This document shows positions 1-41,106 of a DNA stretch of 41,106 nt, in pieces. Numbering within the stretch: the first letter of the stretch is position 1; the number at the start of each line of letters is the position of its first letter. Source of the stretch: an archaeon. GTDB lineage: Archaea; Iainarchaeota; Iainarchaeia; Iainarchaeales; 1-14-0-10-31-34. Under the pieces are notes generated by a model, which did not search any database, was not told where the DNA came from, and worked only from the letters and a program-made list of their open reading frames with translations. A program made the translations under genes and the position numbers. The stretch lies in the NCBI GenBank assembly GCA_043819075.1, contig JBDRFE010000059.1:1-41106 (forward strand). The letters run 5' to 3'.

Positions 1-1890
1 TGGTGTTGTTGTTGTGCTGGAATATATTGCTGTTGCGCATTGTCCTCCGGTTGCTGCAGAGCCGTATCTTGTAATGCTTTGCATTGTTCCGGGTTGGTTT
101 AAATAAAATATTCCACAGCGTTTTGCTGGTCCGCTGGAGTAAGCGCTTGTTCTGTTTAAATTGTTTCCAATAATTGGGTCTAATACTGCTGTTACATTCC
201 CGCATGCTAGTGTATTACAAGTAACTGTTGTTGTGAAAGTAAAAGCCTGATTTTGAGTTTTATTTGAATCACTTGTTGGAGTAACCCTGTTTGCAGTAAT
301 TGTTGCCACTGGAATTGAAGGGCATCCGTCGTTTGGAACATCAGTGCAAGAAGCCCAGGCATTGTTCACGCAAGTTTGTGTGCCAGGACAGCTATTTATT
401 GTACAGCTTTGAGTCTGTCCATTAGTGCAAACCGGACAGCCATCTCCTGTGATATCAGTGCAAGAGCCCCAAACATAGTTTACGCATGTTTGTGTTCCTG
501 GACATGATTGTGAAGTCGTGCAGTTTTGTGTTGTTCCGTTATTGCATACAGGGCAGCCATCATTTGGAGTGTCATTGCATGTTCCCCATGTTCCAGAAGC
601 ACATGTTTGTGTTCCTGCACAGTTTTGTGTTGTAGTGCAAGCCTGTGTCTGGCCTGTAGTGCAGGGCGTTGTGGGAATTTTGTCAAACCATATTTGCCCT
701 CCTTGGTTCCAAATCACTGGAATAAAAGTTGAAGAGGGGCTTGCAATTGCGGGCCCGTGTGGAAATTGATTGCCTGTTCTATTTGTAGTCATTGCTGTTG
801 CAGAACCCCATGAATGGGAACCAAAATTAAATTTTCTGTAATAAACATTGTTTGTTCCATCAGTTGAAGTTTCTTGCCTGATATAAATTATATACAAGTC
901 ATTTCCGTGTTTTGTTAATGAAGGGTGCCAGCCACTTGGGGAGTATGAAAGAGATTCAATTACTGTATCGTTCCAATTTGTTTGCCCATTATTATAAGTT
1001 TTCCAGGCATGCCTTAATTGGGTTCCATCTCTATAAACAATATGCATTTCATTGTTAACAAAACTCATTGCAAACTCTCTTTGATAGCCTAAATTTCTTC
1101 CGGAAACAGCAATTGAATCCGGGTTTGCAACAAACTGCTGTTGAGCTTCATTCCAAATGAAATACCTGTAATCAATATTTGGGCTTCCAACACTGGAAAT
1201 ATATTGTAATATAACCGCTGGTTTTCCATCAATGATTAAAGAACCAATTCTAACATCTGTTGCACCACTACTGTAAATTAATTGAGGAGAACTCCAGCTA
1301 GCTCCTCCATTTGTTGTTCTAACAGAATAAATGTTTCCTGGAGCATATCCAGAACTTCTCTGGATTACCCAAGTCTGTGTTGAATTAAGAACAAGCACAT
1401 TTGGGGTATAATAATTAATTCCTGGAAAAGCAACATTAAGGCACATTTGAGGGCCAAAATCAGAAACACTTTCGCCAGGATAATTTACTTTTCTAAAAAA
1501 TACGTAAAGGCCTCCGCCAGCACATCCATCAAGGGGAAAACCATTAGCTCTATCTACAATATAAACATTTCCTAATTCATCTCCTCCGACAGAAGCGTGG
1601 TCGCTGAAATAACCCTGAACATGCATAGAAGTGCTTGCAGCAGTCCAGGTGGTTCCTCCGTTTATTGTTTTAATAAAATTATTTCCGCTGCTTCCATTAG
1701 GAAATGCTGCCCAAATTTCATTTGGATTAGTTTGAGATTGAAAAATTTTATATCTTGGTATAGTTATAACGCCGGCTGTTGCGGAATGAATTGCCACTGG
1801 CACGGCAAAAACAGTGTTGATTAAAAACAGTAAAACAAAAACTGTGAGAATTAATTTTATTCCGGAATGGCTGTTTTTTTTGGCATTCAT
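1..1890 (-). CDS. Secreted/surface protein with Asp-box-like motifs and Cys-rich repeats; runs off the left edge (not in ORF track)
   Basis: ATG at 1890, MNAKKNSHSGIKLILTVFVLLFLINTVFA signal-like start, TINGGTTW and TTNGGASW motifs, three ~38-aa CxxGxTQxCT..C.GTQTC...W..C.D...DGCP repeats; frame open at the segments checked, including position 1. Confidence 0.8.
   Translation of the reverse strand, partial: MNAKKNSHSGIKLILTVFVLLFLINTVFAVPVAIHSATAGVITIPRYKIFQSQTNPNEIWAAFPNGSSGNNFIKTINGGTTWTAASTSMHVQGYFSDHASVGGDELGNVYIVDRANGFPLDGCAGGGLYVFFRKVNYPGESVSDFGPQMCLNVAFPGINYYTPNVLVLNSTQTWVIQRSSGYAPGNIYSVRTTNGGASWSSPQLIYSSGATDVRIGSLIIDGKPAVILQYISSVGSPNIDYRYFIWNEAQQQFVANPDSIAVSGRNLGYQREFAMSFVNNEMHIVYRDGTQLRHAWKTYNNGQTNWNDTVIESLSYSPSGWHPSLTKHGNDLYIIYIRQETSTDGTNNVYYRKFNFGSHSWGSATAMTTNRTGNQFPHGPAIASPSSTFIPVIWNQGGQIWFDKIPTTPCTTGQTQACTTTQNCAGTQTCASGTWGTCNDTPNDGCPVCNNGTTQNCTTSQSCPGTQTCVNYVWGSCTDITGDGCPVCTNGQTQSCTINSCPGTQTCVNNAWASCTDVPNDGCPSIPVATITANRVTPTSDSNKTQNQAFTFTTTVTCNTLACGNVTAVLDPIIGNNLNRTSAYSSGPAKRCGIFYLNQPGTMQSITRYGSAATGGQCATAIYSSTTTTP
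322..665 (-). repeat. Three tandem ~115-bp intragenic Cys-rich repeats
   Basis: CTTGQTQACTTTQNCAGTQTCASGTWGTCNDTPNDGCP and two similar units. Confidence 0.85.
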
Positions 1891-1992
1891 AATTAACTTA
1901 AGAATTATATCTATTGCCATTTATAATACTTTTTTTTCCAGTCTAATCCTGTTTTTTTACTGTTTTTTTTTTTGCTTATGTTTTTTGTTTTT

Positions 1993-4776
1993 TTATGTTG
2001 TTGTCATTCCAGCATTTTCTTCTGCTTGTTCTTCAAGTTTTTCTTTTAGTTTTAACCCGATTACAGAGCTTTTCTGTTTATTGAGTGCTACCCCGATTAT
2101 CTGGTCTGATTCCTTGATTAAAGAATCATTGTGTGTTATTGCAATGAACTGGCTTTTTTTGCAGATTTCTGTAATCATTTTTGACAGCTTTAATGAATTG
2201 CTTTGGTCCAAAGCTGCATCTGCTTCGTCAAAAATATAGAATGGAGCTGGCCTGAATAACTGGATTGAAAACAAGAACGCTAAAGCGGTTAAAGTTTTTT
2301 CTCCTCCGCTCATTGAATCAATGTTAATCATTTTCTCTGAATCATATTTTGCTTCAATTAATAATCCTGAATTCATTGTGTCTGCCTCGTTTGTCAGTTT
2401 CAGGGTGCCCTCTTTTTCTGCCAGCGAAAAATACATTTTCTTGAAATTAGAGTTGATTTCGTTAAAGCAGTCCATGAAAGCTGTTGCCCTTTTTATTTCA
2501 ATTTTTTCAATCATGTCCAAGACCGCAATCCTTTCTTCATCAAGCTTTCTTGCTTTATCCCTTATTTCAATTAATTCTTTTGTCTGGCCTTCAAAAGAGT
2601 CAATTGCCTTTAAGTTGACTGCCCCTAATTCGTTAATTCTTTTCTCTATTCTTACAAGCCTTTCCTTTAATTCCCCTAATTCTTTTCCTTCAATTGAAGT
2701 TTCTTCTGAAAAAGCGGTTAGTTCTTCTTCTAAGTCCTGTGTTCTTACCTCGTTTTTTGAGTTATCAATTCTTGCCTCATTTTCTTCCCTGAAAATTTTT
2801 GCCAGGCTGGACTCGTTTTTTGTTTTTCTTTCTTTCACTTCATTTATTTTTTTCATTATTTTTTCTTTTTCTTCGTAAAGCACATGGCTTTGCTTGTTCT
2901 GTTTTTCCAGTTCAATTGTAAGGCTTTTGATTTTTTTTTCTGTTTCAGTTATTTTTTCCTCTGTTTCGCTTATTTTTTTTTCTGTTTCAGCTATTTCTTC
3001 TTCTGTTTCCTGTATTTCGTTTCCTGAATCGCTTTTTGTTTCTTCTTTTTCTTTCAGGCTTTCATTGATTGAATCCCTTTTGATTTCAAGTTCTTTGAGG
3101 AGCATTTTTTGCCTGTTCACTTCCTGCATTAAATTGCTTTCAAGCAAAACCTCTTCTTTTAATTCATTCAGCTCTTTTTTTGTTTCTTCTTTTTCTTTTT
3201 TTATTTTTTCCAGCAGTTCATTTATTTTTTCTTTTTCTTTTCTTGTTTCTTCAAGCAGGCTTTCAGCTTTATCTTTTTCTTTTTCAATTCTTTCTTCTCT
3301 TTCAGTGCTTGCCAGTTCATCAAGCGTTTTAAGTATTTCTTTTACTTCTCTTTCAAGCTTTTCCTTTATTTTTTTCAGTTTCAGTATTTTTTCCCTTATT
3401 TCCGGTTTTTCGTTTTCTTCTGATAGCTCTTTTTCCATTTCCTTCAGTTTTTTTTCTGTTTCTTTTAGTGAAACCGCTTTTTGTTTTAATTTCTGGTTGT
3501 TTATGTCTTCCTGTATTTCTTTGAGGAAACCTGAATGCATTTTAATTTCTTTTTCAAATTTTTCTGTTTCGCTTTTCCTGCTGTAATATTTTTCTTTTTC
3601 TTTTTCCAGCACAGAATTTTTTTCTTCAAGTTCTTTTTCAGTTTCATTTATTTTTTCTTTTATTGAGTTAATCCTTTCCTGTTCTTTTTCAGCCTGTTTT
3701 TCTTTTTCAGTTAAGCTTTCTTTTGCGCCGTCAATTTTTTCCTTTATTGTTTCAAGGCTTTTTTTCATTTCATCCTGCCTTTCCCTTGATTTAGCCTGTT
3801 TTTCTGTTATTGAATGAATCCTGTTTTTGAGCCTGCTGATTTGCTCTTTTTTTGACTCGATTTTTTCTTCCAGTATTTTTTTCTCTGATTTTTTTTCCTC
3901 TATTTCCATTCCCACTCCGGAATAAGTTTTTTCTTTTGATTCAATTATCCTGTTGTTTATTTCTTCTGTTTTTTCCTGCAGTTTTTTTTCTTCTTCTTCT
4001 GCTTCTTTTTTCTGTTTTTCCATTGCATCTTTTTTTTCGCCTATTTTTTCTATTTTCGCAGTGTTTTCCTGCATTGAATCCTTTATTTTTTTTATTTCTT
4101 TTCTGATTATTGTTGCTTTTGCCTGCCTGAATTCTTTTGTTAATTCCTTGTGCTCTGTTGCGGCTTTTTTTTCTTTTTCAAGCTCATCTAAGTATGTTTC
4201 CCTTTCTTTTAACACAATATTTATTTCTTTTGTTTTTGTGTTAACTTTTTCCAGCTCTTTTAAGGACTCATCTTTTTTTTCGTCAAACTCTGTTAACCCG
4301 GCTAAATCATCTATTATTTCTCTTCTTTGAGTGGAATTCATTTCAATGATTCTTGTTACGTCTCCTTGCACTACAATATTGTATCCGCTTGCACTAATCC
4401 CTAATTCGTTTAACAAAGAAGTTGTTTCATTTAAAGTGCTTCTTTTCCCTTCAATCCTGTAAACTGATTTTCCCTGCTTGTCTATTGTCCTTGAAAGAAC
4501 ATAGTTTTTGTCTTTTTGCTTTAATTCTATTTCAACTAAAGCATAGTCTTCTTTTGCATCATTGTTGACTAAATCCACTAACTTTGATGCCCTCATCATT
4601 TTCAATGAAGTCATTCCCAATACAAACATTATTGCGTCAAGGATATTGCTTTTTCCGCTTCCATTGCTTCCGGCAATTGTTGTAAACCCTTTGCTGAATG
4701 GAATGACTGCTTTCCGAAAGGATTTGAAGTTCTTTAACCTGAGTTTTCCTATTTTCACTGCCTGCATTAATTTCAC
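1993..4776 (-). CDS. smc: SMC-family chromosome segregation ATPase, apparently lacking the hinge
   Basis: NFKSF, Walker A GSNGSGKS, Q-loop VVQGDV, LGAVNLKAI, signature MSGGEK, Walker B FDEADAALD; continuous coiled coil between the head halves; start may be the ATG at 4767. Confidence 0.9.
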   Translation of the reverse strand: MKLMQAVKIGKLRLKNFKSFRKAVIPFSKGFTTIAGSNGSGKSNILDAIMFVLGMTSLKMMRASKLVDLVNNDAKEDYALVEIELKQKDKNYVLSRTIDKQGKSVYRIEGKRSTLNETTSLLNELGISASGYNIVVQGDVTRIIEMNSTQRREIIDDLAGLTEFDEKKDESLKELEKVNTKTKEINIVLKERETYLDELEKEKKAATEHKELTKEFRQAKATIIRKEIKKIKDSMQENTAKIEKIGEKKDAMEKQKKEAEEEEKKLQEKTEEINNRIIESKEKTYSGVGMEIEEKKSEKKILEEKIESKKEQISRLKNRIHSITEKQAKSRERQDEMKKSLETIKEKIDGAKESLTEKEKQAEKEQERINSIKEKINETEKELEEKNSVLEKEKEKYYSRKSETEKFEKEIKMHSGFLKEIQEDINNQKLKQKAVSLKETEKKLKEMEKELSEENEKPEIREKILKLKKIKEKLEREVKEILKTLDELASTEREERIEKEKDKAESLLEETRKEKEKINELLEKIKKEKEETKKELNELKEEVLLESNLMQEVNRQKMLLKELEIKRDSINESLKEKEETKSDSGNEIQETEEEIAETEKKISETEEKITETEKKIKSLTIELEKQNKQSHVLYEEKEKIMKKINEVKERKTKNESSLAKIFREENEARIDNSKNEVRTQDLEEELTAFSEETSIEGKELGELKERLVRIEKRINELGAVNLKAIDSFEGQTKELIEIRDKARKLDEERIAVLDMIEKIEIKRATAFMDCFNEINSNFKKMYFSLAEKEGTLKLTNEADTMNSGLLIEAKYDSEKMINIDSMSGGEKTLTALAFLFSIQLFRPAPFYIFDEADAALDQSNSLKLSKMITEICKKSQFIAITHNDSLIKESDQIIGVALNKQKSSVIGLKLKEKLEEQAEENAGMTTT

Positions 4777-5552
4777 TTGCTTTTGTTAAGATAATAGAGC
4801 GGAAAAACCGCATTAGAATAAGTTAAAATTATTAAGGAAAAAACCATTTCCACTAAAACCATTAACTCGTTTTCCCCGAAAGCCGTGTTTAATACGATTA
4901 AATAAATCTGGCTTAAAACTGCATTAATCAGCATTACTCCGATTAATAAAAGAATTAATTCAAAAAAGTGTTTTGAGGAAAAATTCCAGCTTTCTTTTAA
5001 CGCCTGCTTTATGTTCAGCTTTTTTGCAATTAATGTGAGGACAAAAGCAAAGTGCACTAAAACAAAGCCCATTAATAGTATCACCAGCAATAAAATTATT
5101 GCCCCTAAAATCCCTCCTTCAACTGCAAAAAGCATTGCAATCCACAAGACTATTCCTGAAAGCAATAGCATTAACCCGAAAAACAATACTAATACAAGTA
5201 TTTTCAACGCATTTTTTATTGAAAAAATTATTGACCCGATAACAGATTTTTTTTCAATCAAATAGTTTGCAATTGAAACCGAAAGCATTACTCCAATCAC
5301 TGAACTGATTAACAGCACAAACCCCAAGAACATTAAGTCTCCTGGATAGCCTGCAATCACTTGGAAAGGCATTTTCTGCAGGCTTACAACAGGATATGAA
5401 CTGAATTCAAGGAACTTAAACAACACTTCAATTGACTGTTCTTCAAAAAAATACCTTGCAATGAAATCCAATAACATGAAAATTATTCCAGGCAATAAAA
5501 TTTTTGGTTTTTTCACCATTATTAAAACTGATTCAATTAAAGAATTAATCAT
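4773..5552 (-). CDS. Multi-pass membrane protein
   Basis: 259 aa, about six hydrophobic segments, abuts smc. Confidence 0.75.
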   Translation of the reverse strand: MINSLIESVLIMVKKPKILLPGIIFMLLDFIARYFFEEQSIEVLFKFLEFSSYPVVSLQKMPFQVIAGYPGDLMFLGFVLLISSVIGVMLSVSIANYLIEKKSVIGSIIFSIKNALKILVLVLFFGLMLLLSGIVLWIAMLFAVEGGILGAIILLLVILLMGFVLVHFAFVLTLIAKKLNIKQALKESWNFSSKHFFELILLLIGVMLINAVLSQIYLIVLNTAFGENELMVLVEMVFSLIILTYSNAVFPLYYLNKSK

Positions 5553-5670
5553 CTTTCATCCCTTTTTTTTGCTTCTAATATTAAAGGAATTCTTGTTTTT
5601 ATTTCTTTTGCATAGTGGTTTTCCTTTAACAGCAAAACATTTTTATTTCCTTAAAGCATTCTTATTAACA

Positions 5671-6489
5671 ATGACGGCAAAAAACTCTATTTTGTTAATG
5701 GTCAAGCAGTCTCCTGGCATTACATACAATTCTTTGCTTGGAAAAATTGCCTCTGATTTTGGTTCAACTAATTCTGCCAGAGCCTCGCTTTCAAGGACTT
5801 TAAAGGATGCGGTTTCTTTTGGGTTGCTGAAAAAAACTGATAACTCTTATTTTATTACAGATAAAGGGAATTCAACTATTTCTTTTGAAATGAAAAACAA
5901 GCTGTTAATGAAGCTGAATGCATTGCTTTCAGCTCAGAAAAAAATAAACGAGCTTGATTCGATTGTAGAGCAGTTTCATACAATGATAGAGCGCTCTAAA
6001 ATTGACCCTGATCTGCTGAAGACTGCAAGAAGCTCTGCCACGTTTTTTATTTCTGATGCAGTTGAACTTAATTCTGAAGTCAATTCAAGGCTAAAGCATT
6101 TGTCTTATCTTTCAAGGATTCTTTCAAAGCAGATTGATTCATTAAAACAGCTTAACTTTAATGATTCAGTTGTTTTTTCCAAGGAAAAAAAATCCGCCCA
6201 AAAGCTTGTATTGTTTTTTTCTTCCCTTGATTTAACTGATTTTTTTGTTGAATGCCCTGAAAGTGTTTTCCAGAAATTTTCCCAGAACTTTTCTTTGAAA
6301 ACAAAGAAGCCGCCTTTTTCCCTGAAAAAAGAACTTCTTCCAGACTTTCTTTCCATTGCTTTTTCTTTAAAGCTTGCCCCAAGGGAAAGAATCCGTGTTT
6401 ATTTTTCTTCTGTGCGACTGAAAATCTCCCCTGATTCGGCTGTTGTTTTTGGTCCCTTCAATGAAATAAAAAGCCTTAAGAATTATTAG
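5671..6489 (+). CDS. N-terminal winged-helix domain protein
   Basis: ATG 5671 (MTAKNSILLMVKQSPGITYNSLL...SLSRTLKDAVSFGLLKKTDNSYFITDKG) fits a wHTH pattern; upstream extension in the ORF track overlaps the opposite-strand gene. Confidence 0.7.
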   Translation: MTAKNSILLMVKQSPGITYNSLLGKIASDFGSTNSARASLSRTLKDAVSFGLLKKTDNSYFITDKGNSTISFEMKNKLLMKLNALLSAQKKINELDSIVEQFHTMIERSKIDPDLLKTARSSATFFISDAVELNSEVNSRLKHLSYLSRILSKQIDSLKQLNFNDSVVFSKEKKSAQKLVLFFSSLDLTDFFVECPESVFQKFSQNFSLKTKKPPFSLKKELLPDFLSIAFSLKLAPRERIRVYFSSVRLKISPDSAVVFGPFNEIKSLKNY

Positions 6490-6547
6490 GTTCACCTAAC
6501 CTTTTTATTCTTTTCTGCCCTATTGTTTTTTTGGAGGTGTTGTTTTT

Positions 6548-6685
6548 ATGTGCAATTGCTGTAGTTCAAGAAGCTTTGTTTCCAAGGACGAAAAAATTGA
6601 AATACTGAAAGAATACAAGGATTCTCTTGAAAAAGAAGCTAAAGGCGTTGAAGAGGAAATTCAAAGAGTTAAGAAAGCAGCTTAA
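6548..6685 (+). CDS. Small Cys-tipped coiled-coil protein (DUF5320-like)
   Basis: GGAGGTG SD then MCNCCSSRSFVSKDEKIEILKEYKDSLEKEAKGVEEEIQRVKKAA, followed by T-tracts. Confidence 0.75.
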   Translation: MCNCCSSRSFVSKDEKIEILKEYKDSLEKEAKGVEEEIQRVKKAA

Positions 6686-6728
6686 CCTTTTTTTTCCTTT
6701 TCTTTTTTTTTAAAAATTTTTTATTGGC

Positions 6729-6742
6729 ATGCGGCTAGCGGG
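6729..6742 (-). repeat. att-like duplicate of the tRNA-Gly 3' end
   Basis: Identical to 9769-9782. Confidence 0.8.
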
Positions 6743-6848
6743 CATATTTATGATGGTTCAATGCCCTAAAGCATGTTCACTTCTTTTATGTTACTTTAAC
6801 ATAAATGCTTCTGCAAGGATTAATATAAACTTAATTGATGGTTAAAAA

Positions 6849-6998
6849 ATGAAGTTGCAGGAAACCAAAAGACCTGACGGCAAACCAGTTTACTCAATCG
6901 TGTTGCCTAAAGCAGTAGTAAAAGCAAAAGGATTCAAAAAAGGACAAGAACTAAAAGCAGTGTTTAACGAAAAAGGCAACATAGAACTAACTGGATGA
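6849..6998 (+). CDS. AbrB/MazE/SpoVT-type DNA-binding protein
   Basis: MKLQETKRPDGKPVYSIVLPKAVVKAKGFKKGQELKAVFNEKGNIELTG fits the swapped-hairpin pattern. Confidence 0.75.
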   Translation: MKLQETKRPDGKPVYSIVLPKAVVKAKGFKKGQELKAVFNEKGNIELTG

Positions 6999-7028
6999 TA
7001 GCTTGTCCCTTTGCTTAAGGAACCAGTA

Positions 7029-7121
7029 TTAATAGTCTGCAACAATATAGCCGTCTTTTCTTAGTTTTCTATTAAGTTCTTTTCTTCTTAGTTTTAAATT
7101 TTCTTTCCTATAATTTACCAT
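7029..7121 (-). CDS. Very small basic protein
   Basis: AGGAGGG SD upstream; MVNYRKENLKLRRKELNRKLRKDGYIVADY. Confidence 0.35.
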   Translation of the reverse strand: MVNYRKENLKLRRKELNRKLRKDGYIVADY

Positions 7122-7137
7122 TATTTATCCCTCCTAT

Positions 7138-7491
7138 TTAGGTTTTTGGTTCTTCTTTTATTTCTATTTTTGTTATAGTAACTTCCTTTTTATCTTTTCT
7201 TAACCAACGCCCAATAACAATTAACACAATTGCTTCAATGAAAGTTAAAACAATCCATCCAAAAGAAAAATAATAGTCTATGATGAAAGGAATAAGTGGT
7301 TTTTGTGCTAATTGGAATACTTGTAGTTGAATTTCTGGGGCAGGTGAAATTACCATTGAATTTACAAAATTTACTATTACAGTATAAATAATTGATAGAA
7401 TATCTGAAGCTGCTAAAATATATAATATGAGTCCAATTGTTCTGCTTAACTGGCCTCGTTTTTTGATTGTTGTGATAACCTCTTCTTTCAC
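7138..7491 (-). CDS. Two-TM hypothetical membrane protein
   Basis: 117 aa, two hydrophobic segments. Confidence 0.65.
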   Translation of the reverse strand: MKEEVITTIKKRGQLSRTIGLILYILAASDILSIIYTVIVNFVNSMVISPAPEIQLQVFQLAQKPLIPFIIDYYFSFGWIVLTFIEAIVLIVIGRWLRKDKKEVTITKIEIKEEPKT

Positions 7492-7501
7492 GCATTTATA
7501 G

Positions 7502-7533
7502 TAGTTTTAACTTGTATTTCATGTTTTCGGTTT
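7502..7533 (-). promoter_or_regulatory. 32-bp upstream element, copy 1
   Basis: 29/32 identical to 7839-7870; each copy lies directly upstream of a minus-strand gene. Confidence 0.6.
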
Positions 7534-7547
7534 CCAATTTTGACTTT

Positions 7548-7817
7548 TTAATTTAATCTATTTAATTTTCTTTTTCCTTTATAGTAAATTAACATTCCAC
7601 TAATAAAACCAATAATTAATCCACCAATAACAGGAACCCAACCAAACATTACAGATAATGGGTTTGTGTTGCTGGGGTCAGATACTGCTGTGGGCATTAC
7701 AACTACAAAAAAAAGTAATCCCTGCACAATCCACATCCCAAAAACAAAACTTATGATTCCAGTGAACAAAGACAAAACTATTACTACAATCCACTTAATT
7801 GTTTTTTCTAATGACAT
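7548..7817 (-). CDS. Two-TM hypothetical membrane protein
   Basis: 89 aa, AGGAG SD. Confidence 0.65.
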   Translation of the reverse strand: MSLEKTIKWIVVIVLSLFTGIISFVFGMWIVQGLLFFVVVMPTAVSDPSNTNPLSVMFGWVPVIGGLIIGFISGMLIYYKGKRKLNRLN

Positions 7818-7838
7818 ACATTTTCTCCTTTTTTATCA

Positions 7839-7870
7839 TAGTTTTAACTAGTATTTTATGTTTTTGGTTT
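7839..7870 (-). promoter_or_regulatory. 32-bp upstream element, copy 2
   Basis: tagttttaactagtattttatgtttttggttt versus tagttttaacttgtatttcatgttttcggttt. Confidence 0.6.
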
Positions 7871-7909
7871 TAGAGTTTGCATTATTTAGTCAGAAAAGTG
7901 GGTAAAAAG

Positions 7910-8425
7910 TCATTTGAATTGTTGGTAAATCAAAAATTCCTTTACATTCTCTTCAGTTAACTTGCCCATAATTTCTGACAAAATTGTATTTCTTGGGACA
8001 GAAGGCACAGATTTGTGATTAAATCTTTCAGAATGGAGATGATAAAACTCATTTATTCCATTTGGTTTTGAAATAGCAAAAGAATCATTTCCCGTTCTAT
8101 AATTTGACTTATATAAATCTTGACCAAATTTTTCAGATGTGTTTGTAACTATTCGTGAAGCCAACCAAACTTCATCTTCCCCGATTGGTTGAACACCATA
8201 ATCAAAAATAGGGTCATCAACAATAACAGCACCAGATGCAACAAGTTGTATTTGTTCGCCTGATTTGAATTTAATTGTGGTTATAAACGGATTATCAGCA
8301 CTAATTGTCTTTCTAGAGTATTTGGTTGCTTCTTCGCCAGCTTTTATAGCTATTTCGTCTATGGCTTTTTCATCTATTGTTTTTAATTCAAGTGGAGTTT
8401 GAAATTCTTTTTTAACGAAAGGCAT
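7910..8425 (-). CDS. Hypothetical protein (island cargo)
   Basis: 171-aa ORF with globular composition; no motif recognised. Confidence 0.65.
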   Translation of the reverse strand: MPFVKKEFQTPLELKTIDEKAIDEIAIKAGEEATKYSRKTISADNPFITTIKFKSGEQIQLVASGAVIVDDPIFDYGVQPIGEDEVWLASRIVTNTSEKFGQDLYKSNYRTGNDSFAISKPNGINEFYHLHSERFNHKSVPSVPRNTILSEIMGKLTEENVKEFLIYQQFK

Positions 8426-8519
8426 ATATCAAAAATATTTATTTATAAAAATCCTTAAAAACAGGAAAAAATGGAACGGAAAAGATTATAAGTAATAAAG
8501 AAGTTATTGGACTGATTGC

Positions 8520-8720
8520 ATGGTTTATTATAGCAGTAATAAAAAGAAAAAAGTCAGTTACTACAAAAAAAGAGTTGGTTTAGCAACCGCAAGCAAACAA
8601 ACTAGAAAAAGAGTAGCAAAAATGGGGGGCAAAGCATCTGCTAAGAAAAGAAGGAGAAGTTGGGCTTATTATGCAGCAAAAAGATCAAAGAAACTAAGGA
8701 AGTTTATTTATGGTGACTAA
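8520..8720 (+). CDS. Small basic protein with KGG-like motif; putative antitoxin
   Basis: RKRVAKMGGKASAKKRR; overlaps the PIN gene start. Confidence 0.55.
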   Translation: MVYYSSNKKKKVSYYKKRVGLATASKQTRKRVAKMGGKASAKKRRRSWAYYAAKRSKKLRKFIYGD

Positions 8721-9291
8721 ACCTCCTACAGTTTATTTGGACACCAACATCCTCATCAATCAGTTTCTCATTGCTTTAAAGAAGGGTTTGGACGAGAAAC
8801 TATTTGATAATAGACAAAAGCAAGATAAAAAAATTTTAGAGTTTTTAGAAGAAGGAAAATACAATTTGACATTGGCTTCATGGTCCATTTTTGAATTTCG
8901 TGAAGTGTTAAAAAATATCTTGTTTGAAATCCAATTAACAAGATTGGGTTATAGTGTTAGAGAATTTACAGAAGCAAAAAGAAGCGTAGAGCTTCCAGAG
9001 GACATAAGAAAACAAGTTATTGGAGTGACAACAGAACTTTCCAATAGAGTGAAAGAAGTGGAAAAAATTGAATTTAATAAAGAAAGAATAAAAGAATTAG
9101 ACAACTTAAATGAAAAAGGAATGGAATTAGTTGATGCAATCCTGTTTCTTTCGTCACATGAACTAGACTGTAATTATTTTGTCACCAGAGATAGTCACAT
9201 TAAAATATGTTTAGAACGAACAAAATTCAAAACTAAAACAAAAGTAGTTCACCCAAAAGAATTTATTAGAATAATGACAAGAGTAAAATAA
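8710..9291 (+). CDS. PIN-domain (VapC-like) ribonuclease
   Basis: VYLDTNIL, SIFE, LVDAIL, YFVTRD acidic PIN motifs. Confidence 0.85.
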   Translation: MVTKPPTVYLDTNILINQFLIALKKGLDEKLFDNRQKQDKKILEFLEEGKYNLTLASWSIFEFREVLKNILFEIQLTRLGYSVREFTEAKRSVELPEDIRKQVIGVTTELSNRVKEVEKIEFNKERIKELDNLNEKGMELVDAILFLSSHELDCNYFVTRDSHIKICLERTKFKTKTKVVHPKEFIRIMTRVK

Positions 9292-9418
9292 TATTAAATC
9301 AAAATTTTTTGTTTTCCTATTATGCATATTTAAAATTTAGGTGTAGCCCTCAACAAATTTTTTTTTGAGACCCTATTAACTGTACTAATATTGCACACTA
9401 TAAAAAAATAAAAATAAA

Positions 9419-9707
9419 TTATTTGTTTGTTTGTATTATCTGAGAAACTCTTTGTTGAGTTAAGCTAACTTCTTTTGCAATTACCTTTTGATGTATTTTT
9501 TTCTTGTGCATTTCTAAAACCTTTTTTTCCTTGGCTTCTTTCAATAAAGCTTTATCTTCTTTCTTTGCTTGCTTTTTCTGTTTTTGTTTTGTTTTCTCTT
9601 TCAGTTTCTTGTTTTGTGATTTAAGTTTCTGTATTTCCTTTTAGGTTCTTAATACAGTTTTCAAAAGTTTGTTTTGTTCTGTGTATTTCTATTTTTTCTT
9701 CATTCAT
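9419..9707 (-). pseudogene. Frameshifted or internally deleted gene with coiled coil and C-terminal HTH; possible integrase remnant
   Basis: MNEEKIEIHRTKQTFENCIKNL then a frame change to KEIQKLKSQNKKL...KVIAKEVSLTQQRVSQIIQTNK*; lies next to the att site. Confidence 0.5.
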
Positions 9708-9769
9708 TATTCCTTCCTCTCATTTGGAATATTAAAAACCTAATGAAAGGAATTGAACCCTTATACTAA

Positions 9770-9943
9770 TGCGGCTAGCGGGAATCGAACCCGCAACTCA
9801 GGCTTATTCCAAAACCCGCTTCCGTGCGGGTGCAACGGTGCGCGGGATAAACCCGCGCTAGCACGACTTTATGTCGTGCGCTGGCGTCAACCGACAGCGG
9901 CGGTTGTTGGGAAGCCTGCATCTTACCACTGGACTATAGCCGC
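9770..9943 (-). tRNA. tRNA-Gly(CCC) with 103-nt intron (9805-9907) at 37/38
   Basis: Acceptor GCGGCTA/TAGCCGC, anticodon stem CAGGC/GCCTG, loop TT-CCC-A|A, T-arm GCGGG TTCGATT CCCGC, BHB central helix TTCC/GGAA. Confidence 0.95.
9861..9906 (-). repeat. 19+8+19 palindrome module, copy A (tRNA-Gly intron)
   Basis: CAACCGCCGCTGTCGGTTG ACGCCAGC GCACGACATAAAGTCGTGC on the minus strand. Confidence 0.85.
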
Positions 9944-9955
9944 CTAAACTATTTT

Positions 9956-11398
9956 TTATTCGTTGTATTTTAAAATCTCTGTTTCATTCCACCCGCATGC
10001 AAAGCTTATTGCGTTTTCTCCGAAAACGCATTCTTTGAAGTATTTCATTGAATAAATTTTATCAAACACCTGTTTTGCTGTAATTTCATCAGTATTCCTT
10101 ACAGCCTTGTCCTCGAAATTGAATACAATAAACCTCAGATTGCTTTCTTCAAAAAACTTTTTGTCGTCATCAGTTTTCTGGTATGTAAGAAACTGTAAAC
10201 TTTCTTTTAAAAAAGATTTTTTTCCCGCGTTCTCAAAATACAGTGAAGTCAAAATCCTTTCATCCAATGCAGTTGAATTCCTTAAGTGCTCTGAAAAACT
10301 TGGTTCAGCTAAAATTGAGCCAGTTTGCGTGAATTCTTCTAAAAACTTCATTGAACTAAAATCCTGTTTTTGCGTGCTAGGATAAAATCCCTGAAAACTC
10401 AAAAAAACAGCTGAAACAAGCAGTATTCCTGCATAAGCCACTGCAAAAATTTTCACTTTGTTATCAAAAACCTTTATACAGCCCAACACAATAATCGAGC
10501 TAAGTGAAAGAAATTTTATCTGCTCCCACACCCTCAGAAAAGGCGTTAAAAAAACTGTTGTTAAAGCAATCAAGCTCATGAAAACAAAGTACTTCCAGTA
10601 AACTGCTTTCTCATTCAAGCCTTTTCTGTAAATAAAATAAATTAACGGAATAATCAGCAGAAAAGTTATCGGCACAGAAAAATAAAATGCCTGCCTGAAA
10701 CTCAAAGAAACAAAGTTTATTGCTAAATTAATGTCATGGTTATACAAAAAGCTTTTTCCGTGAAAAACAAGGTAATAAATTATTACTAACAGCAAGCCAA
10801 TTATTGTGTAAATCAATGCCTTGGTTTTTTTTCTCAAAAAAAATGCCAGCGGAATAAAAGAGCCTAATATAATCAGGTAATTCCATAATAATCCGCTTGA
10901 ATAAATTACTGCCCCTAATTTGCTTTTTTTTTCGTTAAAGAAAAAAATTATTGCAGGCAAAAAAAAGAATACAAAGTTTTCCGGGCTGTCAAAAGCATAA
11001 GCAATAAGAGAAGAAGAAACTGCTGTTAAAAAAGCCGCAAGCAAAGCCTTTTTTTCTCCGGAATATTTTCTCACAAAAACAAAGACTGTTAGGATTGTTA
11101 ACAATGAAATAAACGGCAGTAAAATCATTCCCAGAAAAAAGAATTCAAATCCCGTAAAATAATGAATTATGTTCTGGAATACACTGTATAATGGAGGATA
11201 AATGTTTGCTCTTCCGCCTAAAGTGTCATCCATTGCAGGAATGCTTTTTGTTTCAAAAACTTTTTCCGCTATCCTCTGGTGGTATGGAGCATCATAGCTT
11301 ATTTGCGTGCCGAAAGACATTACTGGCGCAAACCTTAAAACTAATCCAATTAATAGAATGAGGACAAGGAATTTTTTCCAGTCAGTTTTTTCTTTCAT
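9956..11398 (-). CDS. GT-C fold membrane glycosyltransferase (STT3/PMT-like)
   Basis: First TM followed by SYDAPYH and YPPLY, many TMs, soluble C-terminal domain. Confidence 0.7.
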   Translation of the reverse strand: MKEKTDWKKFLVLILLIGLVLRFAPVMSFGTQISYDAPYHQRIAEKVFETKSIPAMDDTLGGRANIYPPLYSVFQNIIHYFTGFEFFFLGMILLPFISLLTILTVFVFVRKYSGEKKALLAAFLTAVSSSLIAYAFDSPENFVFFFLPAIIFFFNEKKSKLGAVIYSSGLLWNYLIILGSFIPLAFFLRKKTKALIYTIIGLLLVIIYYLVFHGKSFLYNHDINLAINFVSLSFRQAFYFSVPITFLLIIPLIYFIYRKGLNEKAVYWKYFVFMSLIALTTVFLTPFLRVWEQIKFLSLSSIIVLGCIKVFDNKVKIFAVAYAGILLVSAVFLSFQGFYPSTQKQDFSSMKFLEEFTQTGSILAEPSFSEHLRNSTALDERILTSLYFENAGKKSFLKESLQFLTYQKTDDDKKFFEESNLRFIVFNFEDKAVRNTDEITAKQVFDKIYSMKYFKECVFGENAISFACGWNETEILKYNE

Positions 11399-12053
11399 TA
11401 GAATTCCTTTTTTCGCCGATTAAAGTAAAAATAAGTTTTCCTTTCTTTTTGTCTAAAACAAAATCTGATTCAGCTAAATCAAACCTGAGCGCTTTGCCTG
11501 GTTCCGGGTATTTTGCGTTTATTATATCAACATTAAACTTAAGCCCTGTCCCTTGTTCATAAAACACTCTTTTCAAGTCGTTAAAGGTTATTCTCCTTTT
11601 TCTGCAGTATTTTATGATTCTCCTGAATTCTGATACAGTCAGCCGGTCTTTTTCGTAAATCCTTTCTGTTTCTGGCACTCTCTCTGCTATTTCAAGTGCA
11701 GCTAAAGCCTGTTCTAGTGTAGGCCTTTGAAGGAGTTTTGCAATTCTTTTTTCTTTAAAGGATTTCGGCACCAAAAGCCTGTATTCTGGCGCAGAAATTA
11801 CTTTTTTTCTTCTGGAAATTTTATGAAGTGCTCTAAGTTTTTTTGTTTCATGAATAGTTGGTTTTCTGAAATCAGTTGTTCCATGAATTCCCTGCCATGG
11901 TTTTGCTTTAAAGATTAGTTTTACTCTTTGACTGGGCGTTCCTGTGAATCCGCTTGTTTGAAGCCTTTTTGTTGGCTGAGTAACCTTTTTTGCTTTTCTT
12001 GTTCCAAGCCTTTGCCTTGCAGTTCTTGTTCTTTGAGATAAAATTCTTCTCAT
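11382..12053 (-). CDS. Basic hypothetical protein
   Basis: ATG at 12053 (MRRILSQRTRTARQR); the longer start in the ORF track lies inside the tRNA. Confidence 0.65.
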   Translation of the reverse strand: MRRILSQRTRTARQRLGTRKAKKVTQPTKRLQTSGFTGTPSQRVKLIFKAKPWQGIHGTTDFRKPTIHETKKLRALHKISRRKKVISAPEYRLLVPKSFKEKRIAKLLQRPTLEQALAALEIAERVPETERIYEKDRLTVSEFRRIIKYCRKRRITFNDLKRVFYEQGTGLKFNVDIINAKYPEPGKALRFDLAESDFVLDKKKGKLIFTLIGEKRNSNERKN

Positions 12054-12075
12054 TTTTTTTCCCTTCTTTTTTTTT

Positions 12076-12175
12076 CGCAGGGAGTGAGATTTGAACTCAC
12101 GCGTGCAAAGCACAGCGCGTTACTCTATTTTTCTGCTCGAGCGCGCCCCGTTTGGCCTGACTCCGGCACCCCTGC
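12076..12175 (-). tRNA. tRNA-Ser(CGA) with 15-nt intron (12121-12135)
   Basis: Acceptor GCAGGGG/TCCCTGC, G73, anticodon stem GCGCG/CGCGC, loop CT-CGA-G|A, variable arm GTGC-TTT-GCAC, T-arm GTGAG TTCAAAT CTCAC. Confidence 0.9.
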
Positions 12176-13081
12176 CAAAGATTCTAATTTCTTTTTCTTG
12201 TTAGAATGATTAAAGCTAATTAATTTTAAATAGTTTCTTATTCTGTCTTTTTTTCTTATTTCTAATAAATAATTGGTATTCCAGTTTTTTTGTTTTCTTT
12301 CATATTTATATATTTTGGATGTTTCAATTCCTAAACTCTCTAACATAAGCTTTATGCCATATAACCCTGTTTTGTTAACTGATTGTAGCTGAATTTTGTC
12401 TTTTCCAACATGGGCTTCACAGTCAAAGAAAGCCCTTAACCACTCAGCTTTCATGCTTTTTGTTTTAAGAAACTCAAAAGGAACCGCCCATTCATGGGTT
12501 CCAAATTTTGTTATTTTTGTTAAATCAAAATAAGCTACTTTGTGGCTGCCTTTCATTACATAGAACTTATGAATTTTGTGTTTTATTATATTAAATTTTT
12601 TGCCATAAAGTTCAAAAAAAGCGTAATTAAAGCTTTCAGCCATCTTAAAATCATCAGGATAAAAACCAATATCATATCTAAAGCTATTTGGTGATGAACC
12701 TGTTCTTTTGAATATTGTTCCGTCTCCTGCCAGATAGCCACAAATTCTGGCTTTTAGTTTTAAATAGTGTTCAGTATTTTTCTTTTCTAATTCATTTCTC
12801 AATTTTGCCAGTTTTTTATTCCACCTATCCCGATTTGCCCAAAACTCTTCAAGATATTCTGCTTTTGCTAAAAAATAATTTTGTTTCTTTTTTGGAATAA
12901 AACCCAGAAGTTCTTCAAATAATTTTTTTGGAAAAGTTCTTCTGTTATATTTAATGTCTTTTATAGTCCATCTGCTGTATGAAGTCTTATCAGCTAGTTT
13001 TGTCCAACTTTTAAATTTTTCTGATTTACTAATTAATTCAAAAAATTCATCTAAAACACGTTTTACTAATTTAACTCTCAC
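12125..13081 (-). CDS. Free-standing two-motif LAGLIDADG endonuclease-like protein with N-terminal HTH
   Basis: ICGYLAGDG and WLRAFFDCEA motifs; no intein splicing ends; stop codon lies inside the tRNA intron. Confidence 0.9.
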   Translation of the reverse strand: MRVKLVKRVLDEFFELISKSEKFKSWTKLADKTSYSRWTIKDIKYNRRTFPKKLFEELLGFIPKKKQNYFLAKAEYLEEFWANRDRWNKKLAKLRNELEKKNTEHYLKLKARICGYLAGDGTIFKRTGSSPNSFRYDIGFYPDDFKMAESFNYAFFELYGKKFNIIKHKIHKFYVMKGSHKVAYFDLTKITKFGTHEWAVPFEFLKTKSMKAEWLRAFFDCEAHVGKDKIQLQSVNKTGLYGIKLMLESLGIETSKIYKYERKQKNWNTNYLLEIRKKDRIRNYLKLISFNHSNKKKKLESLAGVPESGQTGRARAEK

Positions 13082-13148
13082 ATTATCGCATATTATTGCT
13101 GTTTTTTATGTTTTAAAAGGATTTTCAGGCTGCACTGCCTCTGATTGC

Positions 13149-14273
13149 CTAGTTTTTTGCTTTTGCTGGCTGTTTTTTGCCAGAATTCTCTTTTTTTGCT
13201 TTAGCTATTTCAAATAATTTCTGCATTTCCTTTCTTTCAATTACTCCAGAAATTTTTCCTTTTTTTTGGACTGCAATTAATTCATAGTTTGTTGCCATAA
13301 ACAATTCCATTGCTTTTTCTGCTTTAGCTTCATCTGGAATAACATGCATTTCAGCTGAAGCATCAAAAGCCTTTATTTCAGCCCAATTGCCTTTCTTCAC
13401 TTTCTTCATTAACTCCAAGTCAATGTATTTCAAGGCATTTTTTTGCTTTAATAAAAAGCTGAACCTGTTTTCTTTTTCCATTAAATCAAATAATTCTTTT
13501 AATGAAAGATTTTTTTTCAGCAAAGGAATTTTTTTGCTGGTTATTTTTTTTACATCAATTCCGTCTAAAACATCTTTCATCTGCTGTAAGTCGTTTTCGT
13601 ATTTTGAGGCAAAATAAATAAAGACTGCAATTACAGACAATAAGATTCCGCCTGAAAAGATTCCTGCAATAAACAAAATTAATGCAACTAATTTGCTTAT
13701 TTTTGCCACAAAAGCTGTTGCCTTTGTTTTCCCGAACTTTAATGACAAAAGAGAACGCCAGACTCTTCCCCCATCCAATGGAAGCGCCGGCACCAGCAAA
13801 TTGAATGTTCCAAGCATTAGGTTAACATACATTAAAGCAAAAACAGGGTAATTCATTAAAGCAGAATTAATGTTTCCTGTTATTTCTGTTTGAGTTGGAA
13901 AAGGAATGAAGTCAAGCAATGAAACAATGAATACAAGAACTATTACTACCGCAAAATTGAATAATGGCCCTGCAACAGAAATCAGGAACTCGTCTATTGG
14001 TTTTTCAGGAAAGTTTTCTGTTAAAGCCATTCCTCCGATTGGAAGCAGAATAATTTTTTTTACTTTAATTCCTTTTTTGATTGAAACCATTGAATGCGTT
14101 AGTTCATGAAAGAAAACCGAGGTAAACAAAAAAACAATTAAGGTAATGCTTCCAATCAGGTTAATCGGGTCAAATAATGCCAGCAGTAAAACAATGAATG
14201 CAATGAATAACACAAAAGTTGAATGCAGTTCTATTTCTATTCCAGAAATTCTCCCGATATTAAAGGATTTCAT
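13149..14273 (-). CDS. Site-2 protease (M50) with degenerate CBS domains
   Basis: HELTH, AGPLFN, NLLVPALPLDGG. Confidence 0.92.
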   Translation of the reverse strand: MKSFNIGRISGIEIELHSTFVLFIAFIVLLLALFDPINLIGSITLIVFLFTSVFFHELTHSMVSIKKGIKVKKIILLPIGGMALTENFPEKPIDEFLISVAGPLFNFAVVIVLVFIVSLLDFIPFPTQTEITGNINSALMNYPVFALMYVNLMLGTFNLLVPALPLDGGRVWRSLLSLKFGKTKATAFVAKISKLVALILFIAGIFSGGILLSVIAVFIYFASKYENDLQQMKDVLDGIDVKKITSKKIPLLKKNLSLKELFDLMEKENRFSFLLKQKNALKYIDLELMKKVKKGNWAEIKAFDASAEMHVIPDEAKAEKAMELFMATNYELIAVQKKGKISGVIERKEMQKLFEIAKAKKENSGKKQPAKAKN

Positions 14274-14348
14274 AATCTAAAGGTACTGCTAAAAGTAATT
14301 AAATGCTTTGCAAAAAAAAGAAAGTGAAGGGAAAATTATTTTCCCTTT

Positions 14349-14660
14349 TTATTGCAGATCTATTTTTATTCCGCCGACTTTTGATGCTATAAAGTTATAT
14401 ATCCAGGCTCCGATAAACCCAATAATGAATCCGCCGACTGCTCCTCCAATGACCATCATTATTGTTGCAATCAATCCTCCGACCATGCCTCCTGCAGCAC
14501 CTCCTCCTGCATTGCCCATCAGGCCTCCAAGCGCTGAGCCAAGCAATCCTGCAAAGAGAGTTACAAGTAACCCGACAATTAAGTAAACAAAAGCAAGCAT
14601 TACTGCCATTACTTTTGCGTATTGCATTGGGTCTATTCTAGTTATTGTTTGTGTACCCAT
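14349..14660 (-). CDS. Gly-rich two-TM protein (DUF3566-like)
   Basis: ITRIDPMQYAKV...WIYNFIASKVGGIKIDLQ; GAGGTGA SD. Confidence 0.7.
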   Translation of the reverse strand: MGTQTITRIDPMQYAKVMAVMLAFVYLIVGLLVTLFAGLLGSALGGLMGNAGGGAAGGMVGGLIATIMMVIGGAVGGFIIGFIGAWIYNFIASKVGGIKIDLQ

Positions 14661-14747
14661 TTTTAATTCACCTCACGAATTAAGTATTTTTAAGCTAAAA
14701 TAGGTAAAACTTGTATTTAAACCTAACTCTGGATACTTTTTCCTTTT

Positions 14748-15041
14748 TTATTCCAGTTTTTCCATTAATTCTTCTGCAATTTTTTTTGCAGTTTTTTCTT
14801 CAGGGGTTTCTTTTACAATAATTTTTCCGCTCTTGAACAAAGAAACATTTTTGCCTTTAAACTTAAGTATTAGCACATAAGGAGTTTCAATGTCAACTAC
14901 AACGTCTTTTTCCCTTAATTTTTGGGCAGTTCCTTCAAGGTTTAATTGCTGTTTTTTTTTTGGAATAAACTCGCAGGCTGTCTTGCTCATGCATGACTTA
15001 ACAGAAAAATCGCTTAACTTCATTTTCAACACTTTATTCAA
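14748..15041 (-). CDS. Small protein resembling the stand-alone C-terminal domain of MoeB/ThiF proteins
   Basis: TPYVLILKFKGKNVSLFKSGKIIVK...EKTAKKI. Confidence 0.55.
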   Translation of the reverse strand: MNKVLKMKLSDFSVKSCMSKTACEFIPKKKQQLNLEGTAQKLREKDVVVDIETPYVLILKFKGKNVSLFKSGKIIVKETPEEKTAKKIAEELMEKLE

Positions 15042-15369
15042 CTAATTCTGCAAGGCTTGCCCTGTGCTTTGCAATAGCATTTGATTCCTTGTGGTAATAA
15101 ATAAATCTTTTTAGCCCGTATAACGCAATAGCCGCTGAGATTCCTACAAGAACAACTCCTGTAATAAAAGCTATCTCGTTTTTGAAGAATTCAATTAAAG
15201 CAAATCCAAAAGCCGCTATTGCAACTGCAGTGTTAACCACAGCCAAAGTTGTCCTTAATTTTGATTCAATGGTTCTTTCTTTTGCCAGAAGCACATTCAA
15301 TAAATTAGGGTCTTTTTGCATTAACTTTCTTTCTTCTAACTGCCTTTGGGATAATTTTTCTTCTTCCAT
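15034..15369 (-). CDS. DUF202/YidH-family membrane protein
   Basis: LAKERT...LRTTLA followed by two TMs. Confidence 0.75.
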   Translation of the reverse strand: MEEEKLSQRQLEERKLMQKDPNLLNVLLAKERTIESKLRTTLAVVNTAVAIAAFGFALIEFFKNEIAFITGVVLVGISAAIALYGLKRFIYYHKESNAIAKHRASLAELVE

Positions 15370-15403
15370 ACTTTCACTTTAATCCATAATAGGTATTTAA
15401 TTA

Positions 15404-16312
15404 TTATTCTTTTATTTCAGCGTTGTCTATTACCCCGTCTCCGTCCAAGTCAATGCCTTCAACGATTTTTGACTGAATTTTTTCGTTAAAAGAATTCGGC
15501 TTTGAAATTTCTTTTAAATGCCTGATTAAAGCAATTATTGCTGCTTTTGTTCCCGCATTCCTGTTGCCTGCAATAACCATTATTTTTCTTCTCGCAAAAA
15601 AAGGATGCCTTATTATTTCAATAAAACCGGCTGAATCCTCATTAAACTCTTTTTTTGTTGTGTTAGACCTAATAATCCAGTGACCCCCAAATGGAATGAA
15701 CTGTGCGTTAAGCCTTGAATTAATTTCTTTTGTCAAAGTGTTTGTAAGCACTCCGCCAATAATAATTAAATTAGAGTTCTCGTTTTTCACTGACTGGATT
15801 TCAGTGTCAAGAAAAACCATCGGATAGCTTACTTCTTTTGACAAGCTCCCTAAAAAAGCACTTAATTCTACGGCTAAAAAAGCGTCTCTTGCCCTTGCCT
15901 TAAAGCTTCCATGAGGGTCGGGAGAACCAACAACAATTTTTGCATTTAATTTATTTTTTTCAATGAAAGGAAAAAAGAAGTCGCTTGTTTTTTTGTCAAG
16001 CTTTTTTTCCTGGCCTGAAACCTCAAAATCTTTTCCTTTTCTTTCTTCAGCCACAAGCGAGACCACGCTAAATTTTGCCTTAAAGTATTTTGCCAGTGCG
16101 CCGAATTTTTCCTCTGTTTTTTCAATTTCAATTAAATCGTTTTTTTTCATCTGATTGATATAATAATACACTTTTTGCTCGTGCAGGTTAAGTTTTTTTG
16201 CTATTTCCGCGGGATAATAGCTTTTTTCTGTGAGCAATTTGAAAATCTTCCACCCGGTTTTTGAAATTAAGGGCTTGAGCTTTGCAGGGTTCTCAAATAT
16301 TTTTTCTTCCAA
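15404..16312 (-). CDS. ArsR-type HTH regulator with archaeal C-terminal domain
   Basis: YPAEIAKKLNLHEQKVYYYI HTH; IVVGSPDPHG motif; divergent from glmS. Confidence 0.8.
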   Translation of the reverse strand: MEEKIFENPAKLKPLISKTGWKIFKLLTEKSYYPAEIAKKLNLHEQKVYYYINQMKKNDLIEIEKTEEKFGALAKYFKAKFSVVSLVAEERKGKDFEVSGQEKKLDKKTSDFFFPFIEKNKLNAKIVVGSPDPHGSFKARARDAFLAVELSAFLGSLSKEVSYPMVFLDTEIQSVKNENSNLIIIGGVLTNTLTKEINSRLNAQFIPFGGHWIIRSNTTKKEFNEDSAGFIEIIRHPFFARRKIMVIAGNRNAGTKAAIIALIRHLKEISKPNSFNEKIQSKIVEGIDLDGDGVIDNAEIKE

Positions 16313-16454
16313 ACAATCATCTGTTATTAAAATATTCTTAATGTTATTAACTTTTTATTATTAATGGTTTGCTTTTGTTTTTAAACCTTTGTTTCCGGCT
16401 ATTGTTTTTTTTTTTAATGCCCTTTTTTTAAATCTTGATGTGCATTATTGTTTA

Positions 16455-18215
16455 ATGTGTGGCATTGTAGGGTTTATCGGCCAACCAATCAAGGGAAAGC
16501 TTATCACTGATGCATTAAAAAAGCTTGAATACAGGGGCTATGATTCCTGGGGCGCAGCTTTTTTTCATAACAATAAAATTGAGTCATTCAAAACTGTTGG
16601 TTCAATCGGAAAAATCCCTAAAAAAATCCAGGAAATTGAATCCCATTTGGCTATCGGCCATACGCGCTGGGCAACTCATGGCGGTATTTCCAAAAAAAAC
16701 GCCCATCCTCATGTTTCTTTTTCTAATGAAATTGCTATTGTCCATAACGGCATCATAGAAAATTTTTCCGAGCTCAAAAAAAAGTTTCCCAAACACAATT
16801 TTAATTCTGAAACTGATTCAGAAATTGTTTTGTGCCTGATTGAAAACGAAATTAATTCAGGAAAAGACTTATTGACTGCAGTCAGCAAAGCTGTTTCTGT
16901 TTTAGAAGGAAGTTTTGCTTTGCTTGTTTTTTCTTCTAAAGAGCCTGACAGGCTTATTGCCGTAAAAAATGAAAGCCCGTTGTTGTTGGGAATTTCTGAT
17001 AAAGGATTTTTTGCGGCTTCTGACCAGATTCCCCTGAGTTCTTTCACCAAAAAATTTGTTTTTTTAGAGGACGGGGACATTGCTTTGGTTTCAAAAAATT
17101 CTTTTAAGTGCTTTGATTTTTCGCTTAACTCTGTTGAAAGAAAGCCGGTTGAAGTTGAATCTGATTTCACTTCTTCCGGAAAACTAAAGTATTCGCATTT
17201 CATGTTAAAGGAAATCATGGAGCAGCCTGTTGTTTTAAGGAATGCATTAAAACAGGACAAAAAAAAGTTTGATGAAACTGCTTCTTTGATTAAAAAGCAT
17301 TCCCTGTGTTTTGTAGGCAACGGCACTTCTTTTAATGCAGGATTGTTTGGAAAAGAATTTTTTTCAAGGATTGCAGGAATCCCTGTCCAGGCAATAGAGG
17401 CATCAGAGTTTCCGTATCAGCTGGATTTTCTTCCAAAAAATTCTGTTGTTTTTGCCTTGTCCCAGAGCGGTGAAACTGCAGACGTATTAGATTCTGTTAA
17501 GAAAGCAAAGAAAAAAGGCTTTAAAATAATTTCAATGGTTAATGTATTCAATTCTTCTCTGGCAAGGTTAAGCGATAAAGTAATTTACTTGAACTGCGGG
17601 GAAGAAATTGGTGTTGCTTCAACCAAGGCTTTTACTTCACAGGTTTCTTTATTGTATTTGCTTGCTAATTCCTGTACTGGAAAATTTGATTCTGCTTTAA
17701 ATGAATTAAATGAAGTTTCTTTTAAAATGCAGCAGGCAATTGAATTCAATTCGATTTCAGTTAAAGAGCTTTCCTCTAAAATAAAGTCTGCCAGCGATGT
17801 TTATTTTATCGGAAGAAGCCTGAATTATCCTGTTGCATTAGAAGCTGCATTGAAACTAAAAGAAATTTCTTATATTCATGCTGAAGCCTTTCAGGCAGGC
17901 AGTTTAAAGCACGGCCCTCTTGCATTAATCTCTAAAGGGGTTCCGGTTATTGCTGTAATGCCTAAAGACAAAGTGTTTAAGGACACTTTAAATAATGCAG
18001 TTGAAGCAAAAGCCAGAGGCGCATTTATTGTTGGGGTAAGCAATGAATTCAATAAAGCATTTGATTTTTTTATTAAGCTTCCTGAAACAAAAGAATTATT
18101 GTTTTCTTTGGTTTCAATTATTCCATTGCAGTTGCTTGCATTCCATACAGCAGTTTTTTTGGAAAGAAACCCTGACAGGCCAAGAAATTTAGCTAAAAGT
18201 GTTACAGTGAAGTGA
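16455..18215 (+). CDS. glmS: Glutamine-fructose-6-phosphate transaminase
   Basis: MCGIVG start at 16455, LEYRGYDS, GHTRWATHG, SQSGETAD, PRNLAKSVTV. Confidence 0.97.
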   Translation: MCGIVGFIGQPIKGKLITDALKKLEYRGYDSWGAAFFHNNKIESFKTVGSIGKIPKKIQEIESHLAIGHTRWATHGGISKKNAHPHVSFSNEIAIVHNGIIENFSELKKKFPKHNFNSETDSEIVLCLIENEINSGKDLLTAVSKAVSVLEGSFALLVFSSKEPDRLIAVKNESPLLLGISDKGFFAASDQIPLSSFTKKFVFLEDGDIALVSKNSFKCFDFSLNSVERKPVEVESDFTSSGKLKYSHFMLKEIMEQPVVLRNALKQDKKKFDETASLIKKHSLCFVGNGTSFNAGLFGKEFFSRIAGIPVQAIEASEFPYQLDFLPKNSVVFALSQSGETADVLDSVKKAKKKGFKIISMVNVFNSSLARLSDKVIYLNCGEEIGVASTKAFTSQVSLLYLLANSCTGKFDSALNELNEVSFKMQQAIEFNSISVKELSSKIKSASDVYFIGRSLNYPVALEAALKLKEISYIHAEAFQAGSLKHGPLALISKGVPVIAVMPKDKVFKDTLNNAVEAKARGAFIVGVSNEFNKAFDFFIKLPETKELLFSLVSIIPLQLLAFHTAVFLERNPDRPRNLAKSVTVK

Positions 18216-18219
18216 TTTG

Positions 18220-18696
18220 ATGGATTTTGTTTTAAGAAAAGCATTGGAAAATGATGCAGGAGAAATTGCAGTAATTTTAGAGCAGGGCTACAGCATTAAG
18301 TCAGTTGAAGAAGGATTAAAGGTTTTTAGCAACGAGAAATCAAAGGGCTGGAATTTTCTTGTAGCTGAATCAAATGCAAAGGTTGTTGGATTTGTTTCCT
18401 GGCAGATGAAGGGCCTGCCAAGGCATGGCTTAATTGAATTAGACAGGATTGCTGTTTCAAGGGATTTCAGGGGAAAAGGGGTTGCAGGAAAATTGTTTGG
18501 TTTCATGGAAGAACAGGCAAAACAATTTTTTTCTTCTGAAAACGAAAAACTCAGAAAACTTTTTTTGTTCACCCATGAAGACAATAAAACAGCTATTTCT
18601 TTTTACGAGAAAATGGGAATGGAAAAAGATGCTTTGCTTAAAAACCATTATTATGGCAACAAAAACGAGATTGTAATGAGGAAATTTTATGGTTGA
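18220..18696 (+). CDS. GNAT-family N-acetyltransferase
   Basis: IAVSRDFRGKGVA, AISFYEKMG. Confidence 0.9.
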   Translation: MDFVLRKALENDAGEIAVILEQGYSIKSVEEGLKVFSNEKSKGWNFLVAESNAKVVGFVSWQMKGLPRHGLIELDRIAVSRDFRGKGVAGKLFGFMEEQAKQFFSSENEKLRKLFLFTHEDNKTAISFYEKMGMEKDALLKNHYYGNKNEIVMRKFYG

Positions 18697-18723
18697 TGTG
18701 GCTGATAATCTGCAGGTGAATAC

Positions 18724-20406
18724 ATGATTAAAGCAGTTATTTTTGATTTGGATGACACTTTGTTTGACTGTTCCAGTTTGCTTGTGGCTAATGCAAGAAA
18801 GCGTGCTGCCAAAGCATTAGCTGAAGCAGGAATTAACCTTTCCGAAAAACAGCTGGTTGAAGAGCAAAAAAAACTGAATGAATTAAATCCGACTTCAAAT
18901 GTTTTTGACTTGATTGCAGAAAAATTTCTTTCAGAGGAAAAAGCAAAAGATGCAGTGAAAAAAGCATTGGAAGCGTATAATTCTGATGTAGTTGAAGAAA
19001 TCCATTTATTTGACGGCGCAAGAGAAATGCTTGAATCCCTTAAAGAAAAAAAAATAAAATTAATTCTCATTACCTCTGGAATAACCAGAAGGCAGCAGAA
19101 AAAAATCGAGTTACTGAATTTAAGGTCTTTAATGGATGAAATCTTTATTCATGACATTGAGACTGGCCCTGACAAAGAAAAATTTTTTGTTGAAGCATTA
19201 AAGCGTTTTAATTTGAAGCCATCAGAGGTTGTTTCTGTCGGCGACAGGATTCACTCTGAAATCAGGATTGCAAATAAAATGGGAATGAATTCTGTCAGGC
19301 TATTGCATGGAAGATTCTCTAAAGTAAAGCCAAAAAATGTTTTAGAGGAAGCAGATTATTCAGTTAAATTCATTTCAGAGCTGCCTGAAGCAATTAATGC
19401 ATTAGAAAAAAAGAACGGCAACTCTGAGTTAAAAATTGTTGCAGTCGGAGGAGGAACCGGGCTTCCAATTTTATTGAATGGCCTGAAAAATTATACAAAA
19501 AAAATCACTGCAATTGTGACTGTAATGGATTCTGGGAGAAGCTCCGGAAAGTTAAGGCATGATTTAGGTGTTCTTCCGCCCGGAGACATCAGGAACTGCC
19601 TTGTTGCTTTAAGCGATTCAGAGGAATTAATGAAAGAATTGTTTCAGTACAGGTTTGAAGGAAAACACGAATTAAACGGGCATTCTTTTGGAAATTTGTT
19701 TATTGCGGCTTTAACCAAGCTCAAAGGAAACTTTGAGTTAGCTTTAAAAGAAACATCAAAGATTCTTGCAATAAAAGGGAAAGTTGTTCCTTCAACTTTA
19801 GATGACGTTAACTTGTGCGCTGAACTTGAAAACGGGAAAATAATTACAGGAGAATTTAATGTAAGGAAAGCCGATGCAAAAATCAATAGAATGTTTTTGT
19901 CTCCTGAGCCAAAAGCTTTTATTGAAGCAGTTAATTCTATTCTTGAAGCAGATGCAGTTGTCCTTGCTCCTGGAAGCTTTTATACAAGCATTATCCCGAA
20001 TCTTTTGGTTAAAGAACTTAACTCTGCTTTGCGGGAAACAAAAGCAAAAAAGTTTTTTGTTTTAAATATTGTCACCCAGCAGGACCAGACCCCAAACTTT
20101 AAGGCATCAGATTACCTGAATGCATTAAATGAAGTGCTTCCATTGGAGTTCATTGATTTTGTTGTAGTCAATAATTCTGTTCCAAAAAAAAGGGTTCTTG
20201 ATTTATATGAAAAAGAAAATTCTTTTTTGGTTGAAGATGATTTAAATCAGGAAAAATTAAATGGAACAAAAATAATTAAGGCTGATTTGATTGAGTTAAT
20301 TGATCCTGAAAAAAAACGTGTTTTATGGGAAAAAGTTGATTTGCTCAGGCATGATCCGAAAAAACTGGCTGAAACCATTTTAAAAGAAATGAGCAACAGG
20401 CACTAA
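18724..20406 (+). CDS. HAD hydrolase fused to a YvcK/GlmR (CofD-like) domain
   Basis: FDLDDTL and VGDRIHSEI (HAD); VGGGTGL, DSGRSSG, PPGDIRNC, GHSFGNL, PGSFYTSIIPNL, RHDPKKLA (YvcK). Confidence 0.9.
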   Translation: MIKAVIFDLDDTLFDCSSLLVANARKRAAKALAEAGINLSEKQLVEEQKKLNELNPTSNVFDLIAEKFLSEEKAKDAVKKALEAYNSDVVEEIHLFDGAREMLESLKEKKIKLILITSGITRRQQKKIELLNLRSLMDEIFIHDIETGPDKEKFFVEALKRFNLKPSEVVSVGDRIHSEIRIANKMGMNSVRLLHGRFSKVKPKNVLEEADYSVKFISELPEAINALEKKNGNSELKIVAVGGGTGLPILLNGLKNYTKKITAIVTVMDSGRSSGKLRHDLGVLPPGDIRNCLVALSDSEELMKELFQYRFEGKHELNGHSFGNLFIAALTKLKGNFELALKETSKILAIKGKVVPSTLDDVNLCAELENGKIITGEFNVRKADAKINRMFLSPEPKAFIEAVNSILEADAVVLAPGSFYTSIIPNLLVKELNSALRETKAKKFFVLNIVTQQDQTPNFKASDYLNALNEVLPLEFIDFVVVNNSVPKKRVLDLYEKENSFLVEDDLNQEKLNGTKIIKADLIELIDPEKKRVLWEKVDLLRHDPKKLAETILKEMSNRH

Positions 20407-20453
20407 TATATATTTATTCAGCGTTAATTGTTATTAATTTTTTGGGGAATCAC

Positions 20454-21413
20454 ATGCTGTTGATTGATTTTATTTTCATTGTTTTTGGTTTTGTTTTTCT
20501 TGTTGTGAGTGCAAATTTTGCAATCAAAAGAGTTATAAGAATTTCAAGGTGGCTTGGGTTTTCAGAATATATTGTCAGTTTTATTGCAGTCGGAGTGATT
20601 GCAGTCCTGCCGGAGTTCATGATTGGAATTAATTCTGCTTTAGAGAATACATCTTCTTTTGGCCTTGGAGTGATTTTTGGTGCCAATATTGCTGATTTAA
20701 CCCTGATTATCGGCATCATGGCTTTTTTTGCCCCTGCGGTAAAAATGCGCGATAAAGTCATAAAAAAAGCAGGTTTTATGCTGTTATTGATTTCACTTCC
20801 TGTAGTATTTTTGCTTGACGGAGAAATATCCAGATTTGATGGAATAATCCTTTTATTGTGTTTTTTGTTTTATGTTTTTAAGATTGTCACTTCAGAGCAC
20901 CCGCTTAACAAAGAATTTGCGGCAAAAGAAAAAATCAATATTGGTTTTGAAATCATTGTGCTTTTTTTTGCTTTAGCTGTGTTGTTTGCCTCAAGTTTTT
21001 TTATTACTGAAGGCGCAAAGTCTTTAAGCGAGTTTCTGGCTTTTCCTGTTTTTTTTATCGGCATAATCCTTGCAGTTGGCACATGCCTGCCTGAACTAAT
21101 TTTTTCAACCCAGGCTTCAAACAAAAGCCATATTGAGTTAGGTTTTGGGGATATTTTGGGGAATGTTTTTGCTGACTGCACTTTAACTATCGGAGTTATT
21201 TCTATTTTGTCTCCCATTCGGCCTGTGCAAAACAATCTGGCTGTGGCAAGCGGGGCTTTCATGATTGTGGCTTTTTTAGTTATCATTTTTTTGTTTAACC
21301 AGAAAAAAGAAATTTCCAAGAGAATTGGCATCAGCCTGATTTTTCTTTACATCTTTTTTTTGCTGGCACAGTTTGTTGTTGAGAGCCTGATACTGGCTGG
21401 AGCTGCAGCGTAA
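20454..21413 (+). CDS. Ca2+/cation (Na+/Ca2+) antiporter, YrbG-like
   Basis: Alpha repeats AVLPE...GANIAD and GTCLPE...GDILGNV. Confidence 0.88.
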   Translation: MLLIDFIFIVFGFVFLVVSANFAIKRVIRISRWLGFSEYIVSFIAVGVIAVLPEFMIGINSALENTSSFGLGVIFGANIADLTLIIGIMAFFAPAVKMRDKVIKKAGFMLLLISLPVVFLLDGEISRFDGIILLLCFLFYVFKIVTSEHPLNKEFAAKEKINIGFEIIVLFFALAVLFASSFFITEGAKSLSEFLAFPVFFIGIILAVGTCLPELIFSTQASNKSHIELGFGDILGNVFADCTLTIGVISILSPIRPVQNNLAVASGAFMIVAFLVIIFLFNQKKEISKRIGISLIFLYIFFLLAQFVVESLILAGAAA

Positions 21414-21435
21414 TTCATTCACTGAAGCCGAAAAT

Positions 21436-21520
21436 AAACGCGTTTTTATGGGAAAAAGTTGACTTGCTCAGACATGATCCGAAAAAGCTTGCTGAAACAA
21501 TAATTGAAGCAGTGAAATGA
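21436..21520 (+). pseudogene. Orphan duplicate of the 3' end of the HAD-YvcK gene
   Basis: Encodes LWEKVDLLRHDPKKLAETIIEAVK*; matches 20314-20375 with mostly synonymous changes. Confidence 0.85.
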
Positions 21521-21522
21521 AT

Positions 21523-22020
21523 TTATTGAATTGCTTTTATCTTATTTTCAATTTTTTTTGAAAGTTTTTGATTGCTTATTTTTAGCAGTTCTAGGATTCT
21601 CCTTTCTTTTCCAGAAAGTGTGTTTCCTTCGGTTAAAACAGAATCAACCGCTACAAATTCTCTTGTTAAAGCCGCGCGCATTTCCTTAAAAGCTGTTTTT
21701 GTTTCCGGAGATTTTGGGCCATAAATTTGTGAAGCTTCAATTACTTTTGTTGCAGTGCCTGCTGTTTCTTCCAGTCTGTTATTTAATCTGGGTTCTTTTT
21801 TTAATAAACTTTCTTCGTTTTTTATTAAGCCTTCAACAAACGCTGTAACTAACCCTTCTTTTTCTGCTTTAAAATAAACACTTTTTCTTAAAGCCGTTTC
21901 AACTTTGCTTGAAGACACCCGGTCCAATACAAACAGATTCCTTGCGGTTCTTCTGGCGCTTCTTATACCCCTTTTTTTAAATGCTTCTGTTCTCGGTTTC
22001 TTCCAAATCTTTTTAGGCAA
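21523..22020 (-). CDS. Hypothetical protein with basic N-terminus
   Basis: TTG start right after the ATPase stop; 165 aa. Confidence 0.65.
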   Translation of the reverse strand: MPKKIWKKPRTEAFKKRGIRSARRTARNLFVLDRVSSSKVETALRKSVYFKAEKEGLVTAFVEGLIKNEESLLKKEPRLNNRLEETAGTATKVIEASQIYGPKSPETKTAFKEMRAALTREFVAVDSVLTEGNTLSGKERRILELLKISNQKLSKKIENKIKAIQ

Positions 22021-25000
22021 TTAAATTACCTGCCCGGTTACTGCATCTATTTTCAGTGTTCTTTCTTTTCCGTTTTCTTCGAGTGAAACATAATACACCG
22101 GCCTGAAAACTCTGCTGGTTTTTTTTACAACAGAATTAGGCCAGAATCCTTTAATCATTTCATTCACTTCTTCAGAGGAAAACTTTTCTTTAATTGAATT
22201 GCTGATTAAGTTTTCCGAAAAACTGCAGTTGTTCACTGAACTAACTATTTTATGCCTTAAAGTGAAAGGCAAATCTATTTCTGTATCCAAAGAATACTGC
22301 ATTTTCCCTTCTTTTTTTTCTTTTTTAATAAACCCTTTTTCTGCGAGAACTGAAATAATTTTTCTTGCTTTTTCTTCCGGAATATCATGGTTTTTTTCTG
22401 ATATTTCTTTCAGGGTTTTTTTCTGCAATAAATTCTTTAACACAACTGATTCGCTTTTGTTTAACGAGCCTGTTTTACTGAAGCCCTTTGATTCAATGAA
22501 TTCTTTTCCGTTAAAATGCAGCAACTCTCCTGTTATTGCATTCACATAACAGTCAACTGAAACAAATTCTCTTTTTAAGTCAAAATCATTTAAGCTGATT
22601 TTGTATACTGCTTCATAGTTTAACATTATTCCTTTGATTCTTTCCTCTGAACCGAATACCCCAAAACTCTTTTTTTTTCTGTTCTTGCCTGCAATCTTTC
22701 TTGCGCTTTCTTCATCAATTTTTAATGCAATAGTTAATTCTTTTCCAACTGCTTTCTGCGGTTCTTCTACTGCTTGTTTTGCTTTTATTTCCTGTTCTTT
22801 TAACCCTAATTCAACTTCTTTTTCGTATTTTTCTTCTTCTGTTTCAATTTCTTCTTCTGGTTTTTTTGTTCCTTCAATTCCTTTGATGAAAACCCTTTCA
22901 GCTTCAATTACTGCTCCTCTTTCTTCTAATGCATCTAATACGCTTGAAAGCATTACCTTGCTTTTGTATTTTCCGTTCAATGAATCAACTAAAACATTCA
23001 CTTTATTCATTTCAATTGGCTCTTGTTCTAATTTTTTCCAAATCATTTCTTCTGCAAGTTTTGTTACTTGTTCTTCTGAAACACTTTCTTTTGATTCAGA
23101 GGTTTCTGCATCTCTTCCCTCGTGTTGTGACATTCTTGGCCTGATATTCATTATAAAAGCCCTTGAAGTTTCTTCTCTTCTGTCTGCCACTAAAGCTGTT
23201 CCAACTGAAAGAGTTCTGATAAAAGAGCTTTTCTTGTATCTTAAGGGAACAATTGATGGAATCCTCTTGAATATTGCTTTTATGTCGTCATCAAATACAA
23301 GTTTGTGTGACACTAAAATATCAAGCTGGCTTAACACTCTTGTGTCAATTGCTGAAGGCTGTTGTGTTGCAAAAACAAGTGAACATCCAGGCCTTCTTCC
23401 TTGTTTAACGTATTCAACTAAAGCTGATGTGGCAGGAGTCTTTACATTTCCTGAAGGAATTAAAGTGTGTGCTTCATCTATGAACAGCCAGGTTGGCGGC
23501 ACATCTAATTCAAGTATTTCATCAATGTTTTTCTTGAATTTTTTTGCTGCTTCTTTTCTTGTTGAAATCTTTCTTGCAGACAAAAGCCTTCTTGCAATTA
23601 TTCCAATAACTAATGCTGTCACATCGTCTTCTAAAAAGCTTGTGTCTAATACAGTTAACTGGTTTTCCCTGCTTAATTCGCCTAAGGGAGTGCCTTTGTC
23701 TGAAAAAATTCCCCAGCTTTTTGCTGCCTCAAACCTTGAAACTAATGCTCGAATTGAATCCTGTTTGTAGCCGCGTTCCCTTGAATTCAGTTCTTCATCT
23801 TTTTCCAGGCAGTAAACCATCTCGTTTAAAGAATAATTTTTTTTTGCTTTAATGTATTTGTTTTCTGCTTTAAACCCGTGCTCTAATTTTTTTAATACCT
23901 TGCTTAACAGCAATCCTGATGGGCCAAATCTTTCCATTCCAAAAGTTAAACACCAGTCTTCTGCTGTCAGCAATGAAGGCTGGATTGAAAAAGTTGCATC
24001 ATAAGTCGATTTTGGCACCTCTGATTTAATGCCTTCTGGAATGAATACTTTGAGTGTGTCTAATCCCTGGGGCATTAAATTCCATTCAGATAATCTTGAA
24101 ACTTCGTTGACTTCTTTGTTTGGAAACCTCATTGACCAGAAAACTCCAATCGGGTCAATTACTATTATTCCTACGTCCTTGTTTTTCATTGAAAGCTCTT
24201 CAGCTAATACTCCTAAAACATAACTTTTTCCTGACCCTCTTGCACCGCATACAAAAACCACGTGAGGATTCAATGAATCAAGGAAAACGCTTTTTTGCGG
24301 AAAATTTTCTTCGCTTACTTTTCCCATAAACAAGGATGCTTTTTCCCTGTATTTTTCAAAAACACTTTTTTTTCTTCCAATGAATGCATTGCCTGTTTGT
24401 TCGTCTTCAAGGAAAGCCAGCTTGATTGAAGTTGTTTGTTCTGGTTCAAGCGCTATTGTTTTTTCTCCGCCTAAAGTATGTTTTTCTTCCCCTGAATAAT
24501 ATTCTATTCCATCAATGTCTTCTTCATCTAATGCTTCGTCAAATTCTTCTTCAGAATAAATTTTTGCGTTCTCAATTATTTTTTTCTTTATTTCTTGTTT
24601 TTCTGGGAGTTCTTCTTCTAGTTCATCTTTTTCTGATTCATTTAAAAGGTTTTTTTCTTTTTGTGTTAACTCTTTTTTCTCGTAAACTGATTTATTTTTT
24701 GTTTTTCTTTTTTTCTTCCCTGTTTTTTCTTTTTCTTTTGTTTCCGCGCTTTCTTCTGTTTCATCTGATTCAGTTTCTCTTGTTGTTTCTTCTGGATCAT
24801 TTTCTGCTTCTGCTTTAACTGTATTTTTTTTTGCTTTTCCGGCATTCTTTTTTTCCGGTTTTTTTTCTTCTGTTTCACTGCTTTCTGTTTTTTTTTCCTG
24901 TTTTTCTTCTGTTTCACTGTTTTTTGTTTCTTTTTCTTCTTCAATTACCTTATTTTCTTCAAATATTTCTTCTTCTTCGTGTTTTTCTGTTTTTCCTTCA

Positions 25001-25113
25001 AATACTTCGTCAAAAATATCAATGTCTTCTTTTACAATGCTTTTTTTTATTCTTTCCCCTGTAACCGGCCTGGGCTGTTCTTCTCCCATGCCTTGGTTTT
25101 CTTCTTCTTTCAT
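22021..25113 (-). CDS. HerA/FtsK-like (DUF87) P-loop ATPase with acidic disordered N-terminus
   Basis: GARGSGKS, IVIDPIG, LFIDEAH, GRRPG, FATQQP. Confidence 0.88.
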   Translation of the reverse strand: MKEEENQGMGEEQPRPVTGERIKKSIVKEDIDIFDEVFEGKTEKHEEEEIFEENKVIEEEKETKNSETEEKQEKKTESSETEEKKPEKKNAGKAKKNTVKAEAENDPEETTRETESDETEESAETKEKEKTGKKKRKTKNKSVYEKKELTQKEKNLLNESEKDELEEELPEKQEIKKKIIENAKIYSEEEFDEALDEEDIDGIEYYSGEEKHTLGGEKTIALEPEQTTSIKLAFLEDEQTGNAFIGRKKSVFEKYREKASLFMGKVSEENFPQKSVFLDSLNPHVVFVCGARGSGKSYVLGVLAEELSMKNKDVGIIVIDPIGVFWSMRFPNKEVNEVSRLSEWNLMPQGLDTLKVFIPEGIKSEVPKSTYDATFSIQPSLLTAEDWCLTFGMERFGPSGLLLSKVLKKLEHGFKAENKYIKAKKNYSLNEMVYCLEKDEELNSRERGYKQDSIRALVSRFEAAKSWGIFSDKGTPLGELSRENQLTVLDTSFLEDDVTALVIGIIARRLLSARKISTRKEAAKKFKKNIDEILELDVPPTWLFIDEAHTLIPSGNVKTPATSALVEYVKQGRRPGCSLVFATQQPSAIDTRVLSQLDILVSHKLVFDDDIKAIFKRIPSIVPLRYKKSSFIRTLSVGTALVADRREETSRAFIMNIRPRMSQHEGRDAETSESKESVSEEQVTKLAEEMIWKKLEQEPIEMNKVNVLVDSLNGKYKSKVMLSSVLDALEERGAVIEAERVFIKGIEGTKKPEEEIETEEEKYEKEVELGLKEQEIKAKQAVEEPQKAVGKELTIALKIDEESARKIAGKNRKKKSFGVFGSEERIKGIMLNYEAVYKISLNDFDLKREFVSVDCYVNAITGELLHFNGKEFIESKGFSKTGSLNKSESVVLKNLLQKKTLKEISEKNHDIPEEKARKIISVLAEKGFIKKEKKEGKMQYSLDTEIDLPFTLRHKIVSSVNNCSFSENLISNSIKEKFSSEEVNEMIKGFWPNSVVKKTSRVFRPVYYVSLEENGKERTLKIDAVTGQVI

Positions 25114-25214
25114 TTAATCCTCTTTAGGAATATAAGCTCAAGGTTATATTAAAATATCCCTTTTTTTTTGCTTAAAGCAGTAATGTTTTAATTCTTGAAC
25201 TCCTTTATCTTTTG

Positions 25215-25676
25215 ATGGAATTAAAGAAAAAAGCCAAAGAAAAATTAAAGGGTTTAATTCCTTCAAAGCACATGGCTAAATGGAAGTTAGTTGCTGAAGG
25301 CTCTCTTGCAGTTATTATGGTTGTCGGGGTGTTTGAGATAGCCCATTACTTTTTTCATGTTAGTTTTTCAGCGCAATTTCTTGTTGCACTGGAAATAATT
25401 GATTATTCAGCTGTATTCATTTTAGCAGTTGACTTATTCAACCACTATCTTATTTCCCCTAACAAGCCAAAGTTCATGAAAAACAAGTTTGTTTACATTC
25501 TTTCTTTTATTCCATACTTAATTTTTCATAAAGCAATGGGAGTGATTTATATTTTAAAGCCTGTTTTTACCGGAATAGCAAAAATAATCAAGCTGGTTTC
25601 CCATTCAGATGACATCAAGGAAAGAATTGACGATGTTTCAGAAAAAGTTTCTGGAAAAGAAAAAAAAGAAAAATAA
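25215..25676 (+). CDS. Membrane protein resembling ion-channel S1-S3 segments
   Basis: IDYSAVFILAVDL...KPKFMKNKFVYILSFIP; no pore motif. Confidence 0.6.
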   Translation: MELKKKAKEKLKGLIPSKHMAKWKLVAEGSLAVIMVVGVFEIAHYFFHVSFSAQFLVALEIIDYSAVFILAVDLFNHYLISPNKPKFMKNKFVYILSFIPYLIFHKAMGVIYILKPVFTGIAKIIKLVSHSDDIKERIDDVSEKVSGKEKKEK

Positions 25677-25682
25677 TTTTTT

Positions 25683-27161
25683 TTACTTTAATTTCTTCAG
25701 GTATTCTGCTGTCAGCCTTACACCAAACCCTGTTGCGCCTTTAGGGCAGTACTCTGATTCTTTTTCGTGATTGAATGCTGTCGGTGCAATATCCAAGTGA
25801 ATCCAGTCAGTTTCGCCGACAAATTCTTTTAAGAATGCTGCAGCAGAACTCGTTCCCCCAAACCTGTTTTTGCTTGAATTCTTTAAATCAGATATTTCTC
25901 CTTTAATGTCTTCAGAAAACTCTTTATACAATGGAAGCATCCACACTCTTTCAAATGACTCATTTCCTGCTTCAAGCATTTCCTTGTATAATTCTTCTTT
26001 GTTTGTAAGCAAACAAGCAGCATAGCCTCCGGTTATATACAATGCAAGGCCTGTTAAAGTAGCATAATCTATTACTTTTTTTGGCTTGAATTTTTTTACT
26101 CCAAAAGCAAGTGCATCAGCTAAAACAAGCCTTCCTTCTGCATCAGTGTTGCCTATTTCAACTGTTTTTCCGTTGAATGCCTTGAAAATGTCTCCAGGCT
26201 TGTATGCCTTGCTTCCAATAGCGTTTTCAGCTAAAGCCATTATTCCAACCAAATTTTTTTTCAGCTTTAATTCTTTTGCTGTCTTCATTACAGCCAAAAC
26301 AACTGCAGAGCCAGCCATATCTTCTTTCATTGTTTCCATATAGCCTGTTGGCTTTAAGTTTAATCCCCCTGAATCAAATGTAATTCCTTTTCCGACAAGC
26401 ATTATTGGCTTTTCTTTTTTTCCTGCACCAGAATACTCTATTACAACAATTCTGGGCTTTTCTGTTGCTCCCTCGCCTACAGCAAGAATTAATCCTGCCT
26501 TCATTTTTTCAAGCTGTTTTGGTTCAATTACACTGCATTTAATTCCGGCTTTTTTGCAGATTTCTTTTGCTTTTAATGCAAGCAGCCTTGGATTCTTGTC
26601 TTTTGCGTTCTCGTTAACCAAATCCCTTACAAGATTGACATTCAATGCAATTACTTCTTTTTCCTTCACTGACTGCTCTGATTCAACAGTTTTTTTTGCC
26701 GCAAAAAAAACTTTTTTTATTTTAGTTTCTTTTTCTTCAGGTTTTTCAGGTTCAGACTTATATTTGCTGAAAGAATAATCAGCCATAACCGATACTTCAC
26801 TTACCGCTTCAAGCCAGTCATTTTCCTTAAACTTTGATTTAAACAAAAAAGCAATTTCACTTATTTTTTTTGCTTTTGCCGCTTTAACAAGCAAGCCAAC
26901 AGCCTTTCTAATGTCTTCTTTTTCTAATTCTTTTTCTTCGCCTAATCCAACCAAAGACAGTTTTTTTGCCTTCAACCCTTTTGGAAGGACAATTAATGCA
27001 CTCTGGTTTTTGTCTGCCTTAAAAGCATCACTTTTTTCTGCAATGCCAATAAATTCTTTTAACAATCCGTTTTTTTCTTTTTTTAAAGCTTCTTTGCTGT
27101 AACAAACAAATAGAACCCCGCATTCAATGTTTTCAAGATTCTGCTCAAACACAAACTGCAT
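25683..27161 (-). CDS. pepA: Leucyl aminopeptidase (M17)
   Basis: VGKGITFDSGG, MKEDMAG, NTDAEGRLVLAD. Confidence 0.96.
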   Translation of the reverse strand: MQFVFEQNLENIECGVLFVCYSKEALKKEKNGLLKEFIGIAEKSDAFKADKNQSALIVLPKGLKAKKLSLVGLGEEKELEKEDIRKAVGLLVKAAKAKKISEIAFLFKSKFKENDWLEAVSEVSVMADYSFSKYKSEPEKPEEKETKIKKVFFAAKKTVESEQSVKEKEVIALNVNLVRDLVNENAKDKNPRLLALKAKEICKKAGIKCSVIEPKQLEKMKAGLILAVGEGATEKPRIVVIEYSGAGKKEKPIMLVGKGITFDSGGLNLKPTGYMETMKEDMAGSAVVLAVMKTAKELKLKKNLVGIMALAENAIGSKAYKPGDIFKAFNGKTVEIGNTDAEGRLVLADALAFGVKKFKPKKVIDYATLTGLALYITGGYAACLLTNKEELYKEMLEAGNESFERVWMLPLYKEFSEDIKGEISDLKNSSKNRFGGTSSAAAFLKEFVGETDWIHLDIAPTAFNHEKESEYCPKGATGFGVRLTAEYLKKLK

Positions 27162-27242
27162 TAAATATCACTCTCACAAAATACACTAAATATTAAAGGG
27201 GATTTAAATTTAAATGGTTTTGTGTGTTTAACTTTATTTAAA

Positions 27243-27390
27243 GGGCCCATAGTGCAATGGTAACACATTCCCTTCGCACCAACTGCCACTGTCAGTTGAC
27301 ACCAGCGCACGACTTCGCTGCGCTCAGTCCTGCTGTAGTTGCTTTATGCGAATCAGGGAAAGACTGCGGGTTCGATTCCCGCTGGGTCCA
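27243..27390 (+). tRNA. tRNA-Ala(CGC) with 76-nt intron (27279-27354)
   Basis: Acceptor GGGCCCA/TGGGTCC with G3:U70, anticodon stem TTCCC/GGGAA, loop TT-CGC-A|A, BHB helix TTCG/CGAA with CAC and TCA bulges. Confidence 0.95.
27280..27325 (+). repeat. Palindrome module, copy B (tRNA-Ala intron; second half degenerate)
   Basis: CAACTGCCACTGTCAGTTG ACACCAGC GCACGACTTCG... Confidence 0.85.
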
Positions 27391-27435
27391 AACTGCCACT
27401 GTCAGTTTACACCAGTGCACGACCTTCGGTCGAGC
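27390..27435 (+). repeat. Palindrome module, copy C (tRNA-Ala 3' trailer)
   Basis: AAACTGCCACTGTCAGTTT ACACCAGT GCACGACCTTCGGTCGAGC. Confidence 0.85.
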
Positions 27436-27497
27436 TGCTTTCAGGCGATAAAGCTTACACAAAACTCTTTTAATTTCCTTGTGTTTTTATCTTATTT

Positions 27498-28145
27498 ATG
27501 CCTGTAAAAGTTTTTCCTTCACTGCTTGCAGCGGATTTCTCTGAATTAGAAAAAGAATTAAAGAAACTGGAAAAAGCCGGTGCAGACGGAATACACTTGG
27601 ATATAATGGATGGAAAATATGTTCCAAACATTTCTTTCGGCTTTCCAGTAATAAAATCTTTTTACAAAAAAACTTTTCTTCCATTAGACATGCATTTAAT
27701 GATTGAAAACCCAGAAAAATTCGTTGACAGGTTCCTTGAATTCAATCCAAGTTATTTAAGCTTTCATTTAGAGGCAGCAGAAAATCCTGAAAAATTAATT
27801 CAAAAAATAAAGGCAAAACACTGCAAGGCAGGATTAGCTGTTAATGCAGGAATTGAAGTTGAAACAGTTTTTCCTTTCCTTCACTTAATTGACTTTGTCT
27901 TGATAATGACTGTTGAAGCAGGTTTTGGGGGGCAAAAATTTATTGAAGAAAACACTGAAAAAATAAAGAAACTTGCTGCACTAAGAAAAGAAAAAAACCT
28001 TTTGTTTGAAATAGAAGCTGACGGCGGCATTAACCCTGAAAACTCAAAAAAACTGACTTCTTTTGGCGCAGGCATTATTGTAAGCGGTTCAGCAGTATTT
28101 AATTCTGGTTCTTTTTCTGATACAATAAAAAAGTTAAGGCTTTAG
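27498..28145 (+). CDS. rpe: Ribulose-phosphate 3-epimerase
   Basis: PSLLAADF, HLDIMDG, DMHLMI, MTVEAGFGGQ, DGGIN. Confidence 0.96.
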   Translation: MPVKVFPSLLAADFSELEKELKKLEKAGADGIHLDIMDGKYVPNISFGFPVIKSFYKKTFLPLDMHLMIENPEKFVDRFLEFNPSYLSFHLEAAENPEKLIQKIKAKHCKAGLAVNAGIEVETVFPFLHLIDFVLIMTVEAGFGGQKFIEENTEKIKKLAALRKEKNLLFEIEADGGINPENSKKLTSFGAGIIVSGSAVFNSGSFSDTIKKLRL

Positions 28146-29761
28146 CCTGAAAGCGCGTTCACGTCACAGGAATTCCTGTAAGCAATATTCCTAATTTGAT
28201 CACAGGCAAGTTCATCGTTTTTTTCTTCAGCGTAAGCATAAAAACAGTAATCTGGTGTAGCATAAATTAATTTTGGAAAGTATTTGTCAGCTGAATTGCA
28301 TACACTGTAATCAGTTAATTTCACTGCAATGTGATTATAGCATGAAATGTATTGTTCGCTTCCGGTTATTTTTTCGCATAACGGTGAGTCAAGTGAATTC
28401 CCTGCCACAGTAGAATAACATGAATTCCTTAAATTCGCATTTAACAGCCTGATTTCATCGCATAAAACACCTTTATTCAAGTCAACTGCCAGTGCATTAT
28501 AGCAGTTGTCCCTGATTGAATTATCAATTATTAACGGACAGTAAGTTTCTTTTTTGCTTGACTGGGCAGTGTTATAATAACAGTTGTCTTTAGTGCTTAA
28601 GTCTGTAATTAATTCACAGGCTTTTTTTTCCGGGTTTGCTTCTGCTACGCCTGCAACGCATTGCTGGAAAATGTTTTTATCTAAAATCTGCAGGCAGTAA
28701 TCAGAATCCTTTTCCTCTAAAGCAATATTTTTGATGCAGTAATCAGTTAAGTTCAGGTCAGTTGATTTCTTGCAGATTAAAGGATTCTTTTCTTTCACTC
28801 CGATTTCACCAAAGCACTCGTTTTTTTTGGTTTGGTTAATGAAAAAAGTGCACAAAGTTTCTTCTTTCACTGAATTCAATACAGTAGTTAAACAGTCATC
28901 TCTTTCAAAGCCCTCGCTTGTCGTGGCAGTTGAAATATACGTGCAAACAACATAATCCTTTAATGAAATTGCAATGGCTTTAAAGCAAATGTCTTTGTCG
29001 CTTACAACAGAAATCTTTTTGCAGGCTTCAATGCTGTTTTCTGATGCAGCAACAACTGCATTGCATGAATTTGATTTTGCTGAATCAATTATCTGATTGC
29101 AGCCAGTTGTATCCTTTAATGCAATTGCAATACTGTAAAAGCATTCATCCCTGTAAGTAACGTTCTTTAATTTTATTTCCTTGCAAGTGTCATAACTTTT
29201 TAAATTCACTCCAATGTCTTTAATGCATTTGTCTATGTTAAGTTCCTTTATTTCCCTGCACGCAGAAATATCATTGAACTGTAATGCATAATCATTCAGG
29301 CACTGGTCTTTTTTCAGCTGGGTTGCTTCTTTGTTGCATAATTCAATATAAGGAGCCTGTGCATTTTTGTCGCTGATTGTAATTGGAATAGCGCTGACTT
29401 CAAGTGAATAATTGCTTTCTTTTCCAGTTTTAGTCTCAGAAGTAACAACATAATAATAAGTTATTCCCCCAGCCAAGCCTTCATCCCTGTAATTTATTCC
29501 AGTAACAGGATAAGAATTAATTTTCCCGTAATCTTTTCCCTTGTTTAAAGTCCTGTAAATATTGTATCCTTTAAGAGAACTGCTTTCAACTGCTTCCCAG
29601 CTTAACTCAATTGCAACATTTTTTGATGTTGCCTTGACATTCGCCGGAGGGCTTAACACTACATCCCCGTTTCCATTGTTGTTTCCGTCAGGAGAAATAA
29701 TGTCAGGGCACCCTGCAAAAAACACCATTAAACCAACAAGCAATAAAACTTCTTTTTTCAT
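28142..29761 (-). CDS. Lipoprotein with FN3 domain and many Cys-rich repeats
   Basis: Lipobox FFAGC; PPANVKA...LSW...GYNIYR...YYYVVTS; ~26-aa C..I.....KD.CY...A repeats. Confidence 0.85.
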   Translation of the reverse strand: MKKEVLLLVGLMVFFAGCPDIISPDGNNNGNGDVVLSPPANVKATSKNVAIELSWEAVESSSLKGYNIYRTLNKGKDYGKINSYPVTGINYRDEGLAGGITYYYVVTSETKTGKESNYSLEVSAIPITISDKNAQAPYIELCNKEATQLKKDQCLNDYALQFNDISACREIKELNIDKCIKDIGVNLKSYDTCKEIKLKNVTYRDECFYSIAIALKDTTGCNQIIDSAKSNSCNAVVAASENSIEACKKISVVSDKDICFKAIAISLKDYVVCTYISTATTSEGFERDDCLTTVLNSVKEETLCTFFINQTKKNECFGEIGVKEKNPLICKKSTDLNLTDYCIKNIALEEKDSDYCLQILDKNIFQQCVAGVAEANPEKKACELITDLSTKDNCYYNTAQSSKKETYCPLIIDNSIRDNCYNALAVDLNKGVLCDEIRLLNANLRNSCYSTVAGNSLDSPLCEKITGSEQYISCYNHIAVKLTDYSVCNSADKYFPKLIYATPDYCFYAYAEEKNDELACDQIRNIAYRNSCDVNALSG

Positions 29762-30032
29762 TCACTAATAATACATTGTCTTGGTTTAAATTATTTTCTA
29801 TGGACAAACTCTTTTTCTTTTTCAAAAACAAAAACAGAATTTTATGTATATTCCAGAAACCTTTTTTAAATGCTTTTCTTCAAAAAAATAATCTGGTATT
29901 GGGAGTTAAGGAAGCAAGTCATACTGCTATGTCAGATCCCTGACTTGCTTTCTCAACGACTTTTCCTTATTACAACACTTTATTAATTTTTTTTAACTAA
30001 TTTTTTAGTATCAGTTTCTAGTTGTGGAGCTA

Positions 30033-30078
30033 GCTCCCCTGAAAGTGGTGCTGGCATACCAACCAAGCGTGACTGTTG
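30033..30078 (-). repeat. Palindrome module, copy D (tRNA-Ser(TGA) leader, reversed)
   Basis: GCTCCCCTGAAAGTGGTGC TGGCATAC CAACCAAGCGTGACTGTTG, then AA and tRNA +1. Confidence 0.75.
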
Positions 30079-30080
30079 AA

Positions 30081-30164
30081 GCAGAGGTGGCGGAGTGGTC
30101 TAACGCGCCAGCCTTGAGAGCTGGTATCCGAAAGGATGCGCGAGTTCGAATCTCGTCCTCTGCG
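30081..30164 (+). tRNA. tRNA-Ser(TGA)
   Basis: Acceptor GCAGAGG/CCTCTGC, G73, CCAGC CT-TGA-GA GCTGG, variable arm ATCC-GAAA-GGAT. Confidence 0.96.
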
Positions 30165-30170
30165 TTCGCG

Positions 30171-30217
30171 GTTTCGTCCGCGAGTAACGAAATATGTCGC
30201 TCTATCTTCGATAGAGC
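30171..30217 (+). repeat. Variant palindrome pair in the tRNA-Ser(TGA) trailer
   Basis: GTTTCGT-N9-ACGAAAT then the 19-mer GCTCTATCTTCGATAGAGC. Confidence 0.65.
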
Positions 30218-30250
30218 ATTAATATTTATAAGGGATTGAAAATCAATTAA

Positions 30251-30814
30251 ATGGTGAAGAAAATGAAAAAAGTTTTTGTATTGATTGCCCTTGGATTAAT
30301 TCTTTTTGGTTGCATTCAAGGCAATGGCAGTGATAAGAATGCAAGTGTTCCAGCAGTTTATTCCACTCAAGAAGAATGTGAGGAAAAAAATGATTGTGAA
30401 TGTAATTTTGTTATGTGCGATTATATTCCTGAAGGAAAAACTTTTGAAGAAGTTTGCGGCAAGGGCTTTGAAAAAGGATGGAAATGCGTTAATACAACAT
30501 TAAAAGAAGGTGTAAATGAAATGAGTAAAACAGTTGAAGCAGGAGACACAATTAAAGTTGAATACATTGGAAGTTTTCCTGATACAAAAGAAGTTTTTGA
30601 CCAGAGCAACGGAAACCCGTTGGAGTTCACTGCCGGTGCAGGACAAATGATTAAAGGATTTGATAAAGCGGTTATTGGAATGAAATTAAATGAAGAAAAA
30701 ACTGTTTTAATTCCTCCTGAAGAAGCATATGGTTTAGCAGGAAGAACTTCTCATCCTTTAGCAGGAAAAACACTGCAGTTCTGGATTAAGGTAGTGGAAA
30801 TAAACAAAAAGTGA
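30251..30814 (+). CDS. FKBP-type peptidyl-prolyl isomerase with N-terminal lipoprotein/Cys-rich domain
   Basis: Lipobox LFGC; VEYIGSF...VFDQS...GAGQMIKGFDKAVIGM...IPPEEAYG. Confidence 0.9.
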   Translation: MVKKMKKVFVLIALGLILFGCIQGNGSDKNASVPAVYSTQEECEEKNDCECNFVMCDYIPEGKTFEEVCGKGFEKGWKCVNTTLKEGVNEMSKTVEAGDTIKVEYIGSFPDTKEVFDQSNGNPLEFTAGAGQMIKGFDKAVIGMKLNEEKTVLIPPEEAYGLAGRTSHPLAGKTLQFWIKVVEINKK

Positions 30815-30871
30815 TTTAACTGCCTGAAACAATGGAAAAGCTTTTTTTATAATCGCTCTTATTTTTTTGTT

Positions 30872-31357
30872 ATGAACAAAAAAATGAGTGTTGGCTGGTT
30901 TTCTTTTTCCTGCTGTGAAGACTCAACAATTGTTTTCACTGAATTACTGAATGACCATTACCTTGAATGGCTTAAATTAGTTGACTTTAAGGCGTCAAGA
31001 ATCCTTAGAGGAAAAAACGATGAAACAAACTTGGATGTTGCTTTTGTTGAAGGCGCAATTGCAAGCAAAAAAGACGCAAAAAAATTAAAGGAAATAAGAA
31101 AGAATTCTAAAAAGCTTGTTGCAATCGGCTCCTGTGCTGTAACCGGAATGCCCAGCGCGCAAAGAAACGAGTTTGACCAAGAAAAAACAAAAGAAATTTC
31201 TTTTTTAGTTGAAAGATTTAAGCTGGCAAAAAAAGTTGTTCCATTGAATAAAATAGTTAAAGTTGATGCAAGCGTTTCAGGCTGTCCAATGGACGAAAAA
31301 GTTTTCTTAAAATTGTTTGATGAATTATTAAAGGAATTTGGTGCAAAAAATGCATAG
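30872..31357 (+). CDS. Short [NiFe]-hydrogenase small subunit (group 3 delta-like)
   Basis: SCCEDS, VAFVEGAI, AIGSCAVTG, SGCP. Confidence 0.85.
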   Translation: MNKKMSVGWFSFSCCEDSTIVFTELLNDHYLEWLKLVDFKASRILRGKNDETNLDVAFVEGAIASKKDAKKLKEIRKNSKKLVAIGSCAVTGMPSAQRNEFDQEKTKEISFLVERFKLAKKVVPLNKIVKVDASVSGCPMDEKVFLKLFDELLKEFGAKNA

Positions 31358-32633
31358 CTTTGATGTAACAATTGAAAACATTAGCAAGACAGAAGGCCAC
31401 GCAGGCCTTGATGTAAAAGTAAGAAATGGAAAAGTTTCTAAGGTTCAGTTCAAGATACTGGAAAGCAAAAGATTTTACACTCAGGCGATTCGTGGAAAAA
31501 ACTTTCTTGCCGCGCCCCAGTTAATGTCAAGAATCTGTGGAACCTGCAGTATTGCACACTTGTTCTGCTGCATTGAAGCAATAGAAAAAGCTCTTGAAAT
31601 ACAGGAATCAGAGCAAACCAGAATTTTAAGGACTCTTGTAATGAATGGCTTAATGATTCGCGACCATGCACTTCACTTGTATATGTTTAGTCTGCCGGAT
31701 GTAATAGGAAAAGATTCTATTCTGGATTTTGATGAAAAAAACGAGTTTGAGCATGAATTATTGCATGACACTTTTTCTGTGAAAGGAGCAGGAAACAATT
31801 TATCCAAATTAATTGCTGGCAGGTCAGTTCACGCCCCATTCCCTTCAATCGGAGGCTTTACAAAAATTCCTGACAAAAAAGATTTTCCTAAAATGATTTC
31901 AGAGCTTAAAGCCCAGAGAGAAAAAGTCCTGAAATTAATTGACATTTACTTTAAATGTGAGTTTGATTTCACGAGAAAAACAAATTTTGTTGCAATAACA
32001 AACAAAGACTATGATTTCAGGCAAGGAATGCTTTGTTCGAGTACTGGAGTCTGTGTTCCGGAAGAAAACATGGAACAGCATTTAGAGCACGTTATACTGC
32101 CTTATTCCCAGGCATCAGGATACAAGTTTCAGGGAGACGCTTTTATGGTTGGAGCTTTAGCAAGAATGAACTTAAACAAGAAAAGCCTGTGCAAGGAAAC
32201 AATTAAAGATACTTCAAGTTACCTGAAAAAATTTCCTTCAAACAACATTTATGACAACAATTTAGCTCAGGCAATAGAAGTATTGCATTGCATTGATTCA
32301 AGTGTTTCTCTTTTAGAGTCTTTTGAACCAAAGCCAGAGCCAAAACAAAACATTGTTCCAAAAAAAAGTTCAGGCATTGGAGTAATTGAAGCTCCAAGAG
32401 GAACTTTATTCTATAAAATTGACTTAAATGAAAAAGGAATTGTATCAAAAGCAAAAGTTGTTGTTCCTACCGGCCAGAACCAGATTAATATTGAAAAAGA
32501 TGTTGCTGCAATTGTCGAGAAAAACCTTAATGCCCCGAAAGAAAAAATTCAGTTTGAAATAGAAAAATTAATCCGAGCTTATGACCCGTGCATGAGCTGT
32601 GCCTCGCATTTCCTTAAAATAAACTGGCTTTAA
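31350..32633 (+). CDS. [NiFe]-hydrogenase large subunit (group 3b-like)
   Basis: KTEGH, L1 RICGTCSIAH, EAPRGTL, L2 YDPCMSCASH plus short tail. Confidence 0.92.
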   Translation: MHSFDVTIENISKTEGHAGLDVKVRNGKVSKVQFKILESKRFYTQAIRGKNFLAAPQLMSRICGTCSIAHLFCCIEAIEKALEIQESEQTRILRTLVMNGLMIRDHALHLYMFSLPDVIGKDSILDFDEKNEFEHELLHDTFSVKGAGNNLSKLIAGRSVHAPFPSIGGFTKIPDKKDFPKMISELKAQREKVLKLIDIYFKCEFDFTRKTNFVAITNKDYDFRQGMLCSSTGVCVPEENMEQHLEHVILPYSQASGYKFQGDAFMVGALARMNLNKKSLCKETIKDTSSYLKKFPSNNIYDNNLAQAIEVLHCIDSSVSLLESFEPKPEPKQNIVPKKSSGIGVIEAPRGTLFYKIDLNEKGIVSKAKVVVPTGQNQINIEKDVAAIVEKNLNAPKEKIQFEIEKLIRAYDPCMSCASHFLKINWL

Positions 32634-33028
32634 TTCTTTTTTTCTTTAATGTAATCTGAAATCAGTTTTTTTAATCCATTTAATGCCTGTTTTTGACTGA
32701 AATTCATTGGCACGCCAAAAACAATTACTTCTTCCAGCAAGCCGGTTTTTTCAAGCAGTTTCAGGTTAAAGCCTAAGTCAAAGTCATGCAGAGAAAAAAC
32801 TTTTTCTGAAACAATTTTTTCTGTTCCTTCAATTCTTTTGCATTCTTTTATTCCTTGCACGCAGTCAATTATCACAAGCTTTTTTCCCTGTTTTTCAAGG
32901 TTTTCGCTTGGGTCAAATTCCATGAAATCAATTAAAGGAAACTCTTTCCTTAACTCGGGCAGGATTTTTATTGGCACAGAATCTTTTTCCACTAAAATAT
33001 TTCCAAAAACAAGTATTTTTTGTTTCAT
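32630..33028 (-). CDS. Hydrogenase maturation protease-like protein
   Basis: LVFGNILVEKD, VIIDCV, SLHDF. Confidence 0.8.
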   Translation of the reverse strand: MKQKILVFGNILVEKDSVPIKILPELRKEFPLIDFMEFDPSENLEKQGKKLVIIDCVQGIKECKRIEGTEKIVSEKVFSLHDFDLGFNLKLLEKTGLLEEVIVFGVPMNFSQKQALNGLKKLISDYIKEKKN

Positions 33029-33086
33029 AAACAATTAATTGAATTAAATATAAGTATTTAAAACCCTTTCAGCATTAGTTTTTTTT

Positions 33087-34007
33087 ATGAGCCAGTCAAA
33101 AGGATTTTTTCTTGTTTTGCTTACTGCAATAATAAGCGGAATAAGCATTTTCTTAAACGCTTTTGCTGTTCAGGGCTTTGACAACGCATTTGTTTTCACC
33201 GGAATGAAAAACTTAATTGTAGCAGTATTCTTAATTTCAGTAATTGTATTGTCCGGCCAGCTTAATTCAGTCAAAAATTTGACAAAAAAACAATGGCTTT
33301 CACTTTCTTTTATCGGCTTAATCGGCGGAAGCATTCCATTCTTATTGTATTTTTATGCACTGAAATTGTCAACTGCTTCTGCTGCAGGATTTTTGCATAA
33401 AACAATTTTTGTTTGGGCAACAATTCTTGCATTCTTTTTTCTGAAAGAAAAGCTTTCAAAAAAAATTGTTTTCGGCGCACTGCTTCTTTTAACAGGAAAC
33501 TTCTTTTTATTTAACTCAAGTTTTTCTTTTGGATTTCCTGAACTGCTTGTATTTATTGCTGTCTTGTTCTGGTCAGCAGAAAACGTTTTGTCAAAACATG
33601 TTTTGAAGGATTTAAGCTCAACAGTTGTTGCTGGAGGAAGAATGTTTTTCGGCTCTGCATTCATTTTGTTGTTCCTGTTGTTTTCAAACCAGCTTTCAGT
33701 TATTTCAGTTTATTCAGCTGGACAATGGAGCTGGATTCTGTTAACTTCTTTCCTGTTGTTTTTGTATGTTTTGACTTTTTATTCTGGTTTAAAGCATTTA
33801 AGTGTTTCAGCTGCAACTTCAGTTCTTTTGTTGGGCCAGCCGATTACTGCTTTGCTTAGCTTAATTTTTTTAGGCAAAACAATTTCTTTTTCAGAAGCAT
33901 TTGGTTTGGTTTTGATTGTATGCGGAGTAATAATTATTGCAGGCTTTTCTTTTTTTGTTCAGGCTTTAAGGTTAACAGGTTTTTTTGTTGGACCAGAAAA
34001 AAATTGA
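33087..34007 (+). CDS. EamA/DMT-family transporter
   Basis: About ten TMs in two repeats; FFLKEKL, LGQPITALLSLIFLG. Confidence 0.88.
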   Translation: MSQSKGFFLVLLTAIISGISIFLNAFAVQGFDNAFVFTGMKNLIVAVFLISVIVLSGQLNSVKNLTKKQWLSLSFIGLIGGSIPFLLYFYALKLSTASAAGFLHKTIFVWATILAFFFLKEKLSKKIVFGALLLLTGNFFLFNSSFSFGFPELLVFIAVLFWSAENVLSKHVLKDLSSTVVAGGRMFFGSAFILLFLLFSNQLSVISVYSAGQWSWILLTSFLLFLYVLTFYSGLKHLSVSAATSVLLLGQPITALLSLIFLGKTISFSEAFGLVLIVCGVIIIAGFSFFVQALRLTGFFVGPEKN

Positions 34008-34716
34008 TTCTCTTGTAAAAGCGTGCAGGTATTCTTTTATTTCAAACAAGAAAAATTATTGCGGAACAACTGATGCTTTTTCTGAGTTCAAGGATTTCAT
34101 TGAAAACCCTTTGCCTGAAAAAACAAATAAAATTGAAACTCTTTTCATGAGCTTTGAAGCCCTTTACCCTTATCTTAAACTGATTGCAAAAGCAAACAAG
34201 CTTTCTCCTTTGGATGAAAAAGTAGTTGACGCTTACTGGATTGGAAACGAATTGCTTGAAAAAGTTTCTTTGGATGAAACAAAAGAAATGATTTTAGCTG
34301 ATTTTGTCAAGCCCGGGTTACTTCCGAAAAGCATTGCATTAAAAAAAGCTGAAAGCATTCCTTTTGGTTCTGTTCCGCATCATTCTTTTCATGTTTTGTT
34401 CATTAATTTTGTTTCAAGAAAAGTTGAGCCGGTTTTAAAAAACCTTGACAGCTGTTTAATTAGCTGGGGTAAAATAAAAGAAGTGAAAGAAAATTCTTTG
34501 GTTGTTGATTCAGTTCAGCTTGTTTTTGATTCAGGAGAATTCAAACTCAAAGAAAAGCGCAAGGCAATTGATTCCGGCCTTGTTTCTGGAGCAGAAAAAA
34601 ATTCTTTTGTTTCAGTTCACTGGGATTTTGCTGTTGAATTAATTGAAAAACAACAGCTTAAATCTTTGAAGCATTTCACTGAAAAAAACATTACTGCAGT
34701 GAATTCTTTTTTGTAA
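33985..34716 (+). CDS. DUF6390-like protein
   Basis: RYSF..N..NYCG, YPYLKLIA, VVDAYWIGNELL, PHHSFHV, VSVHWD. Confidence 0.75.
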   Translation: MLDQKKIDSLVKACRYSFISNKKNYCGTTDAFSEFKDFIENPLPEKTNKIETLFMSFEALYPYLKLIAKANKLSPLDEKVVDAYWIGNELLEKVSLDETKEMILADFVKPGLLPKSIALKKAESIPFGSVPHHSFHVLFINFVSRKVEPVLKNLDSCLISWGKIKEVKENSLVVDSVQLVFDSGEFKLKEKRKAIDSGLVSGAEKNSFVSVHWDFAVELIEKQQLKSLKHFTEKNITAVNSFL

Positions 34717-34761
34717 TCATTTCAGGCAAAGCTTTATATTCATTGAACTAATAATCTTTTT

Positions 34762-35031
34762 ATGGCTGTACCAAAACCTAGAGGAAAAATTGCAAGAGGC
34801 TTGAGAGCTTTAAGGCTTAAAAAATTAACTAGGCTCAGGCAGAGCCAAAAAAGAAAAAAAACCCTTGGCCAGATGAGAACTGTCAGTAATGTATTAGCAG
34901 AAATGCGCGGGCCAGGCAGGCCGACCAGCCATAGATTCAAACTATTCATTGATGGATACACAAAAACTTTAGAGAATTCTGTTAACTCAAAAAGAAAAAA
35001 ACTCAAGCGCCAGAGAAAAGGCGTGTTTTAA
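34762..35031 (+). CDS. Small very basic hypothetical protein
   Basis: TATA-like TTTATA upstream; MAVPKPRGKIARGLRALR. Confidence 0.55.
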   Translation: MAVPKPRGKIARGLRALRLKKLTRLRQSQKRKKTLGQMRTVSNVLAEMRGPGRPTSHRFKLFIDGYTKTLENSVNSKRKKLKRQRKGVF

Positions 35032-35037
35032 TTTTTT

Positions 35038-35217
35038 TTATATTACGTCTTCTTTTTTTATTTTTTCTATTACCATGCCCTGCTGGACTAAAACATATTC
35101 TCCTTTAACGGCTTTTTCTGCATTAATTGCCTCAATTTTTTTTCCCTGTGAGTCAATTACTGCAATTCTTCCGTTTTCCTTTAATTCAGTTATTTTTCCT
35201 GCTAATGCAAGGCACAT
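35038..35217 (-). CDS. hypC: HypC/HupF-family hydrogenase chaperone
   Basis: MCLALAGKI...GEYVLVQQG. Confidence 0.85.
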   Translation of the reverse strand: MCLALAGKITELKENGRIAVIDSQGKKIEAINAEKAVKGEYVLVQQGMVIEKIKKEDVI

Positions 35218-35304
35218 AAACAAAAATATGCCTGAAACATTTTTAATTCAATTCCATGTTTTTCCCTGAATTCATTTAAAACCTTTTTTCTATTTAATTT
35301 TGAA

Positions 35305-35661
35305 ATGAAATTAGAGTTAACAAAAAAAACCTGGCTAAGGCTTTTGCTGCTGCCCTTGCTTTTGTATTCTTTTTATTTAGCAAAGCTTCCGATTGAAATA
35401 ATAATTATTTTTGGCTTATTTTTTTTGCTGATAATTTTGTTCAGGACACATTTTTACGACAAAATTGAGTTTCTTTTAGGCGAAAAATTTCCTGTAATTC
35501 ATGACTGGCATCCATGGCAGAAAAAAGCCATTATAATCATTGTATTTATTTTAATTTACACTGTAATAAAACAACTGCTGTATTTTTCCATGGACTTCTT
35601 TTTTGGCTTAAACATTGAGAAAATGGTGTTAGAAAGCATGAATTACCAGTCTTTTGAATAA
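35305..35661 (+). CDS. Membrane protein
   Basis: 118 aa, three hydrophobic segments. Confidence 0.65.
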   Translation: MKLELTKKTWLRLLLLPLLLYSFYLAKLPIEIIIIFGLFFLLIILFRTHFYDKIEFLLGEKFPVIHDWHPWQKKAIIIIVFILIYTVIKQLLYFSMDFFFGLNIEKMVLESMNYQSFE

Positions 35662-35706
35662 ACCTTTTTAATTCTTTGATTCCATTAAATAACTCAGGTG
35701 TGCTGA

Positions 35707-36129
35707 ATCAAGATATCTTTTTTCAATGTTTTAAAAATAATTAAAAGAACTTTTAATGACAAGGAAGTAAGAGTCTTATTAATCATAGTTTTTTTCAGTG
35801 TTTTAGCTGGAGGATTTGTTTACCATCATTTTGAGCACTGGAGTTTTTTTGATGCAGTTTATTTTTCTGTTGTCACTTTAACTACAATAGGCTACGGAGA
35901 CCTTTACCCGCTGACTTTTGCCGGAAAACTGTTTACAATCTTTTATGTTTTCATCGGAATCGGATTAATTTTTTTGTTCATTAACAGGGTTGCATCCAAT
36001 GCAGTCAAAGAACACCCTGCAATAAAAGTAATGGAAAAAAAGCCTTCAATCCAGAAAGAAATCATAAAAGAAGAAAAAAAATTGCAGCTGGAAGCAAAAA
36101 AAGAAGAAAAGAAAAGTGAGTTAAAGTGA
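35707..36129 (+). CDS. Two-TM potassium channel (KcsA-like) with no canonical start codon; not in ORF track
   Basis: WSFFDAVYFSVVTLTTIGYGDLYPLT; AGGTG SD then in-frame ATC at 35707. Confidence 0.85.
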   Translation: MKISFFNVLKIIKRTFNDKEVRVLLIIVFFSVLAGGFVYHHFEHWSFFDAVYFSVVTLTTIGYGDLYPLTFAGKLFTIFYVFIGIGLIFLFINRVASNAVKEHPAIKVMEKKPSIQKEIIKEEKKLQLEAKKEEKKSELK

Positions 36130-36632
36130 AAAAAGTCATTCTTGTTGCTGGCTCGCATGAAGCTTCTCCTGCTTCAATGAAGCTGGCAGAAGAAACTGGA
36201 AAAGAAATCGCAAAAAAAAATTGTGTTTTAATCTGCGGCGGCTTAACCGGAGTAATGGAAGCAACTTGCAAGGGAATTTCAGCTGAAAAAGGCACTTCAA
36301 TTTGTGTTATTCCATCCAACAACAAATCTGACGCAAATTCTTTTTGTTCAATTGTAATTCCTTCTGGAATTGGTTTTGGAAGAAACTTTATTTTAGTTAA
36401 TTCAGCTGACGCAGTAATTTTGATTGAAGGCCAGGCAGGAACTTTTATGGAAGCCCTGGCTTCTTACTTACAGAAAAAACCAGTTATTGCTTTAAGCGGT
36501 TCAGGAGGGGTTTCAGATAAAATTAAAGGCTCTTTTTTGGATGACACTAAATTAGTTAAAATCCTTTCAGCTTCCTCGCCAAAAGAAGCAGTTGAACTAG
36601 CCTTAAAAAAAATTGAAGAAAAAGAGAAATAA
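36126..36632 (+). CDS. LOG/TIGR00725-family protein
   Basis: LICGGLTGVMEA, GIGFGRN, GTFME. Confidence 0.88.
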   Translation: MKKVILVAGSHEASPASMKLAEETGKEIAKKNCVLICGGLTGVMEATCKGISAEKGTSICVIPSNNKSDANSFCSIVIPSGIGFGRNFILVNSADAVILIEGQAGTFMEALASYLQKKPVIALSGSGGVSDKIKGSFLDDTKLVKILSASSPKEAVELALKKIEEKEK

Positions 36633-36691
36633 CAGTTTTTAATTGTTTTATCATCCAATTTTTATTGCTATTTTTTGAGTTGGCGAAGCAA

Positions 36692-36737
36692 GCTGGACTG
36701 AAAGTCTTGCACGCATACCAACCGAGCGTGACGGTTG
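36692..36737 (-). repeat. Palindrome module, copy E (tRNA-Ser(GGA) leader, reversed)
   Basis: GCTGGACTGAAAGTCTTGC ACGCATAC CAACCGAGCGTGACGGTTG, then AA and tRNA +1. Confidence 0.8.
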
Positions 36738-36739
36738 AA

Positions 36740-36823
36740 GCAGAGGTGGCGGAGTGGTCTAACGCGCCAGCCTGGAAAGCTGGTATCCGAAAGGATGCGC
36801 GAGTTCGAATCTCGTCCTCTGCG
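36740..36823 (+). tRNA. tRNA-Ser(GGA)
   Basis: Same body as 30081-30164, with loop CT-GGA-AA. Confidence 0.96.
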
Positions 36824-36824
36824 T

Positions 36825-36952
36825 AAACCCTTTTCAAAGGGTTTAACCAAATGCACAGGGCAAGCCTGTGCTGTTTCGTCCGGCTGTCACGAGGCACGGC
36901 GTAAAGCCGTGCTGCTTTCGAGCGCGAGCACCGACTCGCTTCCGCGCTGGGC
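36825..36952 (+). repeat. Palindrome array in the tRNA-Ser(GGA) trailer (module copy F plus extra units)
   Basis: AAAC-N12-GTTT, 8 nt, GCACAGGGCAAGCCTGTGC; then GTTTCGT-N9-ACGAGGC and GCACGGCGTAAAGCCGTGC-TGCTTTC. Confidence 0.75.
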
Positions 36953-37189
36953 TTAAATTAAAAAGAAAACTATTGCTGCAAGAATGAACAAAATAACCGA
37001 GAAAGCCCTGCTGTAGTATGCGATTAATGCAATGAATAATGGAATGACTGCAAGCACTGTAACTTCATGGTACACTAAAATTATTCCTGCAACCATTCCA
37101 AAGAAAAACCAGATATAAATCAGGCTAACAAACAATGTTATTTTGTCCAAAAAATATTCAATTACTTTTTTTGTTATTTCAGCTGCCAT
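36953..37189 (-). CDS. Small membrane protein
   Basis: 78 aa, hydrophobic. Confidence 0.6.
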   Translation of the reverse strand: MAAEITKKVIEYFLDKITLFVSLIYIWFFFGMVAGIILVYHEVTVLAVIPLFIALIAYYSRAFSVILFILAAIVFFLI

Positions 37190-37256
37190 AACCTACTTTC
37201 ATAAAAAAAAGTTTTTATTTTTTGCTGTATTTTATTGCCAGTGCTTTTAAATTCTT

Positions 37257-37853
37257 TTATTTTGCTTTTTTGAACGGAGTGAAAGGCTTTAAGTAGTCAA
37301 AAAAATTCCTGTGCGATGCATGGACTCCTTCGTTTACTGTCCTCACATCTTCTATTGCATAAAAAGCGTTTTTGTTGAATGACTTGATTATTTCAATTAC
37401 TTTGTGAATGTTCTGCCTTTTGGTTACAACTAAAATCATTTTTACGTTGCCGTTGCTTCCTTCTGCATCAATGACTGTTGTTTTGAAATTTTTTGCCCTT
37501 AATTCAGTTATTATCCCAAGTGAATTTTTTCTTGTTATTGCCTGAATTAAAACTGTTCCAAGAGAAATTTTTTCTTCCAAGTAAATTCCGACAAAAGTTC
37601 CTGCGGCAAAACCGCCTGAATAAGCAAAAAACAAATACAAATTATTTATGTTCTGGATTATCTGGGAAATAGCTGAAAGCCAGATCATTATTTCAAAAAA
37701 GCCTATTATTGGCGCATAATACTTGAAGCCTCTTGCAATGAAAATGACTCTAATTGTGCCCAAAGTTACATCCAATACTCTTGCAATAAAAATAAATAAA
37801 GGCAATGCAATCCATGCAAAAAAATCTGAATTAAAAAACAATAAAAGATTCAT
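37257..37853 (-). CDS. UPF0316/DUF2179-family membrane protein
   Basis: IFIARVLDVTLGTIR, GFFEIMIW, GGFAAGTFVG. Confidence 0.88.
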   Translation of the reverse strand: MNLLLFFNSDFFAWIALPLFIFIARVLDVTLGTIRVIFIARGFKYYAPIIGFFEIMIWLSAISQIIQNINNLYLFFAYSGGFAAGTFVGIYLEEKISLGTVLIQAITRKNSLGIITELRAKNFKTTVIDAEGSNGNVKMILVVTKRQNIHKVIEIIKSFNKNAFYAIEDVRTVNEGVHASHRNFFDYLKPFTPFKKAK

Positions 37854-37882
37854 ATTTAGTTCTTCCGTTAAAAGCTCTTTTT

Positions 37883-38118
37883 TTACTCTATTCCGCTTTC
37901 AATGTCTTCCAGTTCTTTTGTTAAGTCGCTTAAATCTTTTGTAATGTCTTCCATTGAATCCTCTTTTTGTAGTTCGTTTCCTGTAACTTCATTTCCTGTG
38001 TTAACTGTTTCGTTTCCCTGATTGTTTGTATCTGCTGGCTTTTTTTCAGGCTTGACTGTGGTCTGGGTGCATCCAAACAAAACCAAAACAATAATTAAAA
38101 CAAAAAAACTTTTTCCAA
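37883..38118 (-). CDS. Small acidic lipoprotein with uncertain, possibly frameshifted start
   Basis: Lipobox LFGC; the likely start TTG GAA AAA GTT is one base out of frame across a T7 run. Confidence 0.55.
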
Positions 38119-38150
38119 AGTTTTATCAAAACGCTTCGCAGAAATTTTTT

Positions 38151-40148
38151 TCATTTAAACCATCCTTTTAACCATTCAATGAAATCATTCACTAATCCAG
38201 GCAATACAATTTGCCCTGTCGGAGGTCCATAATCTCTTGGAGGATGGCCTTCTTCCCAGTTGTCAGGTCCTGTTCCAGGGTTGTCTCCCCATTCACTTGG
38301 GTCATAGTTTTTGCATTCAACTCCGCTGATACAGCTTTTTCCGTCTGGTGTAGGTGATTCAATTGTTTCAGCATACTGTTTGTTTGCAATACAGGTTTCC
38401 TGTAATGCTTCTAATTGTTCTGCATTCAGGCAGTGCTCGTATCCGATTCCTGGCCCGTATTCTGCCATACATTTTTCTTCGCATGCAACACAAACCGGAT
38501 CGCTTCCTCCGGGTTCGCATCTCCTGTTTTCAGCGCAAATCATTATACATCCCTGGAATGGGTCTAATTCCCCGTTCACAAAAGGCCCTTCTCCTTCTCC
38601 TCTTAAACCGCATTCTAGTTCACATGAATCCATGTTTTTCTGCATGCAGGCAAACTGTCCTTCATCACAGTCTTTTACAATGCATTCTTCCATGCAGGCT
38701 TCTTCTGGTGAACCAGTTCCATGAGTTTTAGAAAACATTTCTTTTAATGCATCACAGTCTCCTGAACAGGAAAAATTAACTAATTTTCTTGGGTCACTGA
38801 AATTCCTGTAAGCGTTTTCTGGCAAAGCAAACTGTGCTTTTTTCCCTTCTTTTGTATTCAATGTCATCAAACAGTTTTCTCCGTCAAACAATAACTGCAC
38901 TTTAACTACAAAGCCTTCTGGGTCAGGCGGAACAAACTCTTTTTCATTTCCTGCTGAATACTTGTCGCAGCCCCTTACTATTTCTAGCGCGCCTTTTTCT
39001 GCTTCAACAAATTTCTGGAATTCTTCTTCGCTTCCAAAAGGCGAGCCATAAAACTTGTCAAACTGCTGTGCCACTGCCTCTTCTATTTCCTGTAGTGAAG
39101 GCACTTTTCCTGTTGCAACTGCTTTAACTGCTTTTGATATTTCTTTTCTTATTGACTGGATGTCAATCCTGATTTGATTCATTTCTTCTTGAGTTAAATC
39201 GCCTGAATTTAACTGGCTTTTCATTGAGCTAATCTTTAACTGGATTTCACCCATTTTTTGGATTGCATATTCAACTGCCTGAAATGCTTCTGTTTCTCCC
39301 AGTTCTTTATATCCTTGTTTTATTTTTTCAAGTTTTTTTCCTGTTTCAGCTATTCTTTCCTGGAAAGCATTCAGCCTGTCAGCAACTTCAGCCATTTCCT
39401 GGGGAGTGATTTCCCTTGAATTCGGTTTGACTCCAATCGGGTCATTGAATTCCATTATGCAGGTTGGCTTATCTTTTATCATCATAAACTGGCCGCCGTC
39501 TTTCTGGCACTGGATTGCCTGAGCTTTTACCGGGTCATCAGAGTATTTTTCTTTTATTGCTTCATCATATTTTTCCTTGAATTCCTGGTTAACACACATT
39601 ACTGCTTTGCATCCTTTTTCGTCAGTGAATTCTTCTGCTTTTCCCTTGCAGTTTGCTTTAACTGAATTTAATTCTTTTTCTGTCGGGCAGGCTGTTCCGG
39701 TAAAACCTTGTTTTCCTTCTTTAATGCAGGCAGGCTTTCCGTTAATCATTTCAAATTTTCCGTCACAGTTCTCTATTTCCTGTTTTAAGTCAAATTCATT
39801 GAATTCCGGTTCATCAAAATCAAAATCGCATTCAATTCCTGCAATTCCTGTCCCTGAATCAACTTTACGGCATCCATCTGGAACAGGCTGATCTCCAAAA
39901 GTTTCCATTGGAGGAATTCCTTCAGGCAGCATTTCATTTCCTTGTGGTTCATTCATTGGAGGCTCCATAGGCTGTTCTGGAACAAAAACTGGTTCTGGTT
40001 CAGGCTGGGGCTGAGTTTCAGAATCTGTTTCTCCTTCAAACAAGATTAATCCTGTCTGGGCATTAATTAATGGAATCAAAATGATTGCAGTAAACAAAAT
40101 ATACAATGGAATTCTGTGCAATCTTATGTCACCAGATTTTGCAGGCAT
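38151..40148 (-). CDS. Secreted Cys-rich acidic protein with central coiled coil
   Basis: Signal-like N-terminus, PQPEPEP linker, CxxxC repeats. Confidence 0.8.
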   Translation of the reverse strand: MPAKSGDIRLHRIPLYILFTAIILIPLINAQTGLILFEGETDSETQPQPEPEPVFVPEQPMEPPMNEPQGNEMLPEGIPPMETFGDQPVPDGCRKVDSGTGIAGIECDFDFDEPEFNEFDLKQEIENCDGKFEMINGKPACIKEGKQGFTGTACPTEKELNSVKANCKGKAEEFTDEKGCKAVMCVNQEFKEKYDEAIKEKYSDDPVKAQAIQCQKDGGQFMMIKDKPTCIMEFNDPIGVKPNSREITPQEMAEVADRLNAFQERIAETGKKLEKIKQGYKELGETEAFQAVEYAIQKMGEIQLKISSMKSQLNSGDLTQEEMNQIRIDIQSIRKEISKAVKAVATGKVPSLQEIEEAVAQQFDKFYGSPFGSEEEFQKFVEAEKGALEIVRGCDKYSAGNEKEFVPPDPEGFVVKVQLLFDGENCLMTLNTKEGKKAQFALPENAYRNFSDPRKLVNFSCSGDCDALKEMFSKTHGTGSPEEACMEECIVKDCDEGQFACMQKNMDSCELECGLRGEGEGPFVNGELDPFQGCIMICAENRRCEPGGSDPVCVACEEKCMAEYGPGIGYEHCLNAEQLEALQETCIANKQYAETIESPTPDGKSCISGVECKNYDPSEWGDNPGTGPDNWEEGHPPRDYGPPTGQIVLPGLVNDFIEWLKGWFK

Positions 40149-40281
40149 ACTCTCTATTACGCATTCCTTGTTTAAATATTTTTTGTGTTATTTTTTAGAG
40201 CCAGAAAACCGATTTAAACCTGTTGATTCACAGGCAATGACGTTTAGAAAAGATTTTGTGTTCTTAAGCTAAAATTATTTT

Positions 40282-41031
40282 ATGGAGTTCACTGAAAACC
40301 ATGCAGAACTAGTTGGCTTACAGTTCGGTGACGGAAGCCTGATTAGAAGAAAAAAAACAAATAGGGTTAGATTTCAGCTAAGGGGTGATGCAACAAGTGA
40401 CAGAGAACATTATACTGCTTTTATTATCCCTCTTTGTAATGAATTAATTGGTTTCCCTTTGCTTGGCAGAGAAGTTAGAACTGTTTTTGATAGAAATAGG
40501 AATTGTTTTGGAGTTTCAGTTGAAAGCAACACTTTAGTGAATTTTTTTCAAGAACTAGAAGTGAATGTTGGAAAAAAAGAAGAACTTCTGGTTCCTGACT
40601 GGATAAAAAACAATGAAAATTTTTCCAAAGCTTTTATTAGAGGTTTATTTGATACTGATGGAAGTATTTCTTATAAAAAGAACAACACTGCTAAAAGCAA
40701 TCTTCACACAGTAGGAGTTCTAAGCATTGTTTCTACTTCAAAAATTCTTATAACCGATGTTTCGTTTATCCTTTCCCATTTGGGATTAAAACATTATGTT
40801 AGAATACACAAAAAAAGTAACGGAGAAAAAGATGCTTATAGAATAGATATTTATAACCCTTATCTATCAAAGTTTATGTGTGTTATAGGGTCTCATAACC
40901 CAAAACATTTAACCAAATTTGAAATTGCATCAAAATTTGGTTTTTGCCCTCCCTATACAACTCCCATTCAAAGGAAGCAAATTTTAAAAGGTGTTCTTAA
41001 TCCTTTTTCTTTATACGCGGGAGTCCCATAG
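40282..41031 (+). CDS. Free-standing two-motif LAGLIDADG endonuclease-like protein
   Basis: AELVGLQFGDG and FIRGLFDTDG; last codons lie inside tRNA-Leu. Confidence 0.92.
   Translation: MEFTENHAELVGLQFGDGSLIRRKKTNRVRFQLRGDATSDREHYTAFIIPLCNELIGFPLLGREVRTVFDRNRNCFGVSVESNTLVNFFQELEVNVGKKEELLVPDWIKNNENFSKAFIRGLFDTDGSISYKKNNTAKSNLHTVGVLSIVSTSKILITDVSFILSHLGLKHYVRIHKKSNGEKDAYRIDIYNPYLSKFMCVIGSHNPKHLTKFEIASKFGFCPPYTTPIQRKQILKGVLNPFSLYAGVP
40982..40989 (+). promoter_or_regulatory. Candidate TATA box for tRNA-Leu, inside the LAGLIDADG CDS
   Basis: TTTTAAAA about 30 nt upstream of tRNA +1, preceded by purine-rich GAAGCAAA. Confidence 0.45.
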
Positions 41032-41102
41032 CCCGGTCAATTGGACTAGCTTGAGGGGCTAGTGACTTAGTGTCTTCGAGAGTTCGAATCTCTCCTCCCG
41101 CA
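41017..41102 (+). tRNA. tRNA-Leu(GAG)
   Basis: Acceptor GCGGGAG/CTCCCGC, A73, CTAGC TT-GAG-GG GCTAG, variable arm, T-arm GAGAG TTCGAAT CTCTC. Confidence 0.95.
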
Positions 41103-41106
41103 TAAC

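Follow-up and report, generated by a model that had tools for sequence, protein, structure and literature searches.

A LAGLIDADG endonuclease gene that borrows its stop codon from tRNA-Ser in an archaeon of the order Iainarchaeales

How can a protein gene run into a tRNA gene on the same strand, end on a stop codon inside it, and still leave the tRNA whole? This question is raised by a 41,106-nt contig (JBDRFE010000059.1 of assembly GCA_043819075.1; hereafter, the window) from a tiny groundwater archaeon, in which an open reading frame (ORF) for a LAGLIDADG endonuclease enters the gene for tRNA-Ser(CGA) (Table 1). The ORF appears, from sequence comparisons, to belong to a large natural family that parks at the outer edge of tRNA genes and takes from the tRNA sequence half of its landing site and its stop codon.

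The tRNA gene was missed by ARAGORN at default settings and by a whole-window Rfam search at the gathering threshold, and was found only when introns were allowed (ARAGORN) or when Rfam was run over a short range. The Rfam tRNA model then matched the whole gene at 34.1 bits, above its gathering score of 29, and left 19 nt of the anticodon loop unaligned, 15 nt beyond the model's four positions there. A tRNA-Ser covariance model built in this study (R1) scored 60.1 bits over the full length. We placed the intron at gene positions 41-55 (12135-12121), the canonical site after tRNA position 37; ARAGORN, using another register (i(39,15)), called the gene tRNA-Thr(cgt). We prefer the class II tRNA-Ser(CGA) assignment because the gene has a long variable arm, discriminator G73, and a CUC/GAG helix with a UAA 3' bulge beside the anticodon stem, and because of its syntenic orthologues. 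Two of these (G001, G002) are intronless Ser(cga) genes, two (G003, G007 (L147)) are Ser(cga) genes with an intron, and the G004 orthologue, which bears an intron, was recognised by eye and by its match to R1. The gene is also the sole serine candidate with a CGA anticodon in the ARAGORN list for the genome.

Table 1 Features of the locus in window coordinates.
Feature	Position	Strand	Details
223-aa ORF	11382..12053	-	begins 22 nt past the tRNA 3' end; strain-variable
tRNA-Ser(CGA) gene	12076..12175	-	5' exon 12136-12175, 15-nt intron 12121-12135, 3' exon 12076-12120
Endonuclease ORF	12125..13081	-	318 aa, GTG start, TAG stop 12125-12127 included
Same-strand overlap of ORF and tRNA gene	12125..12175	-	51 nt, 16 tail codons plus TAG
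Double LAGLIDADG core	12176..12772	-	aa 104-302
TATTTAAAA, candidate embedded tRNA promoter	12224..12232	-	in coding sequence, codons Y-L-K, 48 nt before tRNA +1
Motif 2 (..FFDCEAH), E222 codon	12416-12418	-	
Motif 1 (..GYLAGDG), D120 codon	12722-12724	-	
N-terminal helical domain	12782..13081	-	aa 1-100; AF2 pLDDT 92.5
TTTTAAAA, promoter-like box	13111..13118	-	29 nt ahead of the endonuclease GTG start

Direct reading of the sequence bears out the initial annotation, according to which the ORF has no stop ahead of the tRNA, the 5' exon of the tRNA encodes its tail and the 15-nt intron contains its TAG. The first base of the tRNA is the first base of codon 303 (GCA), tRNA gene positions 1-48 encode the tail, which the ORF listing ends as ...KKLESLAGVPESGQTGRARAEK*, and the TAG occupies positions 49-51, within the intron in either the canonical or the ARAGORN register. 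Confidence in the predicted structure is low along this tail (aa 303-318; AF2 pLDDT 76 down to 54). The annotation had warned that a sequencing error before 12175 might hide a stop, and none is hidden: contigs assembled by Logan from run X2, which belongs to another study, span the junction (12138-12397) without a single difference, and those of run X1, which may be the source sample, cover 12055-13300 with one substitution (13177, outside the ORF) and no indels, ruling out an error of sequencing or assembly. None of the sequencing runs listed as containing the stretch is an RNA run.

As the annotation had also held, the gene lies outside any intein or intron. It is flanked by the stop of an M50 peptidase gene (13149) on one side and by a complete tRNA on the other, the ORF listing has no host ORF in frame around it, and an Rfam search of 11900-13300 (E ≤ 1) returned only the tRNA and one weak, chance-level match to a plastid UTR (E 0.24). 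These results rule out a group I intron, a BHB intron or an intein as its host. Past the tRNA 3' end, contigs of runs X1 and X4 depart from the window sequence below 12055, and the 223-aa ORF there has no Pfam family, and a search of a further 150 genomes from the order gave no relative of it; we left it out of the element, to which it probably does not belong.

The ORF product is a monomeric double-motif LAGLIDADG homing endonuclease resembling I-DmoI, free-standing and probably active, as judged from its sequence and its AF2 model (pLDDT 94.7). Pfam LAGLIDADG_3 (PF14528) matched aa 210-288 (E 6e-14; 52.5 bits against a cut-off of 22.5), and the model contains the pseudo-symmetric alpha-beta-beta-alpha-beta-beta-alpha fold twice. 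The best Foldseek matches were PI-PfuI (E 1.7e-10), the TliVMA intein endonuclease and I-DmoI, the last with a TM score of 0.77-0.80 normalised to I-DmoI. Each of the two LAGLIDADG helices ends in a catalytic acidic residue, D120 in the first and E222 in the second. Among 54 aligned sequences, G119, D120, G121 and D220 do not vary at all, and E222 is nearly invariant (at least 90%). Ahead of the core stands a helical domain that most family members lack. It has no Pfam family (best bHLH_INO2, E 0.027, below the cut-off) and no Foldseek PDB match at E ≤ 0.001; nearly all of its weak matches were Cro/C1-type HTH proteins, so its modelled structure is weakly Cro/C1-HTH-like.

Comparing orthologous loci with and without the ORF, as the annotation had advised, revealed both occupied and empty syntenic alleles in the window's genus. 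The gene is part of a presence/absence insertion of ~1 kb between the M50 peptidase gene and the tRNA, occupied in two of six genomes and empty in three. The order M50 peptidase, tRNA-Ser, membrane gene is shared by the occupied loci (G000, the window genome, and G003) and the empty ones (G001, G002 and G004); in G005 the tRNA is missing from the locus. Occupied and empty alleles resemble each other from tRNA +1 onward; in the empty G002 allele the tRNA begins 15 nt past the M50 stop. A second family (G151) has two occupied genomes and at least eight with a tRNA-Ser(CGA) gene and no endonuclease gene. The non-tRNA half of the presumed target differs among empty alleles, and the true cut site could, from the sequences, lie inside the tRNA or elsewhere. 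The G003 copy, which starts with ATG where the window ORF has GTG, is frameshifted in an A-run, and the frame is broken inside the match in at least 10 of 87 family loci. Degenerate copies of this kind fit the cycle of invasion, decay and loss of a homing element; assembly errors may lie behind them.

These 87 loci are the close relatives of the gene, all in DPANN archaea; 79 have enough downstream sequence to be assessed and eight are cut by contig ends. A tRNA-Ser gene begins at the end of the ORF in 77 of the 79, adjacency being defined as a same-strand tRNA-Ser model match starting -45 to +97 nt from the end of the tblastn match; at one of these 77 loci the tRNA-Ser lies at +268, behind an insertion. 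Of the two relatives without a tRNA-Ser match, one (L097) is followed by what looks by eye to be a multi-intron Ser(GGA) gene. With 77 of 79 relatives showing it, the adjacency is not due to chance, and the homologues without association to tRNA 5' ends that would have spoken against the annotation did not materialise, although here and below all family statistics count related sequences as independent. Distant LAGLIDADG relatives (L118-L140 except L128 and L129; less than ~35% identity) have an adjacent downstream tRNA-Ser in no case, so the tie is specific to the close family and not a trait of all LAGLIDADG ORFs. An IMG/VR search for viral carriers returned only four distant relatives (23-28% identity).

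Within the family, the anticodon motif of the linked tRNA-Ser is CGA in 51 loci, GGA in 18 and TGA in two (n = 71). The genes linked to GGA or TGA form one group in the protein tree, on which the labels need two changes, the minimum. This tree, of 42 cores, groups partly by host phylum, so the family may also have descended vertically for a long time, with losses.

Reading into the tRNA is frequent and yet not universal in the family: the ORF enters the tRNA in 57 of 71 junctions and stops ahead of it in 14, so the borrowed stop is not obligatory. Nor is a stop in the intron, which the annotation had presented as a feature of the arrangement, general; it is peculiar to the window's genus, and 29 of the 57 read-in relatives stop instead in the D-loop, at tRNA positions 13-15 (TAA in 28, TAG in one). 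Of 52 non-identical junctions, 38 have the ORF entering the tRNA in the phase that meets a stop earliest (p 5e-9, with no correction for relatedness). This bias suggests that the stop inside the tRNA is truly used and that a co-transcript of ORF and tRNA is translated.

The locus contains two promoter-like boxes. The box ahead of the endonuclease gene (TTTTAAAA) has the spacing that, by eye, the same box has to tRNA +1 at several other tRNAs of the genome (24-29 nt); it is kept in G003, and the empty G002 allele has none in its spacer of 15 nt. The second, within the 3' end of the ORF, is a candidate promoter for the tRNA on sequence grounds, although it lies ~20 nt farther from the tRNA than the genome's usual tRNA promoters. 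Across 60 loci, TATA-like heptamers cluster at -70..-41 (41 matches; other 10-nt bins hold 0-10, mostly 0-4). A hydrophobic-Leu-Lys motif is common at the end of LAGLIDADG domains generally and coincides with this TATA-like box. The Leu codon in the box is TTA in 25 of 31 cases, compared with 23 of 69 context-matched Leu codons and 6 of 18 codons at a control conserved Leu (Fisher p 1e-5, uncorrected for relatedness); 14 of the 47 non-identical read-in loci fall outside the motif used for this codon test. Because synonymous-codon choice keeps the TATA-like box, the data suggest that the element brings a tRNA promoter with it.

We propose, as the probable explanation, that the gene represents a mobile homing-endonuclease lineage at the 5' border of tRNA-Ser, whose element ends at tRNA +1, has its stop inside the tRNA and probably re-supplies the promoter. 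The element of ~1 kb comprises a short promoter-bearing leader and an ORF that reaches tRNA +1 without a stop of its own and is closed by the first stop codon that its frame meets within the tRNA gene, in the intron here and in the D-loop in most relatives. The enzyme would recognise a site across the junction between upstream sequence and tRNA, chiefly on the conserved tRNA side, and cut alleles without the gene, into which repair would then copy it. The tRNA would be left uninterrupted by the insertion, which could be tolerated if, as is probable, the TATA box in the last ~20 codons re-supplies the tRNA promoter. Termination would need a transcript that continues into the tRNA, and an RNase P cut at +1 would leave a message without a stop. 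Our observations establish the anatomy, the fold with its catalytic residues, the adjacency across the family, the presence/absence polymorphism, the codon constraint on the TATA-like box and the phase bias; that the enzyme cuts and homes, that the box serves as a promoter and what becomes of the transcript are what we infer in this scheme.

The last of these steps is close to the reading of the initial annotation, that the gene sits in a pre-tRNA leader and that maturation, by RNase P or splicing, strips its stop codon and thereby throttles or couples endonuclease output. The position of the stop agrees with it: the stop lies downstream of the RNase P cleavage site, as it does in 57 of 71 junctions of the family, and the window genome encodes both RNase P RNA and a tRNA-intron endonuclease (EndA). 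The phase bias implies translation of unprocessed co-transcripts, and with the tRNA of G002 so near the M50 stop, co-transcription of mRNA and tRNA may be native to the locus. On these sequence features, a coupling of endonuclease output to tRNA processing is plausible; as a selected function we consider it unlikely. The stop in the intron is confined to one genus, and 14 junctions have a stop of their own. The ORF is indeed directly 5' of the tRNA, but its status as leader is uncertain: the TATA-like box inside it would give the tRNA a separate transcript, and counted from that box the tRNA's own leader would be only ~27 nt.

Relatives at other tRNAs bear on the same point. Using an alignment of the N-terminal domain (A5), followed by a genome search and reading of context, we found that ORFs with this domain adjoin genes for tRNA-Thr, Ala, Val, Pro and Arg. 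Ten of them run antisense into convergent tRNA-Thr genes, where processing cannot strip a stop and no such coupling is possible; running into a tRNA is therefore first of all a geometry of insertion. A wider proposal, which we put forward tentatively and would sooner doubt than hold, is a DPANN superfamily of tRNA-border endonucleases, mostly LAGLIDADG, in which many members would have the HTH-like N-terminal domain in common and use it for targeting. Every subfamily would be tied to one tRNA identity, with a borrowed stop and a replacement promoter in the last codons; translation would compete with RNase P on the same precursor, and the unusually many introns in the tRNA genes of these archaea would in part be scars or shields of an arms race.

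Introns figure more directly in another explanation, in which the enzyme cuts intron-less tRNA-Ser genes, for example at the intron site, and linked, co-inherited introns protect the carrier, as in collaborative homing. Both occupied alleles of the genus have a 14/15-nt intron and the empty G001 and G002 alleles have none, and 55 of the 71 linked tRNA-Ser genes exceed 90 nt, many with several non-canonical introns. We nevertheless judge this explanation distinctly improbable: the other 16 linked tRNAs are intronless, G004 has the intron and no endonuclease gene, the G151 family is intronless in occupied and empty alleles alike, and in these genomes introns are in any case frequent in tRNA genes (the window genome has them in 20 of its 45 ARAGORN calls). 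That the protein is a domesticated, non-mobile LAGLIDADG derivative that binds DNA and regulates or marks tRNA-Ser under vertical inheritance, an analogue of WhiA, is very improbable, for although WhiA structures are among the Foldseek matches, the N-terminal domain is HTH-like, position and orientation are constant across phyla and the tree partly follows host taxa, the catalytic loss that goes with an HTH in WhiA has not occurred (both acidic positions, D120 and E222, are retained, and the extra domain is N-terminal and only weakly HTH-like), the gene is present at the syntenic site in some close relatives and absent from others, some copies are frameshifted or truncated, and most family members have no N-terminal domain.

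A mobile lineage at the tRNA border would have consequences beyond this locus. Homing endonucleases are known to do their hosts little harm by residing in introns or inteins that splice themselves out, and our findings point to an undescribed route by which mobile genes settle on tRNA genes without breaking them. If true, this would be a new safe-harbour strategy for selfish genes and would provide LAGLIDADG enzymes that nature has directed at tRNA genes, useful as scaffolds for engineered nucleases. It would also supply an example of something rare in cellular genomes, a protein gene and a tRNA gene that overlap on the same strand, and would connect mobile endonucleases, in a concrete and testable way, with the odd tRNA genes of DPANN archaea and their introns, long leaders and mRNA-tRNA co-transcripts.

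In the main texts of openly accessible papers, we found no description of LAGLIDADG genes flanking tRNAs in archaea; PMC6125680 concerns group I introns in archaeal rRNA genes and not tRNA flanks, and SegB, a phage endonuclease, is named in the abstract of PMC13096335. The closest structural relatives, I-DmoI, PI-PfuI and I-Tsp061I, share the fold and the two-motif architecture (Foldseek E 1.7e-10 to 1e-7) and have archaeal hosts. They are found in rRNA introns or inteins that splice themselves out, unlike the window enzyme, which is free-standing outside the tRNA, with a further domain at its N terminus and a gene that lacks a stop of its own.

The closest parallels in placement come from phages. 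T4 SegB and the T5 F-Tfl enzymes are free-standing endonucleases encoded among or beside tRNA genes, and are believed to spread by cleaving the tRNA region in genomes that lack them; they are GIY-YIG or HNH enzymes in ordinary intergenic positions, and we know of no flush junction with a single tRNA, overlap of ORF and tRNA or one-to-one tie to a tRNA identity among the endonucleases of phage tRNA clusters. In the collaborative homing of F-CphI and psbA in cyanophages, a free-standing endonuclease beside an intron-bearing target cuts a protein-coding gene at the site where the intron inserts; many linked tRNAs of the window family, in contrast, have no intron. Fungal mitochondria harbour in-frame fusions of free-standing LAGLIDADG or GIY-YIG ORFs with host gene ends, in which the mobile ORF and the host gene have sequence in common, and in mitochondrial tRNA punctuation the excision of tRNAs delimits messages and stop codons depend on RNA processing. 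The fungal fusions are to protein-coding genes, whereas the window ORF overlaps the 5' half of a tRNA gene, and does so in a cellular genome, that of an archaeon. Finally, for Ty3, Dictyostelium TRE5 and integrases that target tRNA 3' ends, tRNA genes are safe and conserved landing sites, with insertion just outside the mature tRNA. These elements differ from that of the window in their hosts and entirely in their means: some depend on an integrase or reverse transcriptase that Pol III factors direct to the site, others on recombination at att sites.

The initial annotation described an open reading frame (ORF) that runs without a stop into the adjacent tRNA gene, takes its tail from the tRNA 5′ exon and ends at a TAG in a 15-nt intron, and direct reading of the sequence bears this out: position 12175 is both base 1 of the tRNA and the first base of ORF codon 303 (GCA). 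The tRNA was missed by default ARAGORN and by the whole-window Rfam scan; the Rfam match at 12076–12175 carries an unaligned insert in the anticodon loop, and intron-allowing ARAGORN called it Thr(cgt) i(39,15). Against that call we read the gene as tRNA-Ser(CGA) with a canonical 37/38 intron, because it has a long variable arm and G73, matches our tRNA-Ser covariance model over its full length (60.1 bits), folds at minimum free energy with a CUC/GAG helix and UAA bulge beside the anticodon stem, and has syntenic orthologues called Ser(cga) by ARAGORN in genomes G001, G002, G003 and G007 and identified by eye in G004. The TAG is intronic in either register. A sequencing error hiding an upstream stop, which we looked for, is unlikely, since contigs from another study’s run confirm the junction (12138–12397) with zero differences and comparison with independent contigs reported no indels across 11900–13300. 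Introns of 15–185 nt occur in 20 of 45 ARAGORN tRNA calls in the host genome, including two in the window (genes at 9770–9943 and 27243–27390, with introns of 103 nt and 76–79 nt), and several anticodon assignments of such genes look unreliable.

Features of the ORF–tRNA junction and other intron-bearing tRNA genes in the window
Feature	Coordinates	Strand	Details
Endonuclease ORF	12125–13081	-	318 aa, GTG start, C-terminal end ...KKLESLAGVPESGQTGRARAEK then stop
tRNA-Ser(CGA)	12076–12175	-	Rfam 34.1 bits (gathering score 29)
tRNA intron, 15 nt	12121–12135	-	canonical 37/38 placement
TAG stop of endonuclease ORF	12125–12127	-	within the 15-nt intron
TTTTAAAA box of endonuclease gene	13111–13118	-	29 nt ahead of GTG
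TATTTAAAA box within ORF	12224–12232	-	codons Y-L-K; 48 nt ahead of tRNA
Intron-bearing tRNA gene	9770–9943	-	ARAGORN
Intron-bearing tRNA gene	27243–27390	+	ARAGORN

Comparison of orthologous loci with and without the ORF indicates that the gene is an insertion. Synteny is conserved in the window’s genus, with tRNA-Ser(CGA) between an M50 peptidase gene and a membrane-protein gene; one named metagenome-assembled genome of this genus is labelled Candidatus Iainarchaeum. The endonuclease gene lies between the M50 and tRNA genes in the host genome and in G003, where a frameshift in an A-run splits it. It is absent from G002, where the tRNA starts 15 nt past the M50 stop, from G001, where a GC-rich segment of ~105 nt separates the two, and from G004, where an IS-like gene and a nucleotidyltransferase/HEPN-like pair do so; in G005 the tRNA itself is absent from the locus. 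Similarity between occupied and empty alleles sets in exactly at tRNA +1, and ~65 nt 5′ of the start codon, including the TTTTAAAA box, are common to occupied alleles and absent from G002. In a second family, around the genome holding locus L035, two genomes have the gene and at least eight have tRNA-Ser(CGA) without it.

The intergenic site between M50 and tRNA-Ser(CGA) attracts other insertions too. Judged from its ORF translations, the G004 insert (L026 1–1376 / L148) appears to comprise an IS-type (rve-like) transposase fragment and the nucleotidyltransferase/HEPN-like ORF pair. On the other flank, a basic 223-aa ORF (11382–12053, minus strand) starts 22 nt past the tRNA 3′ end; it has no Pfam family, and a search of 150 further genomes from the order gave no match. 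In two other runs, contigs agree with the window over the endonuclease–tRNA unit but part from it exactly below 12055. This ORF is therefore a strain-variable insertion or marks a recombination breakpoint at the tRNA 3′ flank.

Homologues of the endonuclease are likewise tied to tRNA 5′ ends. Many of the 55 relatives found in a first protein search end in AGMAESG, AGMPER, AGVAQPG or ASVPESG, tails that are the translated 5′ end of a class II tRNA. The wider comparison drew on 29 loci of species-representative genomes and 80 metagenomic loci, with host labels including Iainarchaeota/Diapherotrites, Woesearchaeota, Nanoarchaeota, Micrarchaeota and Pacearchaeota; a search of IMG/VR gave distant relatives only. 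The close family comprises 87 loci (L032–L117 and L129), several of them near-duplicates, and the tRNA-Ser model found a same-strand match in 77, starting -45 to +97 nt from the end of the tblastn match except for one at +268, beyond an insertion in the ORF. Eight further loci end with their contig within 102 nt, and two (L059 and L097) gave no model match, L097 nevertheless containing by eye a multi-intron Ser(GGA)-like gene. The same model found no such adjacency in the distant relatives L118–L140 (except L128 and L129). The reading frame is broken inside the match in at least 10 of the 87 loci.

In one family member, L109 (~1160–1400), a GC-rich insertion of ~200 nt interrupts the endonuclease ORF, after which the frame resumes and tRNA-Ser follows. 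By eye, the adjoining tRNA-Ser genes (L041, L069, L097, L115, L039, L044 and others) often have more than one non-canonical intron, whether in the T-loop, on the anticodon stem’s 5′ side or, possibly, following position 8; L115 and L097 seem to carry a second copy of the tRNA’s first ~9 nt a few nucleotides upstream.

Among 70 loci and the window, a junction script read the anticodon-loop word as CGA in 51, GGA in 18 and TGA in 2. After removal of 29 rows that were short, duplicate or odd, 42 non-identical cores went into a maximum-likelihood tree, which placed the GGA/TGA-linked genes in one group (support 88/87); the labels require two changes, the minimum. Target identity is therefore heritable within the endonuclease lineage.

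The ORF crosses tRNA +1 in 57 of 71 junctions; in the other 14 it stops ahead of the tRNA, at L038 with a TAA immediately before +1. Among the read-in junctions, tRNA +1 is a codon’s first base in 40 and the stop lies at or before tRNA position 24 in 44; in 29 it is the D-loop triplet at positions 13–15 (TAA 28, TAG 1). The intronic stop is peculiar to the window’s genus. In 38 of 52 non-identical junctions the ORF uses whichever of the three phases stops earliest (chance 1/3; binomial p = 5e-9, treating related sequences as independent), a bias that points to a tail that is translated and kept short, and hence to a message extending into the tRNA. The initial annotation was right about where the gene sits, directly 5′ of the tRNA. 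The coupling of endonuclease expression to tRNA processing that it proposed is plausible and indirectly supported by the phase bias, but the arrangement can be explained without it. The host genome encodes RNase P RNA (two matches) and a tRNA-intron endonuclease. Both RNase P RNA matches in this 1.24-Mb assembly, at C70:708–1025 and C41:8672–8942, are archaeal and above threshold, and tRNA-Leu(GAG) at the window’s end (41017–41102) shares its upstream sequence with a copy on contig C41. Duplication of a region, overlap between contigs or a mixed bin could account for this.

The element may also supply a promoter to the tRNA it displaces. By eye, several tRNAs of the host genome have a TTTTAAAA-type box 24–29 nt ahead of +1. 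Across 60 non-identical loci, TATA-like heptamers gave 41 matches at -70 to -41, compared with 0–10 per 10-nt bin (mostly 0–4) elsewhere in the 630 nt upstream. At a conserved [F/Y]-L-[K/N] site, Leu is encoded by TTA in 25 of 31 cases, compared with 23 of 69 context-matched Leu codons in other parts of the ORFs and 6 of 18 at a second conserved Leu position (Fisher p = 1e-5, treating related sequences as independent); this test left out 14 of 47 non-identical read-in loci that do not fit the motif, some with other TATA-like words and some with none. The heptamer pile-up and codon preference together provide moderate evidence that the element encodes a promoter for the displaced tRNA.

Many tRNA genes of the host genome, including tRNA-Ser(UGA) at 30081 and tRNA-Ser(GGA) at 36740 of the window, lack a nearby TATA box and have upstream of them a conserved, GC-rich stretch of ~50–100 nt that forms a hairpin. 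A segment of this kind (L142 ~2600–2700, L026 1598–1740) lies 5′ of tRNA-Ser(CGA) in G001 and 3′ of it in G004. It may act as a structured leader or a processing signal, or may be a small mobile repeat.

By its motifs, modelled fold and catalytic residues the protein is classed as a monomeric LAGLIDADG endonuclease, with cleavage as its predicted activity. Pfam LAGLIDADG_3 matches aa 210–288 (E = 6e-14), and across 54 sequences the motif acidic residues are kept (D120 invariant, E222 at least 90% conserved). An AlphaFold2 model from the 54-sequence alignment has a pLDDT of 94.7, its sole low-confidence part being the tRNA-encoded tail (76 falling to 54), and its best Foldseek matches are PI-PfuI, the TliVMA intein endonuclease and I-DmoI (TM 0.77–0.80, normalised to I-DmoI). 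Residues 1–100 form a separate five-helix domain (pLDDT 92.5 modelled alone) for which we found no Pfam family and Foldseek no significant PDB match. Its weak matches are nearly all Cro/C1-type helix-turn-helix (HTH) proteins with a best E of 0.33, so that of the original HTH-LAGLIDADG label the second half stands and the first is plausible only.

The N-terminal domain, well conserved in alignment, defines a wider superfamily. Used alone as a query, it matched ORFs in 27 of the order’s 151 genomes. In 19 of 28 such loci the ORF terminates within a tRNA gene or no more than 36 nt from one, always with the tRNA on its 3′-end side. Nine of the 19 meet the 5′ end of a same-strand tRNA (ARAGORN: Thr, Ala twice, Val twice, Pro, Arg and two doubtful calls with a GPLAQPGRE tail). 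The other ten (L155, L158, L159, L162–L165, L170, L171 and L175), all HTH-LAGLIDADG ORFs, mirror the window’s arrangement: each enters a convergent tRNA-Thr gene antisense, from its 3′ end, and some span it entirely. Three further loci hold truncated copies whose spacing from a tRNA is what an intact gene would give, four have no tRNA and two run off the contig end. Because tRNA processing can play no part in the antisense cases, reading into the tRNA is first of all a result of how closely these elements are fitted to their target. LAGLIDADG_3 was detected in 18 of 21 proteins scanned. In a 460–530-aa type (L151, L152 and L153), which ends at or in a tRNA 5′ end and has the GPLAQPGRE tail in two cases, no Pfam nuclease domain or family was found; these proteins may be a second enzyme class with the same targeting module. 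Another LAGLIDADG-like ORF of the host genome (311 aa; L003 1204–2139, contig C2) starts ~130 nt downstream of tRNA-Leu(UAA), and two distant metagenomic relatives (L139 and L122) likewise start just past tRNAs, possibly a different, tRNA-3′-flank arrangement with the ORF 5′ end facing the tRNA.

The overlap of ORF and tRNA observed in the window is confirmed and greatly extended by these data. Full-text literature searches found no description of such tRNA-bordering elements, and PMC6125680, on group I introns in archaeal rRNA genes, gave none; the abstract of PMC13096335 names SegB. In contrast to described cases, the window’s gene lies outside any intron or intein, as initially noted, is flush with one specific tRNA, has a same-strand overlap with that gene, which also provides its stop codon, and probably carries a promoter embedded in its coding sequence. 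Systems that invite comparison are SegB, F-CphI, fungal mitochondrial fusions, Ty3/TRE5 and mitochondrial tRNA punctuation. It is in niche and anatomy that the element differs from described cases.

Follow-up and report, generated by a model that had tools for sequence, protein, structure and literature searches.

A free-standing LAGLIDADG endonuclease gene overlaps the 5' end of a tRNA-Leu(GAG) gene at the end of the window, by which we mean the whole stretch of 41,106 nucleotides that was analysed. This arrangement is real and recurrent, and it is apparently unpublished: no description of a LAGLIDADG gene at a tRNA 5' end was found in the main texts of the open literature searched. We think it probable that the gene belongs to a DPANN family of free-standing homing endonuclease genes (HEGs) in which each clade is attached to one tRNA gene, this clade to Leu(GAG) or Leu(AAG), and which would pass through the following cycle. 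The enzyme would make its cut close to the 5' end of a Leu(GAG) allele that lacks the gene, probably at about nucleotides 16-25 in the D-arm. Repair off the occupied allele would then bring in not only the HEG but also the adjoining 5' end of the tRNA and a new promoter, formed by the last codons of the HEG. The tRNA would remain intact and be transcribed from the embedded TATA box, with a leader of a few nucleotides trimmed by RNase P, so that neither an intron nor an intein would be necessary. After fixation the HEG would decay and then be deleted, and its promoter-bearing tail, which cannot go, would stay as a scar.

The features of the locus and of a sister locus in the same window are collected in Table 1. 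The tRNA-Leu(GAG) is the single copy in the assembly; a second one, on contig C41, was rejected as an extra gene, being an overlap between two contig ends. Two TTTAAA boxes (40171 and 40213) in the gap between the endonuclease gene and the divergent upstream gene are candidate promoters. Elsewhere in the window, positions 30872-33034 hold what reads by eye as a cluster of [NiFe]-hydrogenase small subunit, large subunit and maturation protease.

Table 1. Coordinates of the endonuclease genes, their tRNA genes and associated features in the window
Feature	Position	Strand	Remarks
Sister LAGLIDADG gene	12125..13081	-	318 aa; other clade; extends 48 nt into tRNA
tRNA-Ser(CGA) with short anticodon-loop intron	12076..12175	-	identity read by eye
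Divergent upstream gene	38151..40148	-	665 aa; without Pfam match; marker of the orthologous site
Gap between divergent upstream gene and endonuclease start	40149..40281		133 nt
LAGLIDADG endonuclease gene	40282..41031	+	249 aa; free-standing, single-chain, two-motif
First LAGLIDADG helix, AELVGLQFGDG	40303..40335	+	metal-binding Asp17
Second LAGLIDADG helix, AFIRGLFDTDG	40630..40662	+	metal-binding Asp126
Putative tRNA promoter in ORF	40970..40989	+	BRE-like purine-rich 40970-40981 and TATA-like TTTTAAAA 40982-40989
tRNA-Leu(GAG)	41017..41102	+	intronless; nt 1-15 shared with the ORF (its final four codons and stop)

Single-chain LAGLIDADG homing endonucleases are described as having a pair of LAGLIDADG helices with a metal-binding D or E at the end of each (PMC6294521). 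In the 249-aa protein, which matches Pfam LAGLIDADG_3 with an E of 1.2e-12, the residues G16, D17 and G18 of the first helix and D124, T125, D126 and G127 of the second are the same in all 58 aligned homologs, and the active site is unchanged across homologs at 30-75% identity. Its AlphaFold2 model (pLDDT 96, pTM 0.92) has its best fold matches in I-Tsp061I (E 8.9e-10, TM 0.65/0.77) and I-DmoI, and the conserved extension at its C-terminus (about 45 aa, KFGFCPP..ILKG..NP..Y) is typical of the family. Pfam gave no intein splicing (Hint) domain in this stand-alone frame, an N-terminal HTH is absent from the protein, and NCBIfam matches lie far under the cut-off and cover the endonuclease part alone; nor is the arrangement that of an intron-encoded gene, the tRNA being intronless and downstream of the ORF. 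Judged by its motifs and predicted fold the protein is a LAGLIDADG endonuclease, and by the features tested it falls outside the intron, intein, WhiA, WHO and SegB families. Its closest named homologs come from Ca. Diapherotrites/Iainarchaeum, which makes a member of the Iainarchaeota the most likely host.

The details of the overlap were stated correctly by the original prediction, which had the ORF end in YAGVP*, with GCG GGA GTC CCA TAG being tRNA nucleotides 1-15, and had both acidic motif residues (GDG, DTDG) in place: the frame ends ...SLYAGVP* in exactly these codons, and the residues are D17 and D126. It had further claimed that two LAGLIDADG ORFs of the window, otherwise divergent, enter their tRNAs in frame at +1 and both encode AGVP, and this also holds, the 249-aa and 318-aa proteins being distant kin (BLASTP E 0.18; profile E 7e-8, 16% identity). 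The tRNA-Ser(CGA) of the sister gene was missed by ARAGORN in a default scan and labelled Thr in another. The common AGVP arises from the fact that Leu and Ser tRNAs both start GCRGGRGT. As a rule, in-frame entry breaks down over 109 head-to-tail loci, where 32 ORFs overlap in the frame of the window gene, 23 and 3 in the other two frames, and 51 stop before +1; the corresponding numbers within the clade of the window protein are 14, 6, 2 and 2. On these counts we reject a frame rule, so that the shared frame and AGVP are real in both window ORFs but incidental.

At the level of the genome, 32 LAGLIDADG_3 matches were obtained, and four of the longer frames, when read, look like intein-bearing host proteins. 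Seven frames are shorter than 350 aa; five of them extend into the 5' end of a tRNA gene (Leu GAG, Ser CGA, Leu TAG, Ala GGC and Glu CTC), the sixth stops 42 nt before a tRNA-Phe, and the seventh lies behind a tRNA-Thr and continues into the relic of a tRNA 3' half. The genome has 899 ORFs with a length of 150 aa or more. The ends of 23 fall between -150 and +100 of a tRNA, and an overlap with the tRNA 5' end is seen in just five, all of which are LAGLIDADG ORFs, so the association exceeds chance.

Several other observations were made on the tRNA genes of this genome (G000). The ORF at C60:6390-7480 and the one at locus L279 encode sister proteins; both genes stand behind a tRNA-Thr(CGT) and extend into what is left of a tRNA 3' half. 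Two more tRNAs with introns, assigned to Gly and Ala, lie at 9770-9943 (-) and 27243-27390 (+) of the window and were missed by the default tRNA scan. GC-rich hairpin repeats end exactly at a tRNA +1 at 30000-30080 and 36660-36739 of the window and also on C2, C9, C32, C36, C60 and C71, and in a genome of the same genus (G004) such a repeat stands in reverse at a tRNA 3' end. Two RNase P RNA genes (C70:708-1025 and C41:8672-8942) are identical at 234 of 270 aligned bases, one of them with a 5' insertion, and represent either a duplication or a contamination of the bin.

The link with tRNA genes extends over archaea. A tRNA adjoins the 3' end of the ORF in 132 of 168 homolog loci, two duplicates included, namely in 14 of 20 short frames that were picked by Pfam score alone among the matches listed (150 of 361), in 59 of 80 GTDB loci, and in 59 of 68 phylum loci among the matches listed (150 of 683); for metagenome loci the proportion is 26 of 37. 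The 36 unassigned loci include 15 with a tRNA recognized by eye, one ORF that reads through a whole tRNA and one that ends in a tRNA 3' half, and those identified among the rest are four before a thiolase gene and one in a 16S intron. When 20 of 21 unassigned loci in one set, plus one more locus, were compared with Rfam, the 16S intron was located at L035 and the read-through at L066. Some homologs are exceptions, with no tRNA nearby.

Moreover, the protein clades follow the type of the adjoining tRNA. On a FastTree tree of the 168 proteins with 33 labels, 38 label changes were counted against 121.6 with shuffled labels, a clustering to which near-copies and shared ancestry add, and since the loci are kin p-values would overstate it; ARAGORN mislabels many intron-bearing tRNAs, and about 60 of the tree labels were set by eye. 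The clade of the window protein has 26 rows with a support of 99, of which 25 are labelled Leu(GAG) or Leu(AAG) and the 26th is the read-through case. Other clades go with Arg(TCG), Leu(TAA), Leu(CAA), His, Glu and Gln, and convergent ones with Ile, Thr and Gly, so that a tie of each clade to one tRNA type is supported by the tree. The survey for tRNA overlap and the comparison of protein phylogeny with tRNA isotype, both proposed beforehand, thus come out on the side of the prediction.

In addition, a few groups of homologs deserve a description of their own. One clade (L138, L140, L149 and L243) overlaps the start of a thiolase gene, not a tRNA, and we read it as a target switch to a protein gene. 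In a convergent class (L039, L111, L115, L123, L157 and others) the ORF enters the tRNA 3' end on the opposite strand, where the acceptor sequence of the tRNA reads like a 5' end. A tRNA-Leu with the anticodon AAG (A34), which is unusual in archaea, replaces Leu(GAG) in a Woese-/Pacearchaeota group (L054, L057-L064, L067 and L069). Distant homologs (P0091, P0099, P0101-P0112), one of them named 'bacterium', have the tRNA-like tails GEVPKWS, GRVPKRS and GGVG, a hint that the same habit may exist in CPR bacteria.

Occupied, decayed and empty alleles are met at one orthologous site. The first 30 of 87 Leu(GAG) matches were surveyed and comprise two intact loci, one frameshifted (G084), six tail-only (G023, G027, G074, G136, G150 and G190, scoring 17.7-36.7 bits) and 21 empty; the null for a tail remnant reached at most 3.6 bits over 43 leaders, and the empty loci score up to 5.2. 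The leader of G002 was rejected as a remnant and counted as empty, being suggestive by BLAST and scoring 38 vs a null maximum of 36 in a first comparison, yet scoring 5.2 bits in the anchored test. The close subfamily occurs in 6 of the 201 genomes searched, in four families. Within the genus, G000 and G001 are filled and the other four of the six genomes (G002, G003, G004 and G005) lack the ORF; the upstream gene of G000 is shared by G003 and G004, where the orthologous site is empty, and that of G001 by G002. In family f20 one FKBP-type gene lies upstream of the site, whose states are empty, frameshifted, 44-codon and 12-codon, and at L356 the first 14 codons are fused to the last 52, which gives the direction as deletion. 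The distribution is thus patchy, and a gene always present and strictly vertical, named by the prediction as the finding that would speak against it, was not what we found.

This series has to be weighed against a simpler history, in which the HEG was inserted once in an ancestor and has since been immobile, inherited vertically with loss, only its promoter tail mattering to the host; we regard it as improbable, though the strongest of the rivals. Frameshifted and tail-only alleles outnumber intact ones by 7 to 2, the clade of the window protein splits broadly by host group, and the HEG shows no sign of recent transfer between G000 and G001, as its pS of 0.52 for this pair falls within the 0.39-0.65 spanned by eight other genes after a shadow frame had been discarded, all of which would suit an immobile gene. 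Set against this, dN/dS is 0.07-0.18 in 6 of 15 pairs of intact copies, the other nine being saturated, and these values indicate that intact copies are under purifying selection. Such selection across the whole ORF is unexpected if just the last 35 nt are needed, and so is the invariant active site. Furthermore, G084 has the gene and five of its congeners share a common unscarred leader, and a tree of one gene, glmS, pairs G000 with the empty G002 (90/90) and does not make the two filled genomes sisters.

A possible trace of mobility was seen in the sequencing run X4. A 6.8-kb contig (depth 15) is identical to the window at 39400-39963, a stretch of 564 nt within the upstream gene; it departs from the window at 40017-40106 and resumes the match at tRNA nucleotide 18, with 258 letters between and without the HEG. 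The HEG is matched in that run by another contig, which is short and of low depth. The pattern would look like a conversion tract in a close strain, as judged from a single record matched at 85% likeness with the letters unread; an exact search of JGI metagenomes gave no same-species contig. On these comparisons homing by this gene is likely.

Purifying selection and the stable tie to one tRNA type would also suit a WhiA-like protein that has been domesticated to bind DNA and regulate its own tRNA gene, a reading which the original prediction had offered as the alternative. There is a precedent in WhiA itself (PMC3984707), and several clades have N-terminal extensions that look HTH-like by eye. 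This reading is nevertheless quite unlikely, as both metal-binding Asp are retained in the window protein, no WhiA N-terminal or HTH_WhiA match appears in Pfam or NCBIfam at E 0.1, and four of the six genomes in the genus lack the gene, which is decayed in many other genomes.

How the tRNA could be transcribed behind the HEG is indicated by the last codons of the ORF. The TATA-like TTTTAAAA is spelled by the codons of Ile-Leu-Lys and lies at -35 to -28 from the tRNA +1, and across loci TT(T/A)AAA has a positional peak at -36 to -30. The codons are constrained there: Leu-Lys/Asn dicodons at -39 to -29 spell TTAAA in 43 of 46 cases (three duplicates included), in two registers, TTA AAA and CTT AAA, as against 125 of 279 elsewhere in the same ORFs, and the homologous Leu-Lys column, duplicates dropped, spells it in 35 of 36 sequences when at -40 to -28 and in 8 of 17 when not. 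The region is retained in tail-only remnants. In the empty Leu(GAG) leaders TTAAA occurs at -35 to -31 in 9 of 21 and at -44 to -48 in 6 of 21, and the other tRNA leaders of the genome have a weak TATA peak, many of them carrying hairpin repeats. We infer from codon choice and position that the box in the Leu-Lys codons is the tRNA promoter. For a TATA-to-start distance of 19-24 bp, as reported (PMC2602779), the leader from this box would be 3-8 nt.

The same region bears on the notion that the HEG hides, intron-like, in a long 5' leader, being placed between the old promoter and +1, co-transcribed with the tRNA and removed by RNase P. RNase P RNA is present in the genome, the upstream TTTAAATA region is similar to that of the empty G003, G150 retains an old TATA beside its tail, and read-through with RNase P cleavage could still restrict expression of the HEG. 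We hold this notion very improbable, however, since the second TATA at -35 is maintained by codon choice and spared by deletions, and stubs left upstream in relatives place the break inside the tRNA, not at +1. What had been predicted as recurrent tRNA-leader homing therefore stands as to the recurrent link with tRNA 5' ends, the isotype-tied clades and the filled or empty state of the site, and not as to a long removable leader: the data point to a gene that equips the tRNA with a new promoter, to which relatives add a new 5' end.

These stubs are 16-24 nt of tRNA 5' end, ending in the D-arm without a T-arm, and are found upstream of some ORFs, in the clade of the window protein at L068, L327, L332 and L334 (the last identical to L335 and L336), and in other clades at six Arg(TCG) loci and one His locus. 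Above the stub threshold there are 2 of 23 genome loci of this clade against 1 of 23 antisense controls, and 8 of 34 Arg(TCG) loci, one of them a whole tRNA, against no antisense control; the matches at L095 and L338 were rejected as whole tRNAs. An old stub was found neither in the 133-nt gap of the window (score -2.5) nor at 7 Iainarchaeota loci. This suggests entry within the tRNA with a new 5' end supplied, the stub having been eroded at the window locus. At the same time, the first 33-38 nt of the occupied tRNA recur unchanged in empty alleles (G000 vs G030; G084 vs G065, G132 and G196), which counts against a simple version of a break in the tRNA. If the occupied allele is immune, as we infer, an altered tRNA sequence was rejected as the means over nucleotides 1-38, where no such change was found. 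It was also observed that the tRNA-Arg(TCG) behind an endonuclease often starts with A and has an atypical D-arm (L081, L095, L102, L106, L119 and L121), and possibly these are escape alleles.

The least probable of the rivals takes the locus as a remnant of tRNA-integrating viruses or islands with att-site duplication, the LAGLIDADG gene being cargo and not the mover: tRNA genes are common integration sites and duplicated tRNA fragments lie beside some ORFs, but the insert, which host genes flank at either end, amounts to the ORF and about 100 nt more, IMG/VR holds no close relative (best E 4e-11), and there are many independent clades, each with its own tRNA. None of 80 distant viral matches is near a tRNA, all 80 being long, intein-type frames that confound this control.

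The preferred reading, of a tRNA-directed HEG that would spread horizontally by cutting empty alleles, has several implications. Homing endonucleases are normally harmless by residing in introns or inteins. The family would represent a third solution in cellular genomes, in which a very small essential gene has its promoter and front end replaced, and the Leu(GAG) site would offer a full series of invasion, decay and loss at a single orthologous position. The promoter tail would be a scar that classical models do not predict, and because of such scars many ordinary-looking DPANN tRNA promoters may be fossils of endonucleases. Frequent exchange of DNA among DPANN cells would be implied, and a route would be given for testing the spread of odd DPANN tRNA variants and introns. 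A wider reading, for and against which we see the balance as even, is that these are active, splice-free elements of DPANN (and probably also CPR), each clade cutting one tRNA type in the D-arm, rebuilding its front end and making the host dependent on the promoter, so that tRNA promoters and 5' ends are repeatedly rewritten. If true, tRNA genes would be programmable landing sites for splice-free elements, and there would be dozens of divergent meganucleases with targets that may be guessed from the adjacent tRNA.

Regarding known systems, I-DmoI and I-Tsp061I are encoded inside archaeal rRNA introns. They (PDB 2vs7, 2dch) share with the window protein the single-chain two-motif fold and both acidic residues, whereas its gene lies outside any intron and adds the conserved C-terminal extension. 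WhiA has lost the catalytic residues and carries a C-terminal HTH. WhiA/DUF199 is alike in having a LAGLIDADG fold outside an intron or intein and differs in being a transcription factor (PMC3984707); here the catalytic residues are kept, and the gene is patchy and decaying (6 of 201 genomes; 2 intact of 30 loci). LAGLIDADG genes in rRNA introns and homing endonucleases in CPR rRNA spacers are known (PMC7143001, PMC6125680, PMC11270868, bioRxiv 10.1101/2020.03.05.979740). Those in CPR rRNA insertion sequences belong to the same Pfam families and to small-genome microbes, but they lie inside rRNA genes, and the word tRNA is absent from the main text of that report (Tsurumaki et al. 2024, PMC11270868). 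Intronless homing, which the proposed cycle resembles, is an established mode of working (PMC3984707), and we rank two systems as the closest to the cycle, namely the yeast WHO elements and phage T4 SegB. A WHO element is likewise a LAGLIDADG-type homing gene beside, not in, a conserved host gene, without splicing, where one end of the target is replaced and duplicated fragments and pseudogenes are left; it differs in the fusion of an intein to a zinc finger, the position at the 3' end of the protein gene FBA1, the tandem clusters and the cleavage that has been shown (Coughlan et al. 2020, PMC7282813). Here, a predicted enzyme of 249 aa, which lacks the intein-like and zinc-finger domains of WHO, is found in archaea at a tRNA 5' end with the putative promoter in its codons, and a duplicated target fragment of the WHO type occurs in the four stub-bearing clade members named above, with none at the window locus. 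SegB is likewise free-standing; its gene stands in a group of tRNA genes, and this homing endonuclease cuts such genes and propagates through intronless homing. It differs by its GIY-YIG fold, its phage home, its 27-bp site at the T-arm and 3' end, and its many tRNA types (Brok-Volchanskaya et al. 2008, PMC2330249), in contrast to the LAGLIDADG genes described here, which reside in a cellular chromosome, overlap the tRNA and keep to one tRNA type per clade.
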